The translations under genes and the position numbers were made by a program. Below, piece by piece: positions 1 to 64,000 of a DNA stretch of 64,000 bases (within the stretch, counting starts at the first letter, position 1; every line of letters begins with the position of its first letter). The notes beneath the pieces were generated by a model. The model worked only from the letters and a program-made list of their open reading frames with translations. It was not told the DNA's origin and ran no database searches. Source of the DNA: Selaginella moellendorffii (taxonomy: Eukaryota > Plantae > Lycopodiophyta); assembly GCF_000143415.4 (NCBI RefSeq), contig NW_003314264.1, forward strand, positions 2,613,710 to 2,677,709, in the 5' to 3' direction.

Positions 1-1034
1 GTTCGATATCCTTATTAAACAAAAAACCATTTATAAAGTAACCCTATTATGGATTACTATTTCCATCCTTAGCACTAAACCAATATATATCAATGGTTTG
101 ACATAAAAGGCTCACTATGTCTTGCCCATCCTCTAAAGAGCATAATCTCTCCAACTTAAAAACTCATTTGATTATATATGATGGTCCTTTTACTATGTTT
201 ATTTAATTCCCTTTAAACATGTTAAAGACACCTTCCCTACCTTAATCCCATTATTCATTCCTAAGTAGTTTTAGCTTCTATCAATATAATCATCACACTT
301 TGGAATTGTAATTTTGACTTCTCAAGTCAATTTTTGAAGTGTCTCTGACACCTTTTATTGCACATATTGTGCAAATTTTATTTCTCTATCCTAAGAAATT
401 CTTCACTTAAGAGCACTATCATCCTCTTTTTTATTCCATACCACCCTAAGCATTGAGTTTCACTTATTTATGATTTATGCTAAAGTTGTTGATGGCTTTA
501 TTATTTGGCTACTTTGTTGCTCCATTTCTTGGAACTTTTATTTTTGCTATACTAGAGTATTTGGGAAATCCATCCTTGGAAATATATTTTGTTTTCCATA
601 ATTTGTTAATATCCACCATATGGTGGTTTCTTGCCTAACTTATAATTTAGATTCTTTTCAATAATTTCCAAAACCCATTTTGGCTATTAGTTTTTGCTTA
701 TATCATTTGATTATTGCACTAAAATTATTACCTCCATTCTTGAGGTATCCTTTTAGTTTCATAGCAAAAGCTCTACTTTTGCTAAGTGTAGAGAATGTTC
801 AACTTTAATAAATCTCTTTAACATTTTCTACTATAGGTTCTACCCACAACCTACCACCATCTTACACCTTTATTATGGGTCCTTCATTTGAGACTACTGT
901 TTTGGACTCACAATACCATTGTATTGTTAGCTCATTTCCCCTAGGTGTTTTTACTATTTGGTCACCTTAATGAAATCACACCATTACCTATAGTTCAAAT
1001 CAATACTTTGAAGTATGACATTTGGTTTGCCAAA

Positions 1035-1375
1035 TGTAACATTGACACCTTAACTGGCTTACCAATAGGTACTAAGTTTGCTAAACCCTTAAGTTGTTGA
1101 CCATAACTCTGGTGTAAGCTCTTGAATTTAGACTTCTCGGGAGGTCACCTAGCCCAATATTATTCAAACCCAAAGACACTTAATCCCAAATATCCCAAGA
1201 CCTTTAACCAATTGGAAAAAGAGGTGCACTCTTGTTCATAAGCCCTTTCCCTTTATATTTGAACCCTTATGGATCATCTTTCAAGTCGTTCTCTTTAGTT
1301 GTTTACAATCCACCACACTTCCCTACAAGTTTACACCCTCGTGAACGGAAGCTGAGAGCCACAACTCTCTTGACA
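1035..1375 (-). mobile_element. LTR-like repeat copy 1 containing a 5S rRNA-derived core (1130-1184)
   Basis: On the minus strand it begins TGTCA (1375) directly after the purine tract GAGAGGTAGGG and ends GTTACA (1035), 341 bp in all. About 250 bp is repeated 2240 bp downstream. Confidence 0.55.
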
Positions 1376-2400
1376 CCCTACCTCTCGGGTCAAGCCCAAC
1401 CGAAGCATACTGAACCCTTACCAGATGTCAATCAACATGTCGTTCCCTTTGGTTGTTTACATTTGGGGGCATCTCCCACACTTGGCAATGTGCCCAAGCC
1501 AACCCTTCCAGCCAAGGGTCCATAGCAACTAAGATTTAGTGTCCCTATCCCATCACCATATCTTTGGTGCCATTTACACCAAAGTGTTCAAGTTAAATAT
1601 GTCAAACTTTCACACTAAGCAATTTAATTGTACATCACAACTTTAAGGCATCCCCAACTTAGCAATAGGCCCAAGCCAACCTCCTTACTAAGAGTTTATG
1701 ATCATTAAAAAATGAGTATCCTCATATTTCAAACCATCAACACACTTTAGTAAATTTGAGACTCGAACCTAAATGTTATAGGTTTAGGACTCGAACTCAA
1801 CCTCCACATATACATCTACAAATGGCATCACCTAGGATGCCTGATATGACTCCCCACATCGATGCACCAATTTAAACTCAAAACACATATGGATTATAGC
1901 TTAGGAACTTAATTCCTTTGAGCTTTCAAGTCCTCTCACTTGACAAGCTTGCTAATCAGCTTACGATCATACATAGACTCCTCCATGCTAACCCCATATG
2001 CCACCCCTTTTAAAGTTAGCATCTTCAACTTAGGTCTTTATTCCTTTGACTTACTAATCCCACTTAGCAAGTTTTCCAACTAGCATAACATGGTTTTTTA
2101 CATAAGTGTGAAAGTCCTTAAATATTGATTTTCATTCAAAACCATCCTTTTAAACACTTGGGAACCATTTCTCCAACTTTGATAGCCTTGCTTTATGGTA
2201 AACTTCAAGACTATGTTTCTGCTACACTACTCTAATTTTACGCATTCTTATAAACCAGTTATACTTAGCTTTCTAGATATTAATATACTTAAAATTGTTC
2301 CTGGGAACATTATAGGGACCTTGTCCCTTAGCTTGCTAAAGCTTCCTCTTTCACAAGCTTTTTAACTGCCATATGGTTTAATATGGGCAAGTTCATTTCA

Positions 2401-2572
2401 GACTTCATCTTAGACTCCATCTTAGACTGTATCTCGAACTCTATCTCAAACTTTATCTCAAACTCTTTCTTGGACTCCATCTTTGTCTCCATCTCAGACT
2501 CTATCTCGAATCCATTTCAAATTCCATCTTAGACTTTTTTTTGGACTTTATTTTGGACTCCTTCTTGTATTC
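2401..2572. repeat. Degenerate 12-bp tandem repeat (gactccatctta-like)
   Basis: Recurring gactccatctta/aactctatctca units. On the minus strand these read as K-M-E-S-like codon repeats. Confidence 0.7.
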
Positions 2573-2604
2573 CATTTATGACATTTATCATGTGTTAGTT
2601 TTTC

Positions 2605-2937
2605 TTGTATCCCTTTCTAGAGACTCATTCTTTGTGCTCATTCCTATAAGCACTTCATTGGGAATTCCACTCCCACTTTCAATTTTTCAAATTAAAGCTT
2701 TTGGTCTAAATGTATTATACTTGTTCACTTTAACCATTGCTCTATAACACACTTTTGGCTCCAATTTAAAGTTTTGTATCCCTTTCTAGAGACTCATTCT
2801 TTATGCTCATTCCTATAAGCACTTCATTGGGAATTCCACTCCCACTTTCAATTTTTCAAATTAAAGCTTTTGGTTTAAATGTGTTATACTTGTTCACTTT
2901 GACCATTGCCCTATGACACACTTTTGGCTCCAATTTA
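2605..2937. repeat. 169-bp tandem duplication
   Basis: ttgtatccctttctagagactcattc...ttttggctccaattta starts at both 2605 and 2774, with few substitutions. Confidence 0.9.
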
Positions 2938-3329
2938 GGGCTTAAGGATTTGTGTCTCACACCTCACTCTTCCAAGCAAGTCACTTGGTTCATGGTATTT
3001 TGGATGGGGCTACATAAGTATGGCTGTGAAACTTATTGCCTTCTAGGGCTTCCTCACTACTTGTAATAGGTGGCCAGCATGCTTGCTTTACCCACTCCCA
3101 ATCCTACATCAAGTTAGCAATGCTCATCCTTATATGTATTGTTAACTTGCTAGCATATCACTAGATCTACTAAGATATATCTAGGATATGCTAGAGGATA
3201 TCAAATTCCAATTCATGTAGCAAGAGTTGCAAGTTTTATCCCATACACAATTCTCATCCTAGAGAGTAGGATTAAGTGGCATGGAGGCAAACCATTACTT
3301 ATATTAAGTTCCACAACCATCATCTTGGA

Positions 3330-3615
3330 GAAAAACTTGTTTACCAAACAATTATAAACTTTTAAATTTGGACTTCTTAGGAGGTCATCCAACCCAGTAC
3401 TATTCAAACCCAAGGACACTTAACCCCAAATATCCTAAGACCTTTAACCGATTGGAAAAAGAAATACACTTTTGTTTTTGGGCCCTTTCCCTTTATATTT
3501 GAACCCTATGGATCGTCTCTCAAGTCATTTCTTTTGGTTGCTTGCAATCCACCATGCTTTCCTATAAATTCATGCTTTCGTGAACAGAAGTTAAGAGCCA
3601 CAACACTCCCAAAAG
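3330..3615 (-). mobile_element. LTR-like repeat copy 2 with 5S rRNA-derived core (3370-3424)
   Basis: Clear similarity to 1120-1370. The core ggacttcttaggaggtcatccaacccagtactattcaaacccaaggacacttaac matches the reverse complement of plant 5S rRNA at about 44/55 by hand alignment. Termini unclear. Confidence 0.6.
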
Positions 3616-4671
3616 CACTCTTTGCAACTGAGTATATGGAAGACATCCTCCATTTGGTGTTTGATACAACATATATATACATTGCTTCGTGTCTTTTAGG
3701 GATTAATACAAAAACGAATCACCCATAGTGCTATTCACTCCATTTGGTGTTTGAGTACATTGTGTATATAGCCACTGACTCCTTGGCACCTCAAAATAGC
3801 AAATGTGCTCCACATATAGTGATAAGTCCCAAAGGTTCACTATTGCTGGTAATTGTTATATTTTGGCATGGCAATTGTCCTCCTTTACAACTAGTGTTGT
3901 AATGTGTAAACTATCTAAGTGGAGAAGTCATTAATGGGATCAATAATTATTGATCCAAGCTAAGTTGTTTAGGTTTGGAATTCCTTCCACCATCCATCTT
4001 ATTGCTTGTGGGAGAGGCTAACAGACTTTTACATTGTTGTAAACAACTAAAGGGAACAAACTTATATTTAGTATTAGAGTGGTTTTAAGTCCAACTCTGT
4101 TAATTGGCTTAAGGGAATCACCCTATATATTGATTAACATCTAGTTGGTTTAGTTTGCTCTTGTTGGGCTCGACCCAAAGGGTAGAGTATCAATAAAACA
4201 AAGGCCTATTACCTTTATAAAATGGAGTGATCAAAAAAACAACCAAGATGAAGGATCAATGAAAACTCTTGGAATGTGTGAGGTAGTACATCTTATGCTT
4301 CTCAGTCTGCCAAAAGTGAACTGCTTATTATCTTGTTCCTGTCAAATTCTTGCTCCACAAAGTCCCTGTTTAGTCGAATCAAGAATATGCTAGTCGATTA
4401 AGAATATTCGATTGTTTCTGACAGATTATAGTTGGTAATTAAAATCTTTCATCGTCCCCGTGTGGTCTCGCTGCCGGCCTTGCAGTGTAAATGCGACCTC
4501 GCTCCCTCTTTATATATCCAATAGCTACGCGACGCCATAGCTAGGGTTTGGCCAAGCTTCTTGTCCGAGAGAGAAAGTAGATATTCCTGCTCTCAGGGTT
4601 TGATCGATCTTCGTCGGTGCCTTCCATGCGCTCCTAGGTAGGGTTTTGAGGCGCTGCGAAGAAATCCCGGC

Positions 4672-6577
4672 ATGGAGGTAGCGCCGTCGCCGCGGCATCC
4701 GCCCAAGCGCGGCTCGAAATTGTCGTCCGCCAAGCGCCGCGCGGAGACGGTGGATACGGAGGGAATGTGGTGCTGCATTGTCCGGCGGCCGGCAGCGGCG
4801 ATGGTGCGCGCGAGCGGAGAGGAGGAGTGGCGCCGGCGGGGCTCATCCGTGGCGGCGGCGCGGCACGACGAGGAGAATGCCACCACCGGCGGCAATGCGG
4901 GCTCGGCCAAGAACTCCAAGGAATTCGTGCTCAGGCCCAAGGAGCTGGAGGCGCTCATTAAGCAAGGCACGGGGATCGTGGTGGAGCGCACCAGCAAGGG
5001 CTCGCCCTTCCGGCTTCGTCTCTCGCCAGGAAGAGTGTCGCCCATCTCCGAGACTGCCATCGTCCCCGTGACGGCTTCTTCTTCCCCGGCTCTTGGCAAG
5101 TGCTCCAGCGGGAAGATGCTCATGCCCGTCTCTCCGCCCGTGGACAAGGCGAGAGCGTCGCCAACACTCATGGAGATGATGGCGCTCGAGCAAGACATCC
5201 ACAGTTCCAAGCAGTCCGTGATGCTCTCCTTGCCCAGGCCGCCGTCCGTCCAGGAGAAAGTGGACGCGATTCTCCTCCTCCGGAGCCCTGGCAACCAGTT
5301 CAACGATCCATCCTCGAGCGATGTCAAGCTCACCATCACGGGCAGGGATGGTTTCAGCATCTCGATCAATGTCCACAGGCACATCCTCACTGCCCAGAGC
5401 CGCTTCTTCGCGGCAAAGTTCTCGGATTGGTGGTCCAAGCAGCACAGGATGCCGCTCAATGCCGTGGAGATCTCCGACTGCGAGGACGTGGACTTGTATC
5501 TCCAGACCATCCGGCTCATGTACTGCCGGGATTTGAGGCGGAGCTTGATCAAGGAGAGTGTCACCCGAGTTCTTGGGATTCTAAAGGTGAAAATTTTCTT
5601 CCTTTTTTTTTCTCTGTTCTTAACTGGTGTCTTTCTCTCAGGTGTCTGCGGCAATTCTCTTCGAAGCTGGCGTGGTTTCGTGCCTCGAGTACCTGGAAGC
5701 CATGCCGTGGCCAGAGGACGAGGAAGAGAGAGTAACATCGCTCGTCTCTCAGCTCCAACTGGACAGTGTCGCGTCAATGGAGGTACTCAAGAGGCTGAGC
5801 AGCATAGAAATGGTGGAGACGGAAAGCATCGTTGCCAGGCTCTTGCAGTCAGTGATTCAGGGAACCGACGAGAAGGCCCGGCGTGAGACAAAGTCTCTCG
5901 TCTCCAGGATGCTTCGCGAGAATCCTTCCATAGCCAAGGACTCGTGGGACTCTTGCCGGGGTTGCATATATCGGGCTTGCGAGAGCTGCCTCGAGGCTCT
6001 AAGTCGGCTCTTCACACAGGTGATCGAGAGCTCCAATGCGGCCGGCTATGAAAAGGAAGGAACACTCGGCGCACAGATATCTCGTCAGGCTGATAATCTC
6101 AACTGGATGGTGGATATCTTGATCGATCGGGAGATAGCAGATACTTTTGTCAAGATCTGGGCTTCTCAAGCGGAGCTCGCCAGCTTATACTCTCGGATTC
6201 CAAGCGTCTACAGATACGACGTGAGCCGGATCACTGCTCGGTTGTGCATGGCCATCGGCAAAGGCCAAGTTTTGGTGCCACAGGACGTGAGGTTTTTGCT
6301 GCTCCAGACGTGGTTCCAGCCGCTGGTGGATGACTTTGGATGGCTGCAAAGGTGTTGCAAGAGCTTGGACAAGAAGTCCGTAGAGGAGGGGATAAGCCAA
6401 ACGATCCTTACGCTCCCGCTCAAGCAGCAGCAGTTCATCCTCCTCGGCTGGTTCGACTGTTTCTCGAGGAGCGCTGGTGACTGTCCGAACCTCAACAGAG
6501 CTTTCGAGGTGTGGTGGAGGAGGACTTTCGTGCGGCCATTGCTGGAGACGAGCTGCGTTCACCAGCTTACGAACTAG
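4672..6577 (+). CDS. BTB/POZ domain protein (At1g63850/At3g50780-like), 2 coding exons (intron 5587-5641)
   Basis: FNDPSSSDVKLTI...VHRHILTAQSRFFAAK, SCLEYLEAMPW and CPNLNRAFEVWWRRTF motifs. A 55-nt GT-AG intron joins ORFs 4672 and 5627 in frame. The start could be a later ATG. Confidence 0.9.
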
Positions 6578-8011
6578 CGAGCACTAAGGCGAGTCTCTGT
6601 CTTTGCTCCTCTCTTTTCTTTCCAACTCGTCTGCCGTCTTTAACTTTACATCTTGTGGCCTGGTTGTAGGATGGGGACGAGGACGTATCAATTCGAGCTG
6701 CCAAAACGGGCATGCTGGAAAGAGTACCCGACGGAAAGGCCTTGGCGCTCACGGGTTTTCCTGTAGAGAGTTCCAGGTCGGTTGGGCTTATTTTATCTCT
6801 ATAACATGTTTGTGTGTGTGTGTGTACATATAATGTACAAATACATTTCAGATTCTGCCGGAGCACCGTGGCTGGCTGGGCAGGATTCTTCGCTGCGGCA
6901 GAAGCAGCAGCCTGGTGTGGAGGTGAAAAAAAGAGAAACCATTACCTCAACAGGTAGTGTTGCAGGACCTTGACAAAAATCTCTCCAGTAGCTTGCAAGG
7001 CTTTTCAGTCTGGCTTGATCTTGGAGTGTGGTTTGCTGCTTCTGTTTTTCTATTTTCCCGTTATTATGATTCTTGGAGCTTTGTTGTTTGCTTGGCATTG
7101 GCAATGGCATGTGTAGCAACAGTGATACTTTTATCTCGTAAATCCCGCAGGCCTGCCTTGCTCGTTTGGTTGGCTCGCTGTTTTGGTTTTGCAGGGACGG
7201 CCTTCGTTTCCACAGAAGTTAGCAGATCAAACAGGCGATTACAGCAGCAGCACAAGAGGTACTGTAGTGTTTGTCGGATTGTTTTACTTTCTCGTGCCTC
7301 TCACTTTCAAATGCCGACAGGTGCGTTGTCACGGGCGAGCTGTGCGGTGCTGCAGTGCTTTTTGTGTCGATCGAGAGCAAAAGAAAAGCACGGAAAAAAA
7401 AAAAGTGGAGGAGGTGGTGATGACCACTGTCCTGGCAGCGCAGTCGCGGTGTAAGAGATAGCAATGTGGGAGAACGAAGACTGTTAGGTGCTGCCTATAG
7501 TGACTGAGGGTCCAGGAATTATAACTCGTTTGACAACGAGGAAGCGAGAACTTTGCTACCAGTGTGAGAATTACTCTTGCGCAGTATCTGTAAATCGTGG
7601 GCCACTTTTTTGCGCAGAGGCAACTTCTATGGACATTGAATAGAAGTGATGTAAACTTCTAAGATAGGAGGGGAAGGAAATAACTCTCCAGGATCTATAA
7701 AGCCCTGGCAGCTATCTTCGACAAAAAACTTACATGATGTAATTCCAGGGACTTAAAAAAAACCAGAGACTTAAAAAACTTCAGGGTGGCGATGGAATTC
7801 AAGGTGGAAGAATGTTTGTCATTAATGCTTCTCCCTTCCATGCCACCATTGCGGAGATCTTGGCTTCTCCGCCATGTCCAAGCTTGCTGGAACTTGCGAG
7901 TAGAGGTCGAGACCGTGAAGCAACCATGGACGAGGTGGTAGACCTTTGGAGAAGGCGATTATGTAACTTTGCGTTGCCAGTGCCTCGCAAAGTTTTGCAT
8001 GCTCAAGCCTA

Positions 8012-10667
8012 TCAGGTTGCCGCGCAGTCTATCCAAGTCCCAGTGCTGCTCAAGATGGAATCACGGTCGCTCTCGCCAGAAACTGCCGAGACGGCCTTTC
8101 GAGCGCATTCGTCCCACGCTCTAGCCATGGCTCGGACGGTGACAGGCCGACTATAATCCAATGCCCTGGTGAGCGCCTCTCTAGCCACCGCTAAGAGCGA
8201 GTGGCTATCAAACACAACCGGGATAAGCACGAGGAGGATGGAGACAAAAACTTACTTGGAGTTTGGATCGAGATGGTCCGACATAAACAGCGGAGCTTCT
8301 GGATACGTCGGGGGGACGAACACTCGCAGCGGTGGCAAAACGGCCTGCCATTACGAAATAGTCAGTCAGGCAAAGAAACTTGGTGGAAGCCAAAGATCGT
8401 TTCTACCATGTCTGGAATGTAAGTGAAGGTGAGAACAAGTCCTTTCTTGCCTTCGGATGCTGCTTCCTCGCTCCCGTCTTCACTGATATCCACCACGGTG
8501 TCGATGAGATGGTCATTCGTGTCGCGGATCTCTTGCTCCAGGACGTAACTTATCTATGAGCACAGAAACGAGTAGAAAGAAGAAAACGACACATGAGCAT
8601 CTGTACCTCGAGCTTTTGACGCTTCCAGCCGGATATGACCTCGGGCGACTCGAGATCGGCCTCACCACCACCGTCGAGGCTGTTGGAAACACTTCCATCC
8701 GGGGAGATTACTGTCAGCGCAAGGGAATCAAGCGGACGCTTAGAGTTTGGCTTCCCTCGAGTTGATGCCAAGGCTCTAGCTCGTTCCCGGCTGTTTGTCA
8801 TGGCTGCCAAATCCTCTCCAACAGCAGCTGTACATCCAGGACCCGGTCCCGTGGCGGCGAGCCTGTCGGACAGATACACGATCGATGCCATTTCCCTCGC
8901 GCCCGCGCTGAGAGCTTTCGGAGACATCGTTCTCACCTGCGGTGTAGGCTGATAGAAACCAATGAAGGAAAAGAGTAGACTTACGATCTTGAGAAGCCTC
9001 TCCAAAGGATCGGGACCAGCCGGATCAGCAGCTTGCGCAGGACTTGCAGACAAGTCCAAGAAAGGTGACGCTGAGATGCCCGGCGAGAGTACGAGTGGAG
9101 GTGCGGTCGACTGGATCGCAGCCTTGCTGTCGGAGTCGTCCTCCTCGATCGGTGGAAGAGTCATATGCGGTGGTGTCACCGGCGAGCCAACTTTGACGTT
9201 GTGAGGAGACGACGCTTGAAAGGTCTGAGGAGATGGAACCGGCTGAGCTGATCGAGCTCTGTGCCGCTTCGCATCCACCATTCCCCGAATGCCCATCTTT
9301 GAATCCTCCAGCATTTTCAGCTGCTGTTGCTGCTGCTGCTGGAAGAGTTGGGACGCTTGCTGCTGCTGATTCGACGTGTGCATGGCATGTGGTCCAGCAT
9401 TTTGCCCCGGATTTGTAGCAGGCGGCTGCTGCTGCTGCTGCTGCTGCGGGAGATTTTTTTTCAGTGTATGCAGAATTTGCTTCTCGCAGTTGTCCACCAT
9501 TTCTAGTCCAAACTTCTTTGGAGGGTTGTCTCTCGACAGAGATAAGACTCTAATGAACTTGAGTATGTAGTTCATGTAATAATCTAGCTTTGGTAGCTGA
9601 TCTGCGGGTAGTGACTGCATGAAAGAGGTTAGTATCAGCAGCTGGAAAAGAACAGGAAGGAAAAGCTTACCCGTTTCCGTACACAAAGCTTATCCCACAC
9701 TTGTTGGAAGTGTGGCAAATGCTTGTCCTTCAAGATTTGAAGCTGAAATAGAAGAGATAAACATACATGGATTGTTTATAAAAAACCGGTTACCTTGTTC
9801 CATGCCGCCTCTTGCTCGTCGATGGTTGGATCAAGCGAAGCTGTGAAGGAAACAAAGTAAACTCGCTCGCGGTCATATAAAGAAAGAGAGAGCGTACCTG
9901 AGGGAGTTTCGGCTTTTATTTTCATCCCGAGAGGCAGACTTTGCTGCTGGTGTTGAAGCATTTGTAGCTGCTGCTGCTGGAAAGATTGAGCACCCGGCGG
10001 CAGCATGGACGCTGCTTGATGCTGGCTGGAGAGTCCAGTTAGATGCTGCTGCTGCTGCAAAAGGCTCGCGGCCTGTTGCAGACCCTGCTGTGGATTCATC
10101 CGGTAGAGCTGCTGTTGTTGCTGTTGACGAGCTTGCATCATCCTCATGGCGGCTGGGTTTTGCGTGACGCTCACTTGCTGCGCTTGCATGGTGCTGTTAC
10201 TAGAACTTTGAGCAACTTGAGCTTGGGCTTGTCTCATTTGTAACAACTGCTGCTGCTGCTGCATGATTTGGTTTTGATGTTGAGCCTGCTGAGCCACGAG
10301 TGACGAGCTCCCAGGCGCCACCTGAGCGCGATCGCTGGTCGTGTTCTTCGCGACCAGCTCCGCGGTTATCTTCCTATGATAGTCTTGCTGAAAAAAAGGG
10401 GGGGAATTTTTTGATGGATCCTCCTCAGAGGTAAAAACTTGCCTCATCCGTGGCGGTCTTGTACACCGCGTCCTCGAGGCGGGACGCGATCTGGAAGAGC
10501 TCGTTTATGCCGCCTGGCGCGTGGAATTGCTTGTGCAGCGTGCCCATCCTGCGGGCCATGAACGATCGTGTCTCAAGGAAGAAAAGCCCATAAAAAACAA
10601 TCCAGAGAAGGAACGCTTACATTCTCTTCACCATCTTCTTCCGCTCATCGCCGCTCCGCCAAGCCAT
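8012..10667 (-). CDS. MED15: Mediator subunit 15 (MED15a/NRB4-like), multi-exon
   Basis: The spliced N-terminal KIX domain reads MAWRSGDERKKMVKRIMGTLHKQF..GINELFQIASRLEDAVY..QDYHRKIT. The middle is Q-rich. The C-terminus has LEQEIRDTNDHLIDTVVDISED, LPLRVFVPPTYP and AMARAWDECAR...TGTWIDC. Confidence 0.88.
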
Positions 10668-10767
10668 ACGAAAGGCCAAGAAAAAACCCTACTAGGTAGC
10701 TCAAACTCCAAAGGAAAAGTTGATAACGAGATCTTGGTTTCTAGAGAAAAAAAACCATTTTTTCTAG

Positions 10768-11940
10768 CTAGCTCGTTGGCCTCCACTCGGAAACTGAAGG
10801 CCACAAGCACTTCGGCAGCTCTCGCCTCCACGCCGCGAGATCTGGGAAAGCTCCAGTCATCGCGACGCAGTTATCGTGCGGGAAGAACGTCCGGGTGCTC
10901 ACTCCCCCGCCAGGAAACGCCTCCATCAACGCCGCCACCGTCTCTCTCATGGTCGCATCCCCGTCCCTGCGATCCTCGGCCTCCACGCACGATCCTCCGC
11001 AGTTCACCATTATCCTGCCTCCCGGCTTGAGCCTCTCGCCGAGCTCCCGCCATGTCCGAGCTCGCTGGAGCGGCGCTATAACTCTGCCTTGCCAGAAGAG
11101 GTCGACGATGATCCCCGCAAAGCCACCTTGCACGACCGCGTCGCGAGCCAGAGCATCGCCGATATGAACTACGAGCTTCCCAAGTTCTTCTCCACTGCAG
11201 TAACCGGAGTCATTGTCTTCCTCGTCCTCGTCCATGCCTGCTAAGTCGCTCGGCTTTCCATTCTCCAAGTCCAGCATTCCAAAGTAGCGCCTTCCAACTC
11301 CGACCACGGAAGCGTCCATCTCCCATCCGTGGATCTCCAGCCGCGGCCAGAAGTGATGGATGATCCTCGCGGCGGTTCCAGCGCCGAGACCCAGGATGGC
11401 GATCGGCCCCGGCGGAATTAGAGGCGGCAGCATCGCGAACGAGTCGTAGTACGAGCCTGTGAGGACCTTGAAGAAGAAGTGGACGCTGTGGATGTTGCCC
11501 GGCCTGTCCAGGAGCAACACTCGCGACCCCGCTAGTGTGGAGTCCGCACGCCGGGAGATCTCGAGCACTTGGACCAAGTTGTGGCGGCTCCGAAACTTTG
11601 TGAGCACCTTCACGTCCTCGTCTAGCACCTCTTGAGACCATCTGCCTGGAAGATCATCTCCTTCTAGATCCTGTTCCACTATTCTCAGCTCTTCCTCACT
11701 CCAAGCTGCTGCTGCTGTCGATGGAAGAACGGCCGGTTTTTCAGCTATTCTTCCAGCTGACTTTGAGAGTTTCGAGCCATACAGACTGATTGGCGGCATT
11801 GCATGGAAGAATCTAGTTCGTGAGCGCCTCGAGGCCATTCCAGGCGTTGGATTTTTCCTACCTGGAACGTCAATGGCGGCAGGCTTCGAACGAATGGAAC
11901 AAGTTACCCATTTCGAAGTGGAGGTGATAGCTCTCGCCAT
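10768..11940 (-). CDS. Intronless SAM-dependent methyltransferase (spermidine-synthase-like fold, At5g63100-like), probable transit peptide
   Basis: ILGLGAGTAA motif I, HGWEMD, VHIGDA, GIIVDLF and LKPGGRIMVNCG. ATG at 11940 in good context (agcATGG). Confidence 0.85.
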   Translation of the reverse strand: MARAITSTSKWVTCSIRSKPAAIDVPGRKNPTPGMASRRSRTRFFHAMPPISLYGSKLSKSAGRIAEKPAVLPSTAAAAWSEEELRIVEQDLEGDDLPGRWSQEVLDEDVKVLTKFRSRHNLVQVLEISRRADSTLAGSRVLLLDRPGNIHSVHFFFKVLTGSYYDSFAMLPPLIPPGPIAILGLGAGTAARIIHHFWPRLEIHGWEMDASVVGVGRRYFGMLDLENGKPSDLAGMDEDEEDNDSGYCSGEELGKLVVHIGDALARDAVVQGGFAGIIVDLFWQGRVIAPLQRARTWRELGERLKPGGRIMVNCGGSCVEAEDRRDGDATMRETVAALMEAFPGGGVSTRTFFPHDNCVAMTGAFPDLAAWRRELPKCLWPSVSEWRPTS

Positions 11941-11972
11941 GCTATGCTTGTAAAGCCCTAACAAGGTCTTTT

Positions 11973-13576
11973 TCAGACAGTAGTAGTAGCTCTCGCAGCG
12001 CTTAGCATTTCGACTATGAGTGTCTTCACATCCCTGAGGAAAAACAAAAGATAGCTCGCTCAAGTTTCTACTCAAAACAAAACTACTAGGGACTTACTTG
12101 CGGTCTTGTGCAGCTCTGGGGAAAGGAATGCGCAATTTTGTTGGTGTTCCTTGAATTGCAGCCTGAAATGCTAGCACCAAATAAGCCAGGGAAGCGAGAA
12201 ATGAAAAACAAAATCAAGAAAGAACTCGCCTTTACGTAGAAACCGAGCGAATCAACGTCCAGCATGAACGCATGATCCACCTGATATCGGATATAACGTA
12301 AGAGAGCAAACAATGATAAAATTCCAGCTACCTTGACTCCAACAACGTGCTCTACAATAGCTTGCGTGTCGGCCGAATGATCTTTGTTCATGTGTGACTG
12401 CATAGTTGACGAAAGTAGCGAGGCGTTACCTTCAAATTTCTTTTCCTTACCGATATCGGTGTTGAGAACTGAGAAATAGGATCGACTTTGGCGGATTGGA
12501 AATTGTCGGAACTGAGGTCTGTAGAGAACTTACATTGGAATTTTTCTGATGCTTTAAATGAAGGCAATACCTTCAACCTCGGCGTGGCCAGTTTTGAGAC
12601 CAGACACAAAACGCACTGTCTTTGGCTTGATCTTTGCGATCTTAAAGTCGCCAAAATCCACCTTCGCATGACAAGATCATATCAGTTCGCAGTTTTCGTC
12701 CGAAATATATCCTACCCAGAACGCGCGCGGATATTTCTTCAAGTAGACTTCGCGAGCTTCTTTCCAGTCTTCGCCCGATACCTGCAACATACATAAAACT
12801 TCGTTGTACTGAAGGCGAAACCAAAATCAGAAACTACTTACGTATGAAGCTTCTCCAACAACAGTGATGGAGGTGTCCGATTTATCGAGAGGATCTCTAG
12901 CAACAAGGAGAGAACATTTTGGATTGCATTCCATGTTCTGCAAAGTCACTACTGGACCGATCGAATTTGCTTCGTACGAATGAAATCAATACCAAAATAC
13001 CTTTGTGTGAGGCGAAAGAGAACTAACAGCAAGAAGAGGTTGACCATTAGAATCAGAAGCAAACTCGATGGTCGATGGAACCGGAAATCCTTCGTACTTC
13101 TGCAAAAAAAAATTACATGAACTGAGAGAAGAAAGAAACAGCAAGGCTAGAAGAACCTGTGAAATCGTTGATAGAAATCCAATTTCCTTGTTCGCTAAAA
13201 GCGTCCGCGCCTCGTCTGCGTGAGAAAGCTTCACAGCTTTGCGCTGGACAACTCGAAGAAACAAAAAATGGTTTCCAATTCCCAAAAACTAAGAAGAGAA
13301 AACAAAAACACACCTGGTGATCGCTCACAACCTGCCATATGTTTGCTTCCGCATGATCGCTCGAAACAGCCTGAAAGTCACACAGAAAAACAAAGAAAAA
13401 ATAAAAAAGAGGAAAGGTGAGAAAGGTGAGAAATCTAGCGAAAGAAATCCAGTTACCTGCTGAGCAGCGTCCGCCATGGCGAAATTCCTCGAGGAGAGGA
13501 CCAGCCGCTTGGCGCAGTGGCCGAGAGCAGCCCCTCGCAAAACTGGAGTCGCGGAATGGAACCCTAGCGCCCCCAT
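11973..13576 (-). CDS. HOZ: HugZ-like heme oxygenase / pyridoxamine 5'-phosphate oxidase family protein (At3g03890-like), multi-exon
   Basis: Spliced peptides LSTISQKYEGFP, AVSSLSPHTK, NPKCSLLVARDP, AFWVDFGDF, SHMNKDH, LRIPFPRAAQDRKDVKTLIVEML*. Transit-peptide-like N-terminus. Confidence 0.88.
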
Positions 13577-13778
13577 TTCGTAACAAGAAGAATACCACGA
13601 GCTGTTACTGGTAGTATACATCGGCAACCATTGAAATACAGAAGAAAGAGATCCTTTTTAGTGGTAAGAAAATCACATTTTCTCTAGAAAATCTCAACCA
13701 TCTCTCAAGTTGGAACTTGACTTCTCTGGGCGTGTGGCGGCCATATCTCTTCGGCAAAGGCGAAAAGAATCTTGCAGT

Positions 13779-14953
13779 TTACTTTGAGATCGAACTGGAG
13801 GTGTCCGGGAAAGGATTGCACTGGGGAGACACTTTGCTCAACGAATTACCTGACAAAGAATAGCATTTTTGTCAAACAGAACAACGAAGCTGGAGGCTTC
13901 CAAGCAAACCATAAGAAAAAGAAATTTGAAGCGAAGCAAAGAAGAATCAAAGATCCTACCTTTCGCGATTGCCTCGAGCATTCTCACAACCTCGCTCATG
14001 CGGGGCCGCTTATCCGGATTCTTCTTCCAGCAGCGCTTCATCACGTACGCGAGCTCGCCGGGACACGACCGCGGGATCTTGGGCCGCAAGTTCCGATACA
14101 CGAGCCCCTTGGTGATGTCTGCCAGGCTCAAGCACACCAATCCATACGCCATGTCGCAGCTATAGATCTCCAGCAAGCAAATCCCAAAGCTGAAAACATC
14201 CGACTTGCAATCGTATGCCCGCCCGTCCATCACCTCGGGCGCCATGTATCCGAAAGTTCCAATCTCCCCGCTCATGGCCTGATCGGCCTCCATCAGGATC
14301 CTGGCCGAATCAAAGTCGCCAATCTTGGCGCGGAGAGCCGAGTCGAGCAGGATGTTCTTGGTCTTGACATCCCTGTGGATGATCTTCCGCGAGTGCAGGT
14401 ACTCGAGCCCCCTGGCTATGTCGATTCCCAGCTGGATCACGAGCTTGTAGCTCAGCCTCTTGTGCTGCGACATGAGATACTCGCGCAAGCTTCCGGTGGA
14501 CATATACTCGGAGACGAGGCAGCAAACGTTGGAGAAGGCGTTCTTGTCCGCCACGCCGGGCGAAGCACCGATGAGCTTGACGATGTTTGGATGATCCAGC
14601 TTCCGCCAGATTCGCAGCTCCCGCATGAGGCAAACGCGCCGCCAGTCGGAGATCCCGTCCCCGGCCAGCCCCGGCTTGCTGCAATCCAAGAGCTTGATGG
14701 CCACTTCCTCGTTGTTGTATGTTCCCCGGTGGACCTTTCCAATCGCGCCGAGGCCGATCACTTCCCGGATCACCAGCTTGGACATATCGATCGTCTGGAG
14801 AGGCTTTGGAGCTCCTGCTGCTGCTGCTGCTGCTGGTGTTGATTCCTTGAACTTGCGCGATCCTGATATCGATCCGATGCTCATCGTTCTGCTCCACTGC
14901 CTGTCGAGAATTACATCTAGCTTCACGAACTTACCTTGTTCTTGAGGAGTCAT
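13779..14953 (-). CDS. Raf-like MAPKKK, group C7 (CBC/ATN1/MRK1-like)
   Basis: IDMSKL, VAIK, WRKLDHPNI, HRDVKTKN, GTFGYMAPE, EIYSCDM, NLRPKIPRSCP. One probable intron (about 13852-13959) near the C-terminus. Confidence 0.85.
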
Positions 14954-14967
14954 ATCGCGAAGGAGGG

Positions 14968-15035
14968 GAGAGAGAGAGAGAGAGAGAGAGAGAGCGGGGG
15001 TGAGTGAGAGAGAGTGAGAGTGAGAGAGTGAGAGA
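14968..15035. repeat. (GA)n/(GAGT) microsatellite, the CT-rich 5' leader of the kinase gene
   Basis: Read directly from the sequence. TATA-like ctatatag near 15102. Confidence 0.85.
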
Positions 15036-15261
15036 ATCGCCCCTCTTTCCCTGCAAATCGCTATCGTTCACTATCTTTTGTTTCCGAAGTCTTCCCAATC
15101 GCTATATAGGCCATGGGAGAGGGGGTCAATAATTTCGACAGTATGTTCCTGTGCATATACCTACGATTTGTGAATTCCAGATAATCAACACCATTTGTGG
15201 GACATAACTAGTTAGACAGCGTCGGGTGGATAATACTCTTTCAATCAAATCAATGATAAAA

Positions 15262-17463
15262 CTATATAGATTGAGAGTTTAGATTCGATAACAAAACATA
15301 TGGCGATGACTCTTCTGGATCCAATTCCATCACTCTCTTTTGGATATGACCTCCACTGCCCCGGGCATTCCCATCTCCACTTTGGCACGCCCCCAGCACC
15401 GTCGTCCACGACACCACGTCCGGCTCAAACGGCATGCTCTGGACGAGATCCTTGGCGTCCCGAATATACCCCGCCCGGCCCAAAAGATCCACCATGCACC
15501 GGTAGTGGTCCGCCCTGTACGGAAGCCCGAAATCCAACCGCGCCGACCAGAAGTACGTCAGCCCCGTCTTGCACTCGCCCGAGTGGCTGGAGACCGCCAG
15601 CATTATGGTAAATGTCACCTGGTCGGGGGGCACGCCCTCCACGTGCAAGGCGTGGAAGACGTGTACGGCCTCGGCGTGGCAGCTGAACTGGGCGTAGGCC
15701 GCCAGCATCGCGTTCCAAGTTATGGTATCTTTACGTACCATGCTCGAGAAGACGAGCTCCGCGCCGTGGAGGCTACCGCACTTGGCGTACATGGTAACCA
15801 CGGCGTTACCGACGGTAACGTCCCAGCTCAGGCTGCTGTCGCCGATGTGGGCGTGGATCACACGGCTGAGAGGCAGCGAGCCTATGGCCGTGCACGCGTC
15901 CACCACCCCCACGAACGTGATCTCGTTAGGCCGGACTCCCTCGACGTCCATTGTACGGTAGAGTTGCAGTGCCTCGTGGCCGCGAGCGTTTTGGGAGTAG
16001 CCCGAGATCATCGCGTTCCAGGAGACGAGGTTCCGGACGGGCATTCGGTCGAACACGTCGCGGGCCTCGTCCAGTTGCCCCCGTGAGGCAAATGCGGTTA
16101 CCATCGTCGTCCAGGAGATCACGTCCGGATTTGGGATTCGATCAAAGAGCTTTCTCGCTTCGGTGATAAGCCCTGATTGGGAAAATCCGGAAAGAAGTGC
16201 GTTCCACGAGACTAAGTCGCGGTATGGCGTCCGGTGGAACATTTCCCTGGCCTCCTCCATATGCCCGTGTTGGGTATATCCCGTAATCATCGCGTTCCAA
16301 GATACCATATTCTTGTCTGGCATCTTTTCAAAGAGCTCCTGGGCTTCTCGGAGATGCCCGTTTTGTGTGTATGCCGAAATCATTGCGTTCCATGAGATAG
16401 TGCTTTTCTTTGGCATGGAATCAAAGAACTTTCGCGCTAGATCAAGATGCCCTGTTTGGGCATAAGCCGTAAGCATTGCCGTCCAGGCAGTGAGATCTTT
16501 GTGTGGCATTGCGTCGAAGATTTTTCTTGCTCGAGCGAGATCGTTTGCCTGCGCGTACGCGGAGATCATCGTTGTCCACGAGACAATGTCACGGTTGGGC
16601 ATCTTCTCGAAGAGCAATTGAGCACGGTTTACTTGCCGGGTGTGTACGCAAGCCTTGAGCATCGTGTTCCAGGAGATGGAATCCCTCTTCGGCATCGCGG
16701 CAAAGAGATCCATGGCTGTTTGGAACTGGTTGCTCTCGGCGTAAGCCGCCAGCATTGCGTTGCCGCAGTAGAGATCATCGGCGCCATAGCTCTCATGGAT
16801 GAGCTTTGCTTCGTGGATCTGGCCCTTTTGAGCGTAGCCCAGCACCATCACCGTGCACGCGATCCCACTCTTCTCTGGCATTCGATCAAAGAGATCTCTC
16901 GCTGAGCTGAGCTTTCCTTCTTTGGCATAGGCAGTGACGATCGTGTTCCAGGAAACTTGATCTAGAACAGGGCTCTCATCAAAGAGCTTCCTGGCTTCTT
17001 GGAGATGCCCGTTTTGGGCACATGCCGAGATCATCGTGTTCCAGGAGATCACATTCTTGTTTTGCAGCAAATCAAAGACCTTTCGCGCTTCGTCAACTTT
17101 CTTGTTCTGTCCATAGACAGCGATCATTGCGTTCCACGTCGCAAGGTTTTTCAAAGGCATTTTCTCAAAGAGCGTCGATGCTTTCTCGAGATGCCCGTTC
17201 CGGGAATATGCCAGGAGCATCACATTCCATGAGTAGACGTTCCTCTGCGCGATTCCCTCAAACACGTCGACCGCGTCTTTCAAGCTCCCGCACTTTCCGT
17301 ACATCTCTATGAGGAGGTTCTGGAGATAGGTGTTTTGCTGCTCGTGGCTGCCAAGGATCTTTACGTGGAGGCGCTTGCCTTCGGCCAAATCTCTGGTTTT
17401 GCCACACGATTTAAGCAGCGAGGCATAGAAATGCGTATCAATCGTCGCAAGCTCCACCGCCAT
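15262..17463 (-). CDS. PLS-class PPR protein 1 (long SS array, P-L-S, P2-L2-S2-E1, truncated E2; no DYW)
   Basis: 733-aa intronless ORF with many 31-aa xxSWNAMIxAYAQNGHLxEARxLFDxMP repeats, ending HYRCMVDLLGRAG...PYVLLSN. Confidence 0.93.
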   Translation of the reverse strand: MAVELATIDTHFYASLLKSCGKTRDLAEGKRLHVKILGSHEQQNTYLQNLLIEMYGKCGSLKDAVDVFEGIAQRNVYSWNVMLLAYSRNGHLEKASTLFEKMPLKNLATWNAMIAVYGQNKKVDEARKVFDLLQNKNVISWNTMISACAQNGHLQEARKLFDESPVLDQVSWNTIVTAYAKEGKLSSARDLFDRMPEKSGIACTVMVLGYAQKGQIHEAKLIHESYGADDLYCGNAMLAAYAESNQFQTAMDLFAAMPKRDSISWNTMLKACVHTRQVNRAQLLFEKMPNRDIVSWTTMISAYAQANDLARARKIFDAMPHKDLTAWTAMLTAYAQTGHLDLARKFFDSMPKKSTISWNAMISAYTQNGHLREAQELFEKMPDKNMVSWNAMITGYTQHGHMEEAREMFHRTPYRDLVSWNALLSGFSQSGLITEARKLFDRIPNPDVISWTTMVTAFASRGQLDEARDVFDRMPVRNLVSWNAMISGYSQNARGHEALQLYRTMDVEGVRPNEITFVGVVDACTAIGSLPLSRVIHAHIGDSSLSWDVTVGNAVVTMYAKCGSLHGAELVFSSMVRKDTITWNAMLAAYAQFSCHAEAVHVFHALHVEGVPPDQVTFTIMLAVSSHSGECKTGLTYFWSARLDFGLPYRADHYRCMVDLLGRAGYIRDAKDLVQSMPFEPDVVSWTTVLGACQSGDGNARGSGGHIQKRVMELDPEESSPYVLLSNLNSQSI

Positions 17464-17477
17464 CGCTGCTGATCAGA

Positions 17478-19352
17478 ATGGAGCTCGAGGAGTGCCTCCG
17501 CCTCGTTCAATCCTGCCACAGCATCGCATCCGCGAGAGAAGTTCATTCCAAAATCGCCCACCACTCCATCCCAACCAGCACTTTCCTCGCGAACAAGCTC
17601 ATCGAGATGTACGGGCGGTGCGGCAGCGTTCCAGACGCCATGGCCGTCTTTGATTCCATGGGCCCGAGAAAAGATGCCTTCACCTGGGTGTTCATGCTGT
17701 CGGCATATTCTCGAAATGGGCATCTCGACGAGGCCCGGAAGCTCTTTTGCGACTGCATGCCGTATCACAGCCTGGTGGGGTGGACGGCCCTGCTGGACGC
17801 GTACGGACAGCACGCTAGACTGGATGATGCTCGCCACGTGTTCGAATCTATGCCCGAGTGGGACCAGGTGTCCCTCAACGCAGTGCTTTCGGCATATACC
17901 CGGCATGGGCATCTAGCATTCGCGGAGAGTATATTCTCTGCCATGCCACAGAGGAACCTCGTTTCTTGCAACGCAATGCTAGCAGCGTATGCTCACAACG
18001 GTGAGACCGTATGTGCAAAACGAATATATGACTCAATGCCGGAATGGGATCTGGTATCGCTGACTACTATGGTTGTAGCATATGCCGTTTCAAGGCATGT
18101 AGAGAATGCTAAGATATGTTTTGACCAAATGCCGCTCAGGAACCTTGTGTCTTGGAATTCGATGCTGAGCTCCTACACTCAAAACGGGCATTCAGCGGAA
18201 GCTAAATTGTTTTTTGATAGCATGCCACAGCATGGTCTAGTGTCACTGAATTTGATGCTTTCCTTGTATGCCCAGAATGGCCTCCACGACGAGGCAAAGT
18301 CTCTGTTCTACCAAATGCCACAACGTGATGTTGTCTCTTGGAACACGATGATCTCGCTGTACGCAGACCGGGGAGATGTTGGGACAGCCACAAAGTTCGT
18401 TGATGGGATGCCGTGCAGGAATATCGTCTCGTGGAATGCCGTGCTTAGTGCTCACAGCCAAGCTGGGCATGTTGAAGAGGCCAAATGTCTGTTTGATCAG
18501 ATGCCACAGAGGGATCTGATCTCGTGGAACTCAATTCTTGTGGCATTTGTCCGGAATGGGCATTTTGAGTATGCAATGAGGACTCTAGAGACCATGCCCG
18601 AGCAAAGCCTTTACGCTTTGACTGCTATGATAAGCACGTATGCCCAAGTCGGGCATATCGAGAGCGCTTGGAAAGTTTTCAGTATCGTTTCTGGAAGAAA
18701 CACTGTTTTGTGGACTACGATGCTTGTCGCTTTTGGAGAAAACGGCTATGTTCAGGAAGCAAAGCTTTTGTTCGATCACATGGAAGGAAAAGATGCCGTT
18801 GTTTGGAATTCAATGCTGTCGGCGTATGCCCAAAAAGGGCATCACGCTAATGTCTCAAAGCTTCTTAGTACGATGCCTGAACCAAGTCTAGTGTCTTGGA
18901 ATGCTGCTCTCGGTGCATATGCCCGGCACGACCACAACTCTAGCAAGGTTTTCGATTCTTTATACACCATGAACACGATTGAAGCAGTTGACGAGACGTG
19001 CTCTAGTTTGGTGCTCCTGGCTTGCAGCCACAAGGGCGAAGTTTACGTTGCTCGACGATTCTTTATTTCAATGGTGTGGGACTTTGAAGTGGTGCCGACC
19101 AAGCAACACTACTGCTGCATGGTTGATATTTTGAGTCGCGCCGGTCACTTGGCCGATGCCAAAGAGCTCATCGAGACCATGCCTTTTGTGCCCGATTCTT
19201 TCGAGTGGCGGTGCCTGCTCGCGGCTGGACGATCCCACGATAATCTTGGAGATGGAATTGCAGCAGCAACTAATGTTTTTGGTCTGGATCGCAGTGATGC
19301 AACAAGCTATGTGTTGTTATCTAATTCTTACTCGATCATCAAGAGCACTTGA
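17478..19352 (+). CDS. PLS-class PPR protein 2 (SS array, E1, truncated E2)
   Basis: 624-aa intronless ORF with 31-aa repeats, ending HYCCMVDILSRAG...SYVLLSNSY. Confidence 0.93.
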   Translation: MELEECLRLVQSCHSIASAREVHSKIAHHSIPTSTFLANKLIEMYGRCGSVPDAMAVFDSMGPRKDAFTWVFMLSAYSRNGHLDEARKLFCDCMPYHSLVGWTALLDAYGQHARLDDARHVFESMPEWDQVSLNAVLSAYTRHGHLAFAESIFSAMPQRNLVSCNAMLAAYAHNGETVCAKRIYDSMPEWDLVSLTTMVVAYAVSRHVENAKICFDQMPLRNLVSWNSMLSSYTQNGHSAEAKLFFDSMPQHGLVSLNLMLSLYAQNGLHDEAKSLFYQMPQRDVVSWNTMISLYADRGDVGTATKFVDGMPCRNIVSWNAVLSAHSQAGHVEEAKCLFDQMPQRDLISWNSILVAFVRNGHFEYAMRTLETMPEQSLYALTAMISTYAQVGHIESAWKVFSIVSGRNTVLWTTMLVAFGENGYVQEAKLLFDHMEGKDAVVWNSMLSAYAQKGHHANVSKLLSTMPEPSLVSWNAALGAYARHDHNSSKVFDSLYTMNTIEAVDETCSSLVLLACSHKGEVYVARRFFISMVWDFEVVPTKQHYCCMVDILSRAGHLADAKELIETMPFVPDSFEWRCLLAAGRSHDNLGDGIAAATNVFGLDRSDATSYVLLSNSYSIIKST

Positions 19353-19394
19353 ACTTGTTTCGTTCTCAATTGGCGCACACCAAGATCATGGTGA

Positions 19395-20330
19395 TTATGG
19401 CTTTGAAGAAAAGCTGGGTTTAAACACAAAGCTATCTCTATAGCTATCTGGACACCACGCTCCTTTGAGCCACTCCCATTGCCGTCGAACTGGATAGTAT
19501 GTAACTATGACACCTCCAGCGGCTTGTCGGTGAGGCGCGGTCACGTAAAACACGATCACGTCGTCGACCAGTTCCATTCGGAGCGGATAAACACTGAGCT
19601 TCGAATCTTGCAAGTCACTTCCAAATCCCAGGTTTGAGACCTGCATAGGCCGCATGCAATCGTCCAGTTCCCAAATCCGTAAACCGCAGAATTTCAGGCT
19701 GTCAATGTCCCTCCATTCCGTGGCTACGATGAACTTGTCACCACATACACACTTCCCAACGAAAAGCTCTCCTGTCAATACCCACGAATTTGATCTGTGG
19801 TTTTCCCTGCGAAGATCTATGCACGTTTTCGATGCATTTGGTTTGGCAAAAGGTCCTGACCACCCTTTTGACTCCTTTGACGAGTCGTATGTGTACGTGT
19901 ACGTGTTCCCGCCACCTTTCAAGGTCAAACCAATTGTATACACTCCCGTAAACGGGTCATGCCTGAACTCCATGTTGGAAACATGTAGATTGAACTGTCC
20001 CAAGCTTAATTTCTTCCATTTTCTAGTTATCGGATTCCCAACAAATATGTATGGCCATTTCATGCCACAGACGAGCCCAGCAGACGAAGCCCAGAGCGAC
20101 GTGCTGATTCTTGACAATCCTTCCACTGGCCAAGCCACAGTCGTTGCAAGTGGATCCCATAGCTGTAAACTATTCCCAAGGTGCAATAGAACGACTAGAT
20201 TCCTCGCTGAAAACCACGGGGATTGGACTAGCTCGAGCCACTCCTTGCAAACCAAGCGTGCGCGGAAGAGACTTTGTATGTCAAGGCGCGAGAGAACGTC
20301 TAGCATGAGATGGTGATCGAGGGGTTCCAT
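19395..20330 (-). CDS. F-box protein, intronless
   Basis: N-terminal F-box LDHHLMLDVLSRLDIQSLFRARLVCKEW, followed by ASSAGLVC..VGNPITRKWKKL, ending FVFKPSF. Confidence 0.85.
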   Translation of the reverse strand: MEPLDHHLMLDVLSRLDIQSLFRARLVCKEWLELVQSPWFSARNLVVLLHLGNSLQLWDPLATTVAWPVEGLSRISTSLWASSAGLVCGMKWPYIFVGNPITRKWKKLSLGQFNLHVSNMEFRHDPFTGVYTIGLTLKGGGNTYTYTYDSSKESKGWSGPFAKPNASKTCIDLRRENHRSNSWVLTGELFVGKCVCGDKFIVATEWRDIDSLKFCGLRIWELDDCMRPMQVSNLGFGSDLQDSKLSVYPLRMELVDDVIVFYVTAPHRQAAGGVIVTYYPVRRQWEWLKGAWCPDSYRDSFVFKPSFSSKP

Positions 20331-20421
20331 TTGCGCTTGGATTAGGGTAAAAAGGAAGTTTTTACCCCCTTCTCTTAATTCAATAAAAGGAGAGAAAAAG
20401 GGATCAAGTCACCTTTATGTT

Positions 20422-22467
20422 ATGCCCATCTCTCCTCCTCAATCTAGCCCATCCAAATGCATTGAGGATTTTTCTTCGTCAATCCGCGAAGCCAACCAGC
20501 TCATTGAGATGTATGGAAGATGCGGGAGCGTCGATCGAGCACGGCAAGTGTTTGACGACATCGCGGCTAAGGATCAAGCATCGTGGTCGCTGCTGCTGTT
20601 GGCGTATTCCCGGAATGGGTATGTGCGAGAAGCCAAGAGCGTTTTTTATGCCATGCCGGAATGGTGCATGGTATCGCTCAACTCTATGCTGGGATGCTAC
20701 GTGAAAAATGGGCTGCTGGAGGACGCTGAGAAGTTCTTTTTTGATTGTATGGCCCTGTGGAGTGTGGTGTCGTGGAACACTGTTATATCGGGCTATGCCC
20801 AGTCTGGGGATTGCGAGGATGCGAAGAGGGTGTTTGATTTGATGCCTTGGAAGAATATGGTGTCGTGGAGCTCGATGCTTGTGGCTTATGCTAATGACAA
20901 GAAGCTCAAGGACGCAGAGGAAATATTTGGTGAAATGCCTTTGCTTGACACTGTCGCCTGGACATCTATGCTGGTTGCATATGCCCAAAACGGGGTTTTA
21001 AACAAAGCTGAAGAGATTTTTGGCAAAATGCCAGAGAGAAACTTGGTGTCCTTTAATGCAATGCTTGCAGCATTTTCACACAGCAATAATGTCTTAAAGA
21101 CGGAGTATTTCTTCAAAGAGATGCCAGAGAAAAATGTGGTTTCTTGGAATGCCATGCTTGCAGCATATGCCCAAACTGGGCATTTGGAAAACGCTAAGCT
21201 CGCGTTTTGCTCTATGTCACAACATAATCTCTTCTCTTGGAATTCAATGCTGGCTGCCTACGCCCAGTACGGTCATTTAAAAACCACTAAAGATATGTTT
21301 TACTGGAAGATGCCGCAGTGGAACTTGGTGTCATGGAACACCATGATAAACGCTCACTTGCAAGCCGAGGATTTGGGTGGCGCCAGAGAAATCTTTGCTG
21401 CGATGCCGCAGCACGACACCATCGCCTGGAACTCGATTATGGCAGCGTACGCTCAGCAGGGACTGGTGGAGAACGCAAAGCAGATGTTTGATTCCATGCC
21501 TCAATGGAACCAAGTCTCATTCAACGCGATGATCTCCGCCTACTCGTATCTACACGAAAGTCATGGCGAAGGATTGGCAGCAGCGAGAAAACTCTTTGAT
21601 CTCATGCCGCAGCTCTCGCTCGTATCTTGCAACTCGATGCTATCGCTGCTCTCGGAGAACTCTAAAGTGGAGCGAGCCAAGGAGATGTTCGAGGAGATAC
21701 CCCAGCGTGACTTGGTTTCCTGGACGGCCATGCTCGTTGGGTATGCCCGAGCTGGGCATATCGACGAAGCCAAGAACTTGTTCGATGCAATGCCGCAGTG
21801 GGACGTGGTGAGCTTCACGTCGATGCTGCTGACATTCTCTCGGAGCGGCCTGGTGGCGGAAGCCAAGCAAATCTTCGACGCCATTCCGCAACACAACTCC
21901 GTCTCCTGGGATGCGATGCTGGTTTGCTACGCGCAGAGCGGCGATGCTCACTCTTCCAAGCGTCTTTTCGATGCCATGCCGGAGCACGACCTGGTGGCGT
22001 GGAATGCGCTCCTCGCGGGGCATGCCCAGCTCGGGCAGCCCGAGGCTGCGGCGCAAACTTTCGACGAGATAAAAATGGTGGAGCGGCCGGATGCGATCTG
22101 CTTCGTGTCCATCATGACCGTTTGCGAGCTGGAGCAGTGCCGTGAGTGCTTTGTTTCGATGGTTGGAGACTTCGGAGTGGTGGCGAGGAAGCAGCACTAC
22201 TCGTGTCTTGTGGATGTGCTGGGACGAGCCGGGCATATCACCAAGGCCATGGATCTCATCACCAACATGCCCTTTGAGGAGGACTGTGTGGATTGGATGT
22301 GCTTTCTCGACGCTTGCAGGAGGCACAGCGATGTGGCCCATGGAGCGCAAGGAGCAAAACGCCTCTTGGAGATTGATCCAGGAAACTCAGGTGCTCTGGT
22401 GGTGCTGGGATCCATGTTTACCTTCGGAAAGGGAGTCAAGGTGGTGGATCAGGTTCTTGGTAAATAG
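20422..22467 (+). CDS. PLS-class PPR protein 3 (SS array, E1, truncated E2)
   Basis: 681-aa intronless ORF with 31-aa repeats and HYSCLVDVLGRAG. Confidence 0.92.
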   Translation: MPISPPQSSPSKCIEDFSSSIREANQLIEMYGRCGSVDRARQVFDDIAAKDQASWSLLLLAYSRNGYVREAKSVFYAMPEWCMVSLNSMLGCYVKNGLLEDAEKFFFDCMALWSVVSWNTVISGYAQSGDCEDAKRVFDLMPWKNMVSWSSMLVAYANDKKLKDAEEIFGEMPLLDTVAWTSMLVAYAQNGVLNKAEEIFGKMPERNLVSFNAMLAAFSHSNNVLKTEYFFKEMPEKNVVSWNAMLAAYAQTGHLENAKLAFCSMSQHNLFSWNSMLAAYAQYGHLKTTKDMFYWKMPQWNLVSWNTMINAHLQAEDLGGAREIFAAMPQHDTIAWNSIMAAYAQQGLVENAKQMFDSMPQWNQVSFNAMISAYSYLHESHGEGLAAARKLFDLMPQLSLVSCNSMLSLLSENSKVERAKEMFEEIPQRDLVSWTAMLVGYARAGHIDEAKNLFDAMPQWDVVSFTSMLLTFSRSGLVAEAKQIFDAIPQHNSVSWDAMLVCYAQSGDAHSSKRLFDAMPEHDLVAWNALLAGHAQLGQPEAAAQTFDEIKMVERPDAICFVSIMTVCELEQCRECFVSMVGDFGVVARKQHYSCLVDVLGRAGHITKAMDLITNMPFEEDCVDWMCFLDACRRHSDVAHGAQGAKRLLEIDPGNSGALVVLGSMFTFGKGVKVVDQVLGK

Positions 22468-22585
22468 TCGTCGTGAATAATTTGATCAAAGAAGACTGTA
22501 TATACACTTTTACACGACAGACTCTTTACAGCAACTAGCCTTAAACCCTAAACCCTAGAGCCCATGGGAATCAATCCCTGTTGGA

Positions 22586-22940
22586 ATCTACACGAAAATC
22601 ATGGCAAAGTATTGGCAGCAGCGAGAAAACTCTTTGATCTCATGACGCAGGCATTAACGAGCATGGTCGGAAACTCCGTCCACTTTAGAGGTAGCGCAGC
22701 GGTAGCTTCAAGTTGCAAGAGTCGGGGAGTGCTCTTGTTTCAATGGCTGGAGATTCCGGTGTGATGGCGAGGAAGCAGCACTGGGGATCACCTCAGCAAG
22801 TGGATCTGAGGAGGACCCGCGGAGTGCACGGAGCAAAGCAGCTCCTGGGAGACCAGCTCTGGAAAAGGAGTCAAGCTAGTGGACCAAACGCCGTGCTTGA
22901 TAAGCAAGTCGTCGTCAATGCTGAAGTCTTCTTACACGAC
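22586..22940 (+). pseudogene. Internally deleted tandem copy of the 3' half of PPR3
   Basis: Collinear blocks match about 21548-21606, 22144-22198, 22426-22480 and 22510-22518. Confidence 0.85.
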
Positions 22941-23091
22941 GCGGACGTCAACGCGTCCGTGCTTGACGGCAACGATTATAATACATGAAACTGGGCTACT
23001 ATAAAAACTTAGCAAATGTTAGAGCCACTCCACAGTTCAGAGTTCTTACTTGTCTTCGATTACTCGTCACCCAGTGTTCGCAGTAGCATTC

Positions 23092-23682
23092 ATGGCTTAT
23101 CACCGATCTTCGGCATTCCTTGTGCTCTTCTTGGCTTGCATGGGTCTGGGATTGTCACTGGCAGCTGCGACGAGGGAGAGTTTCACGTGCTACTGGACTC
23201 CATCTGAGAGTGGTATATGCAGAGGCAAGGCGGCGGACACGGGCATCCAGGACTGCAATACTAAGCAAGAGATAGCTAAGGTGTGTGGCGATTTCTGGAA
23301 TAAGATTCATACAGAGGGCGCCGGGAAGTTGAAGGATGGGCGATACGTGACTTGCCAAGACAACAATTGCTACTGCTTCGGCGTGACGGATGGTCCCAAG
23401 GGCAGCAAAGACAACAACTTGCACCTCTACGTGTCGATTGCGGTTCCGGGCCAGAAGTATCCGTTTGGAACCAAGCTCGAGATAAGTCAGCTCAAGGGGC
23501 TGGTGCTTCCCGGCGGTGGGCGACACAACGGGTGTGTTCGGGTGGAGGACTCGTGCACAAGCTGTAACATGGACTTCTACGTGGGGCTGAAGAGGAACTA
23601 CGATGCTATTGACGCGCAGGTCACTGGTGCCTGGGATGTTACAAGCGGTTCGAACTGCGAGATTTGGAACTATGGTAATTGA
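23092..23682 (+). CDS. Secreted Cys-rich protein with a 3D (MltA C-terminal / double-psi beta-barrel)-like domain, 196 aa, intronless
   Basis: Signal peptide (SAFLVLFLACMGLGLSLAAA), 11 Cys in the mature part, and SIAV..YPFGTKLEI...CVRVED...MDFYVG resembling the 3D motif. TATAAAA at 23000 and AATAAA at 23710. Confidence 0.72.
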   Translation: MAYHRSSAFLVLFLACMGLGLSLAAATRESFTCYWTPSESGICRGKAADTGIQDCNTKQEIAKVCGDFWNKIHTEGAGKLKDGRYVTCQDNNCYCFGVTDGPKGSKDNNLHLYVSIAVPGQKYPFGTKLEISQLKGLVLPGGGRHNGCVRVEDSCTSCNMDFYVGLKRNYDAIDAQVTGAWDVTSGSNCEIWNYGN

Positions 23683-23820
23683 GACCCTCCATGTTCTGCT
23701 GCACTCTTGAATAAAAGGCCGTGATCAAGCCTAATGGACCTTGCTGCCATGAGTAGCTCCCAAATCATCCCGGACTCTCGAGTAGCTCATCCTGTAGAAT
23801 GTTGTGCATGAAACTCGATT

Positions 23821-24845
23821 TTAGGAACTTGGTAGCTTCTCCAGAAGGAAAATGTTCTCCTTGTCATCTCGGCCGACTCTCCAGCTCTCATCCAGGTAGC
23901 TTTGGTTTGTCAGGAAAAACTAGCAAGAGCTGTTGCAAAAGGATACGTGATTTCAAGCCAGCCCGCGGGATTGAAAATGCCTAGCAGGAGGTCGTAGTTC
24001 TTCTCAAATAAGTTCATCAACTGCAAGCAACAGAATCTAGCACAACTTAGAAACTCTTTGTACCAGTGATGACGGATACCTGGTTTGGAACAATTGTCGA
24101 TGATTCATACGTGATATCTACGTGCTAATCCCTTGAATCCAAAAGACTTAACAATGAAACCAAAGAGAAGAATGCGAGCAAACCGTGGGCGAAGTGATTC
24201 GATACGAAGCCGTGATGGTAAGCGAGCCTCTAAACATTGAAAATGCAGGAACGGTAAACTCGATCGTGTTCACTGCTTTCATCTGCGTTAAGGCAGGCAT
24301 GTCGAGGAAACAAAAGAGAAACACGAAAGAAGCCATCGCTAAACCTTCGCTATGTCAATCGTTTGAGTAAAGTCTCCAAGAGAGATGAAGTCCCGAAGCC
24401 CGAGTTTAGTACGTTTCGAGCCGAGAATGGAGATGGTGCTGTAAAGAAGCTGCCAGTTACCATCCAGCTGCGACAATGAAATCGAAAAATCTTTTAGTGT
24501 TGAACAACGAGAATGTGACCTTTGGAAGATTTTCCATGGGATTCGGGCATGGATTCAATCTCTCCAGCTCCATGATAAGCTCCTCAATCGCGATTTTCTT
24601 TGGGGTCTGGACTCCAAATATCCCCCTGTTGATACCTGCGCGAAAGGAGGCATAGACACATTGTCCTAGAACAGATAGAGCAAGAACAGACCTTTTAAGT
24701 TATCCTTGATGGAAGATTTTAGATCTCGCAGCTCTGGAGCAGTGAGCGCAAGAGATTCCTCCTTGCAGGCCAATCTTGTGCTGATGCTATTGCAGCAGCG
24801 GCTTGGCCACGCCCAACAAGCACCGGCATTGATCGCTGCCGCCAT
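23821..24845 (-). CDS. FBN5: Plastid fibrillin 5 (PAP/fibrillin family), multi-exon, not visible as one ORF
   Basis: Spliced translation [83 protein letters not shown]. Confidence 0.9.
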
Positions 24846-24896
24846 AGAACACTTTAGGGTTTGTCCTCTTCGTGGGCGGGAGGTTTATTCAAATGT

Positions 24897-26861
24897 ATGT
24901 CTCGCGAGGAATTGCTACTGATCGTTCGCTCCTGCCACAGCTTGAATGCCGCCCAGCAGCTCCACGATCGCATCCGCGAGCTGATCAAGTACCCCGATGC
25001 CCACTTCTCGAATCACGTCGTGGACATGTATGGGCGCTGCGGCAGCGCCCATCTCGCCCAGCAAGCGTTCGATGGCATCGCCTCCAAGAATTCTTCGTCC
25101 TGGAACTTCCTCCTTGCCGCATATGCCCGAAATGGGCATTTGGAAACCGCCAAGCGCCTCTTTGATTCCATCCCGCAAAGAAATCGTTTCACCTGGAGCA
25201 TCATGCTAGCGGCTTTCACGAAAAGCGGCCACGTGGCGGAAGCTCAGGATCTCCTTGATAGGGCTCCAGAATGGGATCTAGTCTTCACAACCGAGATGCT
25301 CACCGCATATGCCCGAAGCGGGCACCTTGAAAAAGCCGAAAGAATCTTTCACAGCATGGCCGAGTGGGACCTCGTGTGCTTCGGCGCGATGATAACGGCA
25401 TATTCGCAGTCTGGACACGTGGCAAGAGCCGAGAGATTCTTTGGCTGGATGCCGGGGTTGAACCTCGTGTGCTGGAACGCCATGCTGGCTGCTTATGCCC
25501 AAAACGGGCATCTGCTGCGTGCCAAGGAGCTGTTTGACCGGATGCCACGTCGGAATCTGCTGACTTGGAATTCTATGCTGGCGGCGTGCTTCCATCACGG
25601 CTGCGAGCAGGAGGCGAAAGAGGTGTTCGATCGCATGCCGGAGTGGGATCTGGTGTCGTCCACGTCCATGGTGACGGAATTTGCCAGGATCGGACGGTTG
25701 CCGGACGCCATGCGATTGTGGGAGGCGATTCCTGAGCAGAATCGCTTTATTTCGACGGCGATGATGGCCGTGTGCGGAAAGAACGGATTGTTGGTTGAGG
25801 CCAAAGAGATCTTCGATCGGATGCAAGAGCGTGATATGCCGTCTTGGAATGCGTTGCTCTCTGCGTATACCCAGAATGGTCATCTTGTGCGAGCTAGAGA
25901 GGTGTTTGATTTGATGCCGCGGCGAAACATGGTCTCGTGGAACACAATGCTGGTGTCACTTGTCCAAACGGGCGACCTCGACTCCGCAGAGATGCTGTTT
26001 TATAAAATCCCACAGCAGAATATCGTCTCGTGTACGGCAATGCTCGTTGGCTTTGCCGAGGGTGGTAACCTCCACAAAGCCGCTAGAGTGTTCCGTACGA
26101 TGCCCACACAGGACGTGGTTTCATGCACGGCAATGGTTTCTGCATATGCCCAATCTGGGCATCTGGAAGATGCTCATTTTCTTCTCTGTTCAATGCCGGT
26201 CCAGAACCTTGTTTCGTGGAACGCAATGTTATCTGGCTACGCCAACTTTGGCCATCTTGATGAAGCGTATTCTTTGTTTGTAAGCCTCCCTGAAAAGAAT
26301 CTAGTTTCCTGGAACTCAATGCTCGCAGGATATGCCCAAAACGGGCATGCTGAAGCCGCAGTGACGGTGTTTCACGGCATGCCCGAGAGGGACATCGTGT
26401 CCTGGAACTCCTACTTGGGCGCGCTCGCGTTTAACCGGGGTAGCGTTCGCGTCGCGCTCGCCCAGTACGAATCGATGAAGCTCACGGACAATCCCGACGA
26501 GGTGTGCTTCGCGATCGTGTTGCTGTGTTGCAGCCATGCCGGGAAGATCCGGGGCGGGATCCAGCGCTTCCTGGCGATGAGCTTCGATTTCTCGGTGGCC
26601 GTGACGAGGAATCACTACTGCTGCCTAATCGATCTGTTTGGGCGCACTGGGCATCTCGCCGAGGCCGCGGATTTGATCGCCCATATGCCATTTGAGCCCG
26701 ATTCTCTGGAATTGCGATGCCTGCTGGGGGCGTGTAGGACGCATGGGAATCTCGAGCACGGCGCGCGCGTTGCGAGCTTTGTGCTGGGATTGAGAGGGGA
26801 AGAATGCGCCTCCTCCTATGTGTTCCTCGCGAGCATATACACGCACGCTCTCAAAATTTAG
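24897..26861 (+). CDS. PLS-class PPR protein 4 (SS array, E1, truncated E2)
   Basis: Intronless ORF with first ATG at 24897 and 31-aa repeats, ending HYCCLIDLFGRTG...SYVFLASIY. Confidence 0.92.
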   Translation: MSREELLLIVRSCHSLNAAQQLHDRIRELIKYPDAHFSNHVVDMYGRCGSAHLAQQAFDGIASKNSSSWNFLLAAYARNGHLETAKRLFDSIPQRNRFTWSIMLAAFTKSGHVAEAQDLLDRAPEWDLVFTTEMLTAYARSGHLEKAERIFHSMAEWDLVCFGAMITAYSQSGHVARAERFFGWMPGLNLVCWNAMLAAYAQNGHLLRAKELFDRMPRRNLLTWNSMLAACFHHGCEQEAKEVFDRMPEWDLVSSTSMVTEFARIGRLPDAMRLWEAIPEQNRFISTAMMAVCGKNGLLVEAKEIFDRMQERDMPSWNALLSAYTQNGHLVRAREVFDLMPRRNMVSWNTMLVSLVQTGDLDSAEMLFYKIPQQNIVSCTAMLVGFAEGGNLHKAARVFRTMPTQDVVSCTAMVSAYAQSGHLEDAHFLLCSMPVQNLVSWNAMLSGYANFGHLDEAYSLFVSLPEKNLVSWNSMLAGYAQNGHAEAAVTVFHGMPERDIVSWNSYLGALAFNRGSVRVALAQYESMKLTDNPDEVCFAIVLLCCSHAGKIRGGIQRFLAMSFDFSVAVTRNHYCCLIDLFGRTGHLAEAADLIAHMPFEPDSLELRCLLGACRTHGNLEHGARVASFVLGLRGEECASSYVFLASIYTHALKI

Positions 26862-26886
26862 GGTTTAGCTAGGGTTTTGGAGGAAA

Positions 26887-29800
26887 ATGGCGACAGCGCT
26901 TGGCGCCCAGCTCAAGGCGCTGTCGTCAATCCAGGGGCGGGAGACGGCTTTGGTTCCTGGCACTCGCACGCGCCCATCGCTGCTGTTTGATCCCAGGAAA
27001 GCGGCGGATATCGATCTCCAGGCGATTTTTTCAATCGCTCAAGCAGGTCCGAGGAGAGTTTTTTTTTTTCCGCGAGAATGTGATTTTTTTTCCTTTCATT
27101 TACAGGATTGCAAGAGCTGCTGGAGCTTAATGGCGCGTTCGTTCCATTCCAAAGGACGCTCTTTAGCACCGAGAGCACACAAACGGATAGAGAGCTCCAG
27201 ACAAAGGAATTCAATGACAAGCTCAATCAATCCATCGCGTCGTTCTTGCAAGTCCTCTCGGCATTTGTTCTTCTCCCTCCGGCTCACCAAGTTCTGGAGT
27301 ACCTCATCCGGCGCTACAAGTTTGTGTTGGTTTGGGTTTTCTAACTTCGATTTGACACCTGCTTCTTACTGTGCCAGGATCCATGTCTACAACGTTGAAG
27401 ATGTCATGATGTCCATACTTCCATTCCACGAAACCAGCGTTTTTGTTCGAATTGTTCAGCTCCTCAAGCTCAAGTATGCTATGTCTTTTTACGACTCGTA
27501 GCTTTTAACATTTCTTTTTTTTCCAGGAAAACGAGGTGGGAGTTTCTTAAGGGAGTGCAGAAATCCGGTGCTGCCCCGCCCCGTGAAGTTCTCGTACAAA
27601 GATGCACCCATGACAATGCTTTCTTGGAAGCTGTCTGTGACACGGTGAGTTTACGGACCTTCAAATCATGCTGGTCTCTTACATTCATGTTTCTGTTCAG
27701 GGACTGATGGGAATTAAACCTCTGGTAAACGCAAGGACACATGTAACATTCAGCTGCGTGACAGTGATGGAGACATTGTCGAAGATCCCTTCCGTAACGA
27801 AAGATGTCTTGAATAAAGTCATGCCATTTATTCTTCATGCTTTTGAGAATGGCGTGACTGATGAATATCGGGTAAGTATAGTTACTCTTCCTCATGTGCT
27901 AATGACAGACTCTCAGGTTGGGGGACTAATGATAATCGGCCTGCTGACTGGCAAGGCAACTCTTACCAAGAACTTGTGCTCAACGCTGCTCGAGTCAGTG
28001 AGCAAAGCAGCGTCTAGAGGAGATGCGCAGCTGTCTCGCCTCTCGCTGATGATTATGATTCAGATTTTACAGGTGCGAATCCTAGGAACTAGAATGATCG
28101 TCATATATGACGTGTTTTTGTATTTAGACTCAAGAAGTGGACCTTTTCCCTCGGAAGGCGTTCAAGTACACCGTAAAAGTGAAGTATGTAATCGCTAGTT
28201 TTGCATCTAAATAGTTTAAACTTATGATCGTTTTTCATGCCAGGGAGCTTCCAGTATTGTTGACAGAGCTATCAAAACTATTTGACGCCGAGAGGTTCAT
28301 TTTCTTGTTCTCTAGTGCCCTTGCAGAGCACAGGTACGCAAGTTTTCGTTCCTCACTACTTAAAATCTTATTATTCTTGCTCTATCAGCCTACGGAGCAG
28401 AAACTACGAGAAAAGATTTTTTGAGATGATTGCGGAATTAAATCTTGGACGCCATGTGAAGGTTATTTTGTCGAGACTACTCAATGCTGGCATAGAAAAA
28501 GAAGCCGAGGACAATAATTTTTGTGCTAGTAAGTCTATGATCTCCGTCTTTCTGCAACTTTAACAAAGTTTTACAGAGGATTTTTTCCGAAAAGCGCTTC
28601 CAGCTATTGAAAAGCTATATCCGTCCGAGCTAGACAGCGCTGTGAAGTCCTTGTTTCAGGTTCTTATTCGTATGATTTCTTATTTCTATCTAACCCTGAG
28701 AACAATTTGCAGGAGAAAAATAGTCCGATAATAAAGATTCTGGATCATGTCTTAAAAGATAGTCTGCGAAAGCCTTTGGAAATGGCCGAGTGCAGTTTGT
28801 ACGAATCTATAGACCATCCAAAGGTGAAATTTTCCAAAGTAGACAATTCGGATATTTAATACGCCCTTTCGCAGGCTGAGGTCCGAAAGCTGGCTGTGCA
28901 ACATATCTCGGAGATGTCCATGACAGCTGAGGTTGGTGTTCTTTTTCGTCTACACTTGTACTTATCGTCTTGGTCTTAGGCTGCTCCGATTATCTGCGGA
29001 GCTTTGCTTCGCCGACTCGGTGACAGTGATCTGGCAGTAGTACAAACTGTTGTGTCGATCAATGGGCTAGAAGAGCTTATTCCACCAGAAAAGCTTATCA
29101 GACCTGTATGCAGTTTGATCCATAATTGCATGGATGTCCTTCAAAGAGGTACTCATCAACAGTCTGTTTTGGTAGTCATTGTTTTTCTTCAGGCCCAAAA
29201 CCTTCGAGAGATGATGCAAAAGCGGTTTTAAAGAAGTGTTTGGAACTTGTGGAAACACATTTTTCAGGACAGGACAGTAGCATGCAGAAGGAAGTCCAAC
29301 GTTGCCTTCTGTGCTATATAACAGTAAACACTAAAGTATTGCTCATTTCCCTTTTTCCCTTTGCAATGTGCTCACTGCTGACATGCTTCAGACATGGAAG
29401 CAGAACCTGCAAGCTTTGAATGCTTCAGCGCAATTTCCAGTTTTGCTCTTCAAATTCCTACCAAAAGAACTTCCTGAACGCTCTGAAGACCGAGGGCTTA
29501 AGGTATGAAAGCCGATTTCTCCTTATTTACCTAAGCTATTTTGTTCAGGATGCCTGGTATACCGAAGTGAACGATAAGATTGTAACTGCGATTGCAGAGT
29601 CTATAGTTCAGGATCACACTTTAACTGACTTATTGCTAGAAGCAGCCATGATATCTGACAACGCCAAAATGTTGAGCCTTCGCGTACTTCCGAGATGCTT
29701 TGTGGAAGGTCCCGATGGTAAGCTTGAGTGTTTTTTTTCTCGTAAGCAATTAACCAGCTCGCTGTTTAAGGAAATTCAGAGCAGTTATTAAAGAAATGCA

Positions 29801-32800
29801 TTCAATTTCTTCGCGAGGAGTGGTCAGCAATCGCAACTAACACTGATACTCTTGGATCGGTGAGCATGAGATTTTTTATCTGTGCATAATATGCCCGCCG
29901 CAAACGTAGGTCGATTATGTTTCTCAGTACGATGCTGACGAGTATCTACTCCTGGGAAAAGGAGAGCTTATTCTTCTTGCATTGTATAGGATCATCCCGT
30001 TCTTGGACTCGTCCGAAGTAAGAAAATTTGGAGTTTCCATCGAGAAAGATGCTAATCTTCTCTATTGCAGGTTCGTGGTAGTATTTATCTTCTTTTTGCA
30101 AACTTTCCCACGTGGGACGTTTTCAAACCACATCTGTTAATTTTCCTCGGGCGCACTTCCGATGCTGTTTCTTTTCTTTTGGAAAGCTCAGTAACAGAAG
30201 GTTTGAGATTTTGTTTTTGTTGTCGTCACTAACACTAATACCAGATAGCACAACGCCTTTACAAGTACATAGCTTGAGTATCCTAGCATGGTATATTTCT
30301 GAAACTTCTATTTCGGATGAGAAGCAGTTACTGTTGGCCGTGGTTGGCTGCATTGTAGCTCTTGCAAGCTCTTTGAAGGTAAAGCTTGATTTCATAATTT
30401 AAGCCATACTTAAATCTTTGTTTGCAGTCTGTACGCGCTGCTGCCATGCGGTGCTTAAAAACAATCAAGCAGGAAGGTCAAGTCTTGAAGAGGCTTTTTT
30501 TTCTTTTGCAAGCCATACATGCCAGTTCCAAGAACTTCGTAAACGATAGGAGGTTTTTGTCATCCTTTCTTCATACTAGTCTTGATAAAAGCAAGCTCAG
30601 CGAACGAGAGTAAGACAATTAGAACATGTGATACGTTTCTGATGTTTTATACTGCAGGATTGAATCCATTGTGATGTGCCTAGTAGAACAAGCTCTAAAG
30701 TTACCGCTTTCAATGCAGGTTTGTGTGGAATAAATTTGCTGATTACTCTAAAGCTTGATCTGCAGGGACTTTTCTTTGAAGTGCTTCGTGCCGTGCCTTA
30801 TACCCCTAGTAAGGCAGCTGCTGCCGAGAACTACTTCCTTGAGCTGCTGCAAAGGCGCAAGGCTTACCATTTAGTAGCGTCTACGTCATCTCTAGGAAAA
30901 CTGAAACATATAGAGATAGATATAATCGATTATCTGCTGGAGGTAATCGTTGAGCTATACAGTATACTTTTTCTGATGCCATTGATGGCTTTGATTTGCA
31001 GATAAACGTAGAGCATATTTCCGTATTGCATTCGGGGAAGGAACAGATGCGGGCGCTTCTTGAAGCTCTGAGTGTAAGCTCGTTTTTATTCATGTGTAAT
31101 TGTTCTAGACAGTGACATTTCTTCTTCAGACTACAGGAGGATCTACTGGGGATCCAGCGGTTGTGAGGCCTTGCCTGTTGGCTCTGAAGTTCCTATCTTC
31201 CGACCTATACAACGGACTTGAATCTTGCTTTCAGGTTGGCGGTTTTAATTTCGGTATAATTTTGTCCCTGATTTTTATTATTCTGATTGCAAGGAAGCAA
31301 TATTTGAATCCCTCTTAGAACTAGCAGCTGTAACGGATAATTCAATATGTTCATCTGCCCAACATACTTTGGATACCCTTCAGGTATATAGTTCGTTTCT
31401 ATTTTATTGATAACTTATTGTTGTCGTTAACAGATTGACCTTGCCATTGTTTCAAAATACCTCGGTTACCTCTATTCTCTAGATGCTTTCACGGGTAGCG
31501 AAAGGAATAAGAAAAGCAAGCGAGTAGAGAATACGAAACATTGGCCTAGACAAGGTGAAGAATTAAAGGTCAGCATAGCGTTACTTGAGTTCCTATTGCG
31601 GATGACAAAGATAGATGCATGGTAAGCTGTTGATTCAATCACTGTATTATGCTTAGCTACGCTACTTGCAGTGGAGGGCTTCTGAAACCACTATTTGAGC
31701 TTTTGCGTTGTCATCTCAACGGACAGTGGCCTAAGTGCGAAACGGAAGTTTCTGAAGGCGATGTGCAGCATACGGCGCAGCTGCTCTTAACTGTCATTGA
31801 GAATATTATAAGATCCAAACCTGCGGTAAGTTGTCGTTTCCATAAGCAGAGTTTGTAACAACTTGTTTGTCAGGAGTGCACTTCGGATATGGATGCGGAC
31901 TTGCTTATTGAGTACCTTAAGGTGGCAAAAGATGATGTTACAAGAACCCAGGTCTTCTCCGTTATTGCTGCAGGAGGAAATTGCTGTCCGGATCGATTTT
32001 TACCACATGTTGTGGAAATCGTTTCAATTGCAGGCGCTTCTATAGTAACAGAAGTACGTATGATGCATCTTGCTGGCTCTGATTTATACTTAACATTAAC
32101 TTCAGGATGTGAGTCACTTCCACACGGTGGTACAGCAGATGCTTGATTCCGTTGTCCCATTCTGGCTGAAACAAATGAATGATCCACGCTCGCTGCTGGA
32201 GGTTTTTGCTTTTACTTGAAGAGTGCAAGGTTTTAATGGTTTACTTTTCAGGTATTTATCGAGGCTTTGCCTGCTGTTCCGCCACACCGTCAGACGGATT
32301 TGGTGAAATGTGTTCTGAGGTTGGTCGTATCCATATTTAGGAAATTTATGTTTCTGAATATTTTTTTATCGACCCAGGGTTACAGAAGAGGACCGTAGCA
32401 TCTCCGCCTTTTTGCTTCTTTTGATCAGAAGATATGAAAAAGAAGCTGAGATGTGGCCTTTAAGCTTCGCCGAAAGGCTCTGTATGAGTTACGACCCCAA
32501 CACAAGAATTTCGGCCCTTGTAAAGTTGTCAGCTGAATTCGATCTTGGAGCCCTACGAACAGAGGATACAAGCATTTGGTCCACCTTGCAACTTTCAACT
32601 CGGTTCATTGCCACTCAACTCCAAAGGCTGGAAGTACATCTACTAGACAATGATATTGTGGTACAAGTAAGCCTGAAACTATGTTTATCGTTAATACTGG
32701 CGTATATATTTGCAGGATGCTTGTCGTACGCTTATGGAGCATGCACTCCAGCAGCTGCAGATGCTTTCTGACAAGAAAATGAAAGCATTATCTGAAGTGG

Positions 32801-43960: not shown

Positions 43961-46900
43961 GTAAAATGGGAGGGAAGACCCCAGGATATTCTCTTCACGT
44001 GGGAGGGAATCCCCTCGTTACTGACAAGATGCAAACTAACGCCTCTATCTAGGGCAGGGCTCAACCAGGGCACGTTAACTGGATCGGGCCTCTAGTGGGG
44101 AAGTCTCCAGTTACTTTAATGCCGCACTTTTACACTTGCTCCCTAACTTAATGGTCTTCAGAGTGAACTACATATCGCTTTCTCCATTCTAGCCTCTAGC
44201 TAGGCAGCCAGCCGAGCGAATCACCGTGGGCCACGTGTTGGAATCGCTGTTGGTGAGATCCTTTGCCACGTGCCATCTGGGATCTCTGTGTTGTGGAGTG
44301 GCAAGAGTTTAAAGTGTAGCTATGAGATCATCATGGGAGAAAACCCAGAGGAACTCAGAGAGAACAGAAAGAGAAGGAAAGCTGGATGAGATAAGAAAGG
44401 GAAATGTGTTGTAAGAAATTTAATACTTTTTTTAAGTGGAATGGAAGAGAGCAAGCACAGTCCAATTCTGGTTGGTTGCAAGCTCCATGTTGTTCCTGAA
44501 GCTCTTCCTTTGCAGTCCTGTGTCCAAAGTGGCCAGAGATCTGGAAAACCATTTTTGTTGCCTAGTTGACAGAGAAATGGAACAACAACACCAAACTCCG
44601 GATTATACCTTTGGAATCACCGTAGTGATTGATTCACAGGAGAGGAATCAATCACTGTAGAGACAGGTGAAAGTTCTCACTAGGCAGGGATCCCCCTCAA
44701 TCCAAATCTGAGTCCTTGGCCAGTCAAATATTACATCCCAGCAGTAAATTATGTGGTTCCTGGAATGCATAAAGTGGTATGTATCTATCACCCCAAGCAT
44801 ATAATATAAAAATATACACTTTAAAAGTTTTCTTTCTTCATTGCAGTCACATTACAAGAGGAAAGCTAGAAAGATCTTGTTGTCAATGACGATGTGTTTT
44901 CTGCCTCTTCCCCCTGGCATGATCTTCTGAAAGCCTCAAGAAGAAAATAACGATGGCAATGCATGAAACCTCAAATCTAAAGCCTGGAACCTGAAGTTGA
45001 TTGGATTCAAACACCCAGAACCAAATCCATCCCTTACATTCCTATTCAATACGAGCAATGTGGACCCCCAAGATCCATCTAGGTCACTGCCGGGTCACTG
45101 TAACGAAATAAGGGAAAGCTTTTGCTTTCCAAACCTTGTAAAAAGAGAAAAAAAAAAAACGAAAGAAATTGTCTCGCCTATCCTTCTAGCATATTGTCTG
45201 CAAGTACTCACCAATGCTACTACCACTAACGCTCTCAATCACATTCACATCCCATCCATCCATCCACTTCACAGGAAGACAAGATTGGAGTTTTAACTCG
45301 CCTGGAGAGGGCTTCGTCCCATAGTTGACAAGCCGGCCATCAACATTGGAAGATCATTGTTTGTGCAGGCACCCAAAGGTACCCTTTCAACAAAAAGTGC
45401 CACAGCCCAAGCAAGGCCACATTGCTTGATAGAAACAAGTGAGGCTAACATTATTTAAAGTTTTGCATTGTTGTATTGTTGTGGTTTTATTTGTATTCGC
45501 ATTCTTATTTAGCGTGGGATCATCTCTTGGATACGTGTGCGTGGGGACGAACGTGCAACTCCCCCATTTTCAAAGTGGGCATGGCATTTTGAAATTTGAA
45601 TTGAATCGTTCCAAGGCACGTGATAATCTTGGTGCCCTAATGAATCGTCCACCAACCTGATTATATACTGATTTGTAAACAAACCTTATGGTACGGATTG
45701 ACTGTGATGTACAGCTTTTAGAGCGAATGCAACTTGATGCTGCTGGTCCAGCAAAATGCGCTGAATTCCACGAAATAAGATAGAGATGCGCCCCCGGAAT
45801 CTCTCCTTCCACTGGTTATCTTTTCTTGAGAAGAACGAAGGAGAAGCTTTTCTTTTGCCCCTTTGCAAGACAAACAGTACTTCAAGTTGCTTGCTTGCTC
45901 AGTGGTGGTCCATGGTGGTGGTCCATGTCTAAGAAACTTGTTTCGTAGATCATGAGAAAGCCTTTTGCTTTGATATTGGCTGAACTGAGGGTGTGATAAT
46001 CCTCGAAAAGGGAAAGAGTTTCATAGCAAAACAGGAAAAGAGAGGAAGAGATTCTAGAACACTAACAGAGTGTGGATCCTTGGGGTTTATTCCGTTTGCA
46101 TACCAAACGGTGACGTAAGTCAAGGGGGCCAGACTAGAACGCGCGCCACGCTTTGGCAACCGCATTAAGAATGTGGGCCAACATCATATGCTGTTTGGGG
46201 ATCATTATTGGTATTGGGGCCTTGCTTGAGCGCTCCTCCTTTTGTCAAGATCTCAGGGCCAGAAGCCAAAGAAAGTAGAGCATTCCCTCAACACAAGTTT
46301 GATCTCATAAACTACGCTTTCAAACAGGAATTTGACTGTTTGGTATAGTGGCAATCAAAAGAAGGAAAGATTGGCAAAGATGGGGATCTGTCAGCAGAAA
46401 TGCCTTACAACACCTTACTCGGGACTCCCCCTTGACTCCAATTGTGCTTTGAATGGAAGTATACGTCTTTGTTGTGAGGATCCCTAAATCGAAGGTTGGC
46501 GGAAGTCTTAAAAACCCTTTGCTAAGATAGCCAAGAAAAAACAAACCAACAAACAAACAAACTACCTATACAGTAGCGCGCCAACAAAACACTACCTTGA
46601 AATATACGTACCCTGTATTTGTGCATTCGTGCGGGCGGTCGATTCCAGCGCCCAGCTGTTGTTTGAAGCTGGTGCACCTACATTCTAACGTGTTCACTGT
46701 TAGCGTCATAAAAGTTGTCATTGAGTTCCCATCCCACTGAAAGGAATGTTTGTTCCATCCTTCGAGCCCGCGAGAACAGGCGAGATTCCAAGAGCCTCTC
46801 ATTTATGTAAATGGTGGTTCGTATAGTAGCAAGCGTGAGCGAGTAGCCTAGTTGTAAACTGGAGCTCCCCCAGGGGTCACTGTTTGCTTGACATCAACAG

Positions 46901-48640
46901 CCCCGGGGCGATCGATCCAGGGCTCAAGTCCTCGTCGTGGCAGGGATCCGTCAAAGTACACACATCTCCACTAAAGAGCTGATCACTCTCCCTCGCAGCA
47001 ATCATCGCAATGACTGCTCCCTGCGACCCTTTTCTCTAATTCCATAAATAATATGATTTGCCAATAATTGACCCACTTGTCTAGGAGGTGCTTCACGAAA
47101 CTTTGAGGCGCATCATTCGCTTGTAACTTGTGTGTGTGTGTGTGTGCACAGCGAAGTTTTAGTGGTTTTCTAATCGCAAAAGCAAAGCACACAGGCAAAA
47201 GGAGCCACACGGCCCCAGGTGTTTCGATAAGTTGTTTATTTCTTCTAGCGCTCTGGAAGGCGTGACAATGCCGCTAAAACAAATAGATTCGACGAGCTTT
47301 TTCAATTGGTGGTGGCCATATTCTTTTTGGAAATTAAATGTATAGTATATATAGATCTCAAAGGGGGGCACAACATCCGATCCGGCTGCATTGTCCTCGA
47401 GAGAGATGTATACGTTGTTGTCGTTGGATCCCATTTTGACTATCTTCCCTATTCACTATCACGCATTGGAATCACAAAACAACGATTAGACACACACACA
47501 CACACACATAACATATACATATATGCGCAGAAGAAAGATTAACAAAGGATCACAGCCGGACCGATCTGATGCCTAGCTGCGATTGAATGTTCCTGAGGAA
47601 AAAGATCGATCCAAGCGTCCGATACGAGGCATAATCGTGGCTGGCGGAAGTTTTCCGCGCTTAAACAAACCGGATATGGAATGGAATAATCTCCGTCCGT
47701 ACGCTCGGCTCTCACACAACACGTGATCCTCTTACACAACTCTAGTGCCACAATCATGTTTGGTGGTGTGGACGAGCGTACGGAATGATCCTGTGGCCAA
47801 TTAGGAGGGGTCGCGAGCTTTTCTATCTTTCTTTCCGGTGGGGCCTCTTTCTTTGAGGAAGAATGCACTGGCTTCGAGGGATGGGTTGAATTGAACCGCT
47901 GGAATCAATCAATCAGGCGAGCACAGAGAGAGGGGCACAGCACAAAGGCAAGGGAGGAATTTTTTCCATCGTGCATTGTCCCACCGAGTTTTAAGATAGA
48001 TAGGTGTGATCAAACTTATGTATGCTTATCTTATATAGTTTAGAGCCCCGCCATCCACGCCAAGGTTAAATTTATGATTAGCAAGCTCGATCTCCCGGGC
48101 TGACATGTTTCCACTATGTTTTCTCTTTTCCTTTTCTTTAACAATGGGGGAGGAATATACCCCAGGGTAAACAATGCCAGGGTAAACCCAACCTCGGATC
48201 CTGGAAGACAAGGATCTCGCTCATTAAAAGAAGGCTCTTCAGAGCCTCTGGAGCGCAAAGCAAAGCCTGGCAATCTTAGAAAGGACAAGGAAGCAAGCAA
48301 ACATGATCCATGTTTCTTTTTCTCCCATTTTTTTTTCTTATTATTTTCCGCCTTTCTGAAAAGGAAAAGACAGAAAAAGACAGAGAAAAAGAAAAAGAAA
48401 AGGCGAAACAAAAAAAAGCGATTATGAAGAGAAAAGAAAGAAATTTGCTCGCTAGAGACCATATAGCGACGAACCACACATGCAAACAGCGACCCGAGAA
48501 GGACGCACCCCTTAGCTGGGGCCTGGCCTTACCGCGCATTTACACCAAGCCCTTAGGGCAAAGTACACTGGACCATATTATATCCTCCCTGTGCCAATGC
48601 AGGTGGCCCGCGTACTTTGGGGCACCCGCAATTCAACCAT

Positions 48641-48757
48641 GTGACGGTGACGGCACTCCGTCACCGTCACTGCCGTACGAGGCTCCCGGTGTGTGCTGCC
48701 GTCAGTGGCCCCACCACCCCTCACTGACGGCGCCACCACCTTGAATGGCGCCGTCAG
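48641..48757. promoter_or_regulatory. Cluster of seven TGACGG motifs arranged as inverted repeats upstream of the BELL gene
   Basis: gtgacggtgacgg-cact-ccgtcaccgtcac, gccgtcagtg...cactgacggc and ctgacggcgcca...tggcgccgtcag. Confidence 0.55.
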
Positions 48758-51730
48758 CCTTTCTTCCGTTAACTGGTCCCCGCGCAACGGAGTGGTTTGG
48801 TGTGCGAGAAATTTCCCCATTCTTGGCATTTTGTTAGGGTGCCTCCCCTTTTTCTTTGCTCCTTTTCTCCGTTGGGCCTCTCTCTGCGGTCCCGGGCTAT
48901 CTCTGGCGCTCGCAAACAAGGTACAAGATCGATCCCTGGAGATGTGCATTGATAAGAGGAGCTGTGAGTGTGTGTGGCTTGTTGGATGGAGCCGAGTTAT
49001 AGCGCCTAGCACAGGGCCGTGTGATGTGGGGGACCACAAAGGTCGAGGGAAAGAGAGAGCTCTCTTGTTGAGAGCGATGGCGCTCTCGGCTCGATTGCCG
49101 GGGCCGTCAATATCCCCAAGATCATACGCAGGGAAGGACTATACCACCAGCCAAAGGAGCCCTAATTTTAAGGGGGTTTGCTTGCTTGCCCTAATCATGA
49201 GGAGGACGACGGTACGGACTTGCGACCCTGTAGCCTGCTTTTTGAGTTCGAGGGAGGTCCCACCCGGGGACGCCACTTACGTCAGACCACGCGCGCGCTT
49301 TCCGACCCACTGGACGGTTAGGTAGGCACGTATGGAAGGTACCTCCCTCCTTGTTGGCGCCTAAACATTCCCGCTAAAACCATGGCCACAAAAAAGAAAA
49401 GAAATTTTATAAGTAGAGGCGTGGTATTACTATGGTGGTGTGATATTTATTTTGCAAAGCTCGCGGAGAAGGAAGGGAAGATCTTCCACAACATTTATAT
49501 TTGATATTGTTTGTCTCTCCACCATCGAGCCGTCGGATGGCGCGGGGATCGAACGGCTGGCGGATGGGAGGCAAGCACGGCCGTCGGATGCGAGATGCTA
49601 CGTGCACCTGCCTCGGCCGTTGAGGTGGGGCTCATCGACGGCCTCTTTTCCCCTTGCGGTTGGCCGTCGGATGGGGCACGGACGGCCGCGATGCCTTGTC
49701 TTGGTTCCACGCCGAGAACTTCACAATATCAGTCTGTATCAGGGCGCGGGCTCCAAGAGCTAAAGAAGAGCTCGACTTGTTTGTAGTATATGCTGCGTTT
49801 AATCTTAGGTATAGCTCTAGGTTTTTGGCCGATGTTTCCCGAAGAAGCTGAGACGAGACAACGTACCGCATTTGTCCTTGCCGGTTCTTCTTGATCTCCG
49901 CTTCTTCTTTCCTCTCTCTCCTCCGATCTTTGTCAGAAATCGCTCCCCGCGCAAGAATTTCCGCCAGAGAAGGAAGGATCCCGCCAGGGAACGACGATGA
50001 TCATTGCAAGATCATTGCAATGCGATGGCGCATCGATGCGGCCAGGGTTTTGTGGCCGATCGATCAATATTTCGGCGGATTCGTGAGATTATCGCGGGCG
50101 GGAGGGGAGAGCCGAGCTGGGATCGATCGATCGAGAGCCGGGAGGGTGCGTCGTCGCTGTCGGTGGTTCAGTAGGTAGTTTGAGCGGATGCCGGGGCAGC
50201 GGATGGCCTGTCAGCATCGATCTCTAATGTGACAGTCCGGGGAGGAGCGCGCAAAACATTCGCGGCCTGTTCGGGCGAATTCTGGAGCACGGCACGGATT
50301 GTCTGCATCGCCAGGAATGTGCCGCCGGGCGAGAATCAAGCGCTGCTCTGGGCGGCGGGGCTCCTCTCGAATCGACGTTTAGCTGAATTCCTCTCGGTGG
50401 CCGCGACGTGGAAAGAATGTGCTTTTGAAGCAGCGATGGCGAATGAGAAGATGTGATTGGCATCGATTGATCGCCGACACAAGGTAACAAAATATTTCCT
50501 CCCACCTTACATCCTTCTCGCCTGGAAATATTTCTTGATGGTTCCTCTTCCCTGTCTCGTTCGTGCTTGCCTGGAAGAGTATTTACTCGGTGTTCTTCCC
50601 GGTGTTGTCAAAAGTGTGCGTGTTTGCTACGGATGAGTGATTTGGAATATTTGTGCGTGAGGTTTTTTCCTCGTTTTCTTCTTTGTTCTTCTCTTTCTCA
50701 GGATCCAAAAACGCAGCTAGCTAGCTGCACAGAATTTGTGACAGAACGTTCGGTGGCATCGATGAGATCTCCTTGGCCTGGGAACAAGATATGATAAGGG
50801 AGAAAATGAACTGAATCTCCAGAAGAAGCCTCTGTTAGATGGTGGGCAGAAGAGGAGGAAGAGCGCAAGTTGCCACTGGTGTCCTGATCAAAAAGTTATC
50901 ATAGTCCTTGCACGGCAGATTGCTGCAGCAGCGGCGCCAGCGAGCCAGCGTTCGTGAAACTGGCACATCTCCATTTTAATGGCGCCTGGTTTTTTAGACA
51001 CTCTATGGGCAGTTATCATCATCCACCTCTCGACTACTACCACTACTACTGCAAATCATCCAGGAAGGTTCATCTTACTCTCCAGGCGATGATCCTCGCA
51101 AAAGTTCTCCGCTGGGCTTTTCCACTTTCTCGTTTCTGGTCTCCGAGGATGGGAGTGGGAAAGCATTGGAATCGTGGCTTGCAGAGCGGGGAAAAGCTGG
51201 AAAAGGCCGGGGTTGAGCTGCAGCAGGAGGTTTGGGGAGGAAAGTTTTGAGCAGGCACAGATAGATATGTGGACCAGCGGCTCGTCACTTGGAAATATCA
51301 GAAGTTGCTGCCGTTGCCGCCTCCATCCAGGAAGCCGGATACGGGATTTTAGTGTGGTGATTGTGTGCAAGGCGAGCGCAGCAGGCCATTATGTATTCCC
51401 TCTTGTTTTTTGCGGTCTTTTCTGTTTTTTTTTTTTCCTTCCAGTGTGGTGCTGGCTCAGACTCGTATGTGTGTTTGTGTGCTGTGTTGAATGCTCTCGC
51501 CACTTGAGGGGACGCTACTAACGGACTTCGGCTTGGCTTCCATTTTTTCCAGGTGCCCGAGGAGATAGCGCTATCAACCATCCGCGGACGGAATTTTTTC
51601 AGGGTTGTGAACTCGTTGCTGGGCTTCTTCTCGAGGCTAGGTGGTGTCGGGACGGCCTTCTCAGCCGCAGGATCATGGAGCTGAGGTGCTGTGCCAGGTA
51701 AATGCATGAAGAGCTTGTTTCTGCTCGAAA

Positions 51731-54700
51731 ATGAACCATTTCCAGCAGCAACAGACACACGTTGCGCAGCAAAGCCGGCGTGAGAAGTTGAGGATACCAG
51801 GCTCGCTGCATCCTTCCTCGCCTCAGAGTGGTAACCACAGTGATCACTCGGCCGGGTCGGCCTCTGCAGTTTTGGAAGCTCGCCAGGGACAGGATCACAA
51901 TTTCAATGGCTCCACGGCAGTGCGAGGCGGTGGCGGCGGGGGAGGAGGAGCAGGAGGATACCCGGAGCTGCCTTTCCAGAATGTTATGTCGGCAGCGGAT
52001 GCTTACAACTTTGGAGCGGGATCCGAGCTCTTGGCTTACACAGCAGCCAAGGCAAACGGCTTCATGGGGTCGGCTGGGTCAGATATGCTCCCCCCGCAAA
52101 CACCTCTGGCAGCTGCTGCTAGTTTTTCCAATCCCGCTGCTGGCGTCATTTCGAAGAACTCCTGGACTGGTACGAGTGGTGGGATAAATGGTCAGCTTGG
52201 TGGTCACTACAATGGAAGCAGCAACCCGTTGAGCATCACTGGAACAGGCTCCCCTCACCCCCCATCCTCCAGCGCAGTCGCAGCGACAATGTTAGGTGGT
52301 TTACAAGGTGGTCCTCAGCAACTCGGGGGGAGGGAGGGGCCGATGACGAGTTACCTCTCCGGGCAGAACAGTGCGCAGGCCGAGGCAATGCAGCTGTTTC
52401 TCACGGGTTATTCGGGCTACTCGGATCCTTCAACGCCCGGGGGCATGGTGTTGATCAGTCCCTCGAGCGGGAGCTCGGTTCAGAGCAGTCAGCTGACTGG
52501 CAGCGCACCTGGGCAGTCTCACTTTATAGGAATTCCACTCACGCAGCCCAGTTTATCGCAGCAGGATGCCTCTGGTGGCAATGGTCTTCCCTCCAGTGCG
52601 TTTGCTTCGAGAGGTGGAGCCAACAGTACATACAACTGGAGAAACGGAGGGGACGAGTTTCTTTTTCTGCCATCCAGCGAGGCCACCCAGCAGCGAAAGT
52701 CGATAAGCGGCGAGCCGAGCGGCTTAAACCAGATAACCGAACTTTCCGACTACGCTCTACGACAGCCTTCTCTTTCATCCATGCTGGGACAGCAGCATCA
52801 ACAGTCCTTGCTGCAAGCTGGCCATCGCCTGGAGATGGATAATTCTCATCAAGGAGCGGCCGCTGGACCGGGATATCACCAGAGCCTCTCGCTTTCCCTG
52901 TCAAATCAGAACGCTCAGCTTCATGCGCGTGAACCGGGGATGAACTCACCAGGTGGTTCTCAAGATGCGAAACGAGGCGTGGGCAAGCTTTCGGGGGACC
53001 TGAGCCACTTTAGAACTTCGCCCAGGGATGGTGGTGCAAGTTACGTCAACTTGCCGAGCAGCGCGGGCACCAAGCATTCTTACTTTGACGTAGCAGGTCC
53101 AGGACCATCTGCAGTGTCCAACTCGTTCAGCTTCGTGTCCGGCAGTCGGTACTTGAGAGCCGCGCAGCAGCTGCTGGACGAGGTATGCAGCGTGGGGAGG
53201 GGCCTCAAGCAAAGCTCCAAAAGTAAAGGATCGCAGCAAGGCTTGGGTGGTCAAAGCAGTCCAGCTGCAGTCACAAGTTCCTTGCACAAAGAGGCTGCTC
53301 TAACGGAAAATTCAGTGAAAAGCGAAATTACCATAGGATCATCTGCCGTCGCCAGTCCCGGTACAGGACCAGCTACCGTCTCGACAGTCGCACCCTCTAC
53401 TAACACCGCGGAGAGCAAGGAAAATGTATCCGTGCTCACGCCCGATGAAAGGCAGGAGTACGAAGGCAAGAAGACCAAACTTTTGGCTATGCTTCAGGAG
53501 GTACTGTCTCTCTTTTTCTTGCTCTTGACTTCCAACTATCTACTTACTGTAGCTTCGATGAAAAATTTGCAGGTTGATAGGCGTTATCGGCAATACTATG
53601 ACCAAATGCAGGTGGTCATCACTTCCTTCGATGCTGTTGCTGGCGCGGGCGCCGCGACTCCATACACAGCACTCGCGCTGCAAGCAATGTCTCGCTACTT
53701 CAGGTGCCTCCGGGACGCTATAACAGGCCAGATCCAAACGACGTGCAAGGCTCTGGGTGAGGAAGACGTGACGAAGAGCATTACGAGCAGGCCTCTCACG
53801 TCCCGGCTGCGGTTTATTGATCAACAAATCCGCCAGCAGCGAGCGTACCAGCAATACGGAATGCTGCAGCAGCATGCATGGCGCCCTCAACGGGGATTGC
53901 CGGAGAGATCGGTATCCATTCTACGAGCGTGGCTATTCGAACACTTTCTGCATCCGTAAGTCCTTGAGCTTTTTCGCGTATAGCCACACGCATGGGATGT
54001 CTTTGACGTGCTTGACACGTTCTCTCTTTTGCTTCACAGGTATCCCAAAGACGCAGATAAAATGATGCTCGCTAGGCAGACAGGTCTAACGAGAGGCCAG
54101 GTGCGTGCTTTAAAAAAAAGCTTTTGTCCTCGGAAGCTTCTTGTTGTGGCTTAACTTGCTGTGGAATCTCTGCAGGTCTCCAACTGGTTTATTAATGCCC
54201 GAGTCCGGCTCTGGAAGCCTATGGTCGAGGAAATGTATCAGGAGGAGATTAAAGAGCAGGAGCTCGGGGTGGCGTCCGCCAGACTCTTGGCAGATCCAGA
54301 CGAGCGGCACAACCATGATGGAGTTGGAGGGGACTCGCTGACGAGCGACCGGAGCGACAGGGGCGATATGGGGGCCGGGCTGATGCAGCTGGACGGGAGC
54401 TCCGAGCAGCAGAGCTACGCGTCCGAGTATGGAATGCTGGCGTCCATAAGGAAGGCGGACTCGGTACAGATGTTTGGGGCCGCCGACTCAGGGGCGCAAC
54501 AGGTGAAGAAGACGAGGCTGGGGATCCAGGACTCGGTGGGAATGCTGGCGGATCACCACCACCACCACCACCACCACCACCATGGTCACCACCACCACCA
54601 CGCTGGAGGAGGTCTGGACGTGGAGATGAAAAGCCACGACGGTGGCGAGGGAATCATGTGTGGCGTGCCGCCGCCAGGCTCCCTGGAGAGGCACTTTGTG

Positions 54701-55213
54701 GACTATGCCGCCGCGCAAAACGGGCCGCTCCACTCGGATCACGGCTTCGACGACCAGAGCAGGGGGTTTGGGAGGACGTCCTACGGTGGCGGATTTTCGT
54801 CGCAACAGCAGCAGCAGCAGCAGCAGCAGTACCCGGGGAGCAGTGGAGTGTCGCTCACGCTGGGGCTGAGGAACCACGAGAGCCAGCTGCAGCAGCTAGC
54901 GGCGGCGGCGCAGCAGTCGTTCCTCGGCCACCAAAACTTCCTGGCGGTGAGTCGCGGCCACACTCAGCACCACCAGCAGATTGGAGGAGACCATGGAAGC
55001 GAGCTGTGCAACATCTACGAGAACGCCGCCGCGGCCGGGTTGAATGCCGGGCACCAGCACGCACACATTGGAGGAGAGCAAGGAGGAGGAGGAGGAGGAG
55101 GAGGAGGAGGAGGTGGTGGTGGTGGTGGTGGTGGCGGCGGCGGCATTGATTATAGCCAAGGCCGCAAGCAGCAGCATATGGAGGGCCATCTTTTGCATGA
55201 CTTTGTAGCGTAA
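51731..55213 (+). CDS. BLH: BEL1-like TALE homeodomain protein, 4 coding exons (introns 53501-53572, 53956-54039, 54101-54175)
   Basis: SKY ([15 protein letters not shown]), BELL ([19 protein letters not shown]), homeodomain [56 protein letters not shown] and terminal LLHDFVA. Confidence 0.96.
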
Positions 55214-55489
55214 AAGAGGCAGCACAGCCACGGCACAGCAGTTTAAAACTCCCTGCGGCAACGTAGTCCAGGGGTGTAATTCTATAAAAGAGCAGAAGAA
55301 GAAATGAATAGATTTCCAACTTTAGACTACGAGTGTCTTGAAAAAGCGTATAATTTAGAATATACCTAAACGCATAGAATATTCTAAAAATATAATCCAA
55401 AAGCATATTCCATAGCATATCTTAAACCCTAAAAAGACATTCTGCGAATCAGCATATCCGGCGTATTTATGGAATTTACACACGGGGTT

Positions 55490-56356
55490 TTATCTGCACG
55501 ACTGGAATGTTATCCCCCCGCAGAAGAATGTTACAACAACGAAGATGAGCACGAGGATGACAAGCGCGAGGCACGCCCTGCGAGACCGGCCAAAAAGCAG
55601 ATATTAAATGCATTAGCAACACGTCGATGGAACACGTAGAGATCAGGAAGCGAGGCTTACGAGAGCTTGAGCGTTTGCATCCATTGTGCGTGTCGCGCCT
55701 TGCGCGCTTGCTTCTTGAACCGGAAAGCGTTGTCTTCGATGTGCGCTGTTTTGTCCACCAGCAGCTCCAGCCGGTCGCCTCGCTCCAGGATCTTATCGAT
55801 GTTTTGGACCATGATGCTGCGAACCTGATCATCACGGACGCACCGCATCGTTACTCAAGAATGGTTTTTGCAAGGGACTCACGTCTGTGATCTCGCCCTT
55901 CACCCGGTTGATCGCGTCGGCGTTGGGATCGTTCGAGAAGAAATCCATCTGCTGGTGCAAAACCCGCGAGAACTCGTCGTTCATGGCGTACGACAGCGCG
56001 GTCTGCCCGGCTCTTCCGTAAGTTCTCGTGAACCTGGTGTGGATGTCCTCCAGGAACGCATACGGGATCCTTCCTACAAACGCAATGTGAGAAAAAGGAT
56101 AGAACAAGCTTGGAAGAGAAGATATGATCATGGACTTACTTCCAAAAGTCTCGGATGCCATACAGAGGAAGACGAGCCCGTCCAAGCGCATTACATGGAA
56201 GATGTGCCTGTCCTGCGAGTAGGACATTCGGCTGTCGCCACCGGGAGGGAAATTCTCCAGGATCCGGCGCGCGATCGTGTGCGCATTGCCAGGAACCGAT
56301 GCGTATTCCGCCAACACAATCTGCCCCCTCGCCACGAGCGCGTACAAAATCGCCAT
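55490..56356 (-). CDS. VAMP71: R-SNARE VAMP71 family (VAMP714-like) longin protein
   Basis: MAILYALVARG, YAMNDEFSRVL, NIDKILERGDRLELLVDKT, and a C-terminal TM segment followed by CGGITFQSCR*. Confidence 0.92.
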
Positions 56357-56647
56357 TGGGGGAATGGATGGATCACTCTTGAAATCCTCAACTATCCAGC
56401 TCCACCCCGCCCTTCCAGATCGATCCCAGAACCACGACGCACCTGTTGGATCGACTCGCGGAAAGCCCTAGCGCTACTGTTTCCCTCCCTATCGCTTCAA
56501 CCCATATTGCTTGATATTCTACTTTACTAGGCGGATCTGACCCGTTGGAATCTCGACGGGCCAGATGGGCGCATCGCAGCCGTCGGCTCGACAACGGCCC
56601 AGATCTCACTATGGAAGATGGTTTATTTCTCTAGAAGGAAAGAACGA

Positions 56648-59174
56648 CTACTTTGCGAAGCTATACGGTGCCAGTTTGCTCGGGGATAGCTTAGCGGGCG
56701 ACACTGTACCTGATTGTGGTGGCTGGGGGAACGCAAACGCTGGGATCCCAGTCACGATGACTTCCTGCGATGGAAGCTGGTAACTTATCTCCAGATCTTC
56801 CAGCTGCTGCTTCATGTAGAGCAGCATATTGCTCCGGCGCTTGAATCGCTCGCCGGCCTCCTGGTTTGATCCAAAAGAGAAAAGAGAGAAGGGCTATCGA
56901 TCCCTGGAGAATGGAATGGAGAGACTTACGTGATAGTTGAGGTGGTGCTGGAAGTAGTATCCCATCTTCATCTTGTTGCAATCGTCAATGTCCTTACACA
57001 TGAGGCCGAAGTCCGGGTACCAAAACTGCGGCTGGCTGTCCACGTATCTCTGCATTCTCTCCTTGAGCGCGCCCAGCTTCTCCAGCGGCGTGTTCATGTG
57101 TATTTGGAACTCGATTCCGTCCCACTGGTCGGGGCTCCTGTAGTAGTTTGTGATATACTTGGTCCCCAGGATGACGTTCGGGTAGTATATTTTCTCGTTC
57201 GTAGGACTGCGGCGGAAGGAAAATGGTTTTAGTATCTAACCAGAAAAACGGTGGAGAGACTTACCCGAGGAAAACAGTGTTGAGGACGTTCATTTCCTGA
57301 AAGCAACCCAGAACCGTAAAACACTTTTCTACAACCAAGACTTTCTTTTTTTCTCTCTCTCTCATTTGCTTACCTCTACCAGCATCATCGTCCCGTCAAC
57401 GCTCACCCGGTCGCCAACGTCATACGGATGGAGAATAAAGAGGAAAAGAAGTGCCTCAAACGTCGTCCGTGCCGCATTGCCGAATATAAAAACGCAGGGA
57501 ATAAATATCGAGGAAAAGAAGACCAGCAACTTGGCGGTTTCAACACCCAGGATGAGGAGCGACACAATGATGAGACCGATGCCGAGTACCTACGGAGAAG
57601 AAACACGAGTCCATCAGCCGTGGCTAAAAGAAAAATCACTTTGACGCTTATCACCTTTGGATCTTAATTCTGTTGAAGCGAGAGAAATGTACCGCATTTA
57701 GAACTCTGTGAAGCTTGGCGACAACCGTTTTGTTGTCGTTCAAGGTCAGAGCAAGGGCCCGCCGCTCCTTGTAAACATTTACCACCCACTTCACGAAAGC
57801 CTTCTTGGTAATTGTCCCACTTTCAGTTGCCTCGAAGAGAGCAAAAGCTCGACTCGCTTTGTCCTCGGGCAAGAAGTATAAAAAATCCCTGAGCATCAGA
57901 TACTTCCTCCCTGGCCTGGCAATGTTATAGAAAATCTGTAGTCAAACAGAAAGTTCTGGTCACCAGTTAAAAAATCTTGGAAATAAAGTGTGATCACCTG
58001 CTTGGCCGCAGCTTTAGCTCGTACTTCACTGTCGATCTCCCACTCGCCTTCATTTTTGGCAAACTGTGCGGAGTAACTTGCGAGATTTTTCTTCCGGATA
58101 AGCTTCATTAGACTCTTTAATGTCCAGGCGGATACATTCTGCAAAGAAACGGTGGAGTTTAGTAACCAGCTTTGCGTTGATACATTTGAAATTACCTCGG
58201 AAGTCAGCTGTTGCAACTTATCTTGTTCGATGGGATTAGCGCTCCTCGCAATAATAGGAGCCTGGAGTCTGGGCGACCCTTCTCCAACAGTGGCTTCCTG
58301 ACCAGACGGAATCCTGGTCATCAGCCTGCGCATCTTGTTGGGCGACTGAGGATTATATCTGGAAGTTATTAACTCCTCTCCTCCAGTGGGATCGGCGGTG
58401 ATTTGCATTGTAGGTGGCGACGATAGTGTAGCCAGCAAGTACTGGTTGAACAAGCACTCCTGAATCCTCTCAAAGTATGCTGATCGGTGAAATCCATTGG
58501 CTGCCACTTTGACAGCCAAAACTTTGATCATCCAGGACAGGCAAATAGTAAAAATGCACCAGAGTATCTACAAAAGAAAAGAGTATCAACGTCACCCATC
58601 CAGTACGGTAGAAGTAAATTACCCTTGTGATCACGCGCAATGCTTTGGAGTCGCGCTCTATGAACACCGTTTCCCAGATCGTGATGACAAGTGCCAGCCA
58701 GATACAGTTTTTCACGGACTTTCGTAAGCCATAGACAAAGTAAAGTACACGTTTTCTGAGGAGAAAGCGTTTTTCTATTAGAAGCACGAACGCCTGTAAA
58801 CAAACACGGCTTTAGAACGATCGACATAGAGAGAAAGAAAACGATAAACGAACCTGTACAACCCATCCGGCAATCAACCTTCCAGAAAATATGACAAGAG
58901 CAACAGCCTGCCATCTCCAGATATTGTCACCCAACCAAGTGATATCCCTGACAACTTTGATGTTCACGGAGCATATCAGCAGCGTCACCAGGAGCACGAA
59001 GCAAACCCACTGGCAGACCACCCAAAAAAAACTCTCATCCTTCTTCAGCTTCTCCTTGTACTCTGGAATAATTGTATCCTCCAAAGGATCGTCATCGTCT
59101 GGGTTGGCTTGAAGGCTCGGCTGCTTCGCAAGCGGAGTGCTTGGCTGCTTAAAAGACCCGGGAGTCGTGGAGCC

Positions 59175-59210
<36 letters not shown>

Positions 59211-59975
59211 GTGGTGGTGATCCGGAAGAGGAGCCGCGTGAGCCTCGGACGATGGAGTTAACGTTGTCGCAGCTCGCTTGAGATGGAGAGAGTCGGCGAT
59301 TTGGTCCTTGACGGCCGGAGTTATCGGCGGAGGCTCTTGAAGGCGTGCCTTGGTTTTGCTCAAAACAGTCCCGGCCAGCGGACTCGTCAAGAGGTTGTTC
59401 ACCTCCTGATCAGCGGCCTCCTCTCCTTCACTCTCATCTTCGCTCTCTTCAGCATTCCTTGACGGTACTTTCTCCAAGATGGTGGGATGCGGAGAAGATG
59501 GTAACTTTAGATCGGAGATCTCCGGCCTCTTGAAAGCCGCAGTACTAGTCCTCGTATCTGCCCCAGACAACTCAGCTTCCTCCCTGATGGTGGCGGCGCT
59601 GGTGCTCGTTTTCTCATCATCCTCCCGGTAGACACCACTAGAGCTTGCCAAAGTCTCTCCTCCCTCGGCATTCCTGCCAGAATCCTCCACCTGGCTCTCT
59701 ACATCACTGCTGGGAAGCGAGGAAGACGTCGAGGGCTGCTGCTCGTGCTCGCTGGAGACAATCCGAACGACCGGAATTTCCCGGCCAAAGGACGGAATGC
59801 TGCCCAAGCGCTGCACCACAATCCTGCTACCGTCCCGGACCTCAACATCCTTCCTAGCAATTGTCTCACCTTCCAGCGGCTCCTCGATGAGCGTCTCCGG
59901 GGCTCCAATGTCCTCGGTCCCGACATCCTCGCCCAATCCGGCCTCCTCATCGCGATCCCGGTGGTGGTGGTACAT
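56648..59975 (-). CDS. MSL: Mechanosensitive channel of small conductance-like protein (MSL4-10 type), multi-exon
   Basis: KRVLYFVYGLRKSV, AYFERIQECLFNQY, VSAWTLK, ERRALALTLNDNKTVVAKLH, FILHPYDVGDRVSVDG, ISYQLPSQEV. Confidence 0.93.
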
Positions 59976-60293
59976 TGCTCCAGCTACGGCAGCTCCGGAA
60001 TCCTCATGCTCATGCTCGATCGATCATCGCCGCACGGCTGGCGCCCAGCGAGCCCTAAACCTAACTGCGATGGCGCGCGCAGGAATCAAACTTTATTCCT
60101 TATATCTTCCGGGAGGGAAGGGACTCGAACCCCTTGACAAAGTAGGGTTTTTGGTTAGAGAGATTCTAGGGATGGTGTGCGCCTTGCGCCCCGGCTCAAG
60201 ATCCAGCTCCGCGACGGTAAGTCCTCGCAATGCCCGTTACGACGATGTGAAATTCTTGCATTGCTAGCACTGGATCTTTTCATTCTACCTGTT

Positions 60294-60572
60294 GTTCCAA
60301 AGAGTTTGTGAAGCTTTTAGTTTCTCGAGCTCACTCTTCTAAAACCTGAGATGCTTGGAAGAATGCAGCGTCATCGTTCCAAAGAGTTTTGTGAAACTTT
60401 TAGCTTCTCAAGCTCACTCTTCTACAACTTGAGATAAGAGTTATGTGAAACTTTTGAGATGCTTGGAAGAATGCAGCGTGATGAATGCTTTCGTTCCAAA
60501 GAGTTTTGTGAACCTTTTACTTTCTCGAGCTCACGCTTCTAAAACTTGAGATGCTTGGAAGAATGCAGCGTG
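60294..60572 (+). repeat. About 80-bp tandem repeat, roughly 3.5 copies, ending just before the BTB start codon
   Basis: The unit gttccaaagagttttgtgaa..gagctcactcttctaaaacttgagatgcttggaagaatgcagcgt starts at 60294, 60376 and 60493. Confidence 0.9.
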
Positions 60573-60575
60573 AGC

Positions 60576-61500
60576 ATGGATTTGGCGGACGGCCTGGGCG
60601 GTGAGGTCATCCCTTGTGCGGCCGACGAGGAGGTGTCCGTGTGCTACCAGTGCGGGCAGCTCTGTGAGAACAACTTCACATACTGCCACTCGTGCTTCGA
60701 GCAGCGCTCGCAGAGCGATTTTCGCAATGAGCAGCGCTGGAGGAACACGGAGAGCAGCCTCCAGAGTGCCGAGCTAGTCCTCCAGCGGGAGCGAGCCAAC
60801 ATCCGGCGGCTCGAGGCCACGGTCTCGGCTTTCCGAGCGATGCTACTCCAGGCCATTCATCCCGACGTGACCATCGAAACTGGCGATGGTGATACCACTC
60901 CGGCACACCGAGCAGTCCTGGTATGCTTTCCGTATCTCTTAAGTTGCCCTTGCACACAGGAGTTTTTCTTTGTGTTCTTCGTTCTCTCCAGGCGAGTCGA
61001 TCCCCGGTTTTCAATGCCATGTTTGAGCACGAGCTCAAAGAGAAGACTTGTGCTGTTATCCGCGTCGCTGATGTTCCCACGCCAGCCATGCGCGCTTTGC
61101 TTCTCTACTTGTACACAGGTGAAATTCGATCAACCTCTCTCGCTGTCTCCCTTTTATTTTCCTTGAGCTCGATCTCCTCGCTACTTCTCCAGGGGAGCAT
61201 GACACCAAAGTTATGAAGGATCACGGGATGGCCTTGTTGGCCGCGGCTCACAAGTACGACATCCCGGACCTCAAGAAGATCTGCGAGACGGCCGTCTCGG
61301 TTCATGCTTCCAACGCGCTCGAGGTGCTGCAAAACGCGCGGCTCTACGATGCCAACCATTTGAAGCGCGTGTGCATCGAGTGCATTGCCAGGAACATCAA
61401 GCAGCTCGCGTTTGCGGACGAGTTCCGGCAGCTCGTGTTCAAGAACGAAGATCCAGAGGCCGTCTTGGATATCATCCAGACACTTGCACATTCGTGCTGA
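60576..61500 (+). CDS. BTB/POZ protein with N-terminal CxxC...CxxC and coiled coil (At3g56230/At4g08455-like), 3 coding exons
   Basis: CYQC..CHSC, PAHRAVL|ASRSPVFNAMF, LLYLYTG, LLAAAHKYDIPDLKKICE. Confidence 0.88.
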
Positions 61501-61949
61501 AAGAAAAACGATCCTGGAAGTTCTGGAGTAATTCTAGTGTTAGTCAACTAGAAGTAGAAGCATCAAGCTGTGATGTAGCAGCCATAGAAGTGCCAATTCC
61601 AAATGATTGTGGGCAACCCTAAACTCTATGTGGCATAGCCAATATCATCCTTCATCACCATTGGACGAAGCTAAAAGTAAGTAGATTTCTTTTATCCTAA
61701 GTGCAATGTGATTGTCTCAAACTCATGAACCAATGCATGTCTCTTTAATCCATGGCTTTCACCCACAATGAGCCTCTCTCTGGCCTGAGATTAGTCTCCC
61801 CTTTTTATCGCTTTATATATATAGAATATAGATTAGAATACTAAGATTTAAGAAAATTAATAAACTCAGAAAAAATTAAAATAGAATATATACTTTTTAT
61901 AAATATTAGATGCAAAGTATAAGCAAAGGATATGAATATATTTTTATGT

Positions 61950-61990
<41 letters not shown>
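61950..61990. repeat. (AT)n(GT)n compound microsatellite
   Basis: Read directly from the sequence. Confidence 0.9.
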
Positions 61991-62699
61991 TTATGAATAA
62001 ATATGTAACACTAAGGTTTAAGAACATTAATATTACTCAGAGCCAGAGAAATGGCTCCTGGGTGTGCTGGAGGGTTTTGGATTGGAATTGGTTCCACCAG
62101 ATGAGGCCTTGGCCATCAATGGTGCCATTGTTTCCTGGAAAAATCAAGTGTTTTTCAATTGATCACTAAGCATTTATAGATACCCAATTGCAACATTGGT
62201 GATTGATGCAAGCTTGTGTATCTCTTCCTTGGAAGCTCTCTTCCTCACCTATACAATGGCAATGGATCAAGCACAGGCCAATCTTAAGGATCCTAGCGAA
62301 GAAATCCAGGAAAAAATCATTTTTTATTTTCCGTGCTAGAACTCTTCTTACCTTGGAGGTGAGGATTGTGGCATCCTGTTGTAAGAAGAAAATCATGTGG
62401 CTCATGAGATTGAAGCATCTGGTGAGCTGATCATCATGCCTCCCAGCTCGCCAAAGCTGCCAATGTGATCAATTGCCTTCTGGAACACCTTGGTGTTAAG
62501 TGTGATCCCATTGCTCACCCCCCTACATTTCAAAGGAGTCACGAACATCATTAGAATGCCTATTTCAAACTATTGCTATAAGTGTTTCCTAGAGAGAAAG
62601 AAGAAAAGAAAAATGAATTCCTCAAAGACTATCTAAAGCGAAAGAAAAGGCATCAAAAACCAATATGGTATGCATCCCAGGCAATCATAAGCAATTCTT

Positions 62700-64000
62700 A
62701 TGTGGCAAGTATTAGAGCTTTAAGTGAGAACTTATAATGGCAGCACTTTGCCTTGAATTTACACTTGCTTTCTTCTTAATAGTTATACTTGATGTAGCGC
62801 ATGTGGTTTTTCCCCTTTATCCTATGGTGATTTACTATAGGATAACACCACGAAGTGGAACCGAAACCCTCTATGTGCCTAAGGTGGCATTCTCCATTCA
62901 TAACCATGTTACATAAGGACCACAGCAAGAAACAACTTCATATGTGGAACCCAAGGTTCAGGGCCTTGGGCCACTAAACGAAGGAATGGTGCCAAACTCC
63001 CAAGCATGGAGCCAATGAGTGATGGAACTGAATCACGGAGCAACTCTCGAGCATACAGCCCAAGGAGTGAAGGGATAGGAGCCCAGAGCGACTTGGAACA
63101 GTCCTAGAGAAACCAACATCCCTTTGCCAAGACTAGCATGCAAAACGGAGTCAAACAGAATCTGGTACTATTTCGGCATACCGGTGGCCTAACGCAAGGA
63201 CATGGGTACTCCACCAGCTAGCATGGAATGGAACTTGGGCTTAGACCCAAGCTAAACGTAGAACAAGGACAGGCACGCAAGTGGGAGCTAAACTATGCCT
63301 CAAGTTAGTTGGCTATGCTCAACCTACCCACTATCCCTACTATACATTTGAAACCCCCCCCACCCCCCCCCCTTGAGGAACACACGCTTTGGGCTTTCAC
63401 CCCAAGCCTCCTTTAGTATCAAGAGTTAGTTTCTAGGACAAGCTCGAAACTTACTAAATATGGAATCCGTCGATATGCTAAATGAGCAAATCTATACACT
63501 TTCCATAAATAGCATTTAGGACCAAAATGAGACTAACACAAAAGGCATGATAGTGAGGGTGTTTTGCAGACATGGTAAGCTATTATTTAGTGAATATTGA
63601 GGGACCAATCTCAATATTGCAGGGGTTCTTGATACTAGCAAGTGCAAGCCAATGACAGGAGTTTCTCAATCTAGGCCAAGTATGCTCGGCAAAAAACACA
63701 TAGGGTTCCTACCTTATGTTTATCCGATTTAAGTGCATGGTCATTGACTAGTTTCTCAACTAGCTCAAGTGGGAACTAATAATGGGCCCAGCAATACCGA
63801 CCTCTTGCCGTCATGGCAGTAAGGAAAGAATATCCGAAAGGATTAGCCGACAGGTAACTTTCGATACCCGAAGTCACATTCGCGACACTCTCCCCCCCTA
63901 GGGAAGATCAACGTCTTCGTCGATGCATACTCCAGTCTAGAATACCGCCAAGGAAACAACTCCAGAAAAAGTTCACGGTATTCACACTATATGAGAAATG
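62700..64000 (-). mobile_element. LTR retrotransposon remnants (Gypsy-like 3' end: polypurine tract followed by LTR start at 63887)
   Basis: The minus strand reads ...gacgaagacgttgatcttccctAGGGGGGGAGAG-TGTCGCG, a PPT abutting a TG. There is a second G-tract at 63354-63375. Confidence 0.55.

What the first reader, a model, noticed from the sequence alone, without database searches (positions are those of the whole stretch)
23092..23682. Secreted 3D/MltA-like protein: candidate horizontally acquired peptidoglycan-active enzyme in a plant
Seen: an intronless 196-aa ORF with TATA box, poly(A) signal, signal peptide and 11 Cys, containing TCYW...EGAGKLKDGR...SIAVPGQKYPFGTKLEISQLKG..HNGCVRVED..MDFYVG. 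Established: the 3D domain (IAVDP..IPLGT.....EDTGG...IDLY) is the catalytic double-psi barrel of bacterial MltA-type lytic transglycosylases, with the catalytic Asp in the last motif. Here the second and third Asp are kept and the first is replaced. Inference, from recollection and not a search: the closest architecture I know occurs in early-diverging fungi and myxobacteria rather than seed plants. This suggests HGT and a role in apoplastic antibacterial defence, symbiosis or wall loosening.
Basis: partly seen in the sequence, partly recalled or inferred. Interest (0 to 1): 0.85.

Follow-up and report, generated by a model that had tools for sequence, protein, structure and literature searches.

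The report
Fungal-type MltA-like enzyme in Selaginella
The spikemoss Selaginella moellendorffii carries an expressed, intronless gene for a small secreted protein with the fold and key catalytic residues of bacterial cell-wall-cutting enzymes (MltA/3D lytic transglycosylases); its nearest relatives are in early-diverging fungi, so it was most likely gained by horizontal transfer.

Summary
Window 23092-23682(+) is an intact, intronless 196-aa ORF with a TATA box, an AATAAA signal, an N-terminal signal-peptide-like segment and 11 Cys in the mature part. RNA contigs from three studies cover it.

The gene lies between PPR, F-box and fibrillin genes on a 4.3-Mb Selaginella moellendorffii scaffold, so it is not contamination.

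Pfam and NCBIfam give no hit. HMMER against 1.84 billion proteins finds 241 relatives.
- The nearest outside Selaginella are Zoopagomycota fungi (33-38% identity, E down to 6e-27).
- Further relatives are in Mucoromycota, Glomeromycota, a springtail and the lycophyte Diphasiastrum.
- More distant relatives are bacterial proteins that pass the Pfam 3D cut-off.

An AlphaFold model (pLDDT 92) matches MltA best (Z 11.1 over 163 residues). Expansins and kiwellin score about 7.

The Thr and the second and third (catalytic) Asp are kept. The first Asp is replaced, and this change affects the whole eukaryotic clade.

No seed plant appears among the hits I could name. The tree separates bacterial from eukaryotic types (100/99), but the donor inside the eukaryotic clade is unresolved.

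Most likely this is a horizontally acquired, secreted lytic-transglycosylase-like enzyme acting on peptidoglycan or chitin. Its activity and role are untested.

The parts
23000..23007 (+). TATA-like box (TATAAAAA), 92 nt upstream of the ATG
   Evidence: Read. The RNA contig of run X1 starts at 23023, 16 nt after the box.
23023..23091 (+). Probable 5' untranslated region
   Evidence: The RNA-type contig of X1 begins at 23023 and X1 has no depth at 22707-23009. The strand is not shown by contigs.
23092..23682 (+). Intronless coding sequence of the 196-aa MltA/3D-like protein (P0001)
   Evidence: ORF. It is a called gene on GL377568.1. No joints are seen in RNA contigs. Homologues; model with pLDDT 92.
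23092..23169 (+). Signal-peptide-like segment (residues 1-26, ending AAA before T27)
   Evidence: Hydropathy. Low-confidence helix 8-18 in the model. Homologues also start with hydrophobic segments. No predictor was run.
23185..23187 (+). Codon of Thr32, equivalent to MltA T99 / YuiC T91, which orients the catalytic Asp
   Evidence: T in 105 of 128 family members. The MltA 'FTGYY' stretch aligns to the family's 'ltyYw'. The residue's role is taken from PMC4499186.
23197..23421 (+). Cys-rich insert between the first barrel strand and the 3D core (residues 36-110), in the position of MltA domain B
   Evidence: The model aligns to MltA over 163 residues that span both MltA domains, but to YuiC (barrel only) over 93 residues. 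Cys pattern.
23446..23451 (+). Codons P119-G120 at the position of the first Asp of the 3D motif (MltA D261); the Asp is absent here
   Evidence: Column 119 is D in 19/19 bacterial rows and N in the fungal rows. Column 120 is mostly D in fungi and D in 2 of 3 Selaginella copies, but G in the window gene.
23548..23550 (+). Codon of Asp153, the second Asp of the 3D motif (MltA D297 / YuiC D151)
   Evidence: D in 126 of 128 rows. Aligned to the YuiC and MltA Asp.
23572..23574 (+). Codon of Asp161, the third and catalytic Asp (MltA D308 / YuiC D162)
   Evidence: D in 117 of 128 rows. Aligned to the YuiC and MltA catalytic Asp. The catalytic role is taken from PMC4499186 and PMC10127604.
23710..23715 (+). 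AATAAA polyadenylation-type signal, 28 nt after the stop codon
   Evidence: Read.
23821..24845 (-). Neighbouring convergent PAP_fibrillin gene (not part of the finding; it anchors the plant context and shows which runs are RNA)
   Evidence: Called gene with PF04755. Seven CT..AC joints of 47-62 nt appear in X1, X6 and X7 only.

Best explanation
The gene encodes a small, disulfide-rich protein that enters the secretory pathway. It is a cut-down MltA: a 3D-type double-psi beta-barrel carrying a short, Cys-rich insert where MltA has its domain B.

It belongs to a eukaryotic branch of the bacterial 3D/MltA lytic transglycosylase superfamily. That branch is widespread in early-diverging fungi (Zoopagomycota, Mucoromycota, Glomeromycota). 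Among plants it is seen only in lycophytes. Most likely a lycophyte ancestor, or Selaginella and Diphasiastrum separately, took it from a Zoopagomycota-like fungus. The gene then took on host base composition, duplicated in Selaginella and stayed under purifying selection.

Proposed mechanism (inferred):
- Thr32 positions Asp161.
- Asp161 acts as the single acid/base that cleaves the beta-1,4 bond after a MurNAc or GlcNAc residue and forms a 1,6-anhydro end.
- Asp153 binds the N-acetyl group of the -2 sugar.
- Outside the cell the enzyme would cut bacterial peptidoglycan and/or chitin. That would serve antimicrobial defence or release wall fragments.

Shown here: the gene structure, RNA coverage, plant genomic context, homology, fold, residue conservation and taxonomic pattern.

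Inferred: secretion, catalysis, substrate, biological role, and the donor and date of transfer.
For: Structure and context.
- Intact ORF with promoter and poly(A) signals.
- It sits between PPR, F-box and fibrillin genes on a 4.34-Mb S. moellendorffii scaffold.
- GC and GC3 equal those of the neighbours.
- RNA contigs of three studies cover it unspliced.

Homology.
- 241 hits in all. Entomophthora, Neoconidiobolus and Conidiobolus score E 6e-27 to 1e-19.
- Dimargaritales, Spinellus, Bifiguratus and Geosiphon follow.
- Bacterial hits (E 4e-14 to 1e-9) all pass the PF06725 cut-off, and one lies on an Acidobacteriota MAG.
- The family profile hits YuiC at 4.6e-6 and MltA at 0.012.

Fold. Model pLDDT 92, pTM 0.83. 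MltA entries top both searches: Foldseek E 1e-5 with probability 1.0, and VIA Z 11.1 over 163 residues. Atlas TM is 0.78-0.80 to Mucoromycota and Myxococcota 3D clusters.

Catalytic residues. T32, D153 and D161 are conserved family-wide.

Selection. dN/dS is 0.30-0.34 against paralogues at dS of about 0.8.

Phylogeny.
- Bacterial and eukaryotic types split at 100/99.
- The Selaginella clade has 100/100 support inside the eukaryotic clade.
- Cys88 is shared only with Zoopagomycota and Diphasiastrum.
- Lycophyte monophyly is not rejected (AU p 0.685).

Precedents.
- YuiC cleaves penta-GlcNAc to a 1,6-anhydro product (PMC4499186).
- A secreted MltA-like enzyme is used by a bacterial predator (PMC10127604).
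- A GH25 lysozyme was transferred into Selaginella (PMC4241558).
Against: - The protein itself gives no Pfam or NCBIfam hit even at E<=10.
- The first Asp of the 3D triad is missing (P119/G120).
- The loop between the second and third Asp is 3 residues shorter than the canonical one and carries a CxxC. The paralogue P0003 has a 7-residue insertion there. Activity could therefore be altered or lost.
- The Diphasiastrum copy lacks both the Thr and the catalytic Asp.
- dN/dS is about 1.1 between P0002 and P0003 and about 1.3 between alleles of the window gene (9 non-synonymous to 2 synonymous changes). This fits relaxed as well as diversifying selection.
- The backbone of the eukaryotic clade is a polytomy, so no donor is supported. 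Only about 35 of the 150 listed hits could be named (hits 151-241 were not listed), so absence from other plants is not proven.
- The contigs do not show the transcribed strand, and they merge with the convergent fibrillin gene.
- No signal-peptide predictor and no activity data are available.
Confidence: 0.6

Rival explanations
1. The fold and origin are as above, but the protein no longer cuts glycans. It would act as a binding or loosening protein, like expansins, cerato-platanins or kiwellins, which are also double-psi barrels. Possible jobs are a wall-fragment binder or a decoy/inhibitor in the apoplast.
For: - The first Asp is lost, and the D153-D161 loop is shortened and variable among paralogues.
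- The Diphasiastrum copy and Conidiobolus P0009 lack the catalytic Asp yet remain open reading frames.
- dN/dS is at or above 1 among recent copies and alleles.
- Non-catalytic barrels appear in the fold list at Z 5-7.5.
Against: - T32, D153 and D161 are retained in every complete Selaginella copy (P0001-P0003); D153 and D161 are also kept in the partial P0004 and P0165. Across the family they stand in 82-98% of rows.
- The canonical first Asp is changed in the whole eukaryotic clade, which argues against a recent loss of function in this gene.
- MltA and YuiC rank well above the non-catalytic barrels.
Confidence: 0.2
2. The lycophyte genes came directly from bacteria, independently of the fungal genes. 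On this view the resemblance to fungal proteins reflects parallel adaptation to the eukaryotic secretory pathway.
For: - The position of the Selaginella clade inside the eukaryotic clade is unresolved.
- Direct bacterium-to-Selaginella transfer of a lysozyme is documented (PMC4241558).
Against: - The split between bacterial 3D proteins and all eukaryotic sequences, lycophytes included, has 100/99 support.
- Lycophytes share eukaryote-type features: HNGC rather than HDGC, no Asp at column 119, and Cys88 in common with Zoopagomycota.
- The best hits are fungal by more than ten orders of magnitude in E-value.
Confidence: 0.08
3. The family is an old eukaryotic one, inherited vertically and lost in almost all lineages except early-diverging fungi, lycophytes and some arthropods.
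For: - The eukaryotic sequences form one clade.
- Lycophyte monophyly is not rejected.
- Only part of the hit list could be named.
Against: - It needs very many independent losses: all other plants, Dikarya and most animals.
- The plant copies (window gene, P0002, P0003, Diphasiastrum) are intronless.
- No other plant, alga or protist of known name appears among the hits.
Confidence: 0.06
4. The enzyme remodels the peptidoglycan layer that plastids of early land plants are thought to keep, acting in chloroplast division rather than in the apoplast.
For: Only that the fold is that of a peptidoglycan lytic transglycosylase with catalytic residues kept. From general knowledge, not tested here: lycophytes retain plastid peptidoglycan-synthesis genes.
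Against: - The N-terminus looks like a secretory signal peptide, not a transit peptide.
- Eleven Cys point to an oxidising compartment.
- No moss homologue was found, although mosses have plastid peptidoglycan.
- The nearest relatives are fungal.
Confidence: 0.04
5. The ORF is a contaminant or an assembly artefact and is not a plant gene.
For: Its nearest relatives outside Selaginella are fungal, and it is intronless.
Against: - It is embedded in a 4.34-Mb scaffold between PPR, F-box and fibrillin genes.
- Contigs from ten studies hold it, including DNA-type runs with allelic variants.
- Its base composition matches its neighbours.
- Paralogues on four other scaffolds lie next to plant receptor kinases.
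Confidence: 0.01

Closest known systems
E. coli MltA and relatives (membrane-bound lytic murein transglycosylase A; PDB 2ae0, 2pi8, 2pnw, 7esj)
   Same: - Best structural match: Z 11.1 over 163 of about 170 mature residues, Foldseek probability 1.0.
- Same barrel, with an insert at the same place as MltA domain B.
- Thr, second Asp and catalytic Asp align.
   Different: - About half the size (196 against about 345-365 aa), with a much reduced, Cys-rich insert.
- A secretory signal instead of a lipoprotein signal.
- First Asp (D261) replaced.
- The D-to-D loop has a spacing of 8 instead of 11 residues.
- No match to Pfam MltA or 3D models.
- Sequence identity is only 13-17%.
B. subtilis YuiC / Sps family (minimal 3D domain; PDB 4wjt, 4wli, 4wlk)
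   Same: - Best sequence-profile match in the PDB (E 4.6e-6); Z 8.6.
- A small secreted protein made of little more than the catalytic barrel.
- YuiC cleaves penta-GlcNAc to a 1,6-anhydro product (PMC4499186), which shows that such barrels can act on chitin-type chains.
   Different: - YuiC has all three Asp, no Cys-rich insert and no disulfides, and is a domain-swapped dimer.
- Only 93 residues superpose.
Uncharacterised '3D domain' proteins of early-diverging fungi (e.g. Entomophthora muscae KAJ9077750.1, Conidiobolus coronatus KXN72822.1, Spinellus fusiger, Bifiguratus adelaidae, Geosiphon pyriformis)
   Same: - Same family by direct sequence search: 33-38% identity over the whole mature protein, E down to 6e-27.
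- Same length class and N-terminal hydrophobic segment.
- Same HNGC[VF]RVDD motif and shared Cys55, 93, 95, 148 and 189. Cys88 is shared with Zoopagomycota only.
- Atlas TM 0.78.
   Different: - Fungal proteins have N-D at the first-Asp position and the canonical 11-residue D-to-D spacing.
- The Selaginella proteins have P-D or P-G, an 8-residue spacing with CxxC, and two extra Cys (43, 65).
- None of these proteins has been characterised in the papers I searched.
Horizontally acquired peptidoglycan hydrolases of eukaryotes (GH25 muramidase in Selaginella, aphids and fungi)
   Same: - The same kind of event: an antibacterial wall-cutting enzyme family of bacterial origin, fixed and vertically kept in Selaginella (PMC4241558).
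- Intronless, expressed and integrated among host genes.
   Different: - A different fold and chemistry: lytic transglycosylase barrel against GH25 TIM-barrel hydrolase.
- The route here appears to run through fungi rather than directly from bacteria.
Plant double-psi barrel proteins (expansins/EG45, kiwellin, barwin)
   Same: The same superfold. Z is 6.6-7.5 for expansins and kiwellin, with 82-88 residues aligned, and 5.2 for a barwin-like protein. All are secreted, Cys-rich and extracellular.
   Different: - No sequence match to their Pfam families.
- They rank clearly below MltA.
- They lack the 3D motifs and the insert.
- They occur throughout land plants, whereas this family is seen only in lycophytes.

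Membership tests
Pfam 3D domain (PF06725) / MltA-type lytic transglycosylases | Match to the Pfam 3D (or MltA, PF03562) model at or above the gathering score | tested here: not met
   No Pfam or NCBIfam family at E<=10 for the window protein. None for the fungal and Diphasiastrum relatives tested either.
Pfam 3D domain (PF06725) / MltA-type lytic transglycosylases | Significant sequence homology to proteins that are bona fide members | tested here: met
   phmmer E 3.9e-14 (P0025), 1.5e-11 (P0036), 3.9e-10 (P0046) and 9.7e-10 (P0050) in a 1.84-billion-protein library. All ten proteins tested pass the PF06725 cut-off. 15 of 47 family members hit PF06725. The profile hits YuiC at 4.6e-6 and MltA at 0.012.
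Pfam 3D domain (PF06725) / MltA-type lytic transglycosylases | Double-psi beta-barrel of the MltA type | tested here: met
   Model pLDDT 92, pTM 0.83. The top 14 Foldseek hits are MltA-family entries. VIA gives Z 11.1 for 2pi8 and 2pnw and 8.6 for YuiC, with other barrels at or below 8.1.
Pfam 3D domain (PF06725) / MltA-type lytic transglycosylases | First conserved Asp (MltA D261 / YuiC D129) | tested here: not met
   The aligned column holds P119, and the next residue is G120. Bacterial rows have D in 19/19; fungal rows have N then D; the paralogues P0002 and P0003 have P then D.
Pfam 3D domain (PF06725) / MltA-type lytic transglycosylases | Second conserved Asp (MltA D297 / YuiC D151) | tested here: met
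   D153; D in 126 of 128 rows. It aligns to the YuiC and MltA Asp.
Pfam 3D domain (PF06725) / MltA-type lytic transglycosylases | Third, catalytic Asp (MltA D308 / YuiC D162) and the Thr that orients it (MltA T99 / YuiC T91) | tested here: met
   D161 (117 of 128 rows) and T32 (105 of 128 rows). Alignments; roles taken from PMC4499186. The D153-D161 spacing is 8 instead of 11 residues.
Pfam 3D domain (PF06725) / MltA-type lytic transglycosylases | Cleavage of the glycan strand with formation of a 1,6-anhydro end | not testable with these tools
   Needs purified protein and product analysis.
Plant expansin / EG45 / kiwellin / barwin barrels | Sequence match to DPBB_1, Barwin or KWL1 models, and distribution across land plants | tested here: not met
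   No Pfam hit. Fold Z is only 5.2-7.5. No seed-plant homologue appears among the hits that could be named.
Horizontally transferred gene | Physically integrated in the host genome and expressed | tested here: met
   4.34-Mb scaffold with PPR, F-box and fibrillin neighbours. Host-like GC3. RNA contigs of three studies.
Horizontally transferred gene | Patchy distribution: absent from the recipient's relatives and common in the donor group | tested here: inconclusive
   Named plant hits are S. moellendorffii and Diphasiastrum complanatum only, while fungi of three phyla have many copies. Only about 35 of the 150 listed hits carry a name, and no plant genome collection could be searched directly.
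Horizontally transferred gene | Recipient sequences nested with support inside the donor clade | tested here: inconclusive
   The eukaryotic clade is separated from bacteria at 100/99, but its backbone is a polytomy. Diphasiastrum joins Neoconidiobolus at 94/87. Selaginella is unplaced. When the lycophytes are held together they sit among Zoopagomycota with weak support.

The most novel reading that the evidence does not exclude
The eukaryotic branch of the family (early-diverging fungi, lycophytes, a springtail) has changed substrate from peptidoglycan to chitin or chitosan. Its members would then be chitin lytic transglycosylases that leave 1,6-anhydro-GlcNAc ends, an activity not known from eukaryotes.

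In fungi they would remodel the organism's own wall. In Selaginella the captured enzyme would be a new kind of antifungal or signal-releasing 'chitinase', unrelated to GH18 and GH19.

The clade-wide change of the first Asp (D to N-D) and the precedent of YuiC cutting penta-GlcNAc are compatible with this reading but do not show it.
Probability: 0.2. Interest if true: 0.8.

Novelty: new variant of a known kind. Interest (0 to 1): 0.62.

Why it matters
Lytic transglycosylases of the MltA/3D type are regarded as bacterial enzymes. I found no paper that describes them in plants or fungi, or that names these Selaginella genes.

The finding defines an uncharacterised, secreted, Cys-rich 'mini-MltA' family that Pfam does not capture. 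It is spread patchily across soil eukaryotes: three phyla of early-diverging fungi, two lycophyte orders and a springtail.

It adds a second, structurally unrelated wall-cutting enzyme to the antibacterial genes that Selaginella gained by transfer, after the GH25 lysozyme (PMC4241558). It also points to fungus-to-plant transfer rather than bacterium-to-plant transfer.

If the protein is active, it would give plants a peptidoglycan- or chitin-cleaving chemistry different from lysozymes and chitinases. The products (1,6-anhydro-muropeptides or anhydro-chito-oligomers) are potential immune signals. The small size and the confident model make it easy to test.

Tried and rejected
- Pfam and NCBIfam scans of the protein gave nothing, even at E<=10. 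phmmer against PDB sequences also gave nothing.
- Single-sequence AlphaFold was useless (pLDDT 37). The 128-row alignment fixed this.
- The word-indexed protein search found only the protein itself and two paralogues. With Diphasiastrum as the query it found only that protein.
With A4, the pattern HNGC[VF][RK]V[DE]D matched 6 stretches, and none was confirmed. No named bacterial genome loci entered the tree for this reason. The bacterial outgroup rests on Pfam hits, one Acidobacteriota MAG and Atlas taxonomy.
- I first assumed the window was a Selaginella species other than S. moellendorffii, because the named hits were only 58-63% identical. One search showed that it is S. moellendorffii scaffold GL377568.1, so those hits are paralogues.
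- A constrained IQ-TREE run with bootstraps timed out. A fast constrained run gave only weak support.
- Literature searches for the locus tags, and for 3D-domain proteins in fungi or plants, found nothing relevant.
- A kiwellin/EG45/expansin identity was considered and rejected. Contamination was considered and rejected.
Full report
**1. The observation**

The ATG is at 23092 and the TGA at 23680-23682, giving 196 codons, and every quoted motif is present. TATAAAAA lies at 23000-23007 and AATAAA at 23710-23715.

The first 26 residues have the shape of a signal peptide: R5, a hydrophobic core with mean hydropathy up to 2.8, and AAA before T27. No dedicated predictor was available. There are 12 Cys, 11 of them after the presumed cleavage site.

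**2. It is a real, expressed plant gene**

- The protein is a called gene on scaffold GL377568.1 (4.34 Mb) of the Selaginella moellendorffii assembly GCA_000143415.2.
- Its neighbours are three PPR genes, an F-box gene and a convergent PAP_fibrillin gene.
- GC (0.54) and GC3 (0.66) match the flanking PPR genes.
- Contigs from ten studies hold the stretch.
- Runs X1, X6 and X7 show seven CT..AC joints of 47-62 nt in the fibrillin gene. The one DNA-type run laid, X11, lacks them, so these three runs are RNA. Their contigs cover 23023-23899 without any joint.
- The gene is therefore transcribed and unspliced. The X1 contig begins 16 nt after the TATA box.
- Contigs cannot show the strand, and they merge with the 3' end of the convergent fibrillin gene. 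The strand is inferred from the promoter and poly(A) signals.

**3. What it is related to**

Pfam, NCBIfam and PDB sequence searches with the single protein are blank. An exhaustive phmmer search of 1.84 billion representatives gives 241 hits at E<=1e-3. Exact look-ups name the best ones:
- Paralogues in S. moellendorffii.
- Entomophthora muscae (5.6e-27, 38% identity), Neoconidiobolus thromboides and Conidiobolus coronatus.
- Dimargaritales: Dimargaris, Tieghemiomyces and Dispira.
- Mucoromycota (Spinellus, Bifiguratus) and Glomeromycota (Geosiphon).
- The lycophyte Diphasiastrum complanatum (P0033, 3.2e-12, 28% identity).
- P0019, which lies on a 99-kb contig of assembly GCA_910591605.1. That is the springtail Allacma fusca. 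There the gene has introns and eukaryotic neighbours.

More distant hits (E 4e-14 to 1e-9) are bacterial. All ten that I tested pass the Pfam 3D cut-off, and one also carries bacterial SH3 domains. P0050 lies in dense bacterial context on an Acidobacteriota MAG. The Atlas labels the matching bacterial clusters as mostly Myxococcota.

The window protein is thus a true but divergent relative of the 3D domain, one that the Pfam model no longer detects.

**4. Fold and active site**

With a 128-row alignment, AlphaFold gives pLDDT 92 and pTM 0.83.
- Foldseek's first 14 PDB hits are MltA-family lytic transglycosylases, with E from 9e-6 and probability 1.0.
- The Foldseek-independent search gives Z 11.1 for E. 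coli MltA (163 residues aligned) and for Agrobacterium MltA, and 8.6 for YuiC (93 residues).
- Expansins score 7.1-7.5 and kiwellin 6.6.

The match to MltA covers almost the whole mature protein, while YuiC covers only the barrel. The Cys-rich stretch 36-110 therefore occupies the place of MltA domain B, and the protein is a 'mini-MltA'.

A profile of the family aligns to YuiC (4.6e-6) and MltA (0.012). This gives the residue equivalences below (roles from PMC4499186 and PMC10127604):

| Window residue | MltA residue | Role |
|---|---|---|
| T32 | T99 | orients the catalytic Asp |
| P119 | D261 | first Asp of the triad |
| D153 | D297 | second Asp |
| D161 | D308 | third, catalytic Asp |

Across 128 family members, T32, D153 and D161 stand in 105, 126 and 117 rows.

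The first Asp is D in 19/19 bacterial rows. It is N followed by D throughout the fungal groups, P followed by D in the paralogues P0002 and P0003, and P followed by G in the window gene.

The D153-D161 spacing is 8 residues with a CxxC, against 11 in canonical proteins. P0003 has a 7-residue insertion in this loop.

**5. The family in lycophytes**

S. moellendorffii has further copies:
- P0002 (GL377594) and P0003 (GL377719), both intronless.
- A fragment, P0004.
- A chimeric gene model, P0165 (GL377585). It strings together a kiwellin-like piece, a decayed copy and a full copy.
- P0002, P0003 and P0165 each lie beside receptor kinases with a KWL1 (kiwellin-like) ectodomain.

Selection was measured as follows:
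- The window gene against P0002/P0003 gives dS of about 0.8 and dN/dS 0.30-0.34. This indicates an old duplication and purifying selection.
- P0002 against P0003 gives dN/dS 1.1.
- The allele in DNA run X11 differs from the window by 9 non-synonymous and 2 synonymous changes. Five of the eight replaced residues fall in positions 51-57.

This is the pattern of a conserved core with fast-changing surface loops. The counts are small, and relaxed selection is not excluded.

The Diphasiastrum copy is a complete 197-codon intronless ORF (L003:10001-10594). It lies in gene-poor, AT-rich DNA next to a decayed partial copy at 7007-7388. It has lost both the Thr and the catalytic Asp.

**6. Phylogeny and origin**

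A careful IQ-TREE analysis (83 rows, 208 columns, LG+C20+F+G4) gives these results:
- The bacterial 3D proteins separate from all eukaryotic sequences with 100/99 support.
- Inside the eukaryotic clade the backbone is a polytomy.
- The three Selaginella copies form a clade (100/100) on a long stem.
- Diphasiastrum joins Neoconidiobolus (94/87), also on a long branch.

An AU test does not reject a single lycophyte clade (p 0.685). The constrained tree is even 10 log units better. In a fast constrained search that clade sits among Zoopagomycota, with weak support. Cys88 is shared only by Zoopagomycota and the lycophytes.

Three things favour transfer from fungi into lycophytes: many paralogues across three fungal phyla, only two lycophyte genera among plants, and intronless plant copies. 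The transfer may have happened once before the Selaginella-Lycopodiales split, or twice. Neither the donor nor the number of events is resolved.

Absence from other plants rests on two very large protein libraries that include NCBI and UniRef. Only about 35 of the 150 listed hits carry names, and no plant genome collection could be searched directly.

**7. Mechanism**

Shown: a secretory-type N-terminus, a disulfide-rich mini-MltA fold, retained Thr32, Asp153 and Asp161, RNA coverage, and purifying selection.

Inferred:
- The protein is secreted.
- Asp161, held by Thr32, cleaves beta-1,4 bonds of GlcNAc-containing glycans with formation of a 1,6-anhydro end, as in MltA and YuiC.
- The substrate could be peptidoglycan (the ancestral one) or chitin. 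YuiC turns penta-GlcNAc into an anhydro-disaccharide (PMC4499186), and the closest relatives belong to organisms with chitin/chitosan walls.
- An extracellular antimicrobial or fragment-releasing role is the most economical reading. It has a precedent in the GH25 lysozyme that Selaginella took from bacteria (PMC4241558) and in the secreted MltA-like enzyme of Bdellovibrio (PMC10127604).

The main rival is a non-catalytic binding protein. The missing first Asp, the remodelled catalytic loop and the inactive-looking Diphasiastrum copy all point that way.

**8. Comparison and novelty**

The protein works like MltA or YuiC, and by homology and fold it belongs to their superfamily. It fails two formal membership criteria: the Pfam model and the first Asp. 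I file it as a new eukaryotic variant of the 3D/MltA kind, not as a plain member.

It is not an expansin, EG45, kiwellin or barwin protein.

No paper in the searched library names these genes or describes 3D-domain proteins in plants or fungi.

The event type, a wall-degrading enzyme gained by transfer, is known. The enzyme family, its apparent route through fungi and its spread among soil eukaryotes are new.

**9. Verdict**

Transfer direction, activity and role are open. Interest is 0.62.

Noticed in passing
L001:5421-9534, L002:7107-15701, L004:5822-7741 (S. moellendorffii scaffolds GL377594, GL377719, GL377585): All three paralogous 3D-like loci lie directly beside receptor-like kinases whose ectodomain hits Pfam KWL1 (kiwellin-1), itself a double-psi barrel. 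The window copy has no such neighbour. This could be coincidence, co-duplication or a defence-gene island.
   Followed up: partly
L004:8001-10468 (protein P0165, SELMODRAFT_413345): This 516-aa gene model looks chimeric. It joins a KWL1-like piece (residues 65-168), a decayed 3D-like copy (232-307) and a full 3D-like copy (355-516), i.e. a tandem array merged into one model.
   Followed up: partly
L006:5001-6305 (Allacma fusca, GCA_910591605.1 contig CAJVCH010165075.1): A springtail genome carries a homologue (P0019, 207 aa, catalytic Thr and both Asp kept, CxxC loop). It has introns and sits between eukaryotic genes. This suggests another transfer of the family into a soil animal, but fungal contamination of that assembly was not excluded.
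   Followed up: partly
L003:7007-7388 and L003:10001-25320 (Diphasiastrum complanatum MU832886.1): A decayed partial copy lies 2.6 kb upstream of the intact ORF. The annotated 228-aa model adds two tiny exons up to 15 kb downstream, although the ORF ends with its own stop at 10594, so the model is probably over-extended.
   Followed up: partly
window 23242-23262 (residues 51-57): The allele in DNA run X11 changes five of seven residues in one loop (GIQDCNT to A.ET.SP). Catalytic residues are untouched. This is a possible hypervariable surface patch.
   Followed up: partly
window 23791: A 9-nt insertion (CACAGATAG) relative to the window is present in RNA run X6 and DNA run X11, in the stretch between the two convergent genes. 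It is probably an allelic indel.
   Followed up: no
window 23821-24845 (-): The PAP_fibrillin gene has seven very short introns (47-62 nt). It has two alternative joints at 24124-24184 and 24130-24183. Its RNA contigs run on into the 3D-like gene, so the two convergent transcripts probably overlap at their 3' ends.
   Followed up: no
window 22000-22650: Contigs of RNA runs X1 and X7 and of DNA run X11 all show a joint that 'goes back 651' from 22650 to 22000, at the 3' end of the upstream PPR gene. This may be a tandem duplication or a structural difference from the reference. It is unexplained.
   Followed up: no
L005:237-3875 (Logan contig SRR26844648_93403, protein P0021): An unidentified eukaryote encodes a 1212-aa protein that combines a metallophosphatase domain, the mini-MltA domain (about residues 479-697), EGF repeats and a weak (below Pfam cut-off) GH18 chitinase-like match. 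A chitinase domain in the same protein as this domain would hint at chitin as substrate.
   Followed up: no
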